Shown here in pieces: positions 1-64,000 of a stretch of 64,000 nucleotides of DNA. Every line of letters starts with the position of its first letter. Position 1 is the stretch's first letter. A program made the position numbers and the translations under genes. Origin of the DNA: Thalia democratica (lineage: Eukaryota); NCBI GenBank assembly GCA_965202585.1, contig OZ241828.1:61628001-61692000 (forward strand), written 5' to 3'. Below the pieces are notes generated by a model that saw only the letters and a program-made list of their open reading frames with translations, did no database searches and was not told the DNA's origin.

Positions 1-179
1 ATTATACCCAACTAAACAAATTTAAAAAATTTAAAATTTTGAGTTTTCCAAAAATATTTTTAACCTCAATAGATTAATCCCCTACCAACTACAACGGTTG
101 TTTTCATAACCTACTTAATACTTCCAACTACATGTGGGGTTATGCAAACTATAACTCATCACAATTACCCAGCAAAAAT

Positions 180-360
180 CACTTCACAGTGACGTCACAA
201 TTGATCGGGTTCGCGCACGCGCTTGTAATTAATAGTTAGCAGAGCATACACTTATTATTTCCGCTCTGCCCTGCAGATTAACTGATTAGCTGATTGTTTG
301 AACAGCACACTCGCGCTTACTCGAGGTCGTTGACCCCTGACGCCATGTTGTTTTAATTAG
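180..360. promoter_or_regulatory. GC-richer intronic island (CRE, IR1-like nuclear receptor site, possible internal start exon)
   Basis: TGACGTCA at 190-197, CGCGCACGCG, AGGTCG-T-TGACCC at 324-336. GC and CpG clearly above the flanking intron. Confidence 0.4.
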
Positions 361-1889
361 AGTTTGTTGACCTTTTGATTTGTGTGAGTTTGTTGGGGTC
401 TAGTTTATTGATTTGCATTTTTTTTTGTAACAAAAAGTGTTGCATCATACTCTAATTTTCAATGTCCAAGCTTGATATCATTAAATAACTTCCTTAAAAA
501 CTCATCGAAAAAACTTTTTTTTTAGATTTAGGTTAAACTACTCACTCTTCTTAAAGACTTCTTAGTATTTTAATCTTAAGGACCTATTAAACACCTATAT
601 TTAAAAATACCAACATAAATAAAAACTCCTTTTCTTTTCATAAGTACTGAGCTTTATTTATCACTCTATTAAAAGGAATAAAAGAAAAATGTTTGACATT
701 TGAAATTACTTTAGTAGGGCGTCACTTACATTATAAATAGAAAAAGCTCGTAAATATTTTCATGTTTTAGATTTGTAAAACGTTTTTCAGAAATATTCAT
801 GACTCTCGATAATTGTTGTATTAATTAAATTCAAAATACAAACTTTTACTGGCGAAAAATTCTTAGTATACTTATAATTTAATAAAATACTCCTTAGAAA
901 GGACACAAAATATGTCATTGAAATTTTAATTTGAATTCAAGGCGTCATTTCAACTATTAATAGTAAATTCTTGCATGCTTCTTTTAAGTGCTTTTATTTT
1001 GACGTATCTTACAGGCGCCAACGGTATTTATTACGAATTTAAATATTATACCCGTGTCAGCGTTTTAATACGATATCCAATTTCTAAACAGTAAGACTTT
1101 TTATGTCAGCAAAAAAATTATGCTATAGTTAATAGTATAAACCGATATTGTACTACTAATGAAAAATTTTCTGTGAGCAAATATAGAAGCTTGACCTTTT
1201 CGAACAAAGTTTAAGTTATGAAAGGAATTTTCTAATTTGTAATAAGCAAGATTTAACACGTCATTGTAAATTAAATAATTCTAACTTTATGTTCTTTAAA
1301 TTTTTATTATTAAAAAAGTACATACTTGTCAAAGAGACCGACTAGTTTTGAAACGACACTAAACAGAAGCAAGGTATTTCTTTTTAGGTCTACTAACAAC
1401 TAAGATATCATACTTCAATGACTGCTGCTTTATTTATCAATTTAAACAGGTATTAATAAGTTAATTAAAATATTTCAAATTATGATCTAACTTCAACCGT
1501 ATGTTTTAACTTTTAACAAGCTCATAATAAACTTTGTCTTATCTATTGTCACTTATTAAAGTGCAGCTACTTTTATTATGAATGCCTCCTCTATCATTTT
1601 CTATAAAATCAACTTGACATATATAATTTTAAAAAACGAACTTTTTCCTAATTTTCCCAAATTTCCTGATTTGTAATTAACGTATTTAACTCAATACTGT
1701 AAATTACAAAATTCTAACTTTATGCTGTTTTACATTCATAAATACTAATAAGGTACTTATCTAACAGTTATATCAACAAATTTTTAAATGTTTCTTAGAA
1801 AAACGAACGTAGAAATATGTATTGTATTGTTTACTAACAATTAAGGTACTACTTGAACTATATAATTTCAAAAACTACTGAAAACGAAC

Positions 1890-2067
1890 TTTTTCTTGGA
1901 AATCTCCCACTTTTCGTCGAAGGGGACGTTGCAGATGGGCAGGTGTATGTTGGGGGTGCCGCTGAACAGCAGCTTCTGCCACAATTCGTCCCCAAACATC
2001 AGCCCCGGCGACTCGATGTGGTCCAGCGCCGGTATGCAGTCTGGGTTCTTGATGGGGGTGAGGCGGG
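1890..2067 (-). CDS. FGFR: FGFR juxtamembrane exon (PRLTPIKNPDCIPALDHIESPGLMFGDELWQKLLFSGTPNIHLPICNVPFDEKWEISKK); kinase exons expected left of the window
   Basis: 178 nt, phase 1-2, cag| acceptor, AA|GTTCGT donor. P-x-D-x-x-WE motif matches FGFR LPEDPRWELPR, which in FGFRs precedes the kinase domain. Confidence 0.9.
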
Positions 2068-2214
2068 CTGTTGGGAAATATTTTTATATTTGTTTGTTTT
2101 ATAGCTTATGTAAGTAATAATTATAACTTTTTTTCAATAATAAAAATAATATTATAGGAAGAATACTAATTAGTGTTTTAGTGATAATATTAAAAATAAT
2201 GTTTTATTACTTAC

Positions 2215-2239
2215 GGATTCTTGATGGGGGTGAGGCGGG
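2215..2239 (-). CDS. FGFR: Candidate duplicated juxtamembrane microexon, 25 nt (P-RLTPIKN-P)
   Basis: Copy of the start of the juxtamembrane exon, with the same cccaacag| acceptor and a perfect |GTAAGT donor. Phase 1-2, like the full exon. Confidence 0.5.
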
Positions 2240-4599
2240 CTGTTGGGAATTGTTTAAATTTTTTTATTTATTTGTTTTATAACTTAGGTAAGTTATAATT
2301 ATAATTTTTTGCGGATTGGACGAGAGATACAACATTCGATATTAAAAATAAGTTTATAGGAGAAATACTAATTAGTGTTTTAGTGATAACATTTAAAATA
2401 GTATATAAATCTTATCTTAGTTAAAACTATAGTTTTTTATGGAATTTTTAAGATATACAACTTTCAGTATTAGGAAAAGTTTATATTTTATTATTGTCAG
2501 CTAGCAGTTTGCTATAAGCTAAACAAAGTTCAAATTAAATTTAGCTTTTACTATATGATTAGATGACATCTACTTGTCAAAGCTTTAAAAATTAAGCTTA
2601 TAGTTTTTTGATTTAAAGGAATGTTTGACTTTTATACTAATTAAAACAGTTTTAGTCTAACATAAACATTTATGAATGCTTTTAAGTTTTTTAACTGAAC
2701 ATTAAAAAGCGTGTAATTCTTTGGTATGTAAAAATAACTTACAACGCTTTGATATGGTGGAAATCAAATAATAAATTTACAAACAAAAACAATCTAATTA
2801 CCTTGAGCTAATTTAATCCCGGTCGACACAAAAAGTACATAAAAACTGCACTGTTACCAAAGGTGAAGTTTTAAACTACAAGAAAAAATACAAAGTTCGT
2901 TGACAGACGTATTAAAGTTTACAAGTATTAAACAGATTTGAAAAAAGTTGTCTTTCATGTTAAGACATTGAGACATTAGCAAAAATCCTGTTGAACTTTA
3001 AAGAGAGGTATTAATATTTGTAAAGTTCAACGCTGAAGCACGAAATAAAAATTGATGTACTTGAATTATTTTACACGAGTTTCTTGTTGTGGAAACATAA
3101 AATACAAAACAGCTTGGGTTTGAGAACGTTTCTGTTGCTATAATATTGTGTTGTGCGTAAAATAAAGCACAGTTGTCTTTATGTTAAAAATAAATAGATA
3201 CGCTTATTTAACTGTTAAAAGTTCTTTACAAGAGCACATATTCGATTATAAGAGACAGAAAAAATGCTTTGAAAAAATCAAAGAAACTGTATTTTCTAAG
3301 TGTTCATAAAAGTAATAGAATTGTAAAAGCGTAAAACATTAGAAAAAACAATATTTTTTAATAAATATAATGTACAACAGTTTAAAAAAAAACTAGAGTC
3401 TAAGTGAGAATGAAAATCAAAAAAGGAATTAAATTTATAGTGAATATTTGTATGGTAATTTAACAATTAATTAATGGGTAATTAATGGGTAATTTAACAA
3501 ACCCAGCAAATAACAAAGTTTACTTCAGATTAAAAGCTAAATAAAAAAGAACGAATTCCGGGGAAATAATTACAAAGTTCACAGGAGAGCGTTGAAACTA
3601 TTTATTGCGACATTGGATGCGTACATGCGACGAAATTACGTTCCTGGAAAAAATTCACCAGAAACAAACCAACGTAACCCGCACATAACGCGAACATTAT
3701 CACTTAATTTCACACCGAACTTGCTGTGAATAATCGGAAATATTTTTTAATATGTACGGATATGTGGCAAGGTAGGAAAATATTCAGATGTTGAAATCAT
3801 GTTTGAACTTATAGAGTAAACGACTTGGTTGGTTTTACTTACTTGCTAAAAGTAAACAGGAAATTAAGCTAGAATATAAGAATTATAATAAAGAAAACTA
3901 AGTAAAAAAAATTTAATGTAGATTTACTAAAAGTATACAAGATGTCGTTTCCTAAAACTACTTAAAGATTATAAAACAAAAAAAAACAAAATACTTGAGA
4001 ATAGTAAATAAGAAAATTTCATAGGATGATACAACATATACGTTTTTAGAATGAAATTTTACAAAAAATAAGAGAAATTGTTCACCATATATAAAAAGAA
4101 TAGTTTGATAAAGAAAAAGATTGTATACAAACAGAAAAACAAAGATTATTGAAAACAGGAAATTTGAGTTACATAAATAAAACCTTTGTAGAAAATTCCC
4201 ATGAAAAAAGCTAAAAATAAATGTTTTCAAAAGAAAAGATAAAGGTGTTGCAATAAATAATGGAATTTAATTTCATTGATAAGAATTTCCACCGGAAAAA
4301 ACAAATACGTGTTTCACATAAGTGGCTTCACCATAGCAACATAAATGTAATTGGGTCATTTATTTTATCTTTGTAGATAACAATAAAACATGTGAAATTA
4401 CAAAAAATTGCAATACATAATTTCAATACAACATTATTAGCGGTATTTATATATTTATTCAATGTCTACTTACAAATTAAGTTCTATGAACAAAAAAGAA
4501 ATAATAAATTTAAAAACATGTCAAAAAAAACAACTAAAACAATTGTAAGAATAACTATCAACAAATATTAAGAAAACAATGAACAAATTTACAAATAGT

Positions 4600-5100
4600 T
4601 ATAACAAGCATCAACTTATTAGAACTATATATAAATATATATAAACTAATAAACAAAACAAAAAATACAACAACACAAATATGGGTATAGGCACTGCAAT
4701 AATCAAGAGTATGTACTAATAAAAATGACAAGATATATAAACATTCAGTACAGAAACAATATACATAATATATTAAACATAAAATCATAAAGACTAATTG
4801 TGAAGTCTACAAGGCATCAACTTATTATAACTGTAATCATATTTAAGAAACAAGGTATGAAAAATAATAAAAGATAGATATCAATAACATGACAAGATAT
4901 ATAAACAAGCAAAACAAAAATAATAAACAACATAAATAACAACATCAACAAATAGTAAATACAAATGGTTGAGTCTACTAAGCATTAACTTTTAACAAGT
5001 ATTTATATACATAAAGTATAAACGTATACTTTAGAAAAGAAACAAAATGTAATCTATGTAATAAACAAGCAAAAAATAATAACAATAACAAGATATATAT
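4600..5100. repeat. Degenerate tandem repeat, ~170-200 bp period
   Basis: Recurring ACAAG(G)CATCAACTTATT (~4604, ~4809) and ACAAGATATATA (~4728, ~4890, ~5087). Confidence 0.5.
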
Positions 5101-5169
5101 CCAATCGAAACGTAAACAAACAACCTAAAAAATAATAAAAAGTGACAAAATGTTTTGACAATAAATCAA

Positions 5170-5330
5170 ACTACATCCGGGTTTCACTTGTCATCAGTTT
5201 GCAGCTGCAAACTGTGACGTCACAGGAAACTACTTTTTCACTTTAGGGTTTTTCCCACGATTGAAAATAAATTACCGTTGACCGGAATTAAAAACGGAAG
5301 CAGTTACCCTGAAAACAACGATTAAATTGG
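5170..5330. promoter_or_regulatory. Candidate intronic enhancer (ETS + E-box palindrome + CRE)
   Basis: ACATCCGG at 5173-5180, perfect 20-bp palindrome at 5195-5214, TGACGTCA at 5215-5222, then CAGGAAA. Confidence 0.45.
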
Positions 5331-6199
5331 GATTTTCCCTAGAAACGAATCGTTGCTAAGCATTATAGTTTGTTGCTAGGTATGATTAAAGTATTAAGGT
5401 TTTGCATTAATCTTTTTAGTGTGCAGATTTCCTACTTAAACTAATTAATTAAAGAGATAACTTAAATTAAATTCCCTTTTATTAATTGACATAGCTTCTT
5501 TTCTTTCATTTTAATCTTTTAAAAATCAAATTTACTTTTCAAATGTGCATTAATTGAGTATTTGTTTTATTAGAATAAAAATGCATTTGTTGGCTGCAAA
5601 AACTACAGACTTCTTGCTTTATCATAATTTAATTAATATTATTATTTTAATTTAAATAATATTAAATAATTAAATATCACAAGAAAACCTTTTTAAACTG
5701 TTAACTTAAATAAGGTTTTTTTCTCTGCTAACTCATCACAGAGGTTCCTAAAACAAACTTGATAGTTGTTAAATTTTTACACTTGAACTATTTGAAACCT
5801 TTTTAAACGATTAGATTGTGTTATTGAGGAACTATAACCATCTATAATTTTATTATCATACTTTTTTTTTTGCTTTTTCTTATTCTACTTTCATTTTAAA
5901 ACTGCAATTTGACCCTAAAATACAATAACTAAGCATTTCAATCTATAACTCTTGAAATAAAATATTAAATGAACAACTACAATAAACAACAGACACTGAC
6001 AACGGAATGATTTTTCATGCGAAATTTTTTATTCAAACAGAAAAAAATAAAAATTAACATCAAAAAACAGAAAATAAAAAGTCTTTGGTTGAAACAGAAA
6101 TGACAAAAAATGAAATATAAAAACATTTGAATTAAAAAGTTTTTGGAATCTTTTAAAGTTCTTGAATGTTCCAATTGGAAAAAAATCGAATTATTTCAA

Positions 6200-6420
6200 T
6201 GATGACGTCACAAACAATCCTCATCACAGTCTGACGTCATAGTTATCCAAGAATGAAAAAATCCCCGGATCTGAATTCATTTCGGCGGGAAATCCGTCAA
6301 CTCGTTGATTGTGACGTCACACGAGAAATTCCTCTGACGTCGTGGAAGCCTCCGAACTGCGGAACGACGTCATCGATACCGCGTCATGGTTCTTTATGAT
6401 GTCATTTTGCTTCATAGCCG
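6200..6420. promoter_or_regulatory. CRE/ETS-dense island
   Basis: Perfect TGACGTCA at 6203, 6232 and 6312, plus near-matches (TGACGTCG, CGACGTCA, TGATGTCA) and CCGGAT/CGGAA cores. Confidence 0.45.
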
Positions 6421-8125
6421 TTTTCATGAGGAGAATTTTTCTTTCAACTGATTATCGGAAATTTTGAAAAATATATAAATTAGAAAATCAAACAAGATTT
6501 ATTTTAATTGAAAACTTGTATTTAATCTTAAATTTTATTAATTCAGAGACTAACGAAAAATGTTTAAAAAAAGATAAAATAAAATAAATTTTAGTTAAAT
6601 ACTTTACGACTTGCACAAAACTGATTCACTAACAGAATCAAGAAACACTTGAAGGATGAATAGTAAACACATAAAAATACTCAAAATTTAAGCATAACCT
6701 GCAACAAGTTTATCTGTTTTTCTTTAATCATTAAATCTTCAACATTTTTATAAAAGCGTAAAACTTAACCTTTTAATTTTGCATAACATTCAATTTTAAT
6801 TGTATGATTAAAATTTAACAAACAACAAACTTTTTGTGATTACAAAACAACAATGGACAAACGTAATTGGTATGAGAAATTGAAATTTAATTACAAACTA
6901 CGCCGGTGTCTTTAATTACCATTTAATTAATCATCTTGTTTAAAAAATTTAAGCCCGCAGTAATTTTGAATAATTGCTGAAAAAACAAAATAATTAGATT
7001 AATTAATTCAAGCGTTGTTCTTGAAATCTTTAAATCGAACTTATAATACTTTTTGTATTTTTGACATTGAAGTTAAAAAAGTATAATAACAACTATAAAT
7101 TCATATATCCAGAATATTACACCACTCATTTGTCTAAGAAGTGGCCTTTTTTATCAAAAAATGTTAAAAATAGATCAAATGAGATCATTGACATTTTAAA
7201 AGTTGAAAATTTTCCTGTGATCTTTATTTTAGTAAATAAAACATCAATAATAATGTCTTAATTTAAATTAGTGGTCTTTTTAATATCACGTTAATGAAGT
7301 AATTTCTTTTGTGGATAGAAGACTTATTATTAAAAATAAAAAGTTTGATGTTAAATTGAGAAGTGTTAAACTTGCATAAACTTGATAAATTCTAACAAGG
7401 TCAACAAGAACAATGCTTTATTGACAAACAATTAAGTAAATTTTTATTGTCTCAGACTACAATGGGATAATTTATTGAATTAAATTATTTCATTAACCAA
7501 TTTCCCATGAACACATCGAATAATGAGATTTATTAAACTTCTTTTATGTGTACATAAGTTATAAAAGTCTATAATATTAATAAATTATATTTAATGATAA
7601 AATAGATATGATCTTAATAAAATAAATCATCATCACAAAAGTTCTTTGATCTTTATTGTTATAATAATATCTCTAATTTAAGTTATAAATATCATATATA
7701 ACATATATAATGAACAATATATTATACTTATTGACGTAACTTATTATTGAGATACAATATAATGTTTGTATAATCGATTATTTAAACTACATTTAGAATG
7801 AGTGTGGCTAATTTTAAGCCAAGCTTTAAAAATAAATATTACGTTATTTTAACATCTCCTTTTTGTATTTGAAGGAATGCTATCATTTTAATTATATTTC
7901 TATATACCATTAAGGATTTAAAAAAATTTATAAGTTACATTAAAAAAATTTACTATCTTACTTTTATTTAATTTCTATTTAAGAAAATTCATTGTAAAAG
8001 AGCCCTAAAAAAATTAGTTAATTTTCTGTGTATTTTACAACTAGTCAGTTACTCTAGATTTAAACACTTGAAAACGTTAACCAACTACCTAAACCATATG
8101 TTTTCTACAAACAAACGAAACTAAC

Positions 8126-8272
8126 GAGTTGCGTTCCTGTGTCTGAGGTGGCAGAACACGGCGTTGAGTATGAGCAAGCCGATGCAGACGGGAACGCCGA
8201 TCAGTATCAACCAGATGTAGTTTATCTGCAGCCCTCCCTCAATCCCCGGGTTCTGGTTCGGTGGCGGGCGCT
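8126..8272 (-). CDS. FGFR: FGFR transmembrane exon (ERPPPNQNPGIEGGLQINYIWLILIGVPVCIGLLILNAVFCHLRHRNAT)
   Basis: 147 nt, phase 1-1, cag| acceptor, C|GTTAGT donor. About 23 hydrophobic residues followed by a basic stop-transfer sequence (LRHR). Confidence 0.9.
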
Positions 8273-10275
8273 CTGTTTGTTTGTTTATTTATTTTAATTC
8301 TAGTTATATTTGTTGAATTTTAAACGAACGGGTAAATCTTCATACAGCAGGTCTTAAATCTTTCAGTTAGTGAATTATCTTTTAAAGAGTATTTTGAAAG
8401 ATTTTTATAAACTTTAAGTTATTTTGAAAATATATATGGGTTTGGATATACCAACTATGTTTACACTTATAATTCTGGGATGTGTTATTTAAAAAATAGG
8501 TTTAGATTTAATAAAACTTTTGTTTTTTGAGTTATAAGAAACCCATACTAATTTCTAGCAATTTTAGTTATGTTGACGCAAAAACACTTGAACATTAAAT
8601 TTTATTGATTAATCGGTTTTTAAACACTTTTTTTTTTGTTTAAATATTAAAAACAGGAAGTGTAAGCTTTTAAAACCATATCACACAACAAAATATTGAT
8701 GATTCAAACAAAGTTGGTTAGAAATCCTTAAAATTCGACATAAAACTTATCGTTGTATTTGATACAAAATATGTTGGGTTTACACCTAAACAGTTTTCTA
8801 ATGGCCTTTTAACAGTAAAAATTGTAACTTAAAATTGTAATTTCGATAGCCAAAACAAGACTCAGGGGTAAAATAATGTCTTTATTATTTGATGCTAAAC
8901 AAAACTTAAATTTGAAAATCTTATGAATCAAAACAAATAGACATTACCAATCGTTTTAGTTTAAAATAAGTAAGTGGGAGTAAAATACTTTTGACTAAAT
9001 ACAAAACATACCAGAGTACAACTGCTTTGTGTTTTTGCAAATTAATCAACTTCGACAATTAATGCAATTTAGAGAGGGTGTGACCAAAAGGTCGTAGCAA
9101 AAACAACAATTAGAGTAAAAGGTCAACAATTATGTTGTATAAACGACAAAATTATGTTCTTTAGTGCACTGATACACATTATTTATTGGTGTAATCATGT
9201 TTTTATTACAAGGAATTGACTGTTGATCCCAATAAATCATTCCGAGTGTTTAATTTTGTAATTTAGTTGTAAAAATGACAAAACTATGTGTTATGGCTTT
9301 ATAAAAACACAATAATGTTGTAAAAAGACAAAATTTCCCATTAACGTTATTTAAATGTTGTAAAGTTGTTTTTACACAACTGCTATTATGTTGTTTTCCA
9401 ATAAATCATTTTGAATTATTTTAACGGCCCTTGTTTAATTGAACTAACCCCTTATAATACAGGAACAAACAACAAGTACAATGTTGCATTTGTCTTAATT
9501 AGTGTGTTTAGGCTGGATAATAGCTTCAATTTATCATAAGGTTTTTATGATTACAAATGCTTAGTTTGCTGACAGGTTTTGTCAGACTGTTTCTATAACA
9601 AAACCACACTTTAACATTTTCTTGTATTTAACACTTCAGATGATTAATGATTAATTATACTTTGTATCAGTTAGGTACTCTTACAAACTTATTTAAGCAT
9701 TTTATTTTAAATAAAAAGATTTAAGACTGCTGTATACAAGTTTTAATTAAGAAGAGTTGTAATAATACTTAACAAGTTTTTATAAATAATTTAGTATAAA
9801 GCCACCAATCACAAAATGATTAACACCAGAAAATTAATCACCAAAAAAAGTAGATGCAAATTAAGTTAGATGAAATATTTCTACTGAATCAAGAACCACT
9901 GAAACTTTTGTGTATCTGATTTTACACTGATGATTTGAACTGCTATAACAACGAGTTCAAAAAGTCAAAGTTTATCTATAACTTTAGCCAATTTAAATAA
10001 TAATTATTCGATAGAATTATGCTTATAAAGAGTAAAATTTCTTTTAATGTAGCCCTTTATACCAAAGTTTTACTCTGTTTTATTCAAAATGATAAAAAAC
10101 CTTTAAACTGAAACATAACCTATATTAAATACCTAAAAAATTCCCATAAAACCCATGACCTTAAATGATTCAACTTGCTTATATCTTAAAAAAAATCAAA
10201 TTTTCTCAGATTTATTTCCAAAAAATTCAATAAGTTATTCAGTTTCAGCGGTTCACAACTCCCTACTGATATTAC

Positions 10276-10417
10276 CTCTGACGTAAACCCTGGCAACTAT
10301 CTCGTTGGAGCCGATCGAGTTGCCAGCGTTGCAAGCGTACTTGCCCTCATCTTCCATCGTCACGTTGTTCAGTTCCAACTGCTGCAAGTCCTTGTCGGTC
10401 GAGTTCAGCCCCGCTTT
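10276..10417 (-). CDS. FGFR: FGFR IgIII second-half exon b2, IIIc-like ([47 protein letters not shown])
   Basis: Close to vertebrate IIIc (AGVNTTDKE..L.L.NV..EDAGEYTCLAGNSIG). 142 nt, phase 0-1, tag| acceptor, G|GTAATA donor. Not in the ORF track because it has no start codon. Confidence 0.93.
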
Positions 10418-12151
10418 CTATTGTGACGTAATAAACACCTCGGTTAGTCACATGCATTGTATTATTACACCAGTTTTTATTTAAATTTACACCAATTATT
10501 TATTTATTTACACCAACTTATGTTTAGATTTATTTAAAAGGTATCACCAGTAAAAGCTAAGCTATAATAAGTTCAGCACCAATCTAAAAGTTTTGCTAAT
10601 AAATTTAAATATGCTACAGTAGCTAAGTTCACCAACATAACTATTTAATGCTAAAGCCACCAAGAAAAAGAAGCAAAAATTAATAAGCATAAAACACCAG
10701 AAAAAAGTAAAAAAGCGCAGTAAGTAAAAAGGATAAATTGTTAAAATATACTACCACCAAAAAATTGAAGTAAAATTTAAAAATATCTAAAACAATTGTG
10801 GGTAAAAGATTTGTTTACTATGAAAAAACTACATTAAGTTATTTCAAATCTCAGTTATTTTTGCCAACAAAACTTTAAACAAAGCAATTTAATAAATTCT
10901 CGTGTTATACAACAATTTGCAGATAAAAACAACCGCTGCTTCCGAAAGTTGATAGAAAATTGCGGATATTAAGATAAGAGGAATTTACAAAATGAAATTG
11001 CTCGCTTTTTTATACTTTCAAAATGCTGCTTATTAAGTTATACGGGTTTAAGTTTGAAGGAATTTTCAGCTTCTCATGTGTGTATTAAGTATTTTGCGTA
11101 CTTTAAGAGCATTAACTTTTATTGCTCTTGTGTATTAAGTTCAATACTTAAATATAAGAGCACATCTTGAATATTTTGAGTTTCTTATTTCATTTATTGT
11201 AAGACTTTTTTAAATTGCAACAAAAGTTATTTGAGGACAACCATAAAGACTTTAAAAGAACGTTTAAAAATTTTTCATAGTCAAAAGCTTATACTGTTCT
11301 TTTTTAACCTTTATATAACCATTTTATGTAAGTTTTTGCAACGCATTGTAAATACACAATTTCAAAAAGGTAACACTAAAGCAGATTAAACTTTGAGACT
11401 TCAAACCTTTTTGTGCAAGAAAAAACAGCATTGTTTTCAATAAAACTTTGTGCTTTGCAATTTGAGTTTTCTTTAACAAAACTATAATAAACAGCATTTA
11501 AAACAAAGCAAACAATTTTAGTCATGCAAAAAAAAAATTAACATTTTTTCAACATGGTTATTTTAAATTGGATGTTTAATATGAAATTTTGAGATTAAAT
11601 ACTTTAAAAAGTGTAAACAAAGCTTTGTAAAACTTTTGCACGGAATACAAGTAGAAATTTGGGGAAACCAAATTTTTATTTGAGATGAGATTTAGATAAA
11701 AAGCACGCTAAGCATTTAAATCCACCAAAAATATTTAAAAACTACAAAAAGCCACCATAAGTTAAAAAACACCACGCTACTTCTACATATATTAGAAAAA
11801 TTAATTGTTTTTAATGTTAGTTTGCCACCAGTGCTTTCATTTTCTTTTTCTTCTTTTTTCCAACATGCTTCAGTTTTGCTCGACAATTTATCAGGTTTTT
11901 CAGAAATATTTACATAAAAACTAAATTAAGAGTTACTTAAAATTAATATAAAACGATCTCGTTAGATAACATGCTTAAAATTTTGCCACCCAATCTTCTC
12001 GAAAACTTTTTTATTTATAAAGAAACGCGTGATTAGCCACCGAGTTACTTCTTGAATCTGAGTGTTAATTTATATATGAAAGCCACCATGTTCATCCTAG
12101 GAGAGGATTTTCACCAGGATTAGTTTTCAATTTTTGCCACCACATTCGCAC
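10418..12151 (-). promoter_or_regulatory. Intronic splicing-regulatory region between b1 and b2 (UGGUG clusters, UGCAUG)
   Basis: 16 CACCA on + (UGGUG in the pre-mRNA), clustered at 10468-10759 and 11723-12142. CATGCA at 10451 and 11523. Confidence 0.7.
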
Positions 12152-12293
12152 CTAACACGGTGATGGTGAAGTAGTGGTCCCGCCTCCCGTTCTTGTTGTG
12201 GGCGGTGACCGCGTACAGCCCCGTGTCTTCCAAGGTGGCGTTCACGATCGTCAGGCTCATCATGTCGCGCGTGGGCAGCATCAGGTCGAAGTC
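12152..12293 (-). CDS. FGFR: Alternative IgIII second-half exon b1, lacking the F-strand Cys (DFDLMLPTRDMMSLTIVNATLEDTGLYAVTAHNKNGRRDHYFTITVL)
   Basis: 142 nt, phase 0-1, cag| acceptor, G|GTGCGA donor. Aligns without gaps to b2 (14/47 identical). Confidence 0.82.
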
Positions 12294-13699
12294 CTGTGAC
12301 GTCATGATCGCGCGTGCACACGTCATAGTTGTTCGAGTGACGTCAGAGTGGGTTATGTGAAAGTTTTGCAAGTGAGTTATTTGTTAAAATTGTCCTTTTT
12401 TCAGTAATATAAATACATAAAAATACTAGACTTAAAAAACTCTTACTTTAAAAAATTTTTTAAATAAGTATTCAAAGTCTACTGAAAAATTATTTTGACA
12501 AAAAGGTGCAATGTGTGTAAAAATTTTAAGATTGTTTAAATGCTTACTTTGAAATTTTTTAAAGTTAAACATTAAAATGTTATTATAAAATATACAGAAT
12601 ATATAAAAAATTATTTATCTATAAGATTTAAAAACAATCAAAAAACAATTAAATATTTTATAAACATAAATAGTTAACTAACTTTATATATTTAGAGCTT
12701 AGTAAACACCACATGAATGGTTATTATTTCTAAAAAGTATAAATATTTTAAATAAAAAATGCATGAACTATTTTAGCTTGCTTTTGGATGACACCCGTTT
12801 TCAAATTTAATGAGAGCACCATAAAAAAATTTTAATTTAAATATTTACGTTAAATTTACTATTGAAAATCTATTATACGCGGCATAACAAACACGTATAT
12901 TTATTTGATTCAAATAAATATATTCAACGAAATTGGCATGCAAACATAACATAAACATTAATGCTTTTTTTTCCATAACTTGCAAAGAAATTTTTTCATT
13001 AGATTTAGCTTTTGTAAATTGCAAAAGTTTTTTGTTAATTAGTAAATTAAAACTTTAAATTAAATTGAAACAGAAAATTTCTAATGCAAAAAATCTAGCG
13101 ATTAATTTGAACTTTGATAAATTAATAAAAACTATTTAACTGCAGGTACAAAACTTGCTTTAAGTTTCAGTAAAAATGTTTTTAGTCTTTTAATTAAATA
13201 CAATTTTTACAGCATTTTTTGCAATTAAATCTATCTATTTAATTGCAGTTTCATACAAAAGAAATTAAACACTTTGCTTTTATTTGACGATTTTTGCATG
13301 CTAAATTTTCAGTTCATTCTTACTGAAACTATGAACAAGTTTGTCAGTAAAAACTCCAGTGTGATAACGAATGATGAATGTGAAACATGAAAACAAGCGA
13401 CGAGTTTAAGCAATGATATCAACGAAATAAAGCACCAAATTTACATGAAACAATGCAGAAGTAGCAAAGAAATGTTCAATGAAAGTACAAGCTGTATACT
13501 GATGTAAAGCTTAAATATAATGTAATAAAAAACATAAAAACGAATGAAACATTCAACAAAATGAAATTGCGTACAATAAATTACAATCAAAATACAAAAA
13601 AAATGCACAAAAAACCACACATGAACAAATCTAAATAAAAACAAGCTGTATTAAATATACACCCAGCACACGCATTTAAATATTGGCAGCAACTGCATG

Positions 13700-13795
13700 T
13701 GCACACAGGAAATCTGCCATCAAAGCCGACGAAAAATTGATTGCTTCGTGTTTAAGTTCGGGCGTGAGTCGGCCGCTTTGATGTTTGTTTACGGC
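13700..13795. promoter_or_regulatory. Candidate TCF/Fox/ETS enhancer
   Basis: CAGGAAAT at 13706, ATCAAAG at 13719, CTTTGATGT at 13776, TGTTTAC at 13786, in a CpG-rich patch. Confidence 0.4.
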
Positions 13796-16317
13796 GAAAA
13801 TTCGAGGTGAAAACTTCAAAGGCGAAATTTTTGCTGCCCTAAATCTTCTAAAGAGAAAAATTTCGAAGCGGAAAAAAAGTAAATTGCTTTTAATTACGCC
13901 GATTTATCATGCGAAAGTTTTTAAACGTTGGTTGGATAAAAAGTCTTTAATGTTTTATTTCGTATGTAAAGGAATTGTCTTTTTAGTGACTCGGTTATTG
14001 TTTGAGCTGTGTTCACTTACCTAAAGTTTTTATAAGAATAGTTTTGACTTATTTTTGTTTAGATCTAAAAATAAAACGTAAAAAATCCTCATTATTTCTT
14101 TTTAACTTTTTTAAGGTATTTGAAAACAAACTTTTGCAAATTTGAGGTAAAATGAAATTACGAGTTCCTAAATTAATTGATTTTTTGATAAAACTAAAAG
14201 TCGTATAAAAATAATTTTTATCGTGAAACAAACACCGCGAAAAATTCCGACCTTTTTAAACTGACAACAATTCCAGTGAACTTTTTTTTGTGAACTTACT
14301 TTAAACTTTAAATGAGCAATTTTTAATGTCACAACTTTTAAGACAATGCAGTTGTTTCATATGTAATATGTCAGCTGTCCTATATTTAAATGTGTGTGCT
14401 AGATAACATTATGTACATTTATACAGTGGAACGATTGCACGTTTGAATGAAACGAAAATCAAATGAAATTGTAAAAAATCAAACGTTTCATAACAAAACA
14501 TCTTTTTTTTGAAACAAAGATGTTTTTGTACGAAATTCAAAAAAAATGTTCAAACCAAAAAAGAAAAATATCCTCAATCAAAGTTTGACACTGAATTTTT
14601 TTTTATTTACGGCGAGAAACTGTTCCCACAGTTTTACAAAACATGACGTAAACTGAAAACAATAAAGTTTTTATGCCTGAAACTCTCATTTCTGAACTTA
14701 AAACCTTTTTTGTGTCATTTCAATGGGTTGAATTAAAACTTAAGGACAAATATCGCATGAAGATATTAGGTTTCTTTGTTAAAAGGAACAAAAAAACATT
14801 TTACTCTAAATTCACTTTTTTGTCTTCGGTTGACTCTTTAACGATTTAAATCGGAACAATAATTTCCTTTGAGTATTAATTTCTGCATCAAATTTTGAGT
14901 AAGGCTAACATACGTTGAAAATGCAATAAAAAATTGAAAATAAAGAAATTTTTGCAAAACACAATAAATTTCAATGCGACAAAAAGCCCAACACCAAATT
15001 CAAACAAGTCCTCTCAAACTAAAACACAGCAATCAAGTAAAAAATTGAGAGGTTGTAGTATATGTGTGAAATAAATGCTGAAACTCACATATAAAACAGG
15101 GTCGTCAGAGACTTGCTGTAATAGAAAAAATTAAAGTTAGACAATTATTTAAACACAATATACAAAGTAGAAAAACACAACAAATTGATTAAAACTTGAA
15201 GAATTAATGATTAGGTTTGAATTTCATAGACTTTAAGTAAATAATAATAATAAATAATTGCTTCATAGTTTTTGTTGTATCAAAAAGAATTTTTTAAATA
15301 CAACTGCAATAAAAATTAACAGAAAGAAAGTAACAAAGATAATTTATAAGTACTTTACACATTGTATAGCAACATTTGAAAATATTTTTTTTATTTGCAA
15401 ACTTATCTAAAATTTGGCCAAAAGTTACTACTAGACTAGACTTGTATTGATAATAGTTTGACTATTTTAAGCTTTTTAAAACTTGGCTAATTAAGTTTTA
15501 ATATTCCTAGATTTTAAATCAACTAATAGAGTAATCTTCAATATTGTAAGAAAAAGAGAAAGAAATCCACGTAATTAAAAGTTTAAGTAGATAAAAATTA
15601 TTTATTTGTACCAAAAAAATCACTTAATTACATGTAACTGAAATTTAAAATGAAAAAATTCAAAAATATTAAAGAAAACTATTTAAATGATTTTAAAAAT
15701 TATTCTTTTTAGAAGATGTACTCATAGTTTAACTATTATCTAACATAAAAGCAGAATATTTATAATTTAAATTTTGTAAATTTAGTAAAATGCTTAAACT
15801 TTATGATAAGTTTATATCTAGTTATCAACAATATAGTTCTAAACAATGCAAACTTCATAGACAAAAACTAAAACGTAAGTTCAAAACAAAAGACTCTTAA
15901 TTTTAAAAACTTGTACAAAAATCCTTTACTAGCTACAAATACAAGTTTAATTAGACAATGTTAGAAACTGTGTTTTGTTTTGAATTTAGGTCGAAGCTTT
16001 TGTCCAGCAGTTTACCAACAAAAGTTATCTATTTATTCGTGTAAATAAATAGCTCAGATTGCAACAATAAAAAAGTTTATTTCAATGCGGTTTCTAGTTC
16101 TTTGACTTTTTACACAAAAAAAGCAGAAACCTTCTGAAAACTCAGACCTTGAAACGGCCTAAAAACAGTACTTGGGCTAAAACAACTAAAAGTAACCTTA
16201 AGATGGTAACCTTAAGGTACCAAAGTCTTCAAAAGATCTCTGCTTTTCACCAATGCAACAAAGAAACCGCACCAACGAATAAACTTTCGCACACCCCAAC
16301 AACGCAAAAGTACCCAC

Positions 16318-16565
16318 GTAAATCTTGTATCTGGGGTCGACCGACTCAAAGTTCTCGCCCACCAGCCACCGGTACCTCCCGTCGGGCGGGTCCTCCCTGC
16401 TGCTGACCTCGGGCTCGTCCATGGACCGGTACACCTTCCAGTTGACGTCCGGGTGGAGGGTGGTCACTATCAAGCACTTGAGCGTTAGCGTCTCCCCCAC
16501 GTGGACCGTCACGTTGTCCATGCCCTCGTGCCCCCAGTATATCACCGGGCTGCTGTGGTGGCGCT
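16318..16565 (-). CDS. FGFR: Alternative IgIII first-half exon a2 (ERHHSSPVIYWGHEGMDNVTVHVGETLTLKCLIVTTLHPDVNWKVYRSMDE...DPRYKIY)
   Basis: GC-rich ORF homologous to a1 (ER..P(I/V)..N.T..VG....C.....HP...WK.Y.SM.E). tag| acceptor at phase 1. Most likely donor is |GTGGGT at phase 0 (248 nt); a weaker phase-1 GT lies 4 nt further. Confidence 0.8.
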
Positions 16566-17792
16566 CTATGTGGGGAACGATACAACAACATGTTAGTAAG
16601 GAGAAAATATTGATTGTTAATAATCAAAATAATATTAACGCCACAAATCAATGGTTTTTTTTAAGACATCACTCATAGAAGGTTTTGTGGTGATTCTAGT
16701 TTATGGGGGTTCTAATACAATTGCTAAAACATGTTTACCAGGTAAAGAATAAAAATATAAGTCAAAGTTAGTGTTGACAATTCATGGAAGTAAGAATACA
16801 GTCAAGTAGTGTAAAACTAAATGTTTTTAAAATCATAAAGAAAATTTATAGTAGTTTATCAATAAAAAAGTTTTTAAAAGTATGATAAAAAAATAACTTT
16901 GACAAAAAAAATTATGTTTTTATAATAAGATTTAGTATTTGAAATTTAAAAACAGTTATGATGGATGTAGACAGAAAATACAACTTATTGCAACAATAAC
17001 AATAGAATAATACTTTAGATAAACAGAAATAAATAATTATTATTGTAGGTAATTACAATTTAATTGGACTTTCCTGGCAACACTTTAATTGTTGCTTTAG
17101 TATTTTTATAACCATAATGATTAATAACCCAGAAAGATACTGTTATTGAAACAAAAACAATAGTCGATATAATAAGAAGAAACAATAATCAAAATTATGT
17201 CTGTGTTAATTTACAGACTTTATATAAGAGCAAAGGAAAGTATATAAGGAATGATCAGACAAAGATTTTTGTCATTTTTCTATTAATTATCGAGTGTACC
17301 TGCAATTAAGAATAAATTATTTGGTTAGATGAGAGTTAGCATGCAGTGACTATTGTGACGTAATAACAACGGAAAAATGATGACACCAATGAATGCTAAA
17401 ATGTTTAAGTGTGTGTGAAACTTGCTTTATGAATTTTTGTTCCTTGGTGTATGAAAAAATAAATTGAAACTCTTTTGTTTTAATTAAAAAAAAATTAAAA
17501 CATTTTGAATGGTATTTAAAAAATCATTAAAAAGTGTTGGTTGGTCATTAATTTTTATGTGTATTTTTAATAGTAGTCAACATTAAATCACAAAATGGAT
17601 TAGAAAACAATCAAAAAAAGTATATAAAAACTTTTTATTTTATACACCAAATCACAACAAAACGAGCACATGAACGTTTTTTAGTATGCATTATGACAAA
17701 GTGCGCTTTCCAGCCCATTGTGAATCATGACACTACTACTTATTAATATTTCCCGCGCTTTTTTACAAATTTTCCCGCGCTTTTTTTCACAC

Positions 17793-17971
17793 CTTGACGG
17801 TCTTGTAGTTGTCGCTTCCTCTCGTCTCGTTCATGGAGTCGTACTTCTTCCAGTATATGTACGGGTGGGCGTCGCTGAACACTTTGCACTCTATCGTGTA
17901 GTTGTCCCCCACGTACAACGTCTTGTTCTCGGGCGTGGTGAAATGCAGGATGGGTCGGTAGTTCGATCGCT
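17793..17971 (-). CDS. FGFR: FGFR IgIII first-half exon a1, IIIa-like (ERSNYRPILHFTTPENKTLYVGDNYTIECKVFSDAHPYIYWKKYDSMNETRGSDNYKTVK)
   Basis: Hand translation of the reverse strand resembles FGFR ERSPHRPIL...CKVYSDxQPHIQW. 179 nt, phase 1-0, tag| acceptor, AAG|GTGTGA donor. Confidence 0.93.
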
Positions 17972-20900
17972 CTATTGTTACGTCATAGTTGTTTACTTAC
18001 ACGCTTACGTCATAGGTTAAAAAATATATAAAACAGGGTCTCCTAGATGTTAGTTATCTATAGTTTTATGACTCCTGACTTTTATAGGAGCTCTAAACAT
18101 TAGACATCTCTACTAAGTCATATTTCTATAAAATTTGAGGAATAAACTATATGAGTGTTATGGTTCTTCTGAGCTGTTATATAAATATTTGACTTTTACT
18201 AGCACGTAAAACAATTGTACTTTTTACATGCAGGAAAACACCTTCAACAGGGTTTAATATTGTTTAAATTTTTGTCATACTTAAAGTAGAAAAACCATGT
18301 AATATACTTTTTAATTATAAAGTTAGGTCATAAAGATGGACAAAAAACATATTTTTTTTCCTTTTCCATTAAATCATGTAAAGGGTGCTTGGGCTTTAAG
18401 AATATTTTAAGCAACCCAAAACAAAGTTCTTTTGTTAACTAATCTCAACTTGAAACTTAAAATCTTTGCAAATATTTAGTCGGATTTACTGCAGATTACA
18501 ACCATTCAAAAACGTTAAATTAAAATATTTCAGCTCATAAAACGAATACCGTGGATATATTAAGAAGATTTATAGATTTATTAAAAGAAGTAGCTTAAAT
18601 TTTGACGTATAAACTATTTATATGAAATTATACCGTTTTAAAAATGATAGCCTATCATTGTATCTTTTAGTTCTGAATGTCTCAACTTAAAGAGATAAAT
18701 TTTGGTATTTGAAGCAGAAAGGTTATTTTAAATACTTTTTTAAAGAATAAATTCAGAATTTTTTTAAAACTTTAATAAATAACGTATAGCTATTACATAT
18801 GTACTTCTTATTTTTGTGAGCTACAGTGACACAGCTTAATTTATACAAACTTCCATGCTTAGAAGTTAAAAGTGTAACCTTATAGTCGGAAGAGCTATAT
18901 ATACATTCTTATAAACAACAAGTGTGTACAACAAGAATATATATATCAGTTTAAAACTGATGAGTAATGCAACTAAAAAGCGGGGAAATACGCAAGTAAA
19001 ACCAACAACCTTTCTTAACCTTTTTACAAGCGCTCACAAGCATTTAAGTGCAGATCACAAGCGGAAAGACCAACGTAATCTCAGTGTCCTTTATGTAAAC
19101 TTTGTTTTCAAACTACACTTTACAAAACTTTAGCTCATACTGACACGCGTGCAAAAGCCTAATTCAAGTTGATAATGTGCAATTTAAAATCCTAAACACA
19201 AAAAACGCGCGCATTAAAACCCAATAATTTAAACTTTAAAACTTCTGAGAAATTTCGGGCAAATTACGTAATTTCCTACCAGCAAGTTGACAAAAGTTGA
19301 AATTTTTATTTTTAGACCTTTTTGTTGTCGGGCGCGAAAATCACAAAAACCGCCTTTCCGCTCCGAATTATGACGTAACACTCGAAAAGCGCCGAAGCGT
19401 GAACGGAGGTCGGTGCCGGGTCATTCGAGTGATTATTACGTCATAGAAGTTTCGTGGGTAAATCTCGAACGGATGCGCGACCTTTTGTGCTAGAAAACTT
19501 TGTTTGTGTTTTTCCGATTTCGCGCTTTTAATTGCAATTGTGACGTCACAATTGTGATTGTCACCTGCTGCAAGTTTTCTCATCAGAATTTTTTTTTGTT
19601 TACACTTAAAATCTTGCTGTGTTTGTGGGAAAATAAAACCAAGAAACAACTTTTAAAAAATTGTTTTGAAATGAAATTAAAACCAAATAAAAATTTTGAA
19701 TTCAGTAAAGTTGACAATTTAACGGCCATAAATTAACAGTACGAAATATTTTAGTGATGTGCACAATCAGATAGATTTTGTCATTAAACGCTTAACCGAA
19801 AAAAAATGTTTAAAAATACTTTTTTTGCTAACTTGTTTTGCTCGAGACACTTAAAAATTTGCGTAATTTTCTGATAATTTCCTTAGTTTATATTTTAAAA
19901 AATTTCGAATGTTTTTTACGCAATTACAAAGATTTTATCAGAAGTTGACGCCGTAAGTACGCATCAGAAATATCCGATTTGCAAAAAAAAACCTGAAATG
20001 TTTTATCAGGACGGTTAAATTGCTACCTTTTTTTGGGAGTTTCTTTTTAAAACAATAATGAACCATCTTTAAAAACTTAGCCGTATCCTAACAATAACAT
20101 ATTTTATTAATTTTCATCGCTCAAAAAGCTTAGAAAGCTACAAGCAAAACAATAACTTATTTTTACCGCCGGCGCATTTCAAACGTTGCACGAAACACTG
20201 AAATTTTCACCGGTGAAAAAGAGAAGCAACAGCAAGTTTGATAATTACTCAAACTCATTTTCAAATCAGCATAATACACATTTGCACGTTCGAGATTGCG
20301 GCAAGCCGCGAGAAACCAGAAAAGTTTCCGGAAATATTTTGAGGTTGTGGCGGTGGAGATTGTATTTGTTGGGAAAGCGTGCCTGGTACTGCCGAAATTG
20401 GAGACTGGTACCACATATATATATATATTCGTGTGAGTGGCGATATTGTAAATTGTTTATTAATAACTCGTCTGTTTAATTATTTTTATAAGTATTAGGC
20501 GTATCGCAGATAGTTTATTGAAAGTTCCTTATAAAAAACAGTTAGTTTAAAGGCTTTTTGTTTTTTTCTATACGGATACTTTTCACCATTTAATTTTAAA
20601 CGTTTATACACCTGGAGAAATATGTGCATCTACTAGCACAGAGTTTTGTATTAGTTTAACTTACATTCTTATCAAGATAGCTGATTGTAGCGCAAACTAT
20701 TTATTAGTATAACTTGTAAAAATGGAAACACATTCAAAGGTCTGACAGCACAATAGGTTTTTATGATTTAAAATTATTTTTTATAGAGTTGTGGTAACAT
20801 TGACGCGTTAGATATAAAAATAAACTTAAACAGAGTTATATAAAGTACCATGGAAATTTTTGATCAGCTTAAAAGAGTATATTTAGTTACTTTTGTAATT

Positions 20901-23499
20901 TTTTTTCTAATTTCAGACACTTGGTCATAAATGCGGTTTTAATCTATAAGGGTGGCAGAAAAACGGTTATAAATATCCTAGTAAATGTTTTTTGTAGTTA
21001 AACTACCTCTTTCAAAGACTTCTGTAAGCATTTATCAGTTATTTCTATAATAGCTTACAGACATTAGGTCACAGACTATGCGTTTTCTTTTTTGACATAA
21101 AAAAAATTTTGTGTGCAAACTTAAGAAAAATTGTAACCCAGTTTCAAAATGAACAACAAAGAAGTACTATATAAATCAAGTACGAAAAGAACAACGCAAC
21201 TGAAACTGGATATTTAAATTATAACGATAACCGTCAAATCACCTTAATAACTCTACTCGGCGCTATGTAATAAAATTTACAAATGAAAAAATTGCGGCCG
21301 GGGCTTAAAAAATTAAGTATGACTCACAAAAATATTTCACAACAAAAGCAATTTCAAGAATAAATTTAAGACCGTAATTGCGAGTCGTATTTCTTTGAGC
21401 GAAAAAAATTAAGATTTATCGTGGCAGTAATTCGAAAATTGCCCGAAATTAAAATCGACGGAAAATATTCGGTGTTGGGTTTCATGTGTATATAAAAACA
21501 ACAAAAAAATACGGAAAATAAATTATTGTCATGACTCAAAGACGAAAATAAATAATAATTTATTGTACTTTTTTTTTAGCTTATTAAGCAGAAAGCATGA
21601 GTCAAAAATTGATTTACAACTTGTATGACTCAAACCTACGGAAAAAAAAATCTCACGAACTACGGAAACGGAAAAAATCCCAAAAACTTTTTTCAAGGGC
21701 TCCTTTCTAAAAATAACCCCGGAACAAACAAACAAAACTTATTTATAGAAGCGGATGAGCTTTTAATGCTCTTGTGAAAGGGGAAATCGGATGTATTTCG
21801 GGGAATTCCCCTAATTTTTACATTGAGACCGAGGGGCGCCGGTTGTTGTGACAACGGAGGATTTCGAAAGTCGACTGTTTTCATTGTGACGTGACAACGA
21901 CGTTTTGAAGAGAAAATTACAATGGTTTTGTTTTTACAACGGGGTTGGAAAATTCGGTGATTAGTGGGTCAAACGGGCACTTTTGTTATAACTTATATTG
22001 AGTGGAATAACAAATAATAATAAACTTTGAGTTTTAGTCTTTAGTTTATTTACAAGGATTGGCAACGATTATTATTTTTTAGAATTATCAGTGGAATAAT
22101 AACGTTTTCTCAAAGCTAAAATAAGTAATTTTGAAGTTTTGTACCTGTAAAATTTTACAAAAAAAAAGAGTTAATAAAAGTTATACTGCAATACCCACAA
22201 ATAAAACAGGGACTATCGTGACTATTTTAGATAAATTTTATATATTTATTTTAAACGTACCAAAATGCTTATATGAAAATTGAACTGAATTTTCAAACAT
22301 TAGTCAAAAACCAAACGCATTTTTATTGTTGCCCAATAAAAGTGCTCCTCTTAATGTTTGATAAAATGACATCTAAAAACTTTTTTTTTGAGAAAGTGAT
22401 AAAAAACCAAACCAAATATGTGATTCACGTTGAATCAATATTTTCAAAAAATGAATAAGCAAACACAGTATTTCCCACATTTTCGTGTGAATAGGTGGTC
22501 GTTGTGATGTCATAATTAGCAATCGGCGATTCCACTTTCTCACAACTCTTTTCATGATTTTATGAGTTTTTTGTGATGTCACAAAGCGGAAAAGTCGCAC
22601 TTGTGTTTTTTGGCCAAAAATTTCACTTGAAAGAGCGTTTCAAAGAGGCCATTATAACAAAAACTTTGATGGCTTTAGTGTGGCCATAGTTCTAAAATGT
22701 TAAAATTTTTAAACAACAAGTTTTTCAACTTAAGTTTTTTTTATTACAGTTATTTAAAACCCAACCAAAGACATTAAAAAAAATGTTTTTGGGTTTGTTG
22801 AGCTTTAAACATTTATGTTTACAGTTTTACTTTGCGCAAACAAAAAGCTTAACGTTTCAGTCACTCATAAAATTTTTCAGCACAATTTTTTTTTGCCACG
22901 CCTCTCCTTCATTGTGATGTCATATTACAGCTGCTTCCACGCTGCATCCTGTTTCATTGTTACGTCACATCCTACTACTACAACGCTGTGTCGTTGTGAC
23001 GTAACCGTCGACTTTTGCGTCACACAAGGTAAACCAGGGTGAATAGTGTTTGTTGTTGTAGAACTTTACTTTTTCATTTTAGTGCAGTTAGTATTTGAAA
23101 AAACACTTTTTTGTTAAATGTAAAAACTCTTAATGTTGTTTTTTTTTTTAACTCACAACGTTTTCATTAATACTTCATGTTCTAAACAGATTTTTTCACT
23201 TTCAAAAACACTAACTTCAACGAGTAAGGATTTCTTTCGTGCAAACAGAATCTCTGCCAAGCACAGTAAGCTTTGATTAAACAAATAACCAAAAAACCAT
23301 CTTGTAGACGGAATTTGGAAAACTTTTATCAACAGACAATTAGACTTTTAAATTTAACAATTGTTACAAAACTTTTCCGGCTGAACAGATTGTTTATGGA
23401 AAAACTCATAAACTGTTTGTGCTTAAAACACAAAAAGTATTTTGGCAAGCGGACAATTAGGCTACCGTCTGTTCTTAATAGTTTTTTCGTGTTTACTGT

Positions 23500-23680
23500 T
23501 TTGTGACGTCACAAATACACAAGAAGCATGTTAAACGGCGGGAAGCTGCTGACTTGTGCTTCCTGGCAACGACAAACTGCTTCATGGCAACTACGTGTTG
23601 CCCGGGGCAACAACATCCGCTTGACGACGAGCGGAAGCACCTTGTTGCCATGCAGTGACGTCACCACATCCGCTTTCGTG
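23500..23680. promoter_or_regulatory. RFX X-box cluster bracketed by CRE sites
   Basis: GTTGCC-CGG-GGCAAC at 23597-23611, TTCCTGGCAAC, TTCATGGCAAC, GTTGCCATG at 23644. TGACGTCA at 23504 and 23656. Confidence 0.5.
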
Positions 23681-26600
23681 ATTATCAGCTGATTTCACAA
23701 AATAAGGAGATTTTCTTCTCAGTGACAAGATAAACGTTTGAGTCTTCTTCGAAATAATAATGAAAATTTGAGGATGTTCGATTATTTTTATAATTCCTTT
23801 TTTTAATGATTTTCAAAGTCAAGTTTACTGCCTGTTGAATAATTTTACTGCCTGATTTGATTCTTTAACTTTTTGTTTGAAAAACAATTTTGCATTAATC
23901 AAGAGTAAGATATCAATAACGAACAAATTAATGAACTCTGATCAGATATTGTATTTTCTCTTGTCTTGTAATCTGCTTAAATCTGTTATTAGTAGAAACA
24001 GGAAGCTTTTTGTTATTGGAAAGTCAAAACTATCATCGGAGTTGAATAAAAATCAACTTTGCAATTTTAGTTGATCCGCTAGTGTTAATTAAATGTTTTT
24101 TTTGTAGAATATTGTTTTGTGAGTTGTAACTAAATCCACTCAACTTAAAATTTGAACATTCTTTTGAAGTTATGTAAAAAAAACTTTAAGTTAATAGATT
24201 TAATCGATTTAACATTTAGAAATGTCTTCTTCTAAATTATCTATTTCCTCTTACAGATTCGGAATTATTTGTGCTGTCAAAAAAAATTGAGTCTTTTTAT
24301 CTAGTCTCATCAGAATATTTTTCTTCAGATCTTTTAAAACATGAAATATTTTTCTAATATGCAAAACATATCCTGTCAATTTAAATCTAGATAAAAATAG
24401 TTTCACCCAAACCTTTTAAGTTTGTCTAATACAAAACATTCTCCTTAAAATTTATTACAATTATTTTTTGACATGACGCTAATAGACATATAAATTTATG
24501 TCAACAGACTTTCAAGATAAATAATTTCTCTTATGATCTTTTTGAAGTTAGAGTCAAAGATAATTGTTTAGAGTCACTTTACTTCAGTTCAAAAAGGATT
24601 TCCTGTTCAAATCAAAAGTACTAGATTTTTTTGTTGATTATCGTTCGAGATTAAAAACTTTCCCAGACTTTTTTCAAACTTTGCGTAATGAAAGCTACCG
24701 AAAGACAATTATTTCGAAACTTTTAACTCTAAATTGAATGGATTTCCTGTCCGTTTGTGTTCTGGTTGATTTGCATTGCAGATAAGACAATTTTCTCCTA
24801 ACTTTAATTTGATGAAATTTCACCTTTGCTGTTGACAGATGTTTTGAAAAAAAAAGTTTTGAAAATTTTACGCTCAATTTGAATTAATTCAGGCAAATAA
24901 TTCCCAAAAAAAACGCAAAACATCTTCGATTTATTTTTCTGAACTTTATCTTTGCTTTAATACCAGTAAAGGTTGAGTTACAAGAAATGTTGATATCTTT
25001 CTTAAATTGTTCAACTTTCTTTTTAACGTAAAGTAGATAAATAATTTACACTTTTTTTTCTATTACTTGCCAACTACTAATAAAATTTTAGTTTCCTTAT
25101 AAATTTTAACTAAAAATGGTGATTTTTCGAGCCGAAATACACACTCATACGATTTCACAACATAACTAATCAAATTATTCTGCTTAAATTTGAACTCAGC
25201 TGCAAATAAATTCGGTGTGAAAATTTCTCATTACGAACAGCGGGATGTAAAATCTCACAACTCAGCTGTTCTTTATTGGCTTAATACTCCCTGATAAAAT
25301 AATAAACATTACATAAGAAATAGATTACATAAAATAATAAAGATTGTCAACTTTAAACTCGTGAATCGAAAACTAGATTAGGTTAGATAACGGCCATATT
25401 AATAATTATCATCTAGTAGTCATGGTTATGACTTTTTCCGTTGTAAATTTTCATCTTAAATGTAAAAAGCCAACTATGATGTTTTTATAATGGTTAACCT
25501 TAATTTGTTTGATTAGAAAAAAACTTTCAAACATCACGAAACAGATAGGAGATTAATCAAATTACTCAGAACTATCTAAACACTGAAAAGCGTGCCGTTT
25601 TCAATGGGTTGTCAAAATTTAATTAATTCGGTTGTTTGGTTCGTTTTTAAATAAAACATTACAGCACTTCTGCGTACATTACACCAATAAATTCAAAACA
25701 CTATTGCTGACAAATTTCAACACAAATCTCACAATTTCCACCCAACTCAACTAGCAGTATAAAGTGTGGTAGAGCTTAGCAAACTTAAAATAATAATTTT
25801 CTTGTCCAAACAAAATTTCGTGCCGTGCAGCCGACTTGTCAAGATATATTTTCAATTCCGTCCCTGACGCACGAAATCAACGTTTTTTCAGCTGGTTAGC
25901 ACGCGGTGGGTTTTAATAATTCAACAGTTTCAAGTGTGCCTCGCACCGTGGTCACTAGATTTAAAACAATTTAATATGTTTTTCAATGCGCTCCCAAGGT
26001 GGTCTCGTTGGTTTGAAAAGCTTTCAACTTGTGTGAAATTGAGTTTTATTTGCAATTTATATTAATTCTGCTTGCTTCTAGGTGGTCCAACAAAACTTAT
26101 AAACCTTCAACGGCTTGTAGCTTTTCTAAAGGCCGTTAACAGTTTACAAATATGAATTAGATCTATTTAAAAACTCAACCCCTGGTGGTCTGATCTTTAA
26201 TTTTTGTATAGAGCACTATACGCTCTAAAGCTTTTCAGTTGGGCATTTGAAAAGTTTAAATATTTTAATTGAGTTTATTCCTTATCAACAATCGAAATCT
26301 GTTTCCTTTTTACAGCGCACAGCTTGAAATTTTAAACTCAAGTTTTACACTCAGAATTCGGCCAAAACTCGTTAGCATTTGACCTTTTTGGTTTAAAAAC
26401 GATGAAAAATTTTGAAGGAGAAAATCCGCACGAGATTTATTGTGAATCAGGCAGACAAAAGACTTAAATTTTTTCATGTAATTTTTTTTTTGTGTTTTTT
26501 TCGTGTAATTCTTCTCTAAACTTTTGTCAGCCTGATTAACCCTCGAATCAAAACACGGTAATCCACTAAAAAAAGTTTCGAAAGGAGAAAATCGCCTCTC

Positions 26601-27884
26601 AAACGAAGGAAACTGTCATAATAGGTGACGTCACACAACGAGCTTTCAAAGATCATCCGGTTAACTTCCAACAACTTCCGCAAGTCAATTGTGACGTCAC
26701 GCAAGCAGAGATTTCCGCTATCTGCCGAACGATGTTTGCTTTGCCGTGGATTATCAACATAATGCGAAGTTTGAACTCGGAACTGGGAGTTTGAAATTAA
26801 CCGAACTCAGTTCTTTTGTGCTCGGGTTCAAACGTTGAAAGACTGTTTGCGACGTTTCGGTTTAAACAAAGTTTAGTGTTTGTTTTTGTATGTACTTTTA
26901 CTGAAACTTTTTCCTCTCTTAGCCATTGACTTGGTATTGTAGAAGTTATAATGGTGATTTCGAGCATTTTTCTAGCCATGATTTGTAGTTTTTTTCAAAT
27001 TGCATTTATAAAATGTGAAAAGTTCTAGCAAAGATAAAAAACTTGATTTATGCCAACTCATAAGGTTTTAAGTATTCAAACGGATTTTTTTTTTCGAAAA
27101 TACAAGATAAAACACTACAATTGAGTAAACAACTTCGAGTAAACTTCGAAGAACGTGCAAGTTTGTTTTTGGGAATAAAACTTCAAAGTTGATTCTGATA
27201 ATTGTTTGAATAAATAAACAAAAGTAACGTTTTATTTGTTGCTTGGCAGATTTATTTTTATTTTCATAGTTTAAACTTTCCTTTAAAATATAAAAAATTT
27301 AAAAATATCAAAACTAGTATACTAAACTCAGTTTAACTGGAAGGATATTTCATCTTATAAGAGATGAACTCGAAAATTTTAAAAGATGTAAATTTTTCTA
27401 GCGTTAACCCAATAAAATTTAAAGATTTGTTTCAGAGATAAAACTGCCTTTCACTTTAAATATATGCAGCTAAAAGAACCCATTTTACTATGGGTGTGGA
27501 CAAGATATCTTCAGATTTTTTATACGGTCTTGTGTACAAAATAGGGTTAATAAATTAACTTGTAAAAGATGGCTGTGAACAGAGACTTTATCAATGCAGA
27601 TAAAATCTACACCAAGTTTTATGCTATATTAAAAATTGTTTTTATAAAAAATTTAACAAATGCACAGGAAACATAGTTGGTAAGTTGTATCTTGAAACAA
27701 AAATCAGAGACATACTTTTATTTGCTTTAAAACATACAAATAAAAAACTTTTTCAATTTTATTTACTTTTTCTTTCTTAATTGTTATGTTAAAACTATGA
27801 TTTTTATCATGACTTTTACCTTTTGCTTTTAGTTTTTATTTAATATTAAACTCTCAATTTTTGTTTTATTTTTTAATAATGTAC

Positions 27885-28008
27885 CTGTGACGTCTAACTC
27901 GTAGGTGTGGCTGATGGTTTTCAGGTGGTTGCTGATCTGGCAGGTGTACTTTCCGACGTCTCCCAGAATCACCTGCTGCAGCGTCATCACCTGCTTGTCG
28001 TGACGAAA
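27885..28008 (-). CDS. FGFR: FGFR IgII second-half exon (FRHDKQVMTLQQVILGDVGKYTCQISNHLKTISHTYELDVT)
   Basis: D-x-G-x-Y-T-C and the FGFR HTY-x-LDV motif. 124 nt, phase 0-1, cag| acceptor, G|GTAC donor. Confidence 0.95.
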
Positions 28009-31000
28009 CTGTTTGGAGAAAGTTGTTTTTGAGAATATTCTAATTGATTTATGCAATTGAAGTTAGAATTGAAAATATTGGAATTTAAACTAATTAATCA
28101 AAGTTACGTATGTCAAGTTGAGATTCATCAGCCTAATAAACGAAGTATTTATTTTGCTTGTAATAGTTCAACTGTTTAGCTTATTTTAGTTTTACACATT
28201 TAAAATTTTTAGCAAAACCAGTTATAAAACTTTTGTTAAAACTTATGTAAACTAACTCTTCATTAGATCAAGCATAAAATTTTAATCAAAAAAATAGTTT
28301 TAAGCTTAGTCTTGCTCTTTAAAATGAAATATTTTTCTTCAAACCATGTACATCAAGGCACTTAAGTGCAAGTCAAATACTTATCTCCAAACAGAACTTA
28401 ATAATAAGAAAAATATTTAAACAAGTTTCAAAACTAGTTTCAACTTTCAAACTTTGTAAACCTTTTAACTGGTTGTTGAAACAAAAATTTCGTAACTTAA
28501 CTTATTTTTATACAAATAAAAGTTTAATTAGTCGCCTTAATCTTCAAGTTAGTTTACGTTCAAAGTGCTTAAAATTTTAATTACCCCTATTAAAAACTTC
28601 ACGAAAATATTAACTTACACTAACGACTAACTAGTACATAAACAACAAATTAATAAAAAATTTATCACTTATTAAAACCTGTTATCAGTACATCAAAAGC
28701 AAGTTCAAACCAATACTAAACCATTTTAAGTTTTTTAACAAGTTGTTTTTAAATTGCTTTTTACTGGCAGAATTAACTAAAACTTAAATACTTTTAGAAA
28801 AACAATTACTTTTAAAACAACAACTATTTTTTAACTTGATGATTAAACACCAACAAATCTAAATCATCAATAACTTGCGTAAATTTGTAAACTCAAAACC
28901 AAACACACATCGGCTTAGCAGTTGAACTTTTAATTTCAGACAAATATTCAATTACTTAAACAATTAGTAATGGAGTTGAATGTACTGCCGATTTGATTAA
29001 CAACGTTTCACGCAGTTTACGTTTGAAACAAATTCAAATTGAAACTTTACACCTGGGTAAACTGGATTAATTTGAATGATGAGCAAACTAACCCAGCACT
29101 TAAAACGTCAAAAGATTTTAATAAACACACCAATTGCAGCTAGTTAAATATAATGGATCGCCCAAACAAACATCTAAAAAGAAAAATCAAGAAACAAGAA
29201 GCTTATAAATTATTCTTTAAATGACAAAAAATTGTAAACAGCTAAGTAAATAGAACTGCACTACTTTTTTCAAATTACATTAGCTTTTAATCAAACGTGT
29301 CCTACATATCAATTTTTTCTGCTTAATTATAATAAACAAACAACTTTGTTCAATTAAAAACGTCAACGGAAGTTAAACAAAACACACCTGAACTAATAAG
29401 TTTTGAACAAACAAAAAAGGGAAATAAATTTGTTTAACAGGAAACAATCAACAAACATTTTATGATCTTAAAAAGCACAAAAAGGAAAAAAAATAAGAAG
29501 GCAGTTTAATGGTTAAACATTAAACTCAAAACAGTGTTTGCTTTATTTCAAAAACAAAATTGAAAATATTTGTTCTATCAAGCAAACATAAATCACCAGT
29601 TTATTAAATTACGAAACTTTCGCACAAGTCTTAAGGTTTAAACCCGAGAAAATAATTTAATTATTTCGAATTAACTCGCGCCTCAGCGAGGTTAATTAAA
29701 AACTCGGTTGGGCACCTGTGCGCGGAATTAAGTTTCAGCGAGTTGCCATGATAGCTAACGAGCTGGTTTTGGCGGGAAAACTTTCAACGAAATTCGCAAT
29801 AAACACCGCGTTAGCCCAACTTAACGTCGCAGCGCCTTGATGTCTGGGAGCGAAGTTAATGAGTTTGCAATAAATCTCAATGTTCGGCCCCAACTTGAAC
29901 ACTTTTGTAATTTGAACTGAGAGATTTCAACGTAGAGCTTATGGTACTTGAAGTATTGAAGCTATGTTCTTTTTCAAGTGTTTTATTTCGCACTAAACTT
30001 TTTCAACTGTGAGTTTTTGGACCTTGACTCATTTTTATATAAACTAGCCTACGAAAAATAGGCGTTAGAGGATGTAACAATTGACAAGTTTTTCATGCAC
30101 AAAAACATAATTTTCTAAATTATTTGAAATCGCATCTTGTAATTAGAACCGGAAAAACAAATCCATCAATTTAGACTTTAATTTGTTTCTAAAATCTCAC
30201 GAATACATAAAGCATGAGTTTCTCCTGCTTATTTCCGAAAAAAAATTAATAATTAATTGCAAACCCAATAAGCGTACAAGACACATTTTCTAATTTTCCC
30301 AGATGACCCGTGTAGTAAACTGCAATCACTAACAAAATTATAATGTCAGAAAATTTCCGCTCTTAATTTGAAACCTTACACCCTGAAACGTTCGCAGGAA
30401 GCCATAAAAAATTAATTTATACTTTTTAAACGTGGAGCAATATCCGTTTTAAGGTGAATTTGAAAAATAGTTGAAAAAACCTGAGTTGCAGATTTTGATG
30501 AGTGATAGCAAGAAAAATATTTGGATGGGTATCAAGAAAATTTGTGAAAATAAATAAATTACGTATAGATTCTTATAGATAAAAGTTTCAATTGCACTTA
30601 ACTAAAAAAAATAGAAATAGTTGCAAAACCACCAAATCTAACTTGTAACTCAACACTCGGTAACGTTTTCAGGAAATTGTACAAAAGTTAATTTATCCGC
30701 TAATTGTTCTGCCATTTCCGCTATTTGCTCGATTAAAAGCGAAATAAAAACTTTTAATCAAATTACTTCAACGGCCACAAATACTAAATTCTATATAAAA
30801 CTCAAAATTTCTGCATTAGTGCGCCATACTCAACTGTCATTCAACTTCAATATAAAGTGAAAAGACGTTTAACACAATTTAAAAATTATACTGGGCTAAA
30901 GTTTTAATTTAATGAATGTAACTTATACTTATGGGAACAGTTTCAAGCTAGGCACAACTTCGGGTTGTTTGAAATTACTGCCATTAATAAGTGCATAAAA

Positions 31001-34000
31001 CAAGCAAAAAGTATTTATTTTCAGTCAGAATCAAGACTGGCCCTAATCTTTATGCGAGGCGGAAGTCATAACAAATTGCATAATCCTCTTATTTGTATTA
31101 GTTCATGAAACTCAAGACAAATCTGTTACAGAATAAACATCTTTTACAATTATTCAGTTGCATTTTAAGTGGCTGAATCGAGCTTGTACCTTAACAAACA
31201 AGTAAAACAGAAACATGTTATCCTCTTTGGCAAATTTCATACACAAAAGTTATGCTATTCTGTTATTATACAAGCATTTTTAACATGTGTAAAATTTAAT
31301 TTTAGCAAAAACACATAATACTGACTGCGTTTTAAGCGGCAGGCTCTCAACCCTTGAAACGGAACTTTCAAATACAATTATGACGTCACATCCGATACAA
31401 CTTCCGGTTTCAATGTGAGGTGATGAACAAATAGTTTAGTTTCGTGCGAACAAATTTTCCTGGTGTTTCTGAGGCGGTAACGGTGTCGAAATATCGGTTT
31501 TTGTGTTTGATAGCTTGAATTAATTGTTTAAAATATATCAAAGTTCATCAAGGTGTTTGCTTCTATGTTGAAAAAAGTGTGTTCGTTTAAAAAGATTTGT
31601 TGTTTTAATAAGTAGACTTATTTCTGACAACTGCAATTGGGTATTATTGTTGTAATAATTCAATATTTTCTAATAAATCTTGAATAAATAAACAACTGTT
31701 TACAGTCTTGAACAAATATCTAACAGCTGCTTATATGATTTCAACTTAAATTAGTTGAATATTGTCCAACTTTTTAGTTCTAGTCAAAAACATTTTCAAC
31801 AAAAACAAACTCAAAATTCAACCATAAATTTTGTTTTCCAATAAAAAATTCAGTTCACAGCCAAGCAAACACTTTAAGCCCTCCATACAGAGATTAAATG
31901 AGATTCTCTTTTCATTACTGATAATTTCAAGTGCTTATAAAAATAAACTTTGAGCAAACAGACTAAAAACTTTTATCTTAAAATAACAAACTCGAGATTT
32001 TTATTTAGATTCGAAGCTAGATAGTTTTTTTGAGATTTTATCAAATAAGTTTTCGAAATGTTGTTTTGGAAAACAATACTTCTGGTAAATTTAAATTAGT
32101 TTAATTTTTTTTTTTTTCAGAAAATATAAGACATTAAAAATATATGTACTTTAAAATTTGTTCAAAACAAATACTTTTTCAAAAACAATGTGATAAATTT
32201 ATTATTCAAGTGTAAATTTATCCTTAGAACAGCAACCCTGTTATTGTTATGTGTGTGAGTAAGACTCGTTGGTTTTAGATTGTTATCAAATAAGCCAAAG
32301 AAAAATTGTTTTTAAACAGACTCGAAATACAAAACGCTTTTTAAGCCTTAAAGTTTGAAATTGAATGAGATTAAATGTATGAAAATTTTACTTAAGCTTA
32401 AAAGTAAAGTTTTTTTTCAAAATGATTCAAACTCACTAAAATTGAAATATTTCAAAGTTTTTTTATTAAATTTAAGTTTTTATAATTTAGTTGTTATAAT
32501 TATTTCTATTAAAATTTAAGTCAACGAAAGTTTTAAAAAATATAATATACCTTAGGTTTATTCAAAAGTATTGCAAATTTATAAAAGGACAAAAACTATT
32601 TGTTGATAAAATCCAAGAAAAAAACAGCCAAAACAAAGTGATTAAGTTTTTTCTTAATAAAAGCCCTAACAAGTAAAAATTAAAGCATAAGCAAAATACC
32701 TTAATTAATAAAAAGCAAGACAATGAAAGCTGAGAGAAGAGCATCATTTCTAATTAACTGCCCGTATAAATCATAATAAAAGCTCGAACTCTTTTTCATG
32801 GCAATATAAAGTTAAATTTTAACCAGTTCGTCTTAATTACATGTAGAAGGCTCACATCAGTCATTAGAAGCAAAACAACAGAAAAATTACTTGTGCCGAA
32901 AGTTGCTTTCAAAATATTTTGTTTTTACTCCCCTTTATGTTGGTTTTTTGTATATTTTTCAAGTTATAAACACCAGTTTGTTTTTCAGACGCATAATCTT
33001 TGTTTTTTGGCTTTTATAATTTTCTGATTTAATTTTGTAGTAACAAATTTACTTGTTGTGTGAAATAAATCTTAATAAGCTATTAAGTTGAAATGTATTT
33101 TAGGGTTTTAGATATACCAAAACAAATTTTCTACCATAAGCAATTAACAAACACCTATCAGTTTAGCATAAACAACCGAATAAATATTAAAGAATGAACA
33201 CAAAAACATTTTAATGCCAAACAACAAAGCTATCAAGACTTACCATGCCACACGACCAAACACAAACTTCTTAAAAACATTGCAACCTGGAACACATTAA
33301 TTGTTATTTTATTAAACCAATTAGACATTAGGCACGATTGCCAGGCACGAGTTACAAAACCCGGGTTTCACGTCGACCTTGAAAAGATGTCAAATGTTAG
33401 CAAGAAGGTGTTTTGTAAATATGAGAAAATATAACACAATTCTGTCAACTCAGAAAGATTAGTTTCATTATAAAGTGGAAGAAAAAATTCATTAATTTGA
33501 TTGAAAGACACAAAACAGTTATTGTTGTTGTTTGTGCTTATATAACTAAAAGTAAACAAACTTAGTAATGGTTTTGTCCAAGTACAAGTAAATTCTGCTG
33601 AATACTTAACAAAAATTATGATATATATGAAAGTGTAATTACAAGTAGTAGTATAAATATATGCTACAAAATACTTTGATTTAAATTTTATAAAACTTAA
33701 ATTCACCACAACAAAAAATATTCTTTAGTACTTTTAAACGCATATCTATTGTGTAATCACTTTAAGACTACATCTAAACATTTACTGTTTTTAGTACAAC
33801 TAGCTTAACTCTGAAACTAACTAAAATTCTACATTGGCACTTCAAATGTTCTTTATCATATCTCAAATAATCCAACTGTCCAGTACTGTTTATTAAACCT
33901 TTACAAAAATCTTGGAACTTGTCTTTTTTGCAGCACCATTGCCACTTACCCTATTTAAAAAAATATTTCTAAAACCAAAATCTAAAAATGTTTCGAGAAA

Positions 34001-35686
34001 ATTTGTCTAGAAAACGATCAGCTGTTCTTTAATCTTTTCAAACTAACATTTTCAATATTTTTATGATCTTACTAAAATTACTAAAGTTTTGTTAAAGTAA
34101 ACGCTTTTTTTTTTGTTGTTGCTAACAAAAAATCTGGTTTTAAAATTAATCTTAACAAGCTGTATAAAATTAAATGTTTAAAATTTATGTTTATATTGAA
34201 CACTACCAGTAGGATGCAGATAAAGTTTTATTTATAAATTGTAAAATAAATGTGTAAGACCGAAAATAATCAAAAACACAACCTCTGCATTTCCTATTGT
34301 CTTTGGAATAAACTTCATTCTCTGAAAATAAAAACTGTAGTAACTAACAAAAAAAATCTACCTTCAGTATAAAAAAAATTGAAAATAGATTAAATAAAAA
34401 CTATCTAAAACTATTTTTTTAAATCAAAAAATCTGAAACTAACTCCACGGTTGCAATTACAAGTTCCATTATTTTTACCAAAAAATTTCCATTCTACATC
34501 TCTACTGTTTTCATTTTTACAATAGAACTGACCCATTCCCTATTATATTTATTTCCAATTGTACACTATACTTAACAAATAGCTGACTAAATAAACAGAA
34601 TACTAAAACTTTGAAAAAAATATTTTCGTTTTTTTTTTTACTACTGTAACAAACTAAAACTTTAACTTAATATATAAAACAACAAAACTTCTGTATATCT
34701 TAAAAACTCAAAAACAAATATATTTAATAAAATCTTTAACAAAATAAACTTGTAATACCTCTCTGCACTCAAAGAAGTAAGCTGGAAGATCTCCTCTTTC
34801 CTAAAAAGTATTTACAATTTATAGAAAAATCTTCTTTATACAGTTTTTGATGAAATGATAAATGCATGAATTGTTTGTCAACTTCACCAATTTATTTTAA
34901 AACTTTATTTGTTACATGTATGATATCAATTAAGTTATAAATGCTTTGAAAAATATTCAAGAAAGCTATCAAAAAAAGCAGTCAAAAATCACAACCAAAT
35001 CACACTAAAATCAAATAATCTATTATAAGATTGTTAACACAATAGAATATGTAATTTTTTTTTTACTCATATTGAGTTTTTTGGGCTTCAACACTCAATA
35101 TATTATTAAAACAGCACCATATATTGTTAAATAATCAAACCAAACGGTAATTAAAATTCAAATATTTTCAATCACCAATCTTACATGTTACACTTACCTC
35201 GACTACTTTTCCACCTGGTCTCTACAATTCACAATAACAAGTTAACATGTCTAAAATATGATCAGGTATACAAGTCATTGTTAAACAAAGTCATACGGAC
35301 ATTGCAGTGTTATAACTTAACATACTCTTTTAATTGATTATAAAATATTCAAAATATATTAAGTTATTGGCAGTAGTGAAGAAAAACATTTTCTACAAAA
35401 CATAATGAAAGTTTATAGAGGAATTTTATAGTAACTAAATACTGCTTGAAGTTTTTTCAATCAGCTTGATAACTTCCTTTGTAAACCAATAGAGGATATT
35501 ACAAGTGATACCCTTTTTACTGTTTGAGGAGTTACACTTTGAAAAAAGCTTGCCCACCCTTCGAAACAATTAACAATGTTTATATAAATATCTATTTCTA
35601 CCAACCCTCGAAAAAAACCACAACCAAAACCACTATAAAAATATGAAATATTTTTCACAAACTAAACCCTTTACTAAAACACTCAC

Positions 35687-35710
35687 CTTATATCTTTTTC
35701 CTTCGGGTCT
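35687..35710 (-). CDS. FGFR: Candidate alternative IgII microexon, 24 nt (RPEGKRYK)
   Basis: ccag| acceptor and consensus AAG|GTGAGT donor. Phase 0-0, stop-free, sits at the phase-0 junction between the IgII halves. Confidence 0.55.
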
Positions 35711-36036
35711 CTGGTAATTACAAAACCTTACAATTATCTTAATTTTAGTAAATATTCTGTAAGCATTTTAAACAATTACCAGTTTTTATTTCATAAAATT
35801 AACTCTCTGTATAAACTATGAAGGGAGTGTTAACATACAAAAAAATTAAGTTAGAATTTAAAATATATCTCCCAATACCAACATTTTTTCTACCAAGAGC
35901 CAAAAACCCATGCTTAAGCTTTAAATGGGTTTTACAAATTATAAAAGTCCTATCAACCTTAAAGCAATCAATTTTTAATTCAACTTTTTAATAATTTGGT
36001 AATTATGAACATAGTGTTATTATAATTCCCACCAAC

Positions 36037-36215
36037 CTTGTAACTTCCCAATCTGGCCGCCCTTCTCTTAGGGTCGGTGGATATTTCCTTTCCGTCCTTG
36101 TACCACCTCACTGTTAAATTGGCACCTCCCGCGTGACATTTGAACTGAACCGTGTTGCCGGCTGGTTCGGCGTGTAATGTCTTTTCCATTCTCTCTGGTT
36201 TTGTCCAGTGGGGTT
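36037..36215 (-). CDS. FGFR: FGFR IgII first-half exon ([60 protein letters not shown])
   Basis: Matches the FGFR IgII signature (P-x-W-T...MEK-x-LHAxPAxxTV-x-F-x-C, W-x-KxG, RIGGYK-like RLGSYK). 179 nt, phase 1-0, AG| acceptor, |GTTGGT donor. Confidence 0.95.
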
Positions 36216-36693
36216 CTTTATAAAAAAAAATAATTAGTTGGTTGTCCCTACTTAGTTTATTGGGTCCTTCGTCAATGTATTATTTAAGAAATATTTTTGA
36301 TCTTAATTACAGTGAACGTAATAATAAATTAATTTCTTAAAGACAAGTTTTCCTATTGGATTTATGACAAAGGAGAAAACACAGTCTAGTCTATTTTATG
36401 GAATCAGATTTGTTATATATTAACTGAATTTTTTAACTTGGACTAAATTTATATCTAAATTAAGAATAGATTGAGTGTACAATGTGACTATAAAGTAAAA
36501 ATCAAAAAAAAAATTATGATTTTTCAGAGTTTACAATAAAAATAAATATTATAAAATTATTTATTATAAATTTAAACTCAAATAAATAAGGTATATGAAA
36601 AGAGAACATTATCAAAACCGTGTAGTCAGCTTAAATGAAGCAATATAATTTGAAGCAATTTACTCCCACAAAAATATATAAAATGTAACTCAC

Positions 36694-36714
36694 CATCAGT
36701 GTTGTTGAGAGCAA
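36694..36714 (-). CDS. FGFR: FGFR IgI-IgII linker microexon, 21 nt (I-ALNNTD-E)
   Basis: Long poly-T tract + gcag| acceptor and G|GTGAGT donor. Phase 1-1, frame-preserving, lies between the IgI and IgII exons. Confidence 0.75.
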
Positions 36715-36963
36715 CTGCAAAAAAAAAAAATATTTTATTACTCAAATAAAAATTTATGAAATATTAGTAAAACATTCAAATAAATAAAATCTCTTACTAA
36801 CTTGTTAAAAATAATTCTTTAAGTATTAGGTTTTTATACAATTTCAATTCATGTAAAATTGTTTATGCGCTATAAAATTAAATCATTTTCTAGTAAAACT
36901 TTGATTCAAAGAAAAATATTCAAGATCTCATATTATCAACTTTATTATTTTCAATTGACTCAC

Positions 36964-37275
36964 TTCTAGGCTTGACTTTCAGTTCCCAGTTCACGGTGAA
37001 GTTGCCCATCTCGTTGTAAACAAAACACGAGTAGTTGGCGTTGTCCTTGGGGCTGGCCTTGTTGATCATGATCATGGTCTTCCTCACGTCGACCCTCTCC
37101 CTCTTGCCCTTCCTGTCACTCTTCTTCATCTTCTTGCCATCCTTGTAGAAGCGGAACTTGGGCTTTGGGTTGCCCTTGCTGCCGCAGTTGAGTCGGACTA
37201 TGTCGTTGTACTTGGGCCGTAGGACTCTGTCGGCGTTCTTTATGTTCTGTTCCTTCAGTATTGGGGCGAAAGCAG
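36964..37275 (-). CDS. FGFR: FGFR IgI domain exon (AFAPILKEQ...RLNCGSKGNPKPKFRFYKDG...DNANYSCFVYNEMGNFTVNWELKVKPR)
   Basis: 312 nt, phase 1-1, cag| acceptor and |GTGAGT donor. I-set Ig motifs present: first Cys, F/W-YKDG, D-x-A-x-Y-x-C. Strong GC3 bias. Confidence 0.92.
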
Positions 37276-37540
37276 CTGTGAGTATTGAGAATTGTTTAAT
37301 TATTGACTTTAATTTAATGATAAAATTTCAATAAGAACACCATTTGGTACTGTGGACATTTATAATGCAAGAGTTTAAATTATTAACAAAAAATAAAAAT
37401 AATCTCAATTAAATTTAGTTTTGAAACAAATTAAATGATAATTTCAACTGCAATTGTTGACACTTGTGATGATAGAATAAGTAAAATATGTAATGATTAA
37501 ATAAAAAAAAAACATATAGATTTTACACAATTTCAGTATA

Positions 37541-37737
37541 TTGTTTAGGCAACCAAATTATTATTAATAAATTTATTGGATGATTAGGTTTTTGGATTTA
37601 AGTTTGAGGGGCTTAAGCATTTGTAATTGCTTATAAATTGTTTGGGCAAACAAATTAATATTAATAAATTTATTGGATAATTTGATTTTTAGATTTAAGT
37701 TTGAGGGCTTAAGAACTTGTAATTGCTTATAAAATTG
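37541..37737. repeat. Two-copy tandem duplication, ~97 bp unit
   Basis: TTGTTT(A/G)GGCAA.CAAATT...AATAAATTTATTGGAT...GATTTAAGTTTGAGGG...TTGTAATTGCTTATAAA occurs twice in tandem. Confidence 0.8.
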
Positions 37738-39242
37738 AAAATTTTTGAGGTTTCAAATGAATTAGACAAAGTCAGTTGGCTTAATTCAATAAATATAACA
37801 AAAGCAGCTGTAATGTATGTGTCCAACTATATTGTGTTAAAGAATGAAAGCTGTTTTTATCTGTGTATTTGGGGTAGAAACAAAAACACTTACTTTTTTT
37901 TTAATCTTGACTTATAATTTTAATTTAATTTGTGAACCAAAGCAGCTATAATTTTAATATTTGTATTAATTATAAATTGTTTTTGTAAAAATAGTTTTTT
38001 GCTCTTTGGGTTTTGGGAAAACAGCTGTAGATGTTTTAATCACAATATTAAGTATCCATTAAGTTAAAAGTTTGATTAAAATATGCAGCTGTCAACTTTG
38101 TAAGTGTGAGTAAAACATGTTTCCAAACAACTCTGTCAGAATTTATCATAACTTTACCTACATACTAAATTGATTATTAGTTAAATTAAAGAATTAATTT
38201 TACTTAATTAACATAGAGTAGAAAACACTTATAATATTTATGCTTTTAAATTGTTTTCAGTGATAACTTTTACTACACATTTTATTTTTCTTTAAGTTTT
38301 AGTATGTTTTTTAAAGAGTATATTTACCTGTACAAGATAAAAAAATTAAAAAAAAAATTAAATAACAAAATTCATTCAAAAATGGTTTGAGGTTCCAATA
38401 AACCTATAGTTATAGTGAAAGCAAACTTTATTTCATAATACTAGTATATCTCATTTTGAATCATTATATTTAAAGAGTATTTTAAGTTAGAGTTTTTTTT
38501 TTTTTTTATTACACAACGGTGGAACTTGAATTTATTGCTTTCACTGTTTGTTCACTATTTGTGCTAATTTATAAAAAGTCAGTTTTGTATTATAATTTTA
38601 TCATATGGAAATTGTTTTCAAGTTTCTTAAAGTTAATTTTTATATTAAGCATATTAGTATACACATTGCTCATAAAAGAACTAATTTAAAAATTAACTTA
38701 ATTAAAATTGATATTAAGTATGTCTGTTGAAAAGGCTATCAAATTACAAAGCTTGTAAAGTAAAGTATCATATTTCATTTATTAGTTAATCAAAGTTTAC
38801 TCTATATAAAATTAAGAAGATTAATATTATCAAAGTAGTAGAAAAAACTAAGTGTTATGCTTTAAATTTAGAACACATTTTGAAACAACTCTTTTAAATT
38901 TAAATCTAAAAATGATCACTAAAAAATGATTTACCATAACAAAAAACTTCAACAATTTGGTGATAAGTACAAAACTTTGTATTTCTACAAATATTTCTAT
39001 TTGTAAATATTTATACAACTTTTCTCACATGTCATCCATCTAAATGGAATAATAAATTTATTACAAACTGAAAAATAAACTCATATTTTTATGAATAGTT
39101 AATCATAACTTTAATATAAGCATCAGCTAAAAAAAGTTCTCATTGAACCAAATGTCCAAAAATATTCACACTGGAATTTCAACACTCTTCTAAGTAGCTA
39201 AGAAAAAGCTACAACAAATTAACATAATACAAAGAAACAAAC

Positions 39243-39390
39243 TTCTATTTTTTGGTTTGTCGGGGTACTCATAATCACCGTCATAGGGGTAGTTGTATTC
39301 TGTGCTGTCATAATCGTTGTCATCATAATAGTAACTGCAAGATTGCTGAATGCACAGGCATACTAGCAGTGATAGAATGCACAAATTCAT
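39243..39390 (-). CDS. FGFR: FGFR first coding exon: signal peptide plus acidic Tyr/Asp-rich N-terminus (MNLCILSLLVCLCIQQSCSYYYDDNDYDSTEYNYPYDGDYEYPDKPKNR)
   Basis: ATG at 39390 in AAAATG context, followed by a hydrophobic signal-like stretch. Phase-1 donor A|GTTTGT at 39242 joins in frame to the IgI exon. An upstream acceptor (tttatttacag| ending 39460) gives a 5'UTR part 39391-39459. Confidence 0.8.
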
Positions 39391-42030
39391 TTTGTGTGTG
39401 TATGGGTGGGTCACAATATGTGCTACTGTGTGTGCTTACTTTAATTAAAATTACCTAACCTGTAAATAAATTATGTTTCAATTTTGTTTATAGTACATTT
39501 TTTGTCAGTGTAATTAAATAAATTTTATGTTACAAAACAATTTTACTAGTCACTTGTAAAGATTTGTCAGAAATATATTTGATCAAATGATAATAACAGG
39601 AAACATCAAATAATAAGTAATTTTTTTGGTCAGAATGGCTTTACAAGGTGATGTAAGATTAAAATATACTTTGAAAAAAAGTTCACATAACAAAATTACA
39701 TGCTTCAAAAAATGAGTTTTCAAAATTATATCACAATTGTTGCTCTAAGTTCAAATACTTAAAAAACTTGGTTAAACTATATGAACTAACTTGATCTATA
39801 TACTATATATATCTTATATTGATATGAATAATGTTACTGTAATGACCACAGCTGATTTATACTCAATCAAACTTGTACTTTAATAAAATATATTACTGCA
39901 CAAGTTGGAACTTTTATTTTGCAGAAACAAATTCAAACTTGTTTTACTTTGTTCAAATTACAACTATGAAAATAAAAACTTGTTTTAAAATATGAGGTTT
40001 AAAACTTAATTATTTTATGCAAAACAAACTGCAAATTAATTTAATATAAACAGTGTAGAAGTAAGCACTTTCAACCAAATTAAAAAACTTTATAATGTTA
40101 ATTGAAAACATTTTATACGAGAAATACTAATTTAGTTGACATTTTTGAAGTAATGATTACACTGTTTTTTGTTTTTTTTTTGGTGAAAAAAAATCATTCA
40201 AGTTAGAATTTTTGTTCATAAGTAATATAAATAGAAATGGTGAGAACTTGAAATGGATTAACTTCACTATTAAAAGATATAATTGGTTTTATGTTGATTG
40301 TTTAATTTTCTTATATCTAAAAAAGTGCTTCATATTAAAAAATCATATTTACTTCAATTTTTTAATGTTTAGATGCTTTTACTGCACACCATTGATTTAA
40401 ACTATGTCGTATTTGTTTAGCTTTTATTTCTGAATACTAGCTATGAAAACATTTAAGTTTGTATTTCCCTAACTTGTTTACCTTACTGCAATTTATTACA
40501 ACTGAAAGCAACTTGGTAACAAAAGGTTTTATCTTCTCAACAATAGTAAAGTAAAAGCTCAAGCTAAAGTAGTAAGATGCAAAAAGCCAGAATGGCCACA
40601 ACAAATATTTTCAACTCTCAAGAGATAATGTATAGGAGACAGAAAACATCTTTGGCTCACTTTCTTTCTTTGCTCTTTTTTTTTTGCTCTGTGCCGCTTC
40701 GAGCGGTTACCGAACAAGGTAGCTAGTCTTACAAATCTTATGAGTTTTATAAAGTTTACGAGCGGATTTTAATTTAAGTAACAATTTAAAGGTAAACCGT
40801 TTTGTAAACTATAACGATACTAAGTTTTTTAATCAGTAGATTAAAATCTAGTATCTTACTACGTAATTTTTTTTAAACAGTATTTAATTATAATTAGATG
40901 AGTTAAGTAGTTTAGTTTAGTTGTTCGTTATCGGTGGATTAAAACTTTTATTTTTTATCTATCTTAATTGCGATAATTTATTTATTACTATATAGTTTTA
41001 AAACAAAATTGCACACGTTTTTTTTCCAAAAACCTTATATAACTTGTAAAAGCTTATACTTTCTATTTAACAATTTTAATTTGACAAAAACCCCAAAAAA
41101 AAAAGAGTCTGCTGTAGTTAAATTGTGTATGCTTGCAATTGTTTGACAACAAATAGGTACAAAGCTCTACAATCGAAAACTCAAACTTTATATATGATTT
41201 TTTTAAACAATTTTTAGTTCTACCGATAAAAAACTTGATACAAATTTTCTTTAGATAAAATCAAAACTTTGTGTATTACAAACTAAGGGAGAGTTTTTTT
41301 TAAATAAATATATAGATTTAATGTATAAATTTGCAACAAATATTTTTGGTCATTTGAATACAAACTTAAACGTAAAAAAAAACAAAGTTTTGACTTTTTT
41401 TAAACTTTCTAAAAAGTATTACTTAATCTTAAATTGCATGTTAAAAAGCAAACTAATAGCTTAGCGTAAATTGTGAAAACTGTTAAAAGGGTAGTGTTTG
41501 AGACTGATGTTTATTTACCATAAAAAAGTATACATTCAACAGCTTTTTAAGGAAAGTTATAAAACCGCAGAAACTAATTTAAAATATATCATGCTGGTAA
41601 AAAATAATTCACAATTAGAAAAGGTATATTTAGTTTTCAAAAACACTGAATTATTTTAGTCGTCAATAACAAAAAAGGTGAAACTTAAATTTTATAAACT
41701 TAAAGCTGTCAACAAAAAGAAAACGATAACTACATTAACTCTATCATTAATTAGGTTTAATAAAGTCGAAGATTAATATTGTTAAACAAAAAACTAAAAT
41801 TATGCTTGAACGCTTTTATTAGCGTATTTCGATGTTTTAAGTAATCTGTCGATTACTAGCCAACATAAATAATTAAGTATTAAGCAGATGTCATAAGCTT
41901 TTTATTTACTTCGCTTGTCCAAATTCGCCGCTATAACGGAAAATGTTCGTGTTTTTCTTATGCTCTGTCTGTGGCATATGAACTATTATAAACAAATATG
42001 CTTTCAATTGTTGCTGCAAAGGTTTTGAAC

Positions 42031-42070
42031 ATATATATATATATATATATTTGAAGTATATATATATATA
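42031..42070. repeat. (AT)n microsatellite, interrupted
   Basis: (AT)10, TTGAAG, (TA)7. Confidence 0.9.
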
Positions 42071-45000
42071 TCTTTTTTAATTGTGCTTAAATTTTTGATA
42101 ACCTATATATGTTTGAATAACCAATACATTTAAATTAAAGTTAATTAAGTTTTTATGTAACTACCACTAAAAACTGACCAATAACTAAAAAAACTTTTAA
42201 TATGATATAAAAAAATCTTTTAACCAATATAAAAATTGATTCAAATAATATACTTTACATTTTAGAACCTATAAAAATGCACTGTTTTATGTTGAAACAA
42301 AGTTTGTGTTTATTAAAAACAAAATAGTTTAAATAAAAAATATTTGATCAAAGTACAAAAGCTCAAGACAATAACAAACAAAGTAAGCTAATAAAGTACT
42401 TAAAAACAAGTTGTTTTTCATAATTTTCAAGTAATAAATGTCAACACATCTATAAGCTACAAATTATACATTTTTAATGCTACAAACTATTTAGTAAAAA
42501 TATTTTTCTTCCTTTTATACTAATTAAGTTAGTTAAGCAAATATTTTAAAAATAAGTAATACAAATTGAATAGTCTAAAATTTAAAGAATAATTAGTGTC
42601 TGTAGTATTTTGTATATATTTGTAGTATTTGTCAAGTTGCTGTAAACTTTATGCATAAGAAAGAGTTTTAAGTATTTAATAACATTTCTTAAATAAATAA
42701 AAACTCGAAGTAAATTATTTCCGAAAAGAAACAGAAAAATTAACTAAAAAAAAATCGTGAAATAATCATAAATAAATTATTATTAATATAATTATACACT
42801 TTTTGTTTACTGCAGTATCAAAGTATTGCTTGAGTAAATATAACTTTTCAAAAATAATACAAACTGTAAATTTTTGACTTATGTATAAGTATAACAAATC
42901 TGCCTTGATATAAGTCTTAATGTAAGCGTATGACGAGTCTAGCATCTACCTAAACAAACTTTTATTCTTAACTGAATTTACAGTTAACATAAAATCTGTA
43001 CAGCTCATTTTGTTTTGTTTTTCAAGTGTAAGGTTGTTTCTACAAGAACGGATATAATAGTTTCAAATTTTGCATTTAGTAATTAGCACAACTCCGACTT
43101 TAATAATGAAAAGAACAAATAAAAACTGAAATCTAAAAATAAATGAGTTACATAAGTTATGAAAAGCAAATTAAATAAACAGAATTAGCTAAAACTAATT
43201 TAGTTTTTCAAACGTTTGTTTAAAACAGCCCGAAACTTTATATTAAATTAAATCATTCCACTATTAAATTCAAAAACAACGAAGAAACTCAAACAAATTA
43301 AATACTATAAATAAAACACAAACTTCAACAAATTGAATTTTACAAGAGTTAAAAATAGCAGCATGCGATATTGCGCAGTTCGATATATGACGCATTCTAA
43401 CTCTTGCAAACCATCTGTTAACTTTTGCTATCTGTTGCTCAGATACGATTTCTCTTGTAAAAAAAGAGAAATTTCGCCTCGCTTTTTTCATAAAACTTTA
43501 AGAAGTTTTTTTATTGTGTAAGAATTTGAGTATTTTAGTTTAATAAAATCAAAATAAAATTTTGCTTACACAACTTATTTACGAGATATTATACTTGTTA
43601 AGAAACTTTATAAAAAAATTCCATAAGTTTTGATTAAATTCCATATGTAAATTTTATTAATAATATACAACTAAGCATGTAATTTATTAATTTTATTTAC
43701 ACACTTTACATACTTTCTAATACGAAATACAAATACGACTAATATTAAATGTAAATAATATTAAGTAGCATTAAATTTAATTACGAAATAAAAGTTAATT
43801 TTCTTAAGTTTAGGTAAACAAAAGAGTATGTACCTAAAAAATAACTCTGAGATTGTATGCTTAGAAAACATGCCCACAGATAATTTAAATACTAAGGTTT
43901 TTAATCGAAAAATGTTATTTATTATAATTTTATTTGAATTGACACCTACTAGACATACATCCTTTTGGAAAAGTTACAAAGATGTACATAAAAATATACG
44001 TCTACTTAGACGCTGTTTAAATAATAATATTTCTAATTTACAACTTATCTTTTTAAAATTTGCAAAATGAAATTCTTTTGCAAGTAACACAGTTTAACCT
44101 CAGTTCTGCTAACTATATAGCATCCTAAAATGATAAATAAAATTTTTACAGTCGTAGCTTGAAAAAAATTCTTATAATCGTTTTTACTTTATAAAATTTA
44201 AATCGATATATCTTTGTTAAGTATCTTAAAGTATAATTTAATTACATTTATTAAGTATTATTTTCATTTTTTCATGCCCTAAAGTATTATTTCTAGATAA
44301 TTATTTTTAATCATATCAAACTAGAAGTCTAGCAAGAAAATTGAAAAAAAATATTTTATCTAAAAAGAATGTAAGTAAGGAAGCATCATAATAAGCTTTT
44401 CCGCTCTGGTTAGTAGTTTTGACACTTTTAAAAAATAAAATACAACTTCCTACTTTGCATAATTCAATTTAACAAAAGAGCCGGAACGTTTTAAAGTGTA
44501 CTGAAGTATGCATTATTGAAAACAACTTAGCTAATTGAAGTTATGCCTTAAAGTTTAAATAAAAAAACTGCTATATGCAAATTTTAAATTAATTGTGTTT
44601 GTAATGTCTGAAGCAACAAAGGTATTTTGCGTATTTCTCATTTTAGTACAGCTTTGTTAATGATTAAAATAATATTAAAAAAACTGGTGTCTTATTTTTA
44701 AGCATAAATTAAAAAAAAACACAAGAGTATATTATAAATAAGTGCAAAAATTTTATAAAATAAAGCTAAAATAAAATAATTTATTATATCAATCAAAAAA
44801 AAAAGTGTGTTCTTACAATTTTGAGTTTTATTAAATCAAGAAAAAAAAAGTAAAATATGTCTAAACTGTCGAACTCACTAGTTAAATACTTTGTGAATGA
44901 ACAATCAAAATAAGCGTTGTATTTATGCTCAAATTAGTTATTTTTTTCCTAATATTGTTTTAAGTTAAAATATAATCATAAGACCTAATACTTTGCAATA

Positions 45001-48000
45001 AACAAAAAAGAAACTTATACTTTTGTTAGCATAAACATCATATTTTAATCGTACGGATGTTTTTAAACCTTATGCAGCCAATATTGTTTTTAACCTTATT
45101 CGGACAATATTGTTGTTGAATTTCGTTTTAATATGCCTACAAACAACATTCCTCAAAAATATTATCTCAAGAATAATAAATAATTAAGTTTACAGTAAAA
45201 AGGTTATGAAGAAATTTATAAAATTAAAAAACAAGGCTTTTCACTTTTAGTTTTTCATTGGACATCTCTTTAATTACTTTTTCATAGTTCTTTTCAATTT
45301 AAAATTTGATTATTAATAAACTTCGCTACATTTTCTAATTAAAGAAAAGTTTTAGTAGCTAAGAATAATTTTCTGAGGTATTACTACTTTACGACACTTG
45401 ATAAAGGTTTTAGTGAAAATGTAATAATGAACTTATTTGCATTTGATTGATCAAAAAAAACTTTCGAAAGTAATAGAATAATAAATAAAATTTTGAATAA
45501 AGTTATTTTAACAACTTTTAAAGACCTAATAGTTTATAATAATGATTTTATTTATTTACGAAATAGAGAATTATATTTAAACATCAACAACATGCTTATA
45601 TTTTCAAAACTATCATAAGAAAAAATATATACAAAAAAAACACAACACAAACGTTTTTAGTAAGGAACTTAATTACTATTTAAATTTTGACGTAAGCTTT
45701 ACCTTTGATTTTAAGTATTAAACTAAAAGTTTACAAACAGTTAAATATATTAAAATTAGTAACCAAAGTCCACTCAAACTTTAATAAGAACTATAACTTA
45801 AGCATTATTATTGTTATTTTCAAAAACTTTTACATCGTTTCATCTTAAAACAAAATGAAAAAAACTAAACTCATACTAATAATAAAAAACTTAACACTTG
45901 AGTTTTGAACATAACATTTGTACCTGTTGCTTTGAAGTTTTTTCAGTGTAATCTAAAAAGTTAAGAAAAACTTCTATTAGCTAATAAGATACATTTTTAA
46001 TGTTTATATAACACTTTTTTACATTCAAAAAGAAAAACTTTATTACTCACATTTATTTTACTTAATACTTTATCAAAAACAACAAAATAACGATTAACCA
46101 TAAAAGTAATTGAAACTGTATTCAAATTTCAAAAGCAATCTTAGTTTAATTACGAAAACAAATTCAAAATCTACTTTTTATTTGTTTAAATTGTTACGTT
46201 AACAATTAGTTTTTCTTCTTTATAATGTAAGTAATACAAGTTCTACTCAAGCCTTTTATAACCAATTGAAAAACGATCAGAATACTGTTTTGTAAATCTT
46301 GTACACAAATTTAGTTTAAAAACAACGTAAATAACTTTTCTGTTTCACCTATAGAGGCAATACAAAATCTATTCAAATAAACAATCTAAGTTAGCTAACA
46401 AAAACAATTTTCATTTTGTTTTAGTAAAACCTACGCCTTATAACCAAAATAAGTTATGTACTTCACTATAAAAGAAACTCTTCTCAAATGAGAAACAGAA
46501 GTTCAACCCAGCTTTTTTATACACGAATTTTTATTGATTACATCCTGTACATACGACGTAACCTTACACCTGCTATGCTATGTGTTTGCGAGGCAATAAA
46601 CAGTTTTACACGCAGAATGTAGATTGATTATAAAAGTGTAAAGTTTTATTATTTGATTTATTGATCACATATGTATGTTTTTATGATGTGTTTCATAACA
46701 GTCTAGCTTAGAAGTTTGTATAACGGCGTTTGAACTCATTCTAGAAAACATTAATTACGTTCGAAAAAAAGTTTATCTATTCTATAACAAAAAAATTAAG
46801 GCCCCTATGCTATATTTACTTTAAATTCAATATATATTGCTTGGAATACTTAGAGTTTTTCAAAAAGCATAGAAAACAAGTAATAAAAAGGTTATAATTT
46901 CCAATTTCCATTGTTTCTTATGTTTATTTTCCGTTGTAATTCCTTATAAATATTTTCAAATGTCCAAGAAATAAAAAGTGATAAACTTGTTCATTATATT
47001 ACCACAAATTAAGTTATATTAAAACTTTAGTGTGTGGTTAAAAACAAATTTATATAAAAAACACTGCTATGAAAATTTCCTTTAGTTTCTTAAAAATTAA
47101 TAATTAAAGTCGTAGAACTTTAGTTCGTTTTAAAATTTATGGATGTTTTATTATAAAAAGCATAAAACTGTATACTATTTCCAACATGTGTGTAAATATT
47201 ACGACTTGATTTATAGATGTCGTGTATAAAATGTAAGGTGAAAAAGTGTTTTATAACTGTCTAGTTGAAGTTTTATGTAATATTTTTACTGGTAAAACTT
47301 AAGTTTGAACTAATAGTACCAGACACAGTACAGCAATCTTTCTTTAAAAAATCGGTTTCATACTTCTATATTTTTCTAAAAATTCTAACGAGTATTAATG
47401 AGCATTTTAAACTAGAAAATTTATACGTTAGTTATTACAATAAGAATTAGACTAAGTTAGAACTTATTAAGTTATGAATAAATCTTTAAAACTTTGATAA
47501 ATACAAGTATTTTTTATGAACAAGTTTTTGAAAACAATTTTAATTAAAGTACATTATAAACATAAGCAGTTATATTACAACTACTTAAAAAGTAGATAGT
47601 TTTAAACTACTTTTTTTTTTTACTTTTTAGTATATTGTTTACTGATTTATGAAAAAAGCGCTCAAAATAATTATTCCTAAGACCTGGTTTACAAAAAAAA
47701 CTTTCGGTTACCGAATCATACACCACAAGTAGCTTTGCTATTAATTATGAATAAAAAAACACTTATTTAAAACCTTAAAATGAAAAAAAAAAGAACTAGC
47801 AAGGTTAAATAAGAAAAAAACATTAACTCTAATAAGTTAGAAAAAGTAGTTTGAGATAAAATTCTTTAACAGTTACGTGATTTTTGTTTTTATTTCTGCT
47901 CACACAAGTAGTTATATTCTCACGTATGTTTCGCCTTCTTTGCAAAAAATTTAACATTTTTTGATTGGTTTAAACCGAATTAATTGAAGAACCATGATTG

Positions 48001-48513
48001 GACAATAGTTGATGTTTAAGTTGCATAATAAGTTGGCAATTTTTTATAAATATTTTTATTTAGTAAATTACGCATTTGTTGTCTGGTTTGATTTTGTTGA
48101 ATTTAAGATTAATTTTTACTTAAAAAACTACAAATAGTAAAGTAAATTTTAACTAGGTTTTTAATGTAAATTTAGGTAGATTTTGAATAAGCTGTGAAAT
48201 TAGTTTTTTGGTTTTGAAAACAATAAAGTTTTTAGATCATAATATTAATTTCTTATAGTTTATTAAACACAATACCAGTGCAAATATGATGAAAACCTAA
48301 GATATTTTTTAAGGTTCTGTAAATATTTAAGTCAAGTTTAATCAATAAAGCTTTATCAAAAGTATTTAAAGCAAATAGTTTTGAGGGTACCGGTCAAATA
48401 TCAAGCTACTTTAATGTGAATCTTTTAAAGAATGCATTGATAATAAAAGCGTTTTTATGTTGTCTTATTTTTCGTATAAGTTATGTTAAAATTACGTTTT
48501 TTGCTTCAACGTT

Positions 48514-48515
<2 letters not shown>

Positions 48516-48544
<29 letters not shown>

Positions 48545-48560
48545 CGAACTGAACTGAACT
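48516..48560. repeat. (AT)n microsatellite followed by (GAACT)3
   Basis: Seen directly in the sequence. Confidence 0.9.
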
Positions 48561-51500
48561 AAAAATTTCTGAATACTATTTAATTTTTAAGTTAAAAGTT
48601 TAAGTGAAACACATTTAATTGTACACTAAACTGTATGTACAAGTTTTAAAGGGCTAATATTCATAGATTAAAACGAAACTAAGTTGAAAAACCTCTGTTC
48701 ACTCTTTAAAAAATATTTTAGAAAATAACAAAACGTTTTTTGTTTAGAGGTTGTTTTGTATTTGTAAGTAAAATAAATTTCTAAAAAAAAGTATTTTTTG
48801 TTTTTTCAGCGTAAGTTTTTTTACATACATGTATGTATATGCTTGAAAAAAAGAAAGCTGTTTAGTCATATTTAAACTTTAAAATTACTTAATATTAGTC
48901 AAAAACAAACAAAAAAAACCAAAAATTTCTATACAAATCAGTCGTATAAAACTTATTTGTTTTTTTAGTTTAGCAAAAACATAGTTTAGATATGAAGACA
49001 AACTCTATGAACTTTTAGCTAGATAAAAATGTTTGTAAAAAATTAAAAACTTTTGTAACAATAATTATATGCCTTAAAAAGTTATTTTATAGTAAATTAA
49101 ACAAGCCTTTTACAACAAATACTAAAACTATAAGAAAACTACCAAAAAAAAAAACAAACAAAGTAAGGCTCTTAAAAATTCAAACAATTTTTAGACTTTA
49201 ATTATAACTAATTATTAAAATACTACTTATAAAAACTAGTTTTTTATTGTTGCTTAAAAAGGTCGCAATTTTTTCGCACCGAAACCGGTCGCAAATGAAA
49301 TATTTAACTCTATTTTTACTCTATTTAAATACACTACTTACAAAAATTAGTTGTAGCAAGACCAAAACATTTAAGCCATATGTTTACCAAAATATAAAAC
49401 AACTTGTAGACCTAATTGAGTACTTTAAATTATAGCTATAGGGCATTAGTTTAAATTTGATTAAATGATTTCTTAGAAGTTCTCAGATTAGCTTATTTTA
49501 AAAAAATATTTTATTGTACATTGTTGTGTTAGCACGATGAACAATACTAAGAAATACATATAAATTTTGGCAGGTATGAAGTTGGTTTACTGCAAATTTA
49601 AAATGTAGTCTTTTACTACTAGTTTGAAAAAATATAACCGCTAGAGCGCGACACACGAACATATTATTTAGTAATTATGTATCAATATGTATATTGTGTT
49701 AGAGAGTATATTTTGCGGTTACAAAAAGTAAAAAAATAACCAGATTAAAAGTTATAATAAGTCTTTTATTTTGTTTACTTACTTCAATTAGTTTCAGAGT
49801 AAAAAGTACTAGGGACAAAAGTCTTGAAGCTAGTTGTAAATTAAAGTTGCGTAGATTGTCTAAGCTATTTTTTTAATGGTTTTTTGCTTAATCGTAAAGG
49901 GTTATCATACTTTGATTTTAATATTGTTTTATATATTTAAGAAACTTTAAAATCTTTAAATTATATAAAAACCTTAGCATTTCATATTTTAACATGTTGA
50001 GATATTTCCTAACAGCCTTTTGGTTTTTTTACATCTAAAAGTGTACCAGGGTAAGTTCAGAAAGTTATTTTTGAGAATTAGGTGACGAAAGAGTGTCAGG
50101 ATAATGATTTGCTTCCCTGATAATTCGGGTTTCGGTTTGGGGGAAGTCAATTGTTAAACTGATTCGCTTTCGTTCGCCGCATTCAACACGGCATTGTAGG
50201 AAGAAACTGTAATGTGTGTATTGCTCAGATTGAGTTTTGTTAAGGGGTAGAAGTGTTCCACAATCAACAATTCTAAGTTATAAACTTTTCAGTAAAAATG
50301 CCTTTGAATAGAAGCTAAAATTTTTAGTTGTATAAAATAAAAAAGATAATAAAATATTAAAGGTAGTAAATTTTGACATTTATTGTATTATGAATAGATA
50401 AAGTAGCTACAAAAGTATAGTCTACGTGAAAAATTGATTGTTTAGTATATTTAAAATGAATGACATATAGAATGTTTAAAACAGTTGTATTTTTCAAAAC
50501 TTCTTCAAAAAAGCTTCAAGAATGATTTTTAAACAAACATTGATATTTTTTCCAAATGTAATTCTGTATTAATGAGTATAAATCTAATACAATATAGCAC
50601 ACTATATTATAAATGAAAGCCAAAAGGAAGTTTTAGTTTTTGTATGTAAAGCACAGTAAGCTAAGAAGAAATAAAGAACTGCAAATTTTAAGAATTTTTC
50701 GATTTTGTTTTAAGGCTTCGTTTTCTTTAAAAATATATAACTAGAAAATGAGAGACTTTGACAAAAACGAATTATTTCAAAAATGCTTCTAAAAGTACTT
50801 TCAATCACCGTAAATTTCGGAAGAAGTTTTGGTAAGTTTGAACTGCTTGAACTATAGTACTTTGTAAGTTGCTGTAAAAGTAAAACATTAAAACACTAAA
50901 TATAATTTCGTAAAAAAAATTGAAAATTTCAAGTTTGTGATTGCTTAATACTACCTTATGCTACTAATTTGAAATGTAAAATATCTTATCATTTTTATTT
51001 TGACTTAATTACTTTTGACGGTTAAGAACTAATTATTTATAAGAAGTATTGTTTTTGCCGATAAATGTTGATCATGATCTAAGTTTTTAATCAAAAAATA
51101 TATTTAAACAACTGAAGCTTTGTAAGTTTTTGTAGTTATAAGTAAAAAAATGCTTAAGTTCATATTGAACACTTAAACGAAAATATTGATCAGCTCATTA
51201 TTCAACCAGTTTTTTAAAAGTACAAAATAAAATTTGCTCTTTCAGTTTTTTCTACCCTTAAATTTTTTATACTTAAAGAGCATTTAGTAATTTATTAACT
51301 ATTAAATATACAAGTTAAAAAAAGGCTGTATTAAGAAATTGTTTAGCCAAGAAATTTGTTAAGTTTAAATGTAAAAAATTAATTAAAAAAGCTGTTGAAA
51401 ACTCAAACCAACACTTTTTAAGCTATTTAAAAAATATATTTACCTTAGGATACAGACAATAAAAAACTAATACTTTTATTTTTATTTTTTATTTGAGAAG

Positions 51501-54500
51501 GAATTTATAGTTTGCGAAAAATATTTAGACTATTTCTTATGCTGTCAAGGAAAAAGTACTGTTTAAAAAGTTTTGTTTTTTAAAAAGTTCACACAGTGTT
51601 TAAAAACATTCGAAAAGCCTGCAAAAGTTTTCAAAATAAATAAACTTAATTTTTTTTTCTTTAAATATTAAATATAAGTATGAATATTGAAAGACCTTTA
51701 AATTTTTTTCTATGTGATTTTTGGCTATTTTAAGATCTAAAAGATAAATTAATCTTATAATTTTCAAAACTTTTGTGTTTTGTATCATAAGTTATTATAG
51801 CAGCAGTTTTTATTTACAACGTTTTTGTTTGTCACAACTTTTTGCTAATACAGCAGCTGCTTATTGAAACATGAAAGATAATTTTGACATACTTAAAATA
51901 GTTTCTTAGAGTTATAATGGCTTATTTTAAATCAAAAAACAGAATGTATTTTAGTGTTTGCCAATATTCTATTATAGTAATAGCATATTTTTTGACCAAA
52001 ATAATTAGAATATTATTATCAATTTATTGTTATTTAATTAAAAAAGATTGTTTAAAAAAAATTCGAATTCTGGAACACAATACAAAATTACTTTCAATGA
52101 AAATCGATTAGAAATAAAAAGCTAATAACTTTAGAAATAATATTTAAAAAACCATGTATTTTATTATACTAAAAATCTTTTTCAAACAATTTTCTAAAAA
52201 CTACTTAGCCTTGCATTATACCTAATTTGTTTTTCGTAACTAATTTAATACTTTACATTAGATAGAAAAGGTGTAAATAAAAAGTTATAAAATATATAAA
52301 AAGCTGTTATACATCGTTAACTTATAAAATGACGAAAGTCAGTTCGTTCAGATTTGCTGTAGAAAACTATATCGAATATCTAAAAATTTTTAAGCAAACT
52401 GTTTGGCTGAAAGAGCTATATAATACGCTTGAATAAAATTAAATAACAAAACTTATCAAAGTTACAGCGTATGTTAACAAAAAGCAAATTTAAAAAAATG
52501 TTTAGAAGTTAAGAAAATATTTTGAAAATAATGACATTATAAGTTATTTTTCACCTATCAATTTGAATACAACGAACAGAGTGTCTTAATGTAAAACAAT
52601 AAGCAAATATTTTGAAACATAAAAAACTTAAGTAAGAAGCAATGTTTTTTAACCAGTTTCTTTATTGATATAGTTTAATTAAAACTAAAAAAAAATCACC
52701 AAAGCAAAAAACCGACTAGGTAAACTTCTAATATGCTTTATAATACGTCATATATATTGATTTTATTCTGTTTTAAACTTAGATTAATGTTCCATTGCAT
52801 TCAGCACATGTAAAAAATATTTTGTTCTATAGTCTTTAAAAAAAAGTAATCTATAAAAGTTATTTAAGTTAAATACTTAGGCTTAAACTAAACTCGACTT
52901 ATTTATCCGCAAATGATACTGAATTTAAATTAATAACCTTTATTTTTTATACATTTTAATTTCCAAAGTTAGTACTAACGTCATTAAGTATTAACAAAAA
53001 TTTTACAAAAAAAAAAAAAAAACAGTTAAATAATGATGTAAATAAAATATTAGTTTTGGAAAATTTAACCTTTGAATTACGTATGTTTAAATTGAAGTTG
53101 CGTAGTTTTTAATTGAAATGAATTGTTTTAGATGTTTAATTTAAACAGTATGGTCTGCGTCTTAGATTAAAGAATATATAACAAAAAAATAAAAAAAATA
53201 AAAATCGACTTTAGAGTTGAAATTAAAGCTAAATTCAATAATAAGTTGCGTGCAGTGAGAAATGAGTAATAGAAAAAGTTAATTCTCGTTACTTGTAATT
53301 AAAAAGTATAAATTTTTCCTACCAGCATGGTTAACGTCTCATAGTGCTTTAAACTAATTAGTTCATTACCTAACAGTTATTATCCGGTTCAATCAGGTTT
53401 ATATCCTAAAACGTAAATCATTTAGCTTTTTCTTAATAAACATGCAATAATGTAATTTATTAGTTTACACTAACTTTTTTGATGTAGCGCAAAACTAATT
53501 AAACAAAACATGCTGTTGTAATTTTTAATGTAGCTAATGTCTTCCTTTACCTTTCTTGGAAAAATAGGTAAAAAATTTTTATCAAAGTTTCTATACATAA
53601 TACTTTCAAAGTATACATAGCACTAATAATAACAAATATTCAAAAATTAAAACACCAGTTAATATATTTAAAAAAAATAAGCAACAGCTCATAAAGATAC
53701 CGCCAAACATGAAAACAAAAAAAAAAAATGTCATGGTGACAAAACTACCCAGTATAGATCAAAATAAAATGTTCAAGATAATGAACTAGTTTTTGTTATA
53801 GTTACAAAATAATATTTCAATTTCATAACTGTCTAACTAAACTATTTCTGCAAAAGAACATATTTTCTCAGGTGTGTACAAAAATTAAGCGGGTAATGAC
53901 TAGTTAGAAAAACAAAACAAAGTTTGTCGTACGTTTAATTTAATAGTTGTGTATTATTCACAAGTTTTAGACGTTTTCTAATAACAAAGAAATTTGAATC
54001 ATTCCAAGCTTTTTATAGGATTTTTTCCTACATTATATTACTCTATTATTATTACATTATTGCTTAAACGTTTTTGATATTTTAACAACTACTTAAGTTA
54101 CATACTTCAAATATATGCATACAAACAGCACCATTTAAAAACAAACAAACTTGTGAAATCACCAAGTTGATTATGACAAAAACAAATTAAAGTTTGATTA
54201 GTAAACATACCTGTATGATTATGTTTATTTTATCTATCTAATATATTTTTTAGTGGTTTTTGTATTTAATAACATTCTAAATGCCATCGTTTATCTTCTG
54301 TTTTTTGTAATTATTTTTTTTGTTATGCAAAAAATTAACATGCATGCATATTTATATTTGTGCAAAAGTTAAGTATAGTTCGGCATTTTACATACCCGTT
54401 ATTGGGCATATAAATTTTTTTAGATAATAAAACTGTGTTTTGATAAGTTAATGTTACGTAATAAACATTAAATAAGTTTTAGAAACCCGTTTGATTGACC

Positions 54501-55958
54501 ACAGCAAAAAAAACATTTGGCTTTTTTTTTCAAACATATTTCCATTTACAACCTGATTAAAATTTTCAAATCATCTTTCGAAGAAAATTGATAAAGTTAT
54601 TTTTCAAGATAAAAGATTTTTCGGAAAAAGTAAAGTTTTAAGCTTTTCTAACAAGTGATAAAACTTTTAACTCCTGTAAAATCTTTCAACAACTTTTATT
54701 TTGATAACAGTTCCCATAAAAATTTTGAAGGACATCACAAAGGTCTTACTTTTATCTTTTAAATTAAAATATATCTAAAAATACTTCAAAATCTCTCATA
54801 TGTTGTTTTTTTTAATGTTTTTATTTGTTATACTGCTTACATTTAATTTTAATATATGGTGCACTTTGTACTTAGCAAAACAAAAATAGTTTCAAAGATT
54901 ACACAACAAACCTTATATTCAAATGTTACTAGTAAAGTTTTATAATGTTTAAGTTATTCAAACTATTGAGTATCTTTTTTTATACTTTTTTATTTAAGTT
55001 TAGATTCTTAATGAATAAACTATAAGGCATATAATAAATATTCATAAACGAAATTTCCTTTAAAATATGATAACTTATAATATTTCTTCTTAATATTTTA
55101 CAACTGTTTTACAATTATTTTACAATACTTATAACTGTACTTACCTAGTTAAAAATTAAAGATCGGTAAAGTTTGATGAAGGTTTTCATACTAAAAGTTA
55201 ATTAGTTATCGCTAACTTTGATCAATTTTTTCGCTTAGCAGTTATTTAAACTTATTTTTTCCTTAACAGCTATGTTTTGTTAGGCTGTCGAATTGAAACA
55301 CCTACTACCTGGTCTAATAAGTTCAAAAGCACTAACCTGATTTCTATAAGAAAATAAAAGTAGTTTTTTAACAACTACATAGATAAAGCATTTTAAAAAC
55401 TAAACTCAGCTTCACGCTATTTTAATAGAAAAAAATATTAAATGATATCTGGTTTTCACATCTACTTTAAATTTTTTAAACTTTTTGTCTTCATCTTGAT
55501 TTCTATAAGAATTATCATAAGTTTGCACCAAAAATTTTATGAAATGTTTTATTATCAACTTGTATTTTGTTTTTTTGTCATTTAATTAGTTAAAGTAAAC
55601 CAACTTTACAAGTAAAACTAAGTTTTAAAATTTGCTCTACTTAATTATCTAATAGATTGATTAAAAAATTAATATAAAACATTCAGTCAAATTTGAAAAC
55701 TGTTTAGTTTTAAAATGTCTTGAGCTTTTTTATGGGCTTATATTAACTATAAACTTATAAATGCTGCTTGTTCAATTTGATAGTTAATTTATAGCGAATA
55801 AAATAATTTTTTTTTGATGTTTATGATTATAATAAAGTGTCTTTGTTTTGTATACATACTTTTATATGTTATAATTATTCATATGTAATTATGCTCTTAA
55901 TTTTAGTTAAGAGATATTTACACGAAACAAGTTTGTTGGCATATGACAGATTGTTTAG

Positions 55959-56935
55959 CAGCCTTTTATAAGTCGCAGGTCAAGTTTATTTGTAAAAGTT
56001 GGTCGCGGGCCGCATTTAATTAAAAATTATTGTAGTTATTAGCAAAAAAAAACAGTTTTGAGCCAAAAATATAACAAAATAAGCAATGTAAAACATTAGT
56101 ATTTGATGCTTTTCGGTCAATTTTAAATTTTTTTTTTGAAAAAGTATGCATTAAGCTATAAATAAATTGATGAACCGTAATCTGCCGACATTTTAAATTT
56201 AAGAAAAAAGATTTGCAAAGTACTTAATTTGTTAAAAACTAACGTCGTTTCTTTATATTGAACTAATAACACCGTTCTACAGAGTTTTGAAGAAAGTATA
56301 AGAACTTTTTTGAAACAGAGTATAAGGAGTATAAGATTTATGCTTAGTATTCTAAAAATACAAACATATACAAACTATTAGTATGAGTAAACATATTAAT
56401 AGCTAGTGTCAATTAATCATTTACAGTTTTAATTTACAAACGTTCAATAAATTACTACTTTAGTAATATATTCATTACTGAAACATATGTATAGTGAAAA
56501 TTAAAATAAGTAGTCAAAATATTAAAAGTTAATAAAACGAAGAAGAGACTCAAGTAGTCAAAAACCAGTCAACAAAAAAACCAACAAACTTCAAAACGCA
56601 GATCCAGAACTAACTTATATTGTGCTAACATGTTAGTGATTTTTAAACTAATAATTGTACATTGATGTTATACTGTTAAAAAATTTGCTTAGATTTAAAA
56701 ACAATCTCACAGTTATATTTGTAAGCCCTTCTTAAAATGTTTCAATTACATAATACTTTATAGTTACAAAACTAATAAACATCTAAATAACTAACAAAGA
56801 ATATGTAAAAGGCACGGCTTTATTAAAACTCTAAGATAAACTCTAAGTTGAACTTAAATGTATTAGATCAGAGATCGACAGCGTTTTATAAGTCGAGGGC
56901 TAATTTTTATGGAAAAAGTTGCTTGCGGGCTGCAC
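55959..56935. repeat. Two related ~60-bp fragments (55959-56017 and 56879-56935), possibly hAT/MITE-derived
   Basis: CAGC(C/G)TTTTATAAGTCG...AAAAGTTG...GCGGGC(C/T)GCA is shared. The GCGGGCCGCA core resembles subterminal motifs of hAT-type MITEs (from memory, unverified). Confidence 0.4.
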
Positions 56936-59900
56936 ATTGCAAAAAGAAATTAAAATAAAAATACATTAAAACAGATAGTAAAACAAAAAAAACTTCTACA
57001 AGCAGTAAATAAGACACAAACAGTTCTAGTAACTAAACGTTTCTAGATCAGTGTTGCTTTAATTGTGTTCGTGTGCATAGAAAATTTTGATCACTAAAGA
57101 AAGTATTTTAAAATCAAGCATATGTCTTACTGTAATTGACATTTGAAGTTCTCTTTTGAAAGTTGAAAAATATAATTTATAACATATGTGCGAATAACGA
57201 AAATTAACCATATAAGACTATTATTTAGTGTGCACACATACTTTTTATAACAAGCTTTAAGCAATTTTAAAACCAGTATAACGTTTTTTAAATTATTTTC
57301 CTTTAGAGGATGCTAGCGAGCACACTAAAACGTTTTACCTGTCGTTTAAAAAAATTAGCTTCTGTTTGAATTCCTTGTCGTACAAAAATTTTGCTTCTGT
57401 TTTTCGCTTAACTAGGTAACGTGTTTTCTTAAGCTAATATTTGTATAGCAAAAGAACAAACATCATTTATCAGCAACAAAAAAAAGTCTGTCTAAGAATG
57501 TTAAGTACTGTTTACCAAATACTTTAATAGTTTTAAACTATAGTGCCTACTTACATATAATGTTTAGTAGAAGTTTTAGCTATAACAATAGTTAAATATA
57601 TAAATATCTATAAATATACTTTTAAACGTTTATTAACTGTATGTTTGAGTTGTATAACAAAAAAAAAAACCCATAAAACGTATGAAAGCAAATACTATTT
57701 GTATCTTTTTAAATTGAAAAATAACAAAAGCCAAACTTTAAAAACAAAATGTTAAAAAAATATTATTATACTTTTTTTTAAATAAAAAAATTCGACGATT
57801 TTCAGAAAGGGAGAAGTAATTCAGTCTTTAGTTTTAAGTGTTTTTATTTAATTTTTATTACTTTAGTTGAAGGTAGGTAAAGTTTAATATATCGTTACTA
57901 TCAAACCTTGTTTATTTTTACACTTAACTTTTTAAGTTTATTAATTTACTTTCAAAATGAACTTTGTAGATTTGTAATAAAATTTATGAAACTGAATTTC
58001 GAAAAGCATAATTCAATGCTGTTTAACAAATATTTGCATCTGAAGGGTTAGGTGACGTAACAATGCTAATAGTGAGGTTTTTGTTTGAATTTTAGTATTT
58101 AGGTACCAAAGTTACAAAAATACATTGCTTGGTTACCTTGATACAATTAACACAATACTGCTGCGACTTTCTTGGGTCTTAGAAGACCTTTCTTTAATTT
58201 TATTGTTAATTACTATGTTCTTAAAAAATAAACAATATATTTAAAATGTATCATATCATAATAATGTACTGTCAGATAGTTTGTTTTGTTTATAAAAAGT
58301 AATTGTTTAATATAAATTCTTAAATAAAATACACGATAGGTCTACAAATTATTTTAAGTTTGAACGATAATGTGACGTAATAATGCTAATTACGGGGCTT
58401 TTTGTAATATTTATAATGTTAAAGATTTTTATGATTTTCAACTAATTCTACTACCATTGTTTCAGTTGTGTTTCGTTTACAGTATCAAATTGAAAAACCT
58501 TCGTTAGATTATAAAATATTTGTGGTTTACTGCTTTTAAAGTTTTGCGACGGATATTTTAAATAAATTTCGAGTAAAGATGCTTTTTAACAACTTATTTT
58601 CTTCTTTCGTTGAAAACTATTCATGTTGTTCAATTTAATGTATTTTTAAAGTTTATTTAATTTTGTTCTTAATTTTCATAACATTTATTATCCTAATAAT
58701 ACGAAAATGTTTTTGATTAAAAATCAAAATATATATAAGTAAGCTTTAATAAACATAACATGTTATATTTTATTAGTGTTCCATAGTTTTAATGGACATA
58801 AGAAGAACTTTCAAGAATGTGTTGATACTACGAATTCGTTAAGGCAATCATTAAGTCTAATTATGTTAAATAAAAGATTAAATATAGAGTATAAATATCA
58901 AAAGTTTGTATGTAAAAAATAATATATAAAAACACACAAACTACTTTATAAAGTGAATAGTTCAGGGCTAATGTATTAGAACGTAATAAACTAAACATAT
59001 TTTAATTGATATAACTTAAACTTGTTTTCATTTAAAAAAAATACTAATTATATTGCATGCGAAATAATTTTCTGTCATATCTTTTTTAAAAACATATCTA
59101 TACTTTTCATATCGTTTTATATATTTATTGTTAAAACGACGTTATAATACTGTAAAGTTTCAACTAGTAGCTGTATTATGATAATTAAAAAAAAAAGCTT
59201 TAGTTAAGGTTAATTACCTTTTTGTGACTAATAGTCATCTTTGTATTTTGATAGATTTTTTTACTTAAAGTTCTAAAGCTTTTGAAATAAATTTAAGTAG
59301 CTGATCCATATTTTGTTAACTTAAGAATTATGTTTATGCTTTAAACTGTACAATACACACTTAGTTGACTTGATAATAATATTTTTAAATAATGTTGTAA
59401 AAAAGTAGATCAGTGCATTAAAAATGCAAAACAAAAGTAAAGTTTTGAGAACTTTTTGTTTTATTATTCATCATTTATTTAATTTTATAACATATATAGT
59501 TTTTAAATGATTGACTGATGTAAATAAAATAAATAAATTATAATGGAGGACAAATTAGCTTTACATTGAATTTGATAGGTCTAGTAATATGTAAATTCAA
59601 GCAATATATAATCACCTTGAATTCTCAATTAGGTTATAACATAAAAAAAAATACATTTTATTTATTCCAAAGTTTTTTAAGCTTGAAAAAGGCTGCTAAA
59701 AAATGACGGAGTGTTCAAACGAAATAAAGGTAGTTAAAAACCTTTTAACCTTAAATAACAAGTAAAAAGTTTAATTAAGTATATTGATTTTACAAGTATT
59801 ATTGAAATAAATTTTACAATAAATATAATAATGATCAAAAGTTAAATATTGTAACCATGTAGAAACAAAATATTTGTTAATTTTTTTTATATTAAAAAGT

Positions 59901-61419
59901 TATTTTGTCAACTTTAGATTTATTTATAATTTTGTATAATACGTAATAATATGTCTTATGTAATAAAATCATGTAATTTAGATAGAATGCATTTTAATTT
60001 TTATAGTTTAAACTATTATGAAATAAAAAAACCTCAAATAAAAAAAAAAAAATTTATTACCTTCTTTTTTATTATTTTTAATTTAAATACAGTATTTATA
60101 AAATAATCTAAGATTAAAAAATCAATCAAACTATTAGAATATGCTTATTATTACATAAAAGGTTCATTTGATTTTTAAAACCTACTCATTGAATACTTTT
60201 ATGTTTAAATAATTTAAATACATTTCAATACTTTATATAGTGAATGGCTTTGTGTTGGTGACAAATAAAGTTTGTTAGGAAATTAATTTTTGTGTAATAC
60301 AAAATTGTTTTCATCTTAATTTTCTTATATCGTAAGCTTCAGTTGATTACATATTTTTGAAATTCAGGAGAGATCTAAAGTATTTTAATTGTATACCCTT
60401 AAACTAACGTTATAAAAGAAAACTATAAAATATAGAAAAATAGACAAAAAAGCAAAATATTTGGTCCTAGGACCTAATGCACCAAAAAGCCTTTCGGTTA
60501 TCGAGTCGCACACCACGGATACCTTTTAACATCTTGTGCAGGACACATTTAGACAGTTTTATAAACGTTTTTGTTATAAAAAATTTTTACAGTTATATAA
60601 CGTTATTTATAACTGAAACAAAAAAACCTAAAATTTTTAAATTAAACTGCAGATTTTTGAAACTTTGTATTTCAGTTTTTATAATATCTTTTATTAAAGT
60701 TTACTTAGACAACAAAATCTATAACTTAGTGATAAAAAACTAAAAATATTTATTCCACTTGTAGTTTGTCATTGCTTAATAACTTTTGTTTAAAAATGTA
60801 AGATAATACTTAAAAAATTGTAATAATGGTTAAACATCTCGCAAAAAGACATTAGTCTGGTATTAGTTTCGTCATTAATAGCTACTTTTACAATTAATTA
60901 GTTTTGCTTTTTAGTGGTATGCAAACTGAACAATTTAGTAAATTGTATTTAATATTAATTTAAAATGGTATGTACTAACCTAAAAATTTCGTTGTAAAAC
61001 ATGGTATTATTATTTATAACCACAAAAACCTTGATAGTAAAAGTACCTTATTTAACCAAGAGAGCTAAAAATGCTTTTTGTATGTTTATTTTAAACTTTT
61101 CATATACATTTAAAAATCTAAGAGTGTAACAAACGTTGAATTCGAATTAGTAAATTGAAGCTTGTTTAAACCTGTTTGTGGCTTGCAAAACATTTAGCTA
61201 AATATTTTTATACTTATAAGTTGAATGAAAAAACAACTTAAACACTTGGATATACTAAGATTGTGTATAAAATAAACTTTTATTTACAGTAAAGTCTAAA
61301 TTTTACTCAAAATGTAATATTTTAAACAAAACTTTTAATAGTTTGATACTTTCAAACTTAAAAATCCACGTATGCGCATTCTATATTAACATATATTATT
61401 CTATAATAACAAATATATT

Positions 61420-61855
61420 TTAAGTTTAAAATTTATTCGCATGACAACGTTTTGACTATCCATTAGTCATTATCAACAAAATACTTTGCAAAAATAACTG
61501 AATTTAGTGATGAACAACTAAGTATACAAAAATTTTTTAAAGTGATACATTATATGAAAATTTATAAATTAAGATTATAAACTATAATAAAATAATATTT
61601 TACATGAATACTAACAAATTGTTAAACTATTATATATATATATATATAAATTAACAATTTGTTAGTATTCATGTAAAGTATTATTTTATTATAGTTTATA
61701 ATCTTAATTTATAAATTTTTATATAATGTATCACTTAAAAATATTTTTGTATACTTAGTTGTTTATCACTAGTTTTAGTTATTTTTGCACAGTATTTTGT
61801 TGATAATAACTAATGGATAGTCGAAACGTCGTCATGCGAATAAATTTTAAACTTA
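61420..61855. mobile_element. Long palindrome / foldback (MITE-like) element with a central (TA)n
   Basis: Arms of ~205 bp are near-perfect reverse complements (TAAGTTTAAAATTTATTCGCATGAC... / ...GTCATGCGAATAAATTTTAAACTTA), separated by a TA run at ~61630-61647. Confidence 0.7.
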
Positions 61856-64000
61856 GAAAAAAAAATTATTTTAACATACATTTAACGAAAATATTTTATT
61901 GTTTCAAACTTAAATTTGTTAATCTCAGTTCCAAATTTATTTCAATTTGTTTAAAATTAATAATAGAACAACAAGAATGATATTTTTTTAAGACTTAGTG
62001 TTATTATAATGTGAACATTTTATAATTGCAGGCACTACCTTCAATCAAAAGTTTATCAAAGTGTAAACATACATAAACTTTAAATATTTTGTTTTAAAAT
62101 CTGTTTCACAGTTTAGGTTAATCAGTATTTTTAGGTAATTTAAAGTAACTTTTTATTACGATCGTTAAATTATTAAACTCAATTTATTTTAGTAGTAGGA
62201 AAAATCTTAAAACATAGTCAAATAAAAAACATGACTTATTACACTAAATAGAAATAAAATAAAAAAAACTAAAGTAGTTTGTCAATAACTCATTTATTTA
62301 ATTTGTTTAAATGACATATTTTTTTGATTCTGGAAAAACATCTTAAAACTTATGTTTAGTAGAAATAAGTGGAAGAATTGTCAGAATGTTTGCTTTGAAA
62401 TATTTTTGTGACGTAAGAATATCAATAGTGCGGTATTTGTTTAATTTCTAACGAATTAGCTCTGCAGAATTGTTAAACAACAAATTTGTGCGAGTGATCA
62501 TTGTTGATATCCTAGCAGTGTGTTTCAGCTTCTCTTTTGGAGGTCGAAAATGACCTCAAGTTATATTAGTTAATACACAAGTTGTTTGCTACAAAAAATA
62601 TTATAAATCAAAATACATGTACTACATATATTCGAGAGATTTTCATATAAACACTATATTTAAGTAAAGTCCTCAATGTACTTTGTTTGATATTCGATGG
62701 TTGATAAAATAAGGAAGGCATATATCTTAAAAGATAAACTTAACAGTAAGAAATAATAAAACATATTTCTACTAGTACCATATAATAAAAAAATAGTATT
62801 TTAACGGTTTATATACATAAAAATAATTAGTTAAAAAAAACATACACTTTATCAATTTATATTGTAAATGTTGAGATGATTTTTAAATAATGTACTTTAA
62901 GCTTTTTTATTATATAAAATAAAATTAACCACTTATTTAAAAATTTTATAAGTGACATAAATTACCTTATCTTTTACTACAAACTTTCATGCAGCAAAAC
63001 ACTATTGTGATGTAACAATTAACATCATTGTTTTACTCAATCTATTTTGTTTAATTGAAAGGAATTTGTAAAAAGTTTTTCAACCATGACACAACCTGAA
63101 TTCTGAAAACTCTTGTGTGATTTTTAAGGTCTTTAAAAGATCTTTATTTTTTTTTACTTTTTAAGAACAAAACATTAAAGCATAACATAGCATAATTAGT
63201 TTAATATATTACAAAGTGAAGAAAAAGTAAAAGCAAGTTTTACTACTTTTACGCAAAACATTTTTTTGTTTTTATGTTAACTGTATCGGTGTAATATAGT
63301 TCTTAAAAAACTAACTTAATGTTTTCAGAAAAATATAATTAATCAAAACTTGTTTAAAAATTACTTTAATTTTCTATTTATAAAACAGACAAAGTTGAAA
63401 AAAATAGGTAGTAAAGTTTTGTACTTCCTCTTTCGTTAAATCACTTAAACATTTATGTAAACCAAGCTTAAGTGTTTATCCGTTTGACAATTTTATTATT
63501 TCTACATATTTAAAAAAAAATGTGTTCAAAAAATTATTTCAAGTATCATAGATAAATATCATAGCATTTAATAAATGGTTTAAATAAAGCGCTATCAAAT
63601 ATAAGTAATTATCTTATATTTTTAACAGGTTGATTTGTACAAAACATTCATGCATTAGAACACTATTGCGACGTAACAAATGAGTAACGCTGCTTTACTC
63701 GCTACTATTTTGTTCAAATTATTAATTAATTCGTAGAAAATTTTGGATCAAGTCTCTGCCGTTGTTCAGGCAATATTTTTGAGATTTGCTAAATCTTAGA
63801 AAAAAATTAACTGAATATAACTTTAATTTATTTCAGTATTTTTAGGATATTAAAAAAAAAAAATATTCAAAAAAAAGTTTTTAAATATTTAAAAATTTGT
63901 AAGACATTAAAAACCATACAAAAAAATTTAAAACATTAACATCCATGTAAATAGAACTTGAAATTGTTTAAAAAATAAAGATGTTAAAAAATCATAATTA

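Follow-up and report, generated by a model that had tools for sequence, protein, structure and literature searches.

The FGFR locus and the exons of its third Ig domain

The window analysed here, a stretch of 64,000 nucleotides from the genome of the salp Thalia democratica, contains an FGFR gene on the minus strand, and a search of the whole genome recovered this one locus. Tunicates are the sister group of the vertebrates and possess a single FGFR. The spliced product P0008 matches the D2-D3 region of FGFR1 (1EVT) over 218 residues (positions 165-391, E 4.6e-37) and hence contains an FGFR-type IgII-IgIII ectodomain. In the same transcript, a single transmembrane helix precedes a tyrosine kinase domain (Pfam PK_Tyr_Ser-Thr) in full-length open reading frames of 850/871 amino acids, the kinase exons being located downstream of the window. 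An identity as FGFRL1 was ruled out by the presence of the kinase domain and by the IIIc motifs in exon b2.

The IgIII domain of this gene is, with good confidence, built from four exons that form two adjacent mutually exclusive pairs, designated a1/a2 for the N-terminal half and b1/b2 for the C-terminal half (Table 1). All four are bordered by an AG acceptor and a GT donor. The lengths of the a exons correspond to 2 mod 3 and those of the b exons to 1 mod 3, and the only open frames are frame 2 for the a exons and frame 0 for the b exons. Since none of the lengths is a multiple of 3, double inclusion or skipping breaks the reading frame and each pair is mutually exclusive; if a1 is joined to a2 or b1 to b2, or if a pair is skipped, translation meets a stop after no more than about 25 codons (in frame 0 of a2 and in frame 2 of b2). 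Exon coordinates, lengths and frames were re-derived from the sequence and agree with those of an earlier note on this DNA, whose statement that the phases bar a1+a2 and b1+b2 is borne out by these out-of-frame stops. An alternative donor of a2 at 16314, which would change the phase, was discarded, since both the X1 contig and the cDNAs are spliced at 16318; this also settles the doubt about the phase of the a2 donor that the note itself had raised. The reading of a GC island at 13640-13840 as an additional exon or a repeat was rejected, the island being single-copy, devoid of an Ig-like frame and present in no cDNA.

Table 1 Exons and candidate regulatory elements of the IgIII region in the T. 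democratica window
Feature	Position	Strand	Remarks
IgII C-terminal half exon	27885..28010	-	Constitutive donor for a1 or a2; 3' end ...GACGTCACAG, followed by gt; cDNA contigs L008-L011 map here
Exon a1, canonical IIIa (N-terminal half of IgIII)	17793..17971	-	179 nt; FGFR1 D3 match E 1e-9; in a1b2 and a1b1 mRNAs
Tandem 22-nt element	17749..17792	-	Adjoins a1 donor; nearly invariant in second species
Block of ~130 nt in a1-a2 intron	17250..17400	-	~95% identical between species; exact 17-nt copy of b2 acceptor, then UGCAUG and CAG/GUAC
Exon a2, alternative IIIa	16318..16565	-	248 nt; X1 contig Ig2-a2-b2; a2b2 mRNAs P0008/L009 (full-length) and P0002/L008 (truncated)
Exon b1, alternative C-terminal half, IIIb position	12152..12293	-	142 nt; a1b1 mRNAs P0009, P0010
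UGGUG/GGUGG cluster directly downstream of b1	11727..12142	-	7 UGGUG
Site upstream of b2, complementary to a1-donor element	10684..10728	-	Candidate RNA bridge; reciprocal best duplex, z -5.1 and -6.2
UGGUG cluster directly upstream of b2	10472..10759	-	9 UGGUG; UGCAUG at 10456
Exon b2, canonical IIIc-like C-terminal half	10276..10417	-	142 nt; FGFR3/2/1 IIIc match E 2e-13
Transmembrane exon	8126..8272	-	Common acceptor after b1 or b2

Isoforms observed in RNA

The RNA evidence consists of assembled metatranscriptome contigs of relatives that are 79-98% identical to the window, not of transcripts of the sequenced individual. It comprises runs X1 and X6 and spliced contigs from four JGI samples, the latter providing 7 spliced proteins in two related species. 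The junctions 27885>17971, 27885>16565, 17793>12293, 16318>10417 and 12152>8272 were seen directly in RNA contigs. In X1 and X6, loose ends at 17973 and 16567 carry the last bases of the IgII exon, and both runs contain the b1-a1 joint 12292>17792; a loose end of b1 leads to 8272. The loose end of X1 past the a2 donor matches b2 in 30/30 nt. The a1>b2 junction is direct in the second species only; in the window-like lineage it is deduced from depths and contig ends.

Complete open reading frames with exact exon borders were obtained for three domains, a1b2 (P0011-13), a1b1 (P0009, P0010) and a2b2 (P0008; P0002 is truncated), all of which exceed the Pfam I-set cut-off. The mRNAs hold b1 or b2, never both and never neither, and carry either a1 or a2. 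Alternative splicing of both IgIII halves, as proposed in the earlier note, is thereby confirmed, a2 and b1 being spliced in RNA and conserved in relatives. Of the four combinations proposed there, three were found, and the fourth, a2b1 (16318>12293), which would exchange the whole domain, occurs in none of the RNA contigs or the 7 spliced proteins. The alternative exons were found in mixed domains only, b1 with a1 and a2 with b2; a2 and b1 may rarely or never be combined.

Homology and divergence of the alternative exons

In a search of the PDB, a1 and b2 match IgIII of FGFR1-3, in line with the earlier assignment of a1b2 as the canonical IIIa+IIIc domain, and a2 and b1 match generic Ig domains only. 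The homology that had been claimed for a1 and a2 is supported by BLASTP (E 4e-10, 15/39 identical) and by a search of the 802-Mb genome with a2, in which a1 was the sole match besides a2 itself. Judged from these comparisons, a2 originated as a copy of a1 and has since diverged. In the alignment it is 23 residues longer, with two extra residues near the start and the other 21 in the loop that follows the W-K-x-Y-x-S-M motif, and it would thus be predicted to enlarge a loop in the N-terminal half of IgIII. For the a2b2 and a1b1 domains, AlphaFold2 models computed from four-row alignments reached pLDDT values of 45 and 41 and are too poor to place the insertion. A genomic copy of a2 is present in Tara scaffold L001. 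Outside salps, no a2-like sequence was found among 1.84 billion representatives, in which isoforms are collapsed, and a2 may represent a lineage-specific tandem copy of IIIa that arose independently of the analogous insect IIIa switch.

Exons b1 and b2 align without gaps (12/31 identical, E 2e-7) and have the same length, as noted before. At the position of the disulfide cysteine b1 carries a valine, which is kept in relatives. Both b1 and a two-species b1 profile match generic Ig halves, with FGFR chains ranking low (E 0.03 or worse); a word-index protein search with b1 gave no match, and a scan of JGI metagenomes gave just unrelated Ig-like matches of 35-40% identity. Inclusion of b1 would exchange the segment on which specificity depends in vertebrates and would leave the cysteine of a1 unpaired.

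Candidate splicing-control elements

The b1-b2 intron (1734 nt) contains 16 UGGUG motifs versus 0.8 expected (maximum of 6 in 2000 shuffles) and 9 GGUGG motifs, and its UGGUG motifs are confined to the sense strand, with none antisense. This richness is in keeping with the Esrp control of the chordate IIIb/IIIc switch, and an Esrp-type factor acting on the clusters between b1 and b2 would steer the choice. In the intron downstream of a2 no outlier duplex partner was found, nor was a competing selector for a2. A general scan for long-range RNA duplexes returned mostly GC-rich exon-exon pairs of unclear meaning, and an Rfam search over 10000-18200 gave nothing meaningful. Unspliced low-depth RNA contigs span 17170-17475 in the a1-a2 intron.

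An elaborate model, which we consider rather improbable, would couple the two switches and thereby limit the gene to exactly three receptors. Pairing of the a1-donor element with the site upstream of b2, across 7 kb, would set a1b2 as the default, Esrp-type factors on UGGUG would divert a1 to b1, and a2 would be permitted solely with b2. The disulfide-less a1b1 would then dimerise covalently or be ligand-relaxed in some other way, and would be the physiological equivalent of Crouzon-type cysteine mutations.

Selection and alternative explanations

It is very improbable that a2 and b1 lack a function of their own and reflect splicing noise or assembly artefacts. Both are in the minority in X1, a2 was not assembled in X6, and both evolve faster than a1 and b2 (dN/dS in related species of 0.13 for a2 and 0.14 for b1, 0.08-0.10 for a1 and 0.015 for b2, the amino-acid sequence of b2 being identical in all relatives). 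However, exact junctions occur in five samples and two species, the full-length open reading frames reach through the kinase domain, and the valine of b1 survives synonymous changes around it. At 77-79% nucleotide identity the two exons show zero indels or stops (77% across the 248 nt of a2), and with dN/dS values of about 0.13 they are under purifying selection; instead of the degeneracy in relatives that the earlier note had set as a refutation, intact frames were found. Granted that both exons function, the choices within the two pairs could be independent, with a2b1 as a fourth receptor in a tissue or life stage missed by bulk plankton RNA. The phases permit this combination, its translation is open and Ig-like, and the available RNA amounts to a handful of bulk samples. 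We nevertheless regard it as unlikely, because a2b1 is found in 0/7 spliced proteins even though a1b1 and a2b2 occur together in sample 3300018695, and because the a2 contig of X1 continues directly into b2 and the b1 contig directly into a1. With contig depths of 218 for a1, 79 for a2 and 55 for b1, independence also predicts a depth of about 15x for a2>b1, a suggestive figure only, contig depths being a poor measure.

The b pair probably represents the known chordate IIIb/IIIc switch in a salp, the orthology of b1 being derived from position, size, phase and intron motifs and not from any specific similarity to vertebrate IIIb. It is conceivable, if somewhat doubtful, that b1 is instead an independent tunicate or thaliacean duplicate of a IIIb/IIIc-type exon, or a recruited exon, and that the UGGUG clusters were acquired separately. 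In sequence b1 is closer to contactin, titin and other generic Ig halves than to any FGFR, it lacks the AG-N-T-D-K start and the cysteine common to IIIb and IIIc, and a query of its own genome gave no link to b2. On the other hand, b1 equals b2 in length and phase and aligns with it gap-free, it lies upstream of a IIIc-like exon as in the vertebrate order, Esrp-type motifs are dense in the intervening intron, and the literature places the IIIb/IIIc duplication before the chordate split (PMC5703972).

Comparison with known systems

According to the account in PMC5703972, Esrp control of the IIIb/IIIc exons operates in amphioxus and vertebrates, and the FGFR intron region around IIIb/IIIc is a hotspot of recurrent alternative splicing. 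In the literature, all non-chordates studied are reported to have a single, constitutive IIIb/IIIc exon. The salp b pair resembles the vertebrate and amphioxus exons in consisting of two tandem exons for the C-terminal half with lengths that are not a multiple of 3, one per mRNA, in the clearly IIIc-like character of b2 and in the density of GGU/UGG-type motifs in the intervening intron. It differs in that b1 has neither a recognisable IIIb sequence nor the disulfide cysteine, that a second exclusive pair lies directly upstream and that the role of Esrp is putative. The a pair is comparable to the mutually exclusive IIIa exons of the insects Tribolium and Apis (PMC5703972 Fig. 7; Sharma 2015, pmid 25864412), where the N-terminal half of IgIII is likewise picked from two homologous tandem exons. 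Because the insect switch is termed insect-specific in the literature, the two salp exons presumably go back to a separate duplication. Amphioxus (IIIx) and ambulacrarians, the latter with an extra exon upstream of IIIb/IIIc, likewise have lineage-specific alternative exons in this intron region (PMC5703972). In the sea urchin, the exon is not similar to its neighbours, and IIIx occurs with IIIc, not in place of IIIa, whereas a2 is a homologous replacement for IIIa.

With regard to the docking/selector pairing of the Dscam type, the salp gene shows one outlier duplex, in which the a1-donor element would pair with the site upstream of b2. As in the FGFR2 Cys342 mutants (Crouzon/Pfeiffer), the first IgIII cysteine of a1b1 is without its partner, but a1b1 is a conserved, regulated splice form and not a mutation; its covalent dimerisation is conjectural.

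Implications for FGF receptor diversity

No report of exclusive pairs for both IIIa and IIIb/IIIc in one gene was found in the literature. The earlier note knew of no description of this architecture; the combination of the two pairs in one chordate gene does look new, but each switch is known by itself, the IIIa switch from insects and the IIIb/IIIc switch from chordates. In vertebrates, an exchange of one IgIII half determines the specificity of FGF receptors. In the salp, one gene probably gives rise to several receptors that differ in ligand preference; the a1b2, a1b1 and a2b2 domains would differ in FGF binding. Swapping of either half of IgIII, with one form lacking the disulfide, would let a single gene serve several FGF ligands in a different manner, and the natural chimeric domains could be used to assign each ligand to the IgIII half that reads it. 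The locus adds a chordate case to the idea of this FGFR region as a hotspot where alternative splicing has recurred. With two mutually exclusive choices that lie side by side and are seemingly not freely combined, it is also a tractable example of such an arrangement.

Gene organization and frame rules

The FGFR gene is an AT-rich animal gene on the minus strand, in which the exons form GC-rich islands. Exon a1 matches the N-terminal half of the third Ig domain (IgIII) of FGFR1-4 (E 1e-9) and exon b2 the IIIc half of FGFR1-3 (E 2e-13). IgII is encoded by exons upstream of a1 and the transmembrane helix by the next exon after b2 (TM exon), while the kinase exons are located just outside the window, beyond its start. 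An IgII-IgIII query against the 802-Mb assembly detected a single FGFR locus. The IgII N-half exon is present a second time, with 97% identity, on a small unplaced contig (C186:8414-8587), probably as an uncollapsed haplotype and not as a second FGFR. In all cDNA contigs, the first Ig exon is separated from the IgII exon by a microexon of about 18 nt, which BLAST left unaligned and which was placed via exact 12-mers.

Both IgIII halves are represented by two alternative exons, a1 and a2 for the N-terminal half (IIIa) and b1 and b2 for the C-terminal half, and the coordinates assigned to them in an earlier sequence-based note proved exact. The four are bordered by AG acceptors and GT donors and are open in one frame each. 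Lengths are 2 mod 3 for a1 and a2 and 1 mod 3 for b1 and b2, so that inclusion of both or neither member of a pair causes a frameshift leading to early stops; each pair is thereby shown to be mutually exclusive at the protein level.

Exons and other elements of the FGFR gene
Feature	Position	Strand	Length
Microexon	about 36713-36696	(-)	~18 nt
Exon a1	17971-17793	(-)	179 nt
Conserved intronic block	17400-17250	(-)	~130 nt
Copy of b2 acceptor in this block	17366-17350	(-)	17 nt
Exon a2	16565-16318	(-)	248 nt
GC-rich island, a2-b1 intron	13640-13840	(-)	
Exon b1	12293-12152	(-)	142 nt
Valine codon in b1	12207-12209	(-)	
Exon b2	10417-10276	(-)	142 nt
TM exon	8272-8126	(-)	
Alternative terminal exon	6447-6083	(-)	
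Stop codon of terminal exon	6319-6317	(-)	
ACGTCAC copies (examples)	27893, 17983, 17361, 12302, 10429	(-)	

Origin and conservation of the alternative exons

Exons a1 and a2 are identical in 15 of 39 residues (E 4e-10) and have in common the lineage-specific stretch H-P...W-K-x-Y-x-S-M-x-E; compared to a1, a2 carries insertions of two residues near its start and of 21 residues in the loop following this motif. Since a1 was the sole other match in a genome-wide search with a2, the latter is best interpreted as a copy of IIIa produced by tandem duplication. Exons b1 and b2 can be aligned without gaps (12/31 identical). In b1, which is devoid of cysteine, the second disulfide cysteine of every FGFR is replaced by valine; otherwise it resembles a generic Ig C-terminal half. 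The valine codon shows only a synonymous change (GTC/GTG) in all four runs analyzed and valine is also present in a second species, so the cysteine-less state is conserved and not an assembly error.

On a Tara metagenome scaffold (L001) of this second species, the order and spacing of a1 and a2 are those of the window, as are the 248-nt length and the splice sites of a2. The comparison of dN/dS proposed in the earlier note yielded, between the window and the second species, values of 0.08-0.10 for a1, 0.13 for a2, 0.14 for b1, and 0.015 for b2, and the b1 differences across the four runs are nearly all synonymous. These low values and the synonymous changes indicate that a2 and b1 are functional coding sequences, which evolve faster than the canonical a1 and b2.

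Transcripts and receptor isoforms

Two marine metatranscriptome runs of one sample (X1 and X6) contain the exons, and their contigs, assembled from wild relatives and not from the sequenced individual, were mapped on positions 12060-18040. In both runs, a joint 12292>17792 with CT..AC ends, corresponding to GT..AG on the minus strand, connects the a1 donor to the b1 acceptor. A 304-nt contig comprises 24 nt from the end of the IgII exon, the whole of a2, and 30 nt which match exactly the first 30 nt of b2. The end of the IgII exon is also spliced to a1, and b1 is spliced to the TM exon at 8272. Five of the eight junctions predicted in the earlier note were directly seen in RNA contigs, which also place the a2 donor at 16318, as had been proposed. 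Contig depth is a poor measure, being in X1 about 218 for a1, 79 for a2, and 55 for a1>b1; these values imply that most a1 transcripts must go elsewhere than b1, and the near-zero depth of the intron adjoining a1 points to a1>b2. We therefore infer that most a1 transcripts are spliced to b2.

A profile search with a2 among 1.84 billion proteins led to a spliced product of 484 amino acids (aa), and cluster look-ups together with one further search extended the set to seven spliced FGFR proteins, found in four JGI samples; their cDNAs have exact exon borders when mapped on the window. For the second species (exon identity to the window 79-97%), these are the full-length proteins P0011 (a1b2) and P0009 (a1b1) with 850 aa, the short forms P0012 and P0013 (a1b2) and P0010 (a1b1) with 461 aa, and the short form P0002 (a2b2) with 484 aa; P0008 (a2b2), a full-length protein of 871 aa with kinase, belongs to a lineage close to the window (93-98%). 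The a1b2, a1b1, and a2b2 domains each score above the Pfam I-set threshold as one Ig domain. In these few bulk samples a2 and b1 occur together in no contig, though one sample has both a1b1 and a2b2.

The alternative terminal exon downstream of the TM exon gives rise to kinase-less, membrane-anchored receptors of 461 or 484 aa ending in a 43-residue tail. Such forms, which could serve as decoy or dominant-negative receptors, were seen in at least three JGI samples and with each of the three domains, a1b2 (P0012 and P0013), a1b1 (P0010), and a2b2 (P0002).

Possible control of exon choice

The vertebrate IIIb/IIIc switch involves GGU-rich Esrp sites, and these are matched by motifs in the salp b1-b2 intron, whose 1734 nt contain 16 UGGUG and nine GGUGG in sense orientation, with no copy in antisense. 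For UGGUG, about 0.8 copies are expected and the maximum in 2000 shuffles was six. The motifs form two clusters, one adjoining b1 and the other b2. Burguera et al. (PMC5703972) place the IIIb/IIIc duplication and its Esrp control before the chordate split. We therefore read b1/b2 as the chordate IIIb/IIIc switch with a very diverged IIIb, on the basis of position, size, phase, and motifs, not of sequence.

No known splicing code is apparent for the a pair. The introns contain two elements that are better conserved between the species than a2 itself. One is a tandem 22-nt element immediately 3' of the a1 donor. The other, a block of about 130 nt in the a1-a2 intron, shares about 95% of its sequence with the second species and contains an exact copy of the b2 acceptor, 50 nt with UGCAUG, and then CAG/GTAC; it is covered by low-depth, unspliced RNA only and might represent a decoy or poison exon. 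When about 2000 windows were compared, the a1-donor element formed its best duplex with a site located about 270-310 nt 5' of b2, and vice versa (-36 to -39 kcal/mol, z -5 to -6). Pairing of the two as a candidate RNA bridge would place a2 and b1 in a loop and favour a1b2.

Within the a2-b1 intron, a GC-rich, single-copy island covered by low levels of RNA ranks second among the duplex partners of the a1-donor element. This island likewise pairs with the 3' end of a2, and neither an Rfam match nor an Ig-like frame was found for it. Furthermore, the 64 kb contain 18 sense and 11 antisense copies of ACGTCAC, which forms the core of the palindrome TGACGTCA, against about two estimated from base composition. 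Copies are present at the IgII donor (GACGTCACAG/gt) and directly 5' of the a1 (one mismatch), b1, and b2 acceptors.

Comparison with other FGFR genes

Vertebrates and amphioxus switch IIIb/IIIc alone and insects IIIa, an event termed insect-specific (PMC5703972), whereas the salp FGFR has adjacent pairs for both halves. The region is a "hotspot" with other lineage-specific exons in sea urchin, acorn worm, oyster, and amphioxus (PMC5703972). Full-text literature searches retrieved no report of one gene switching both IgIII halves and nothing on salp FGFR. What appears to be new is the combination: in one chordate FGFR, two pairs lie side by side, each mutually exclusive, and three IgIII versions are verified, one of them without the disulfide. 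By the precedents of vertebrates and Tribolium, these isoforms may differ in ligand specificity.
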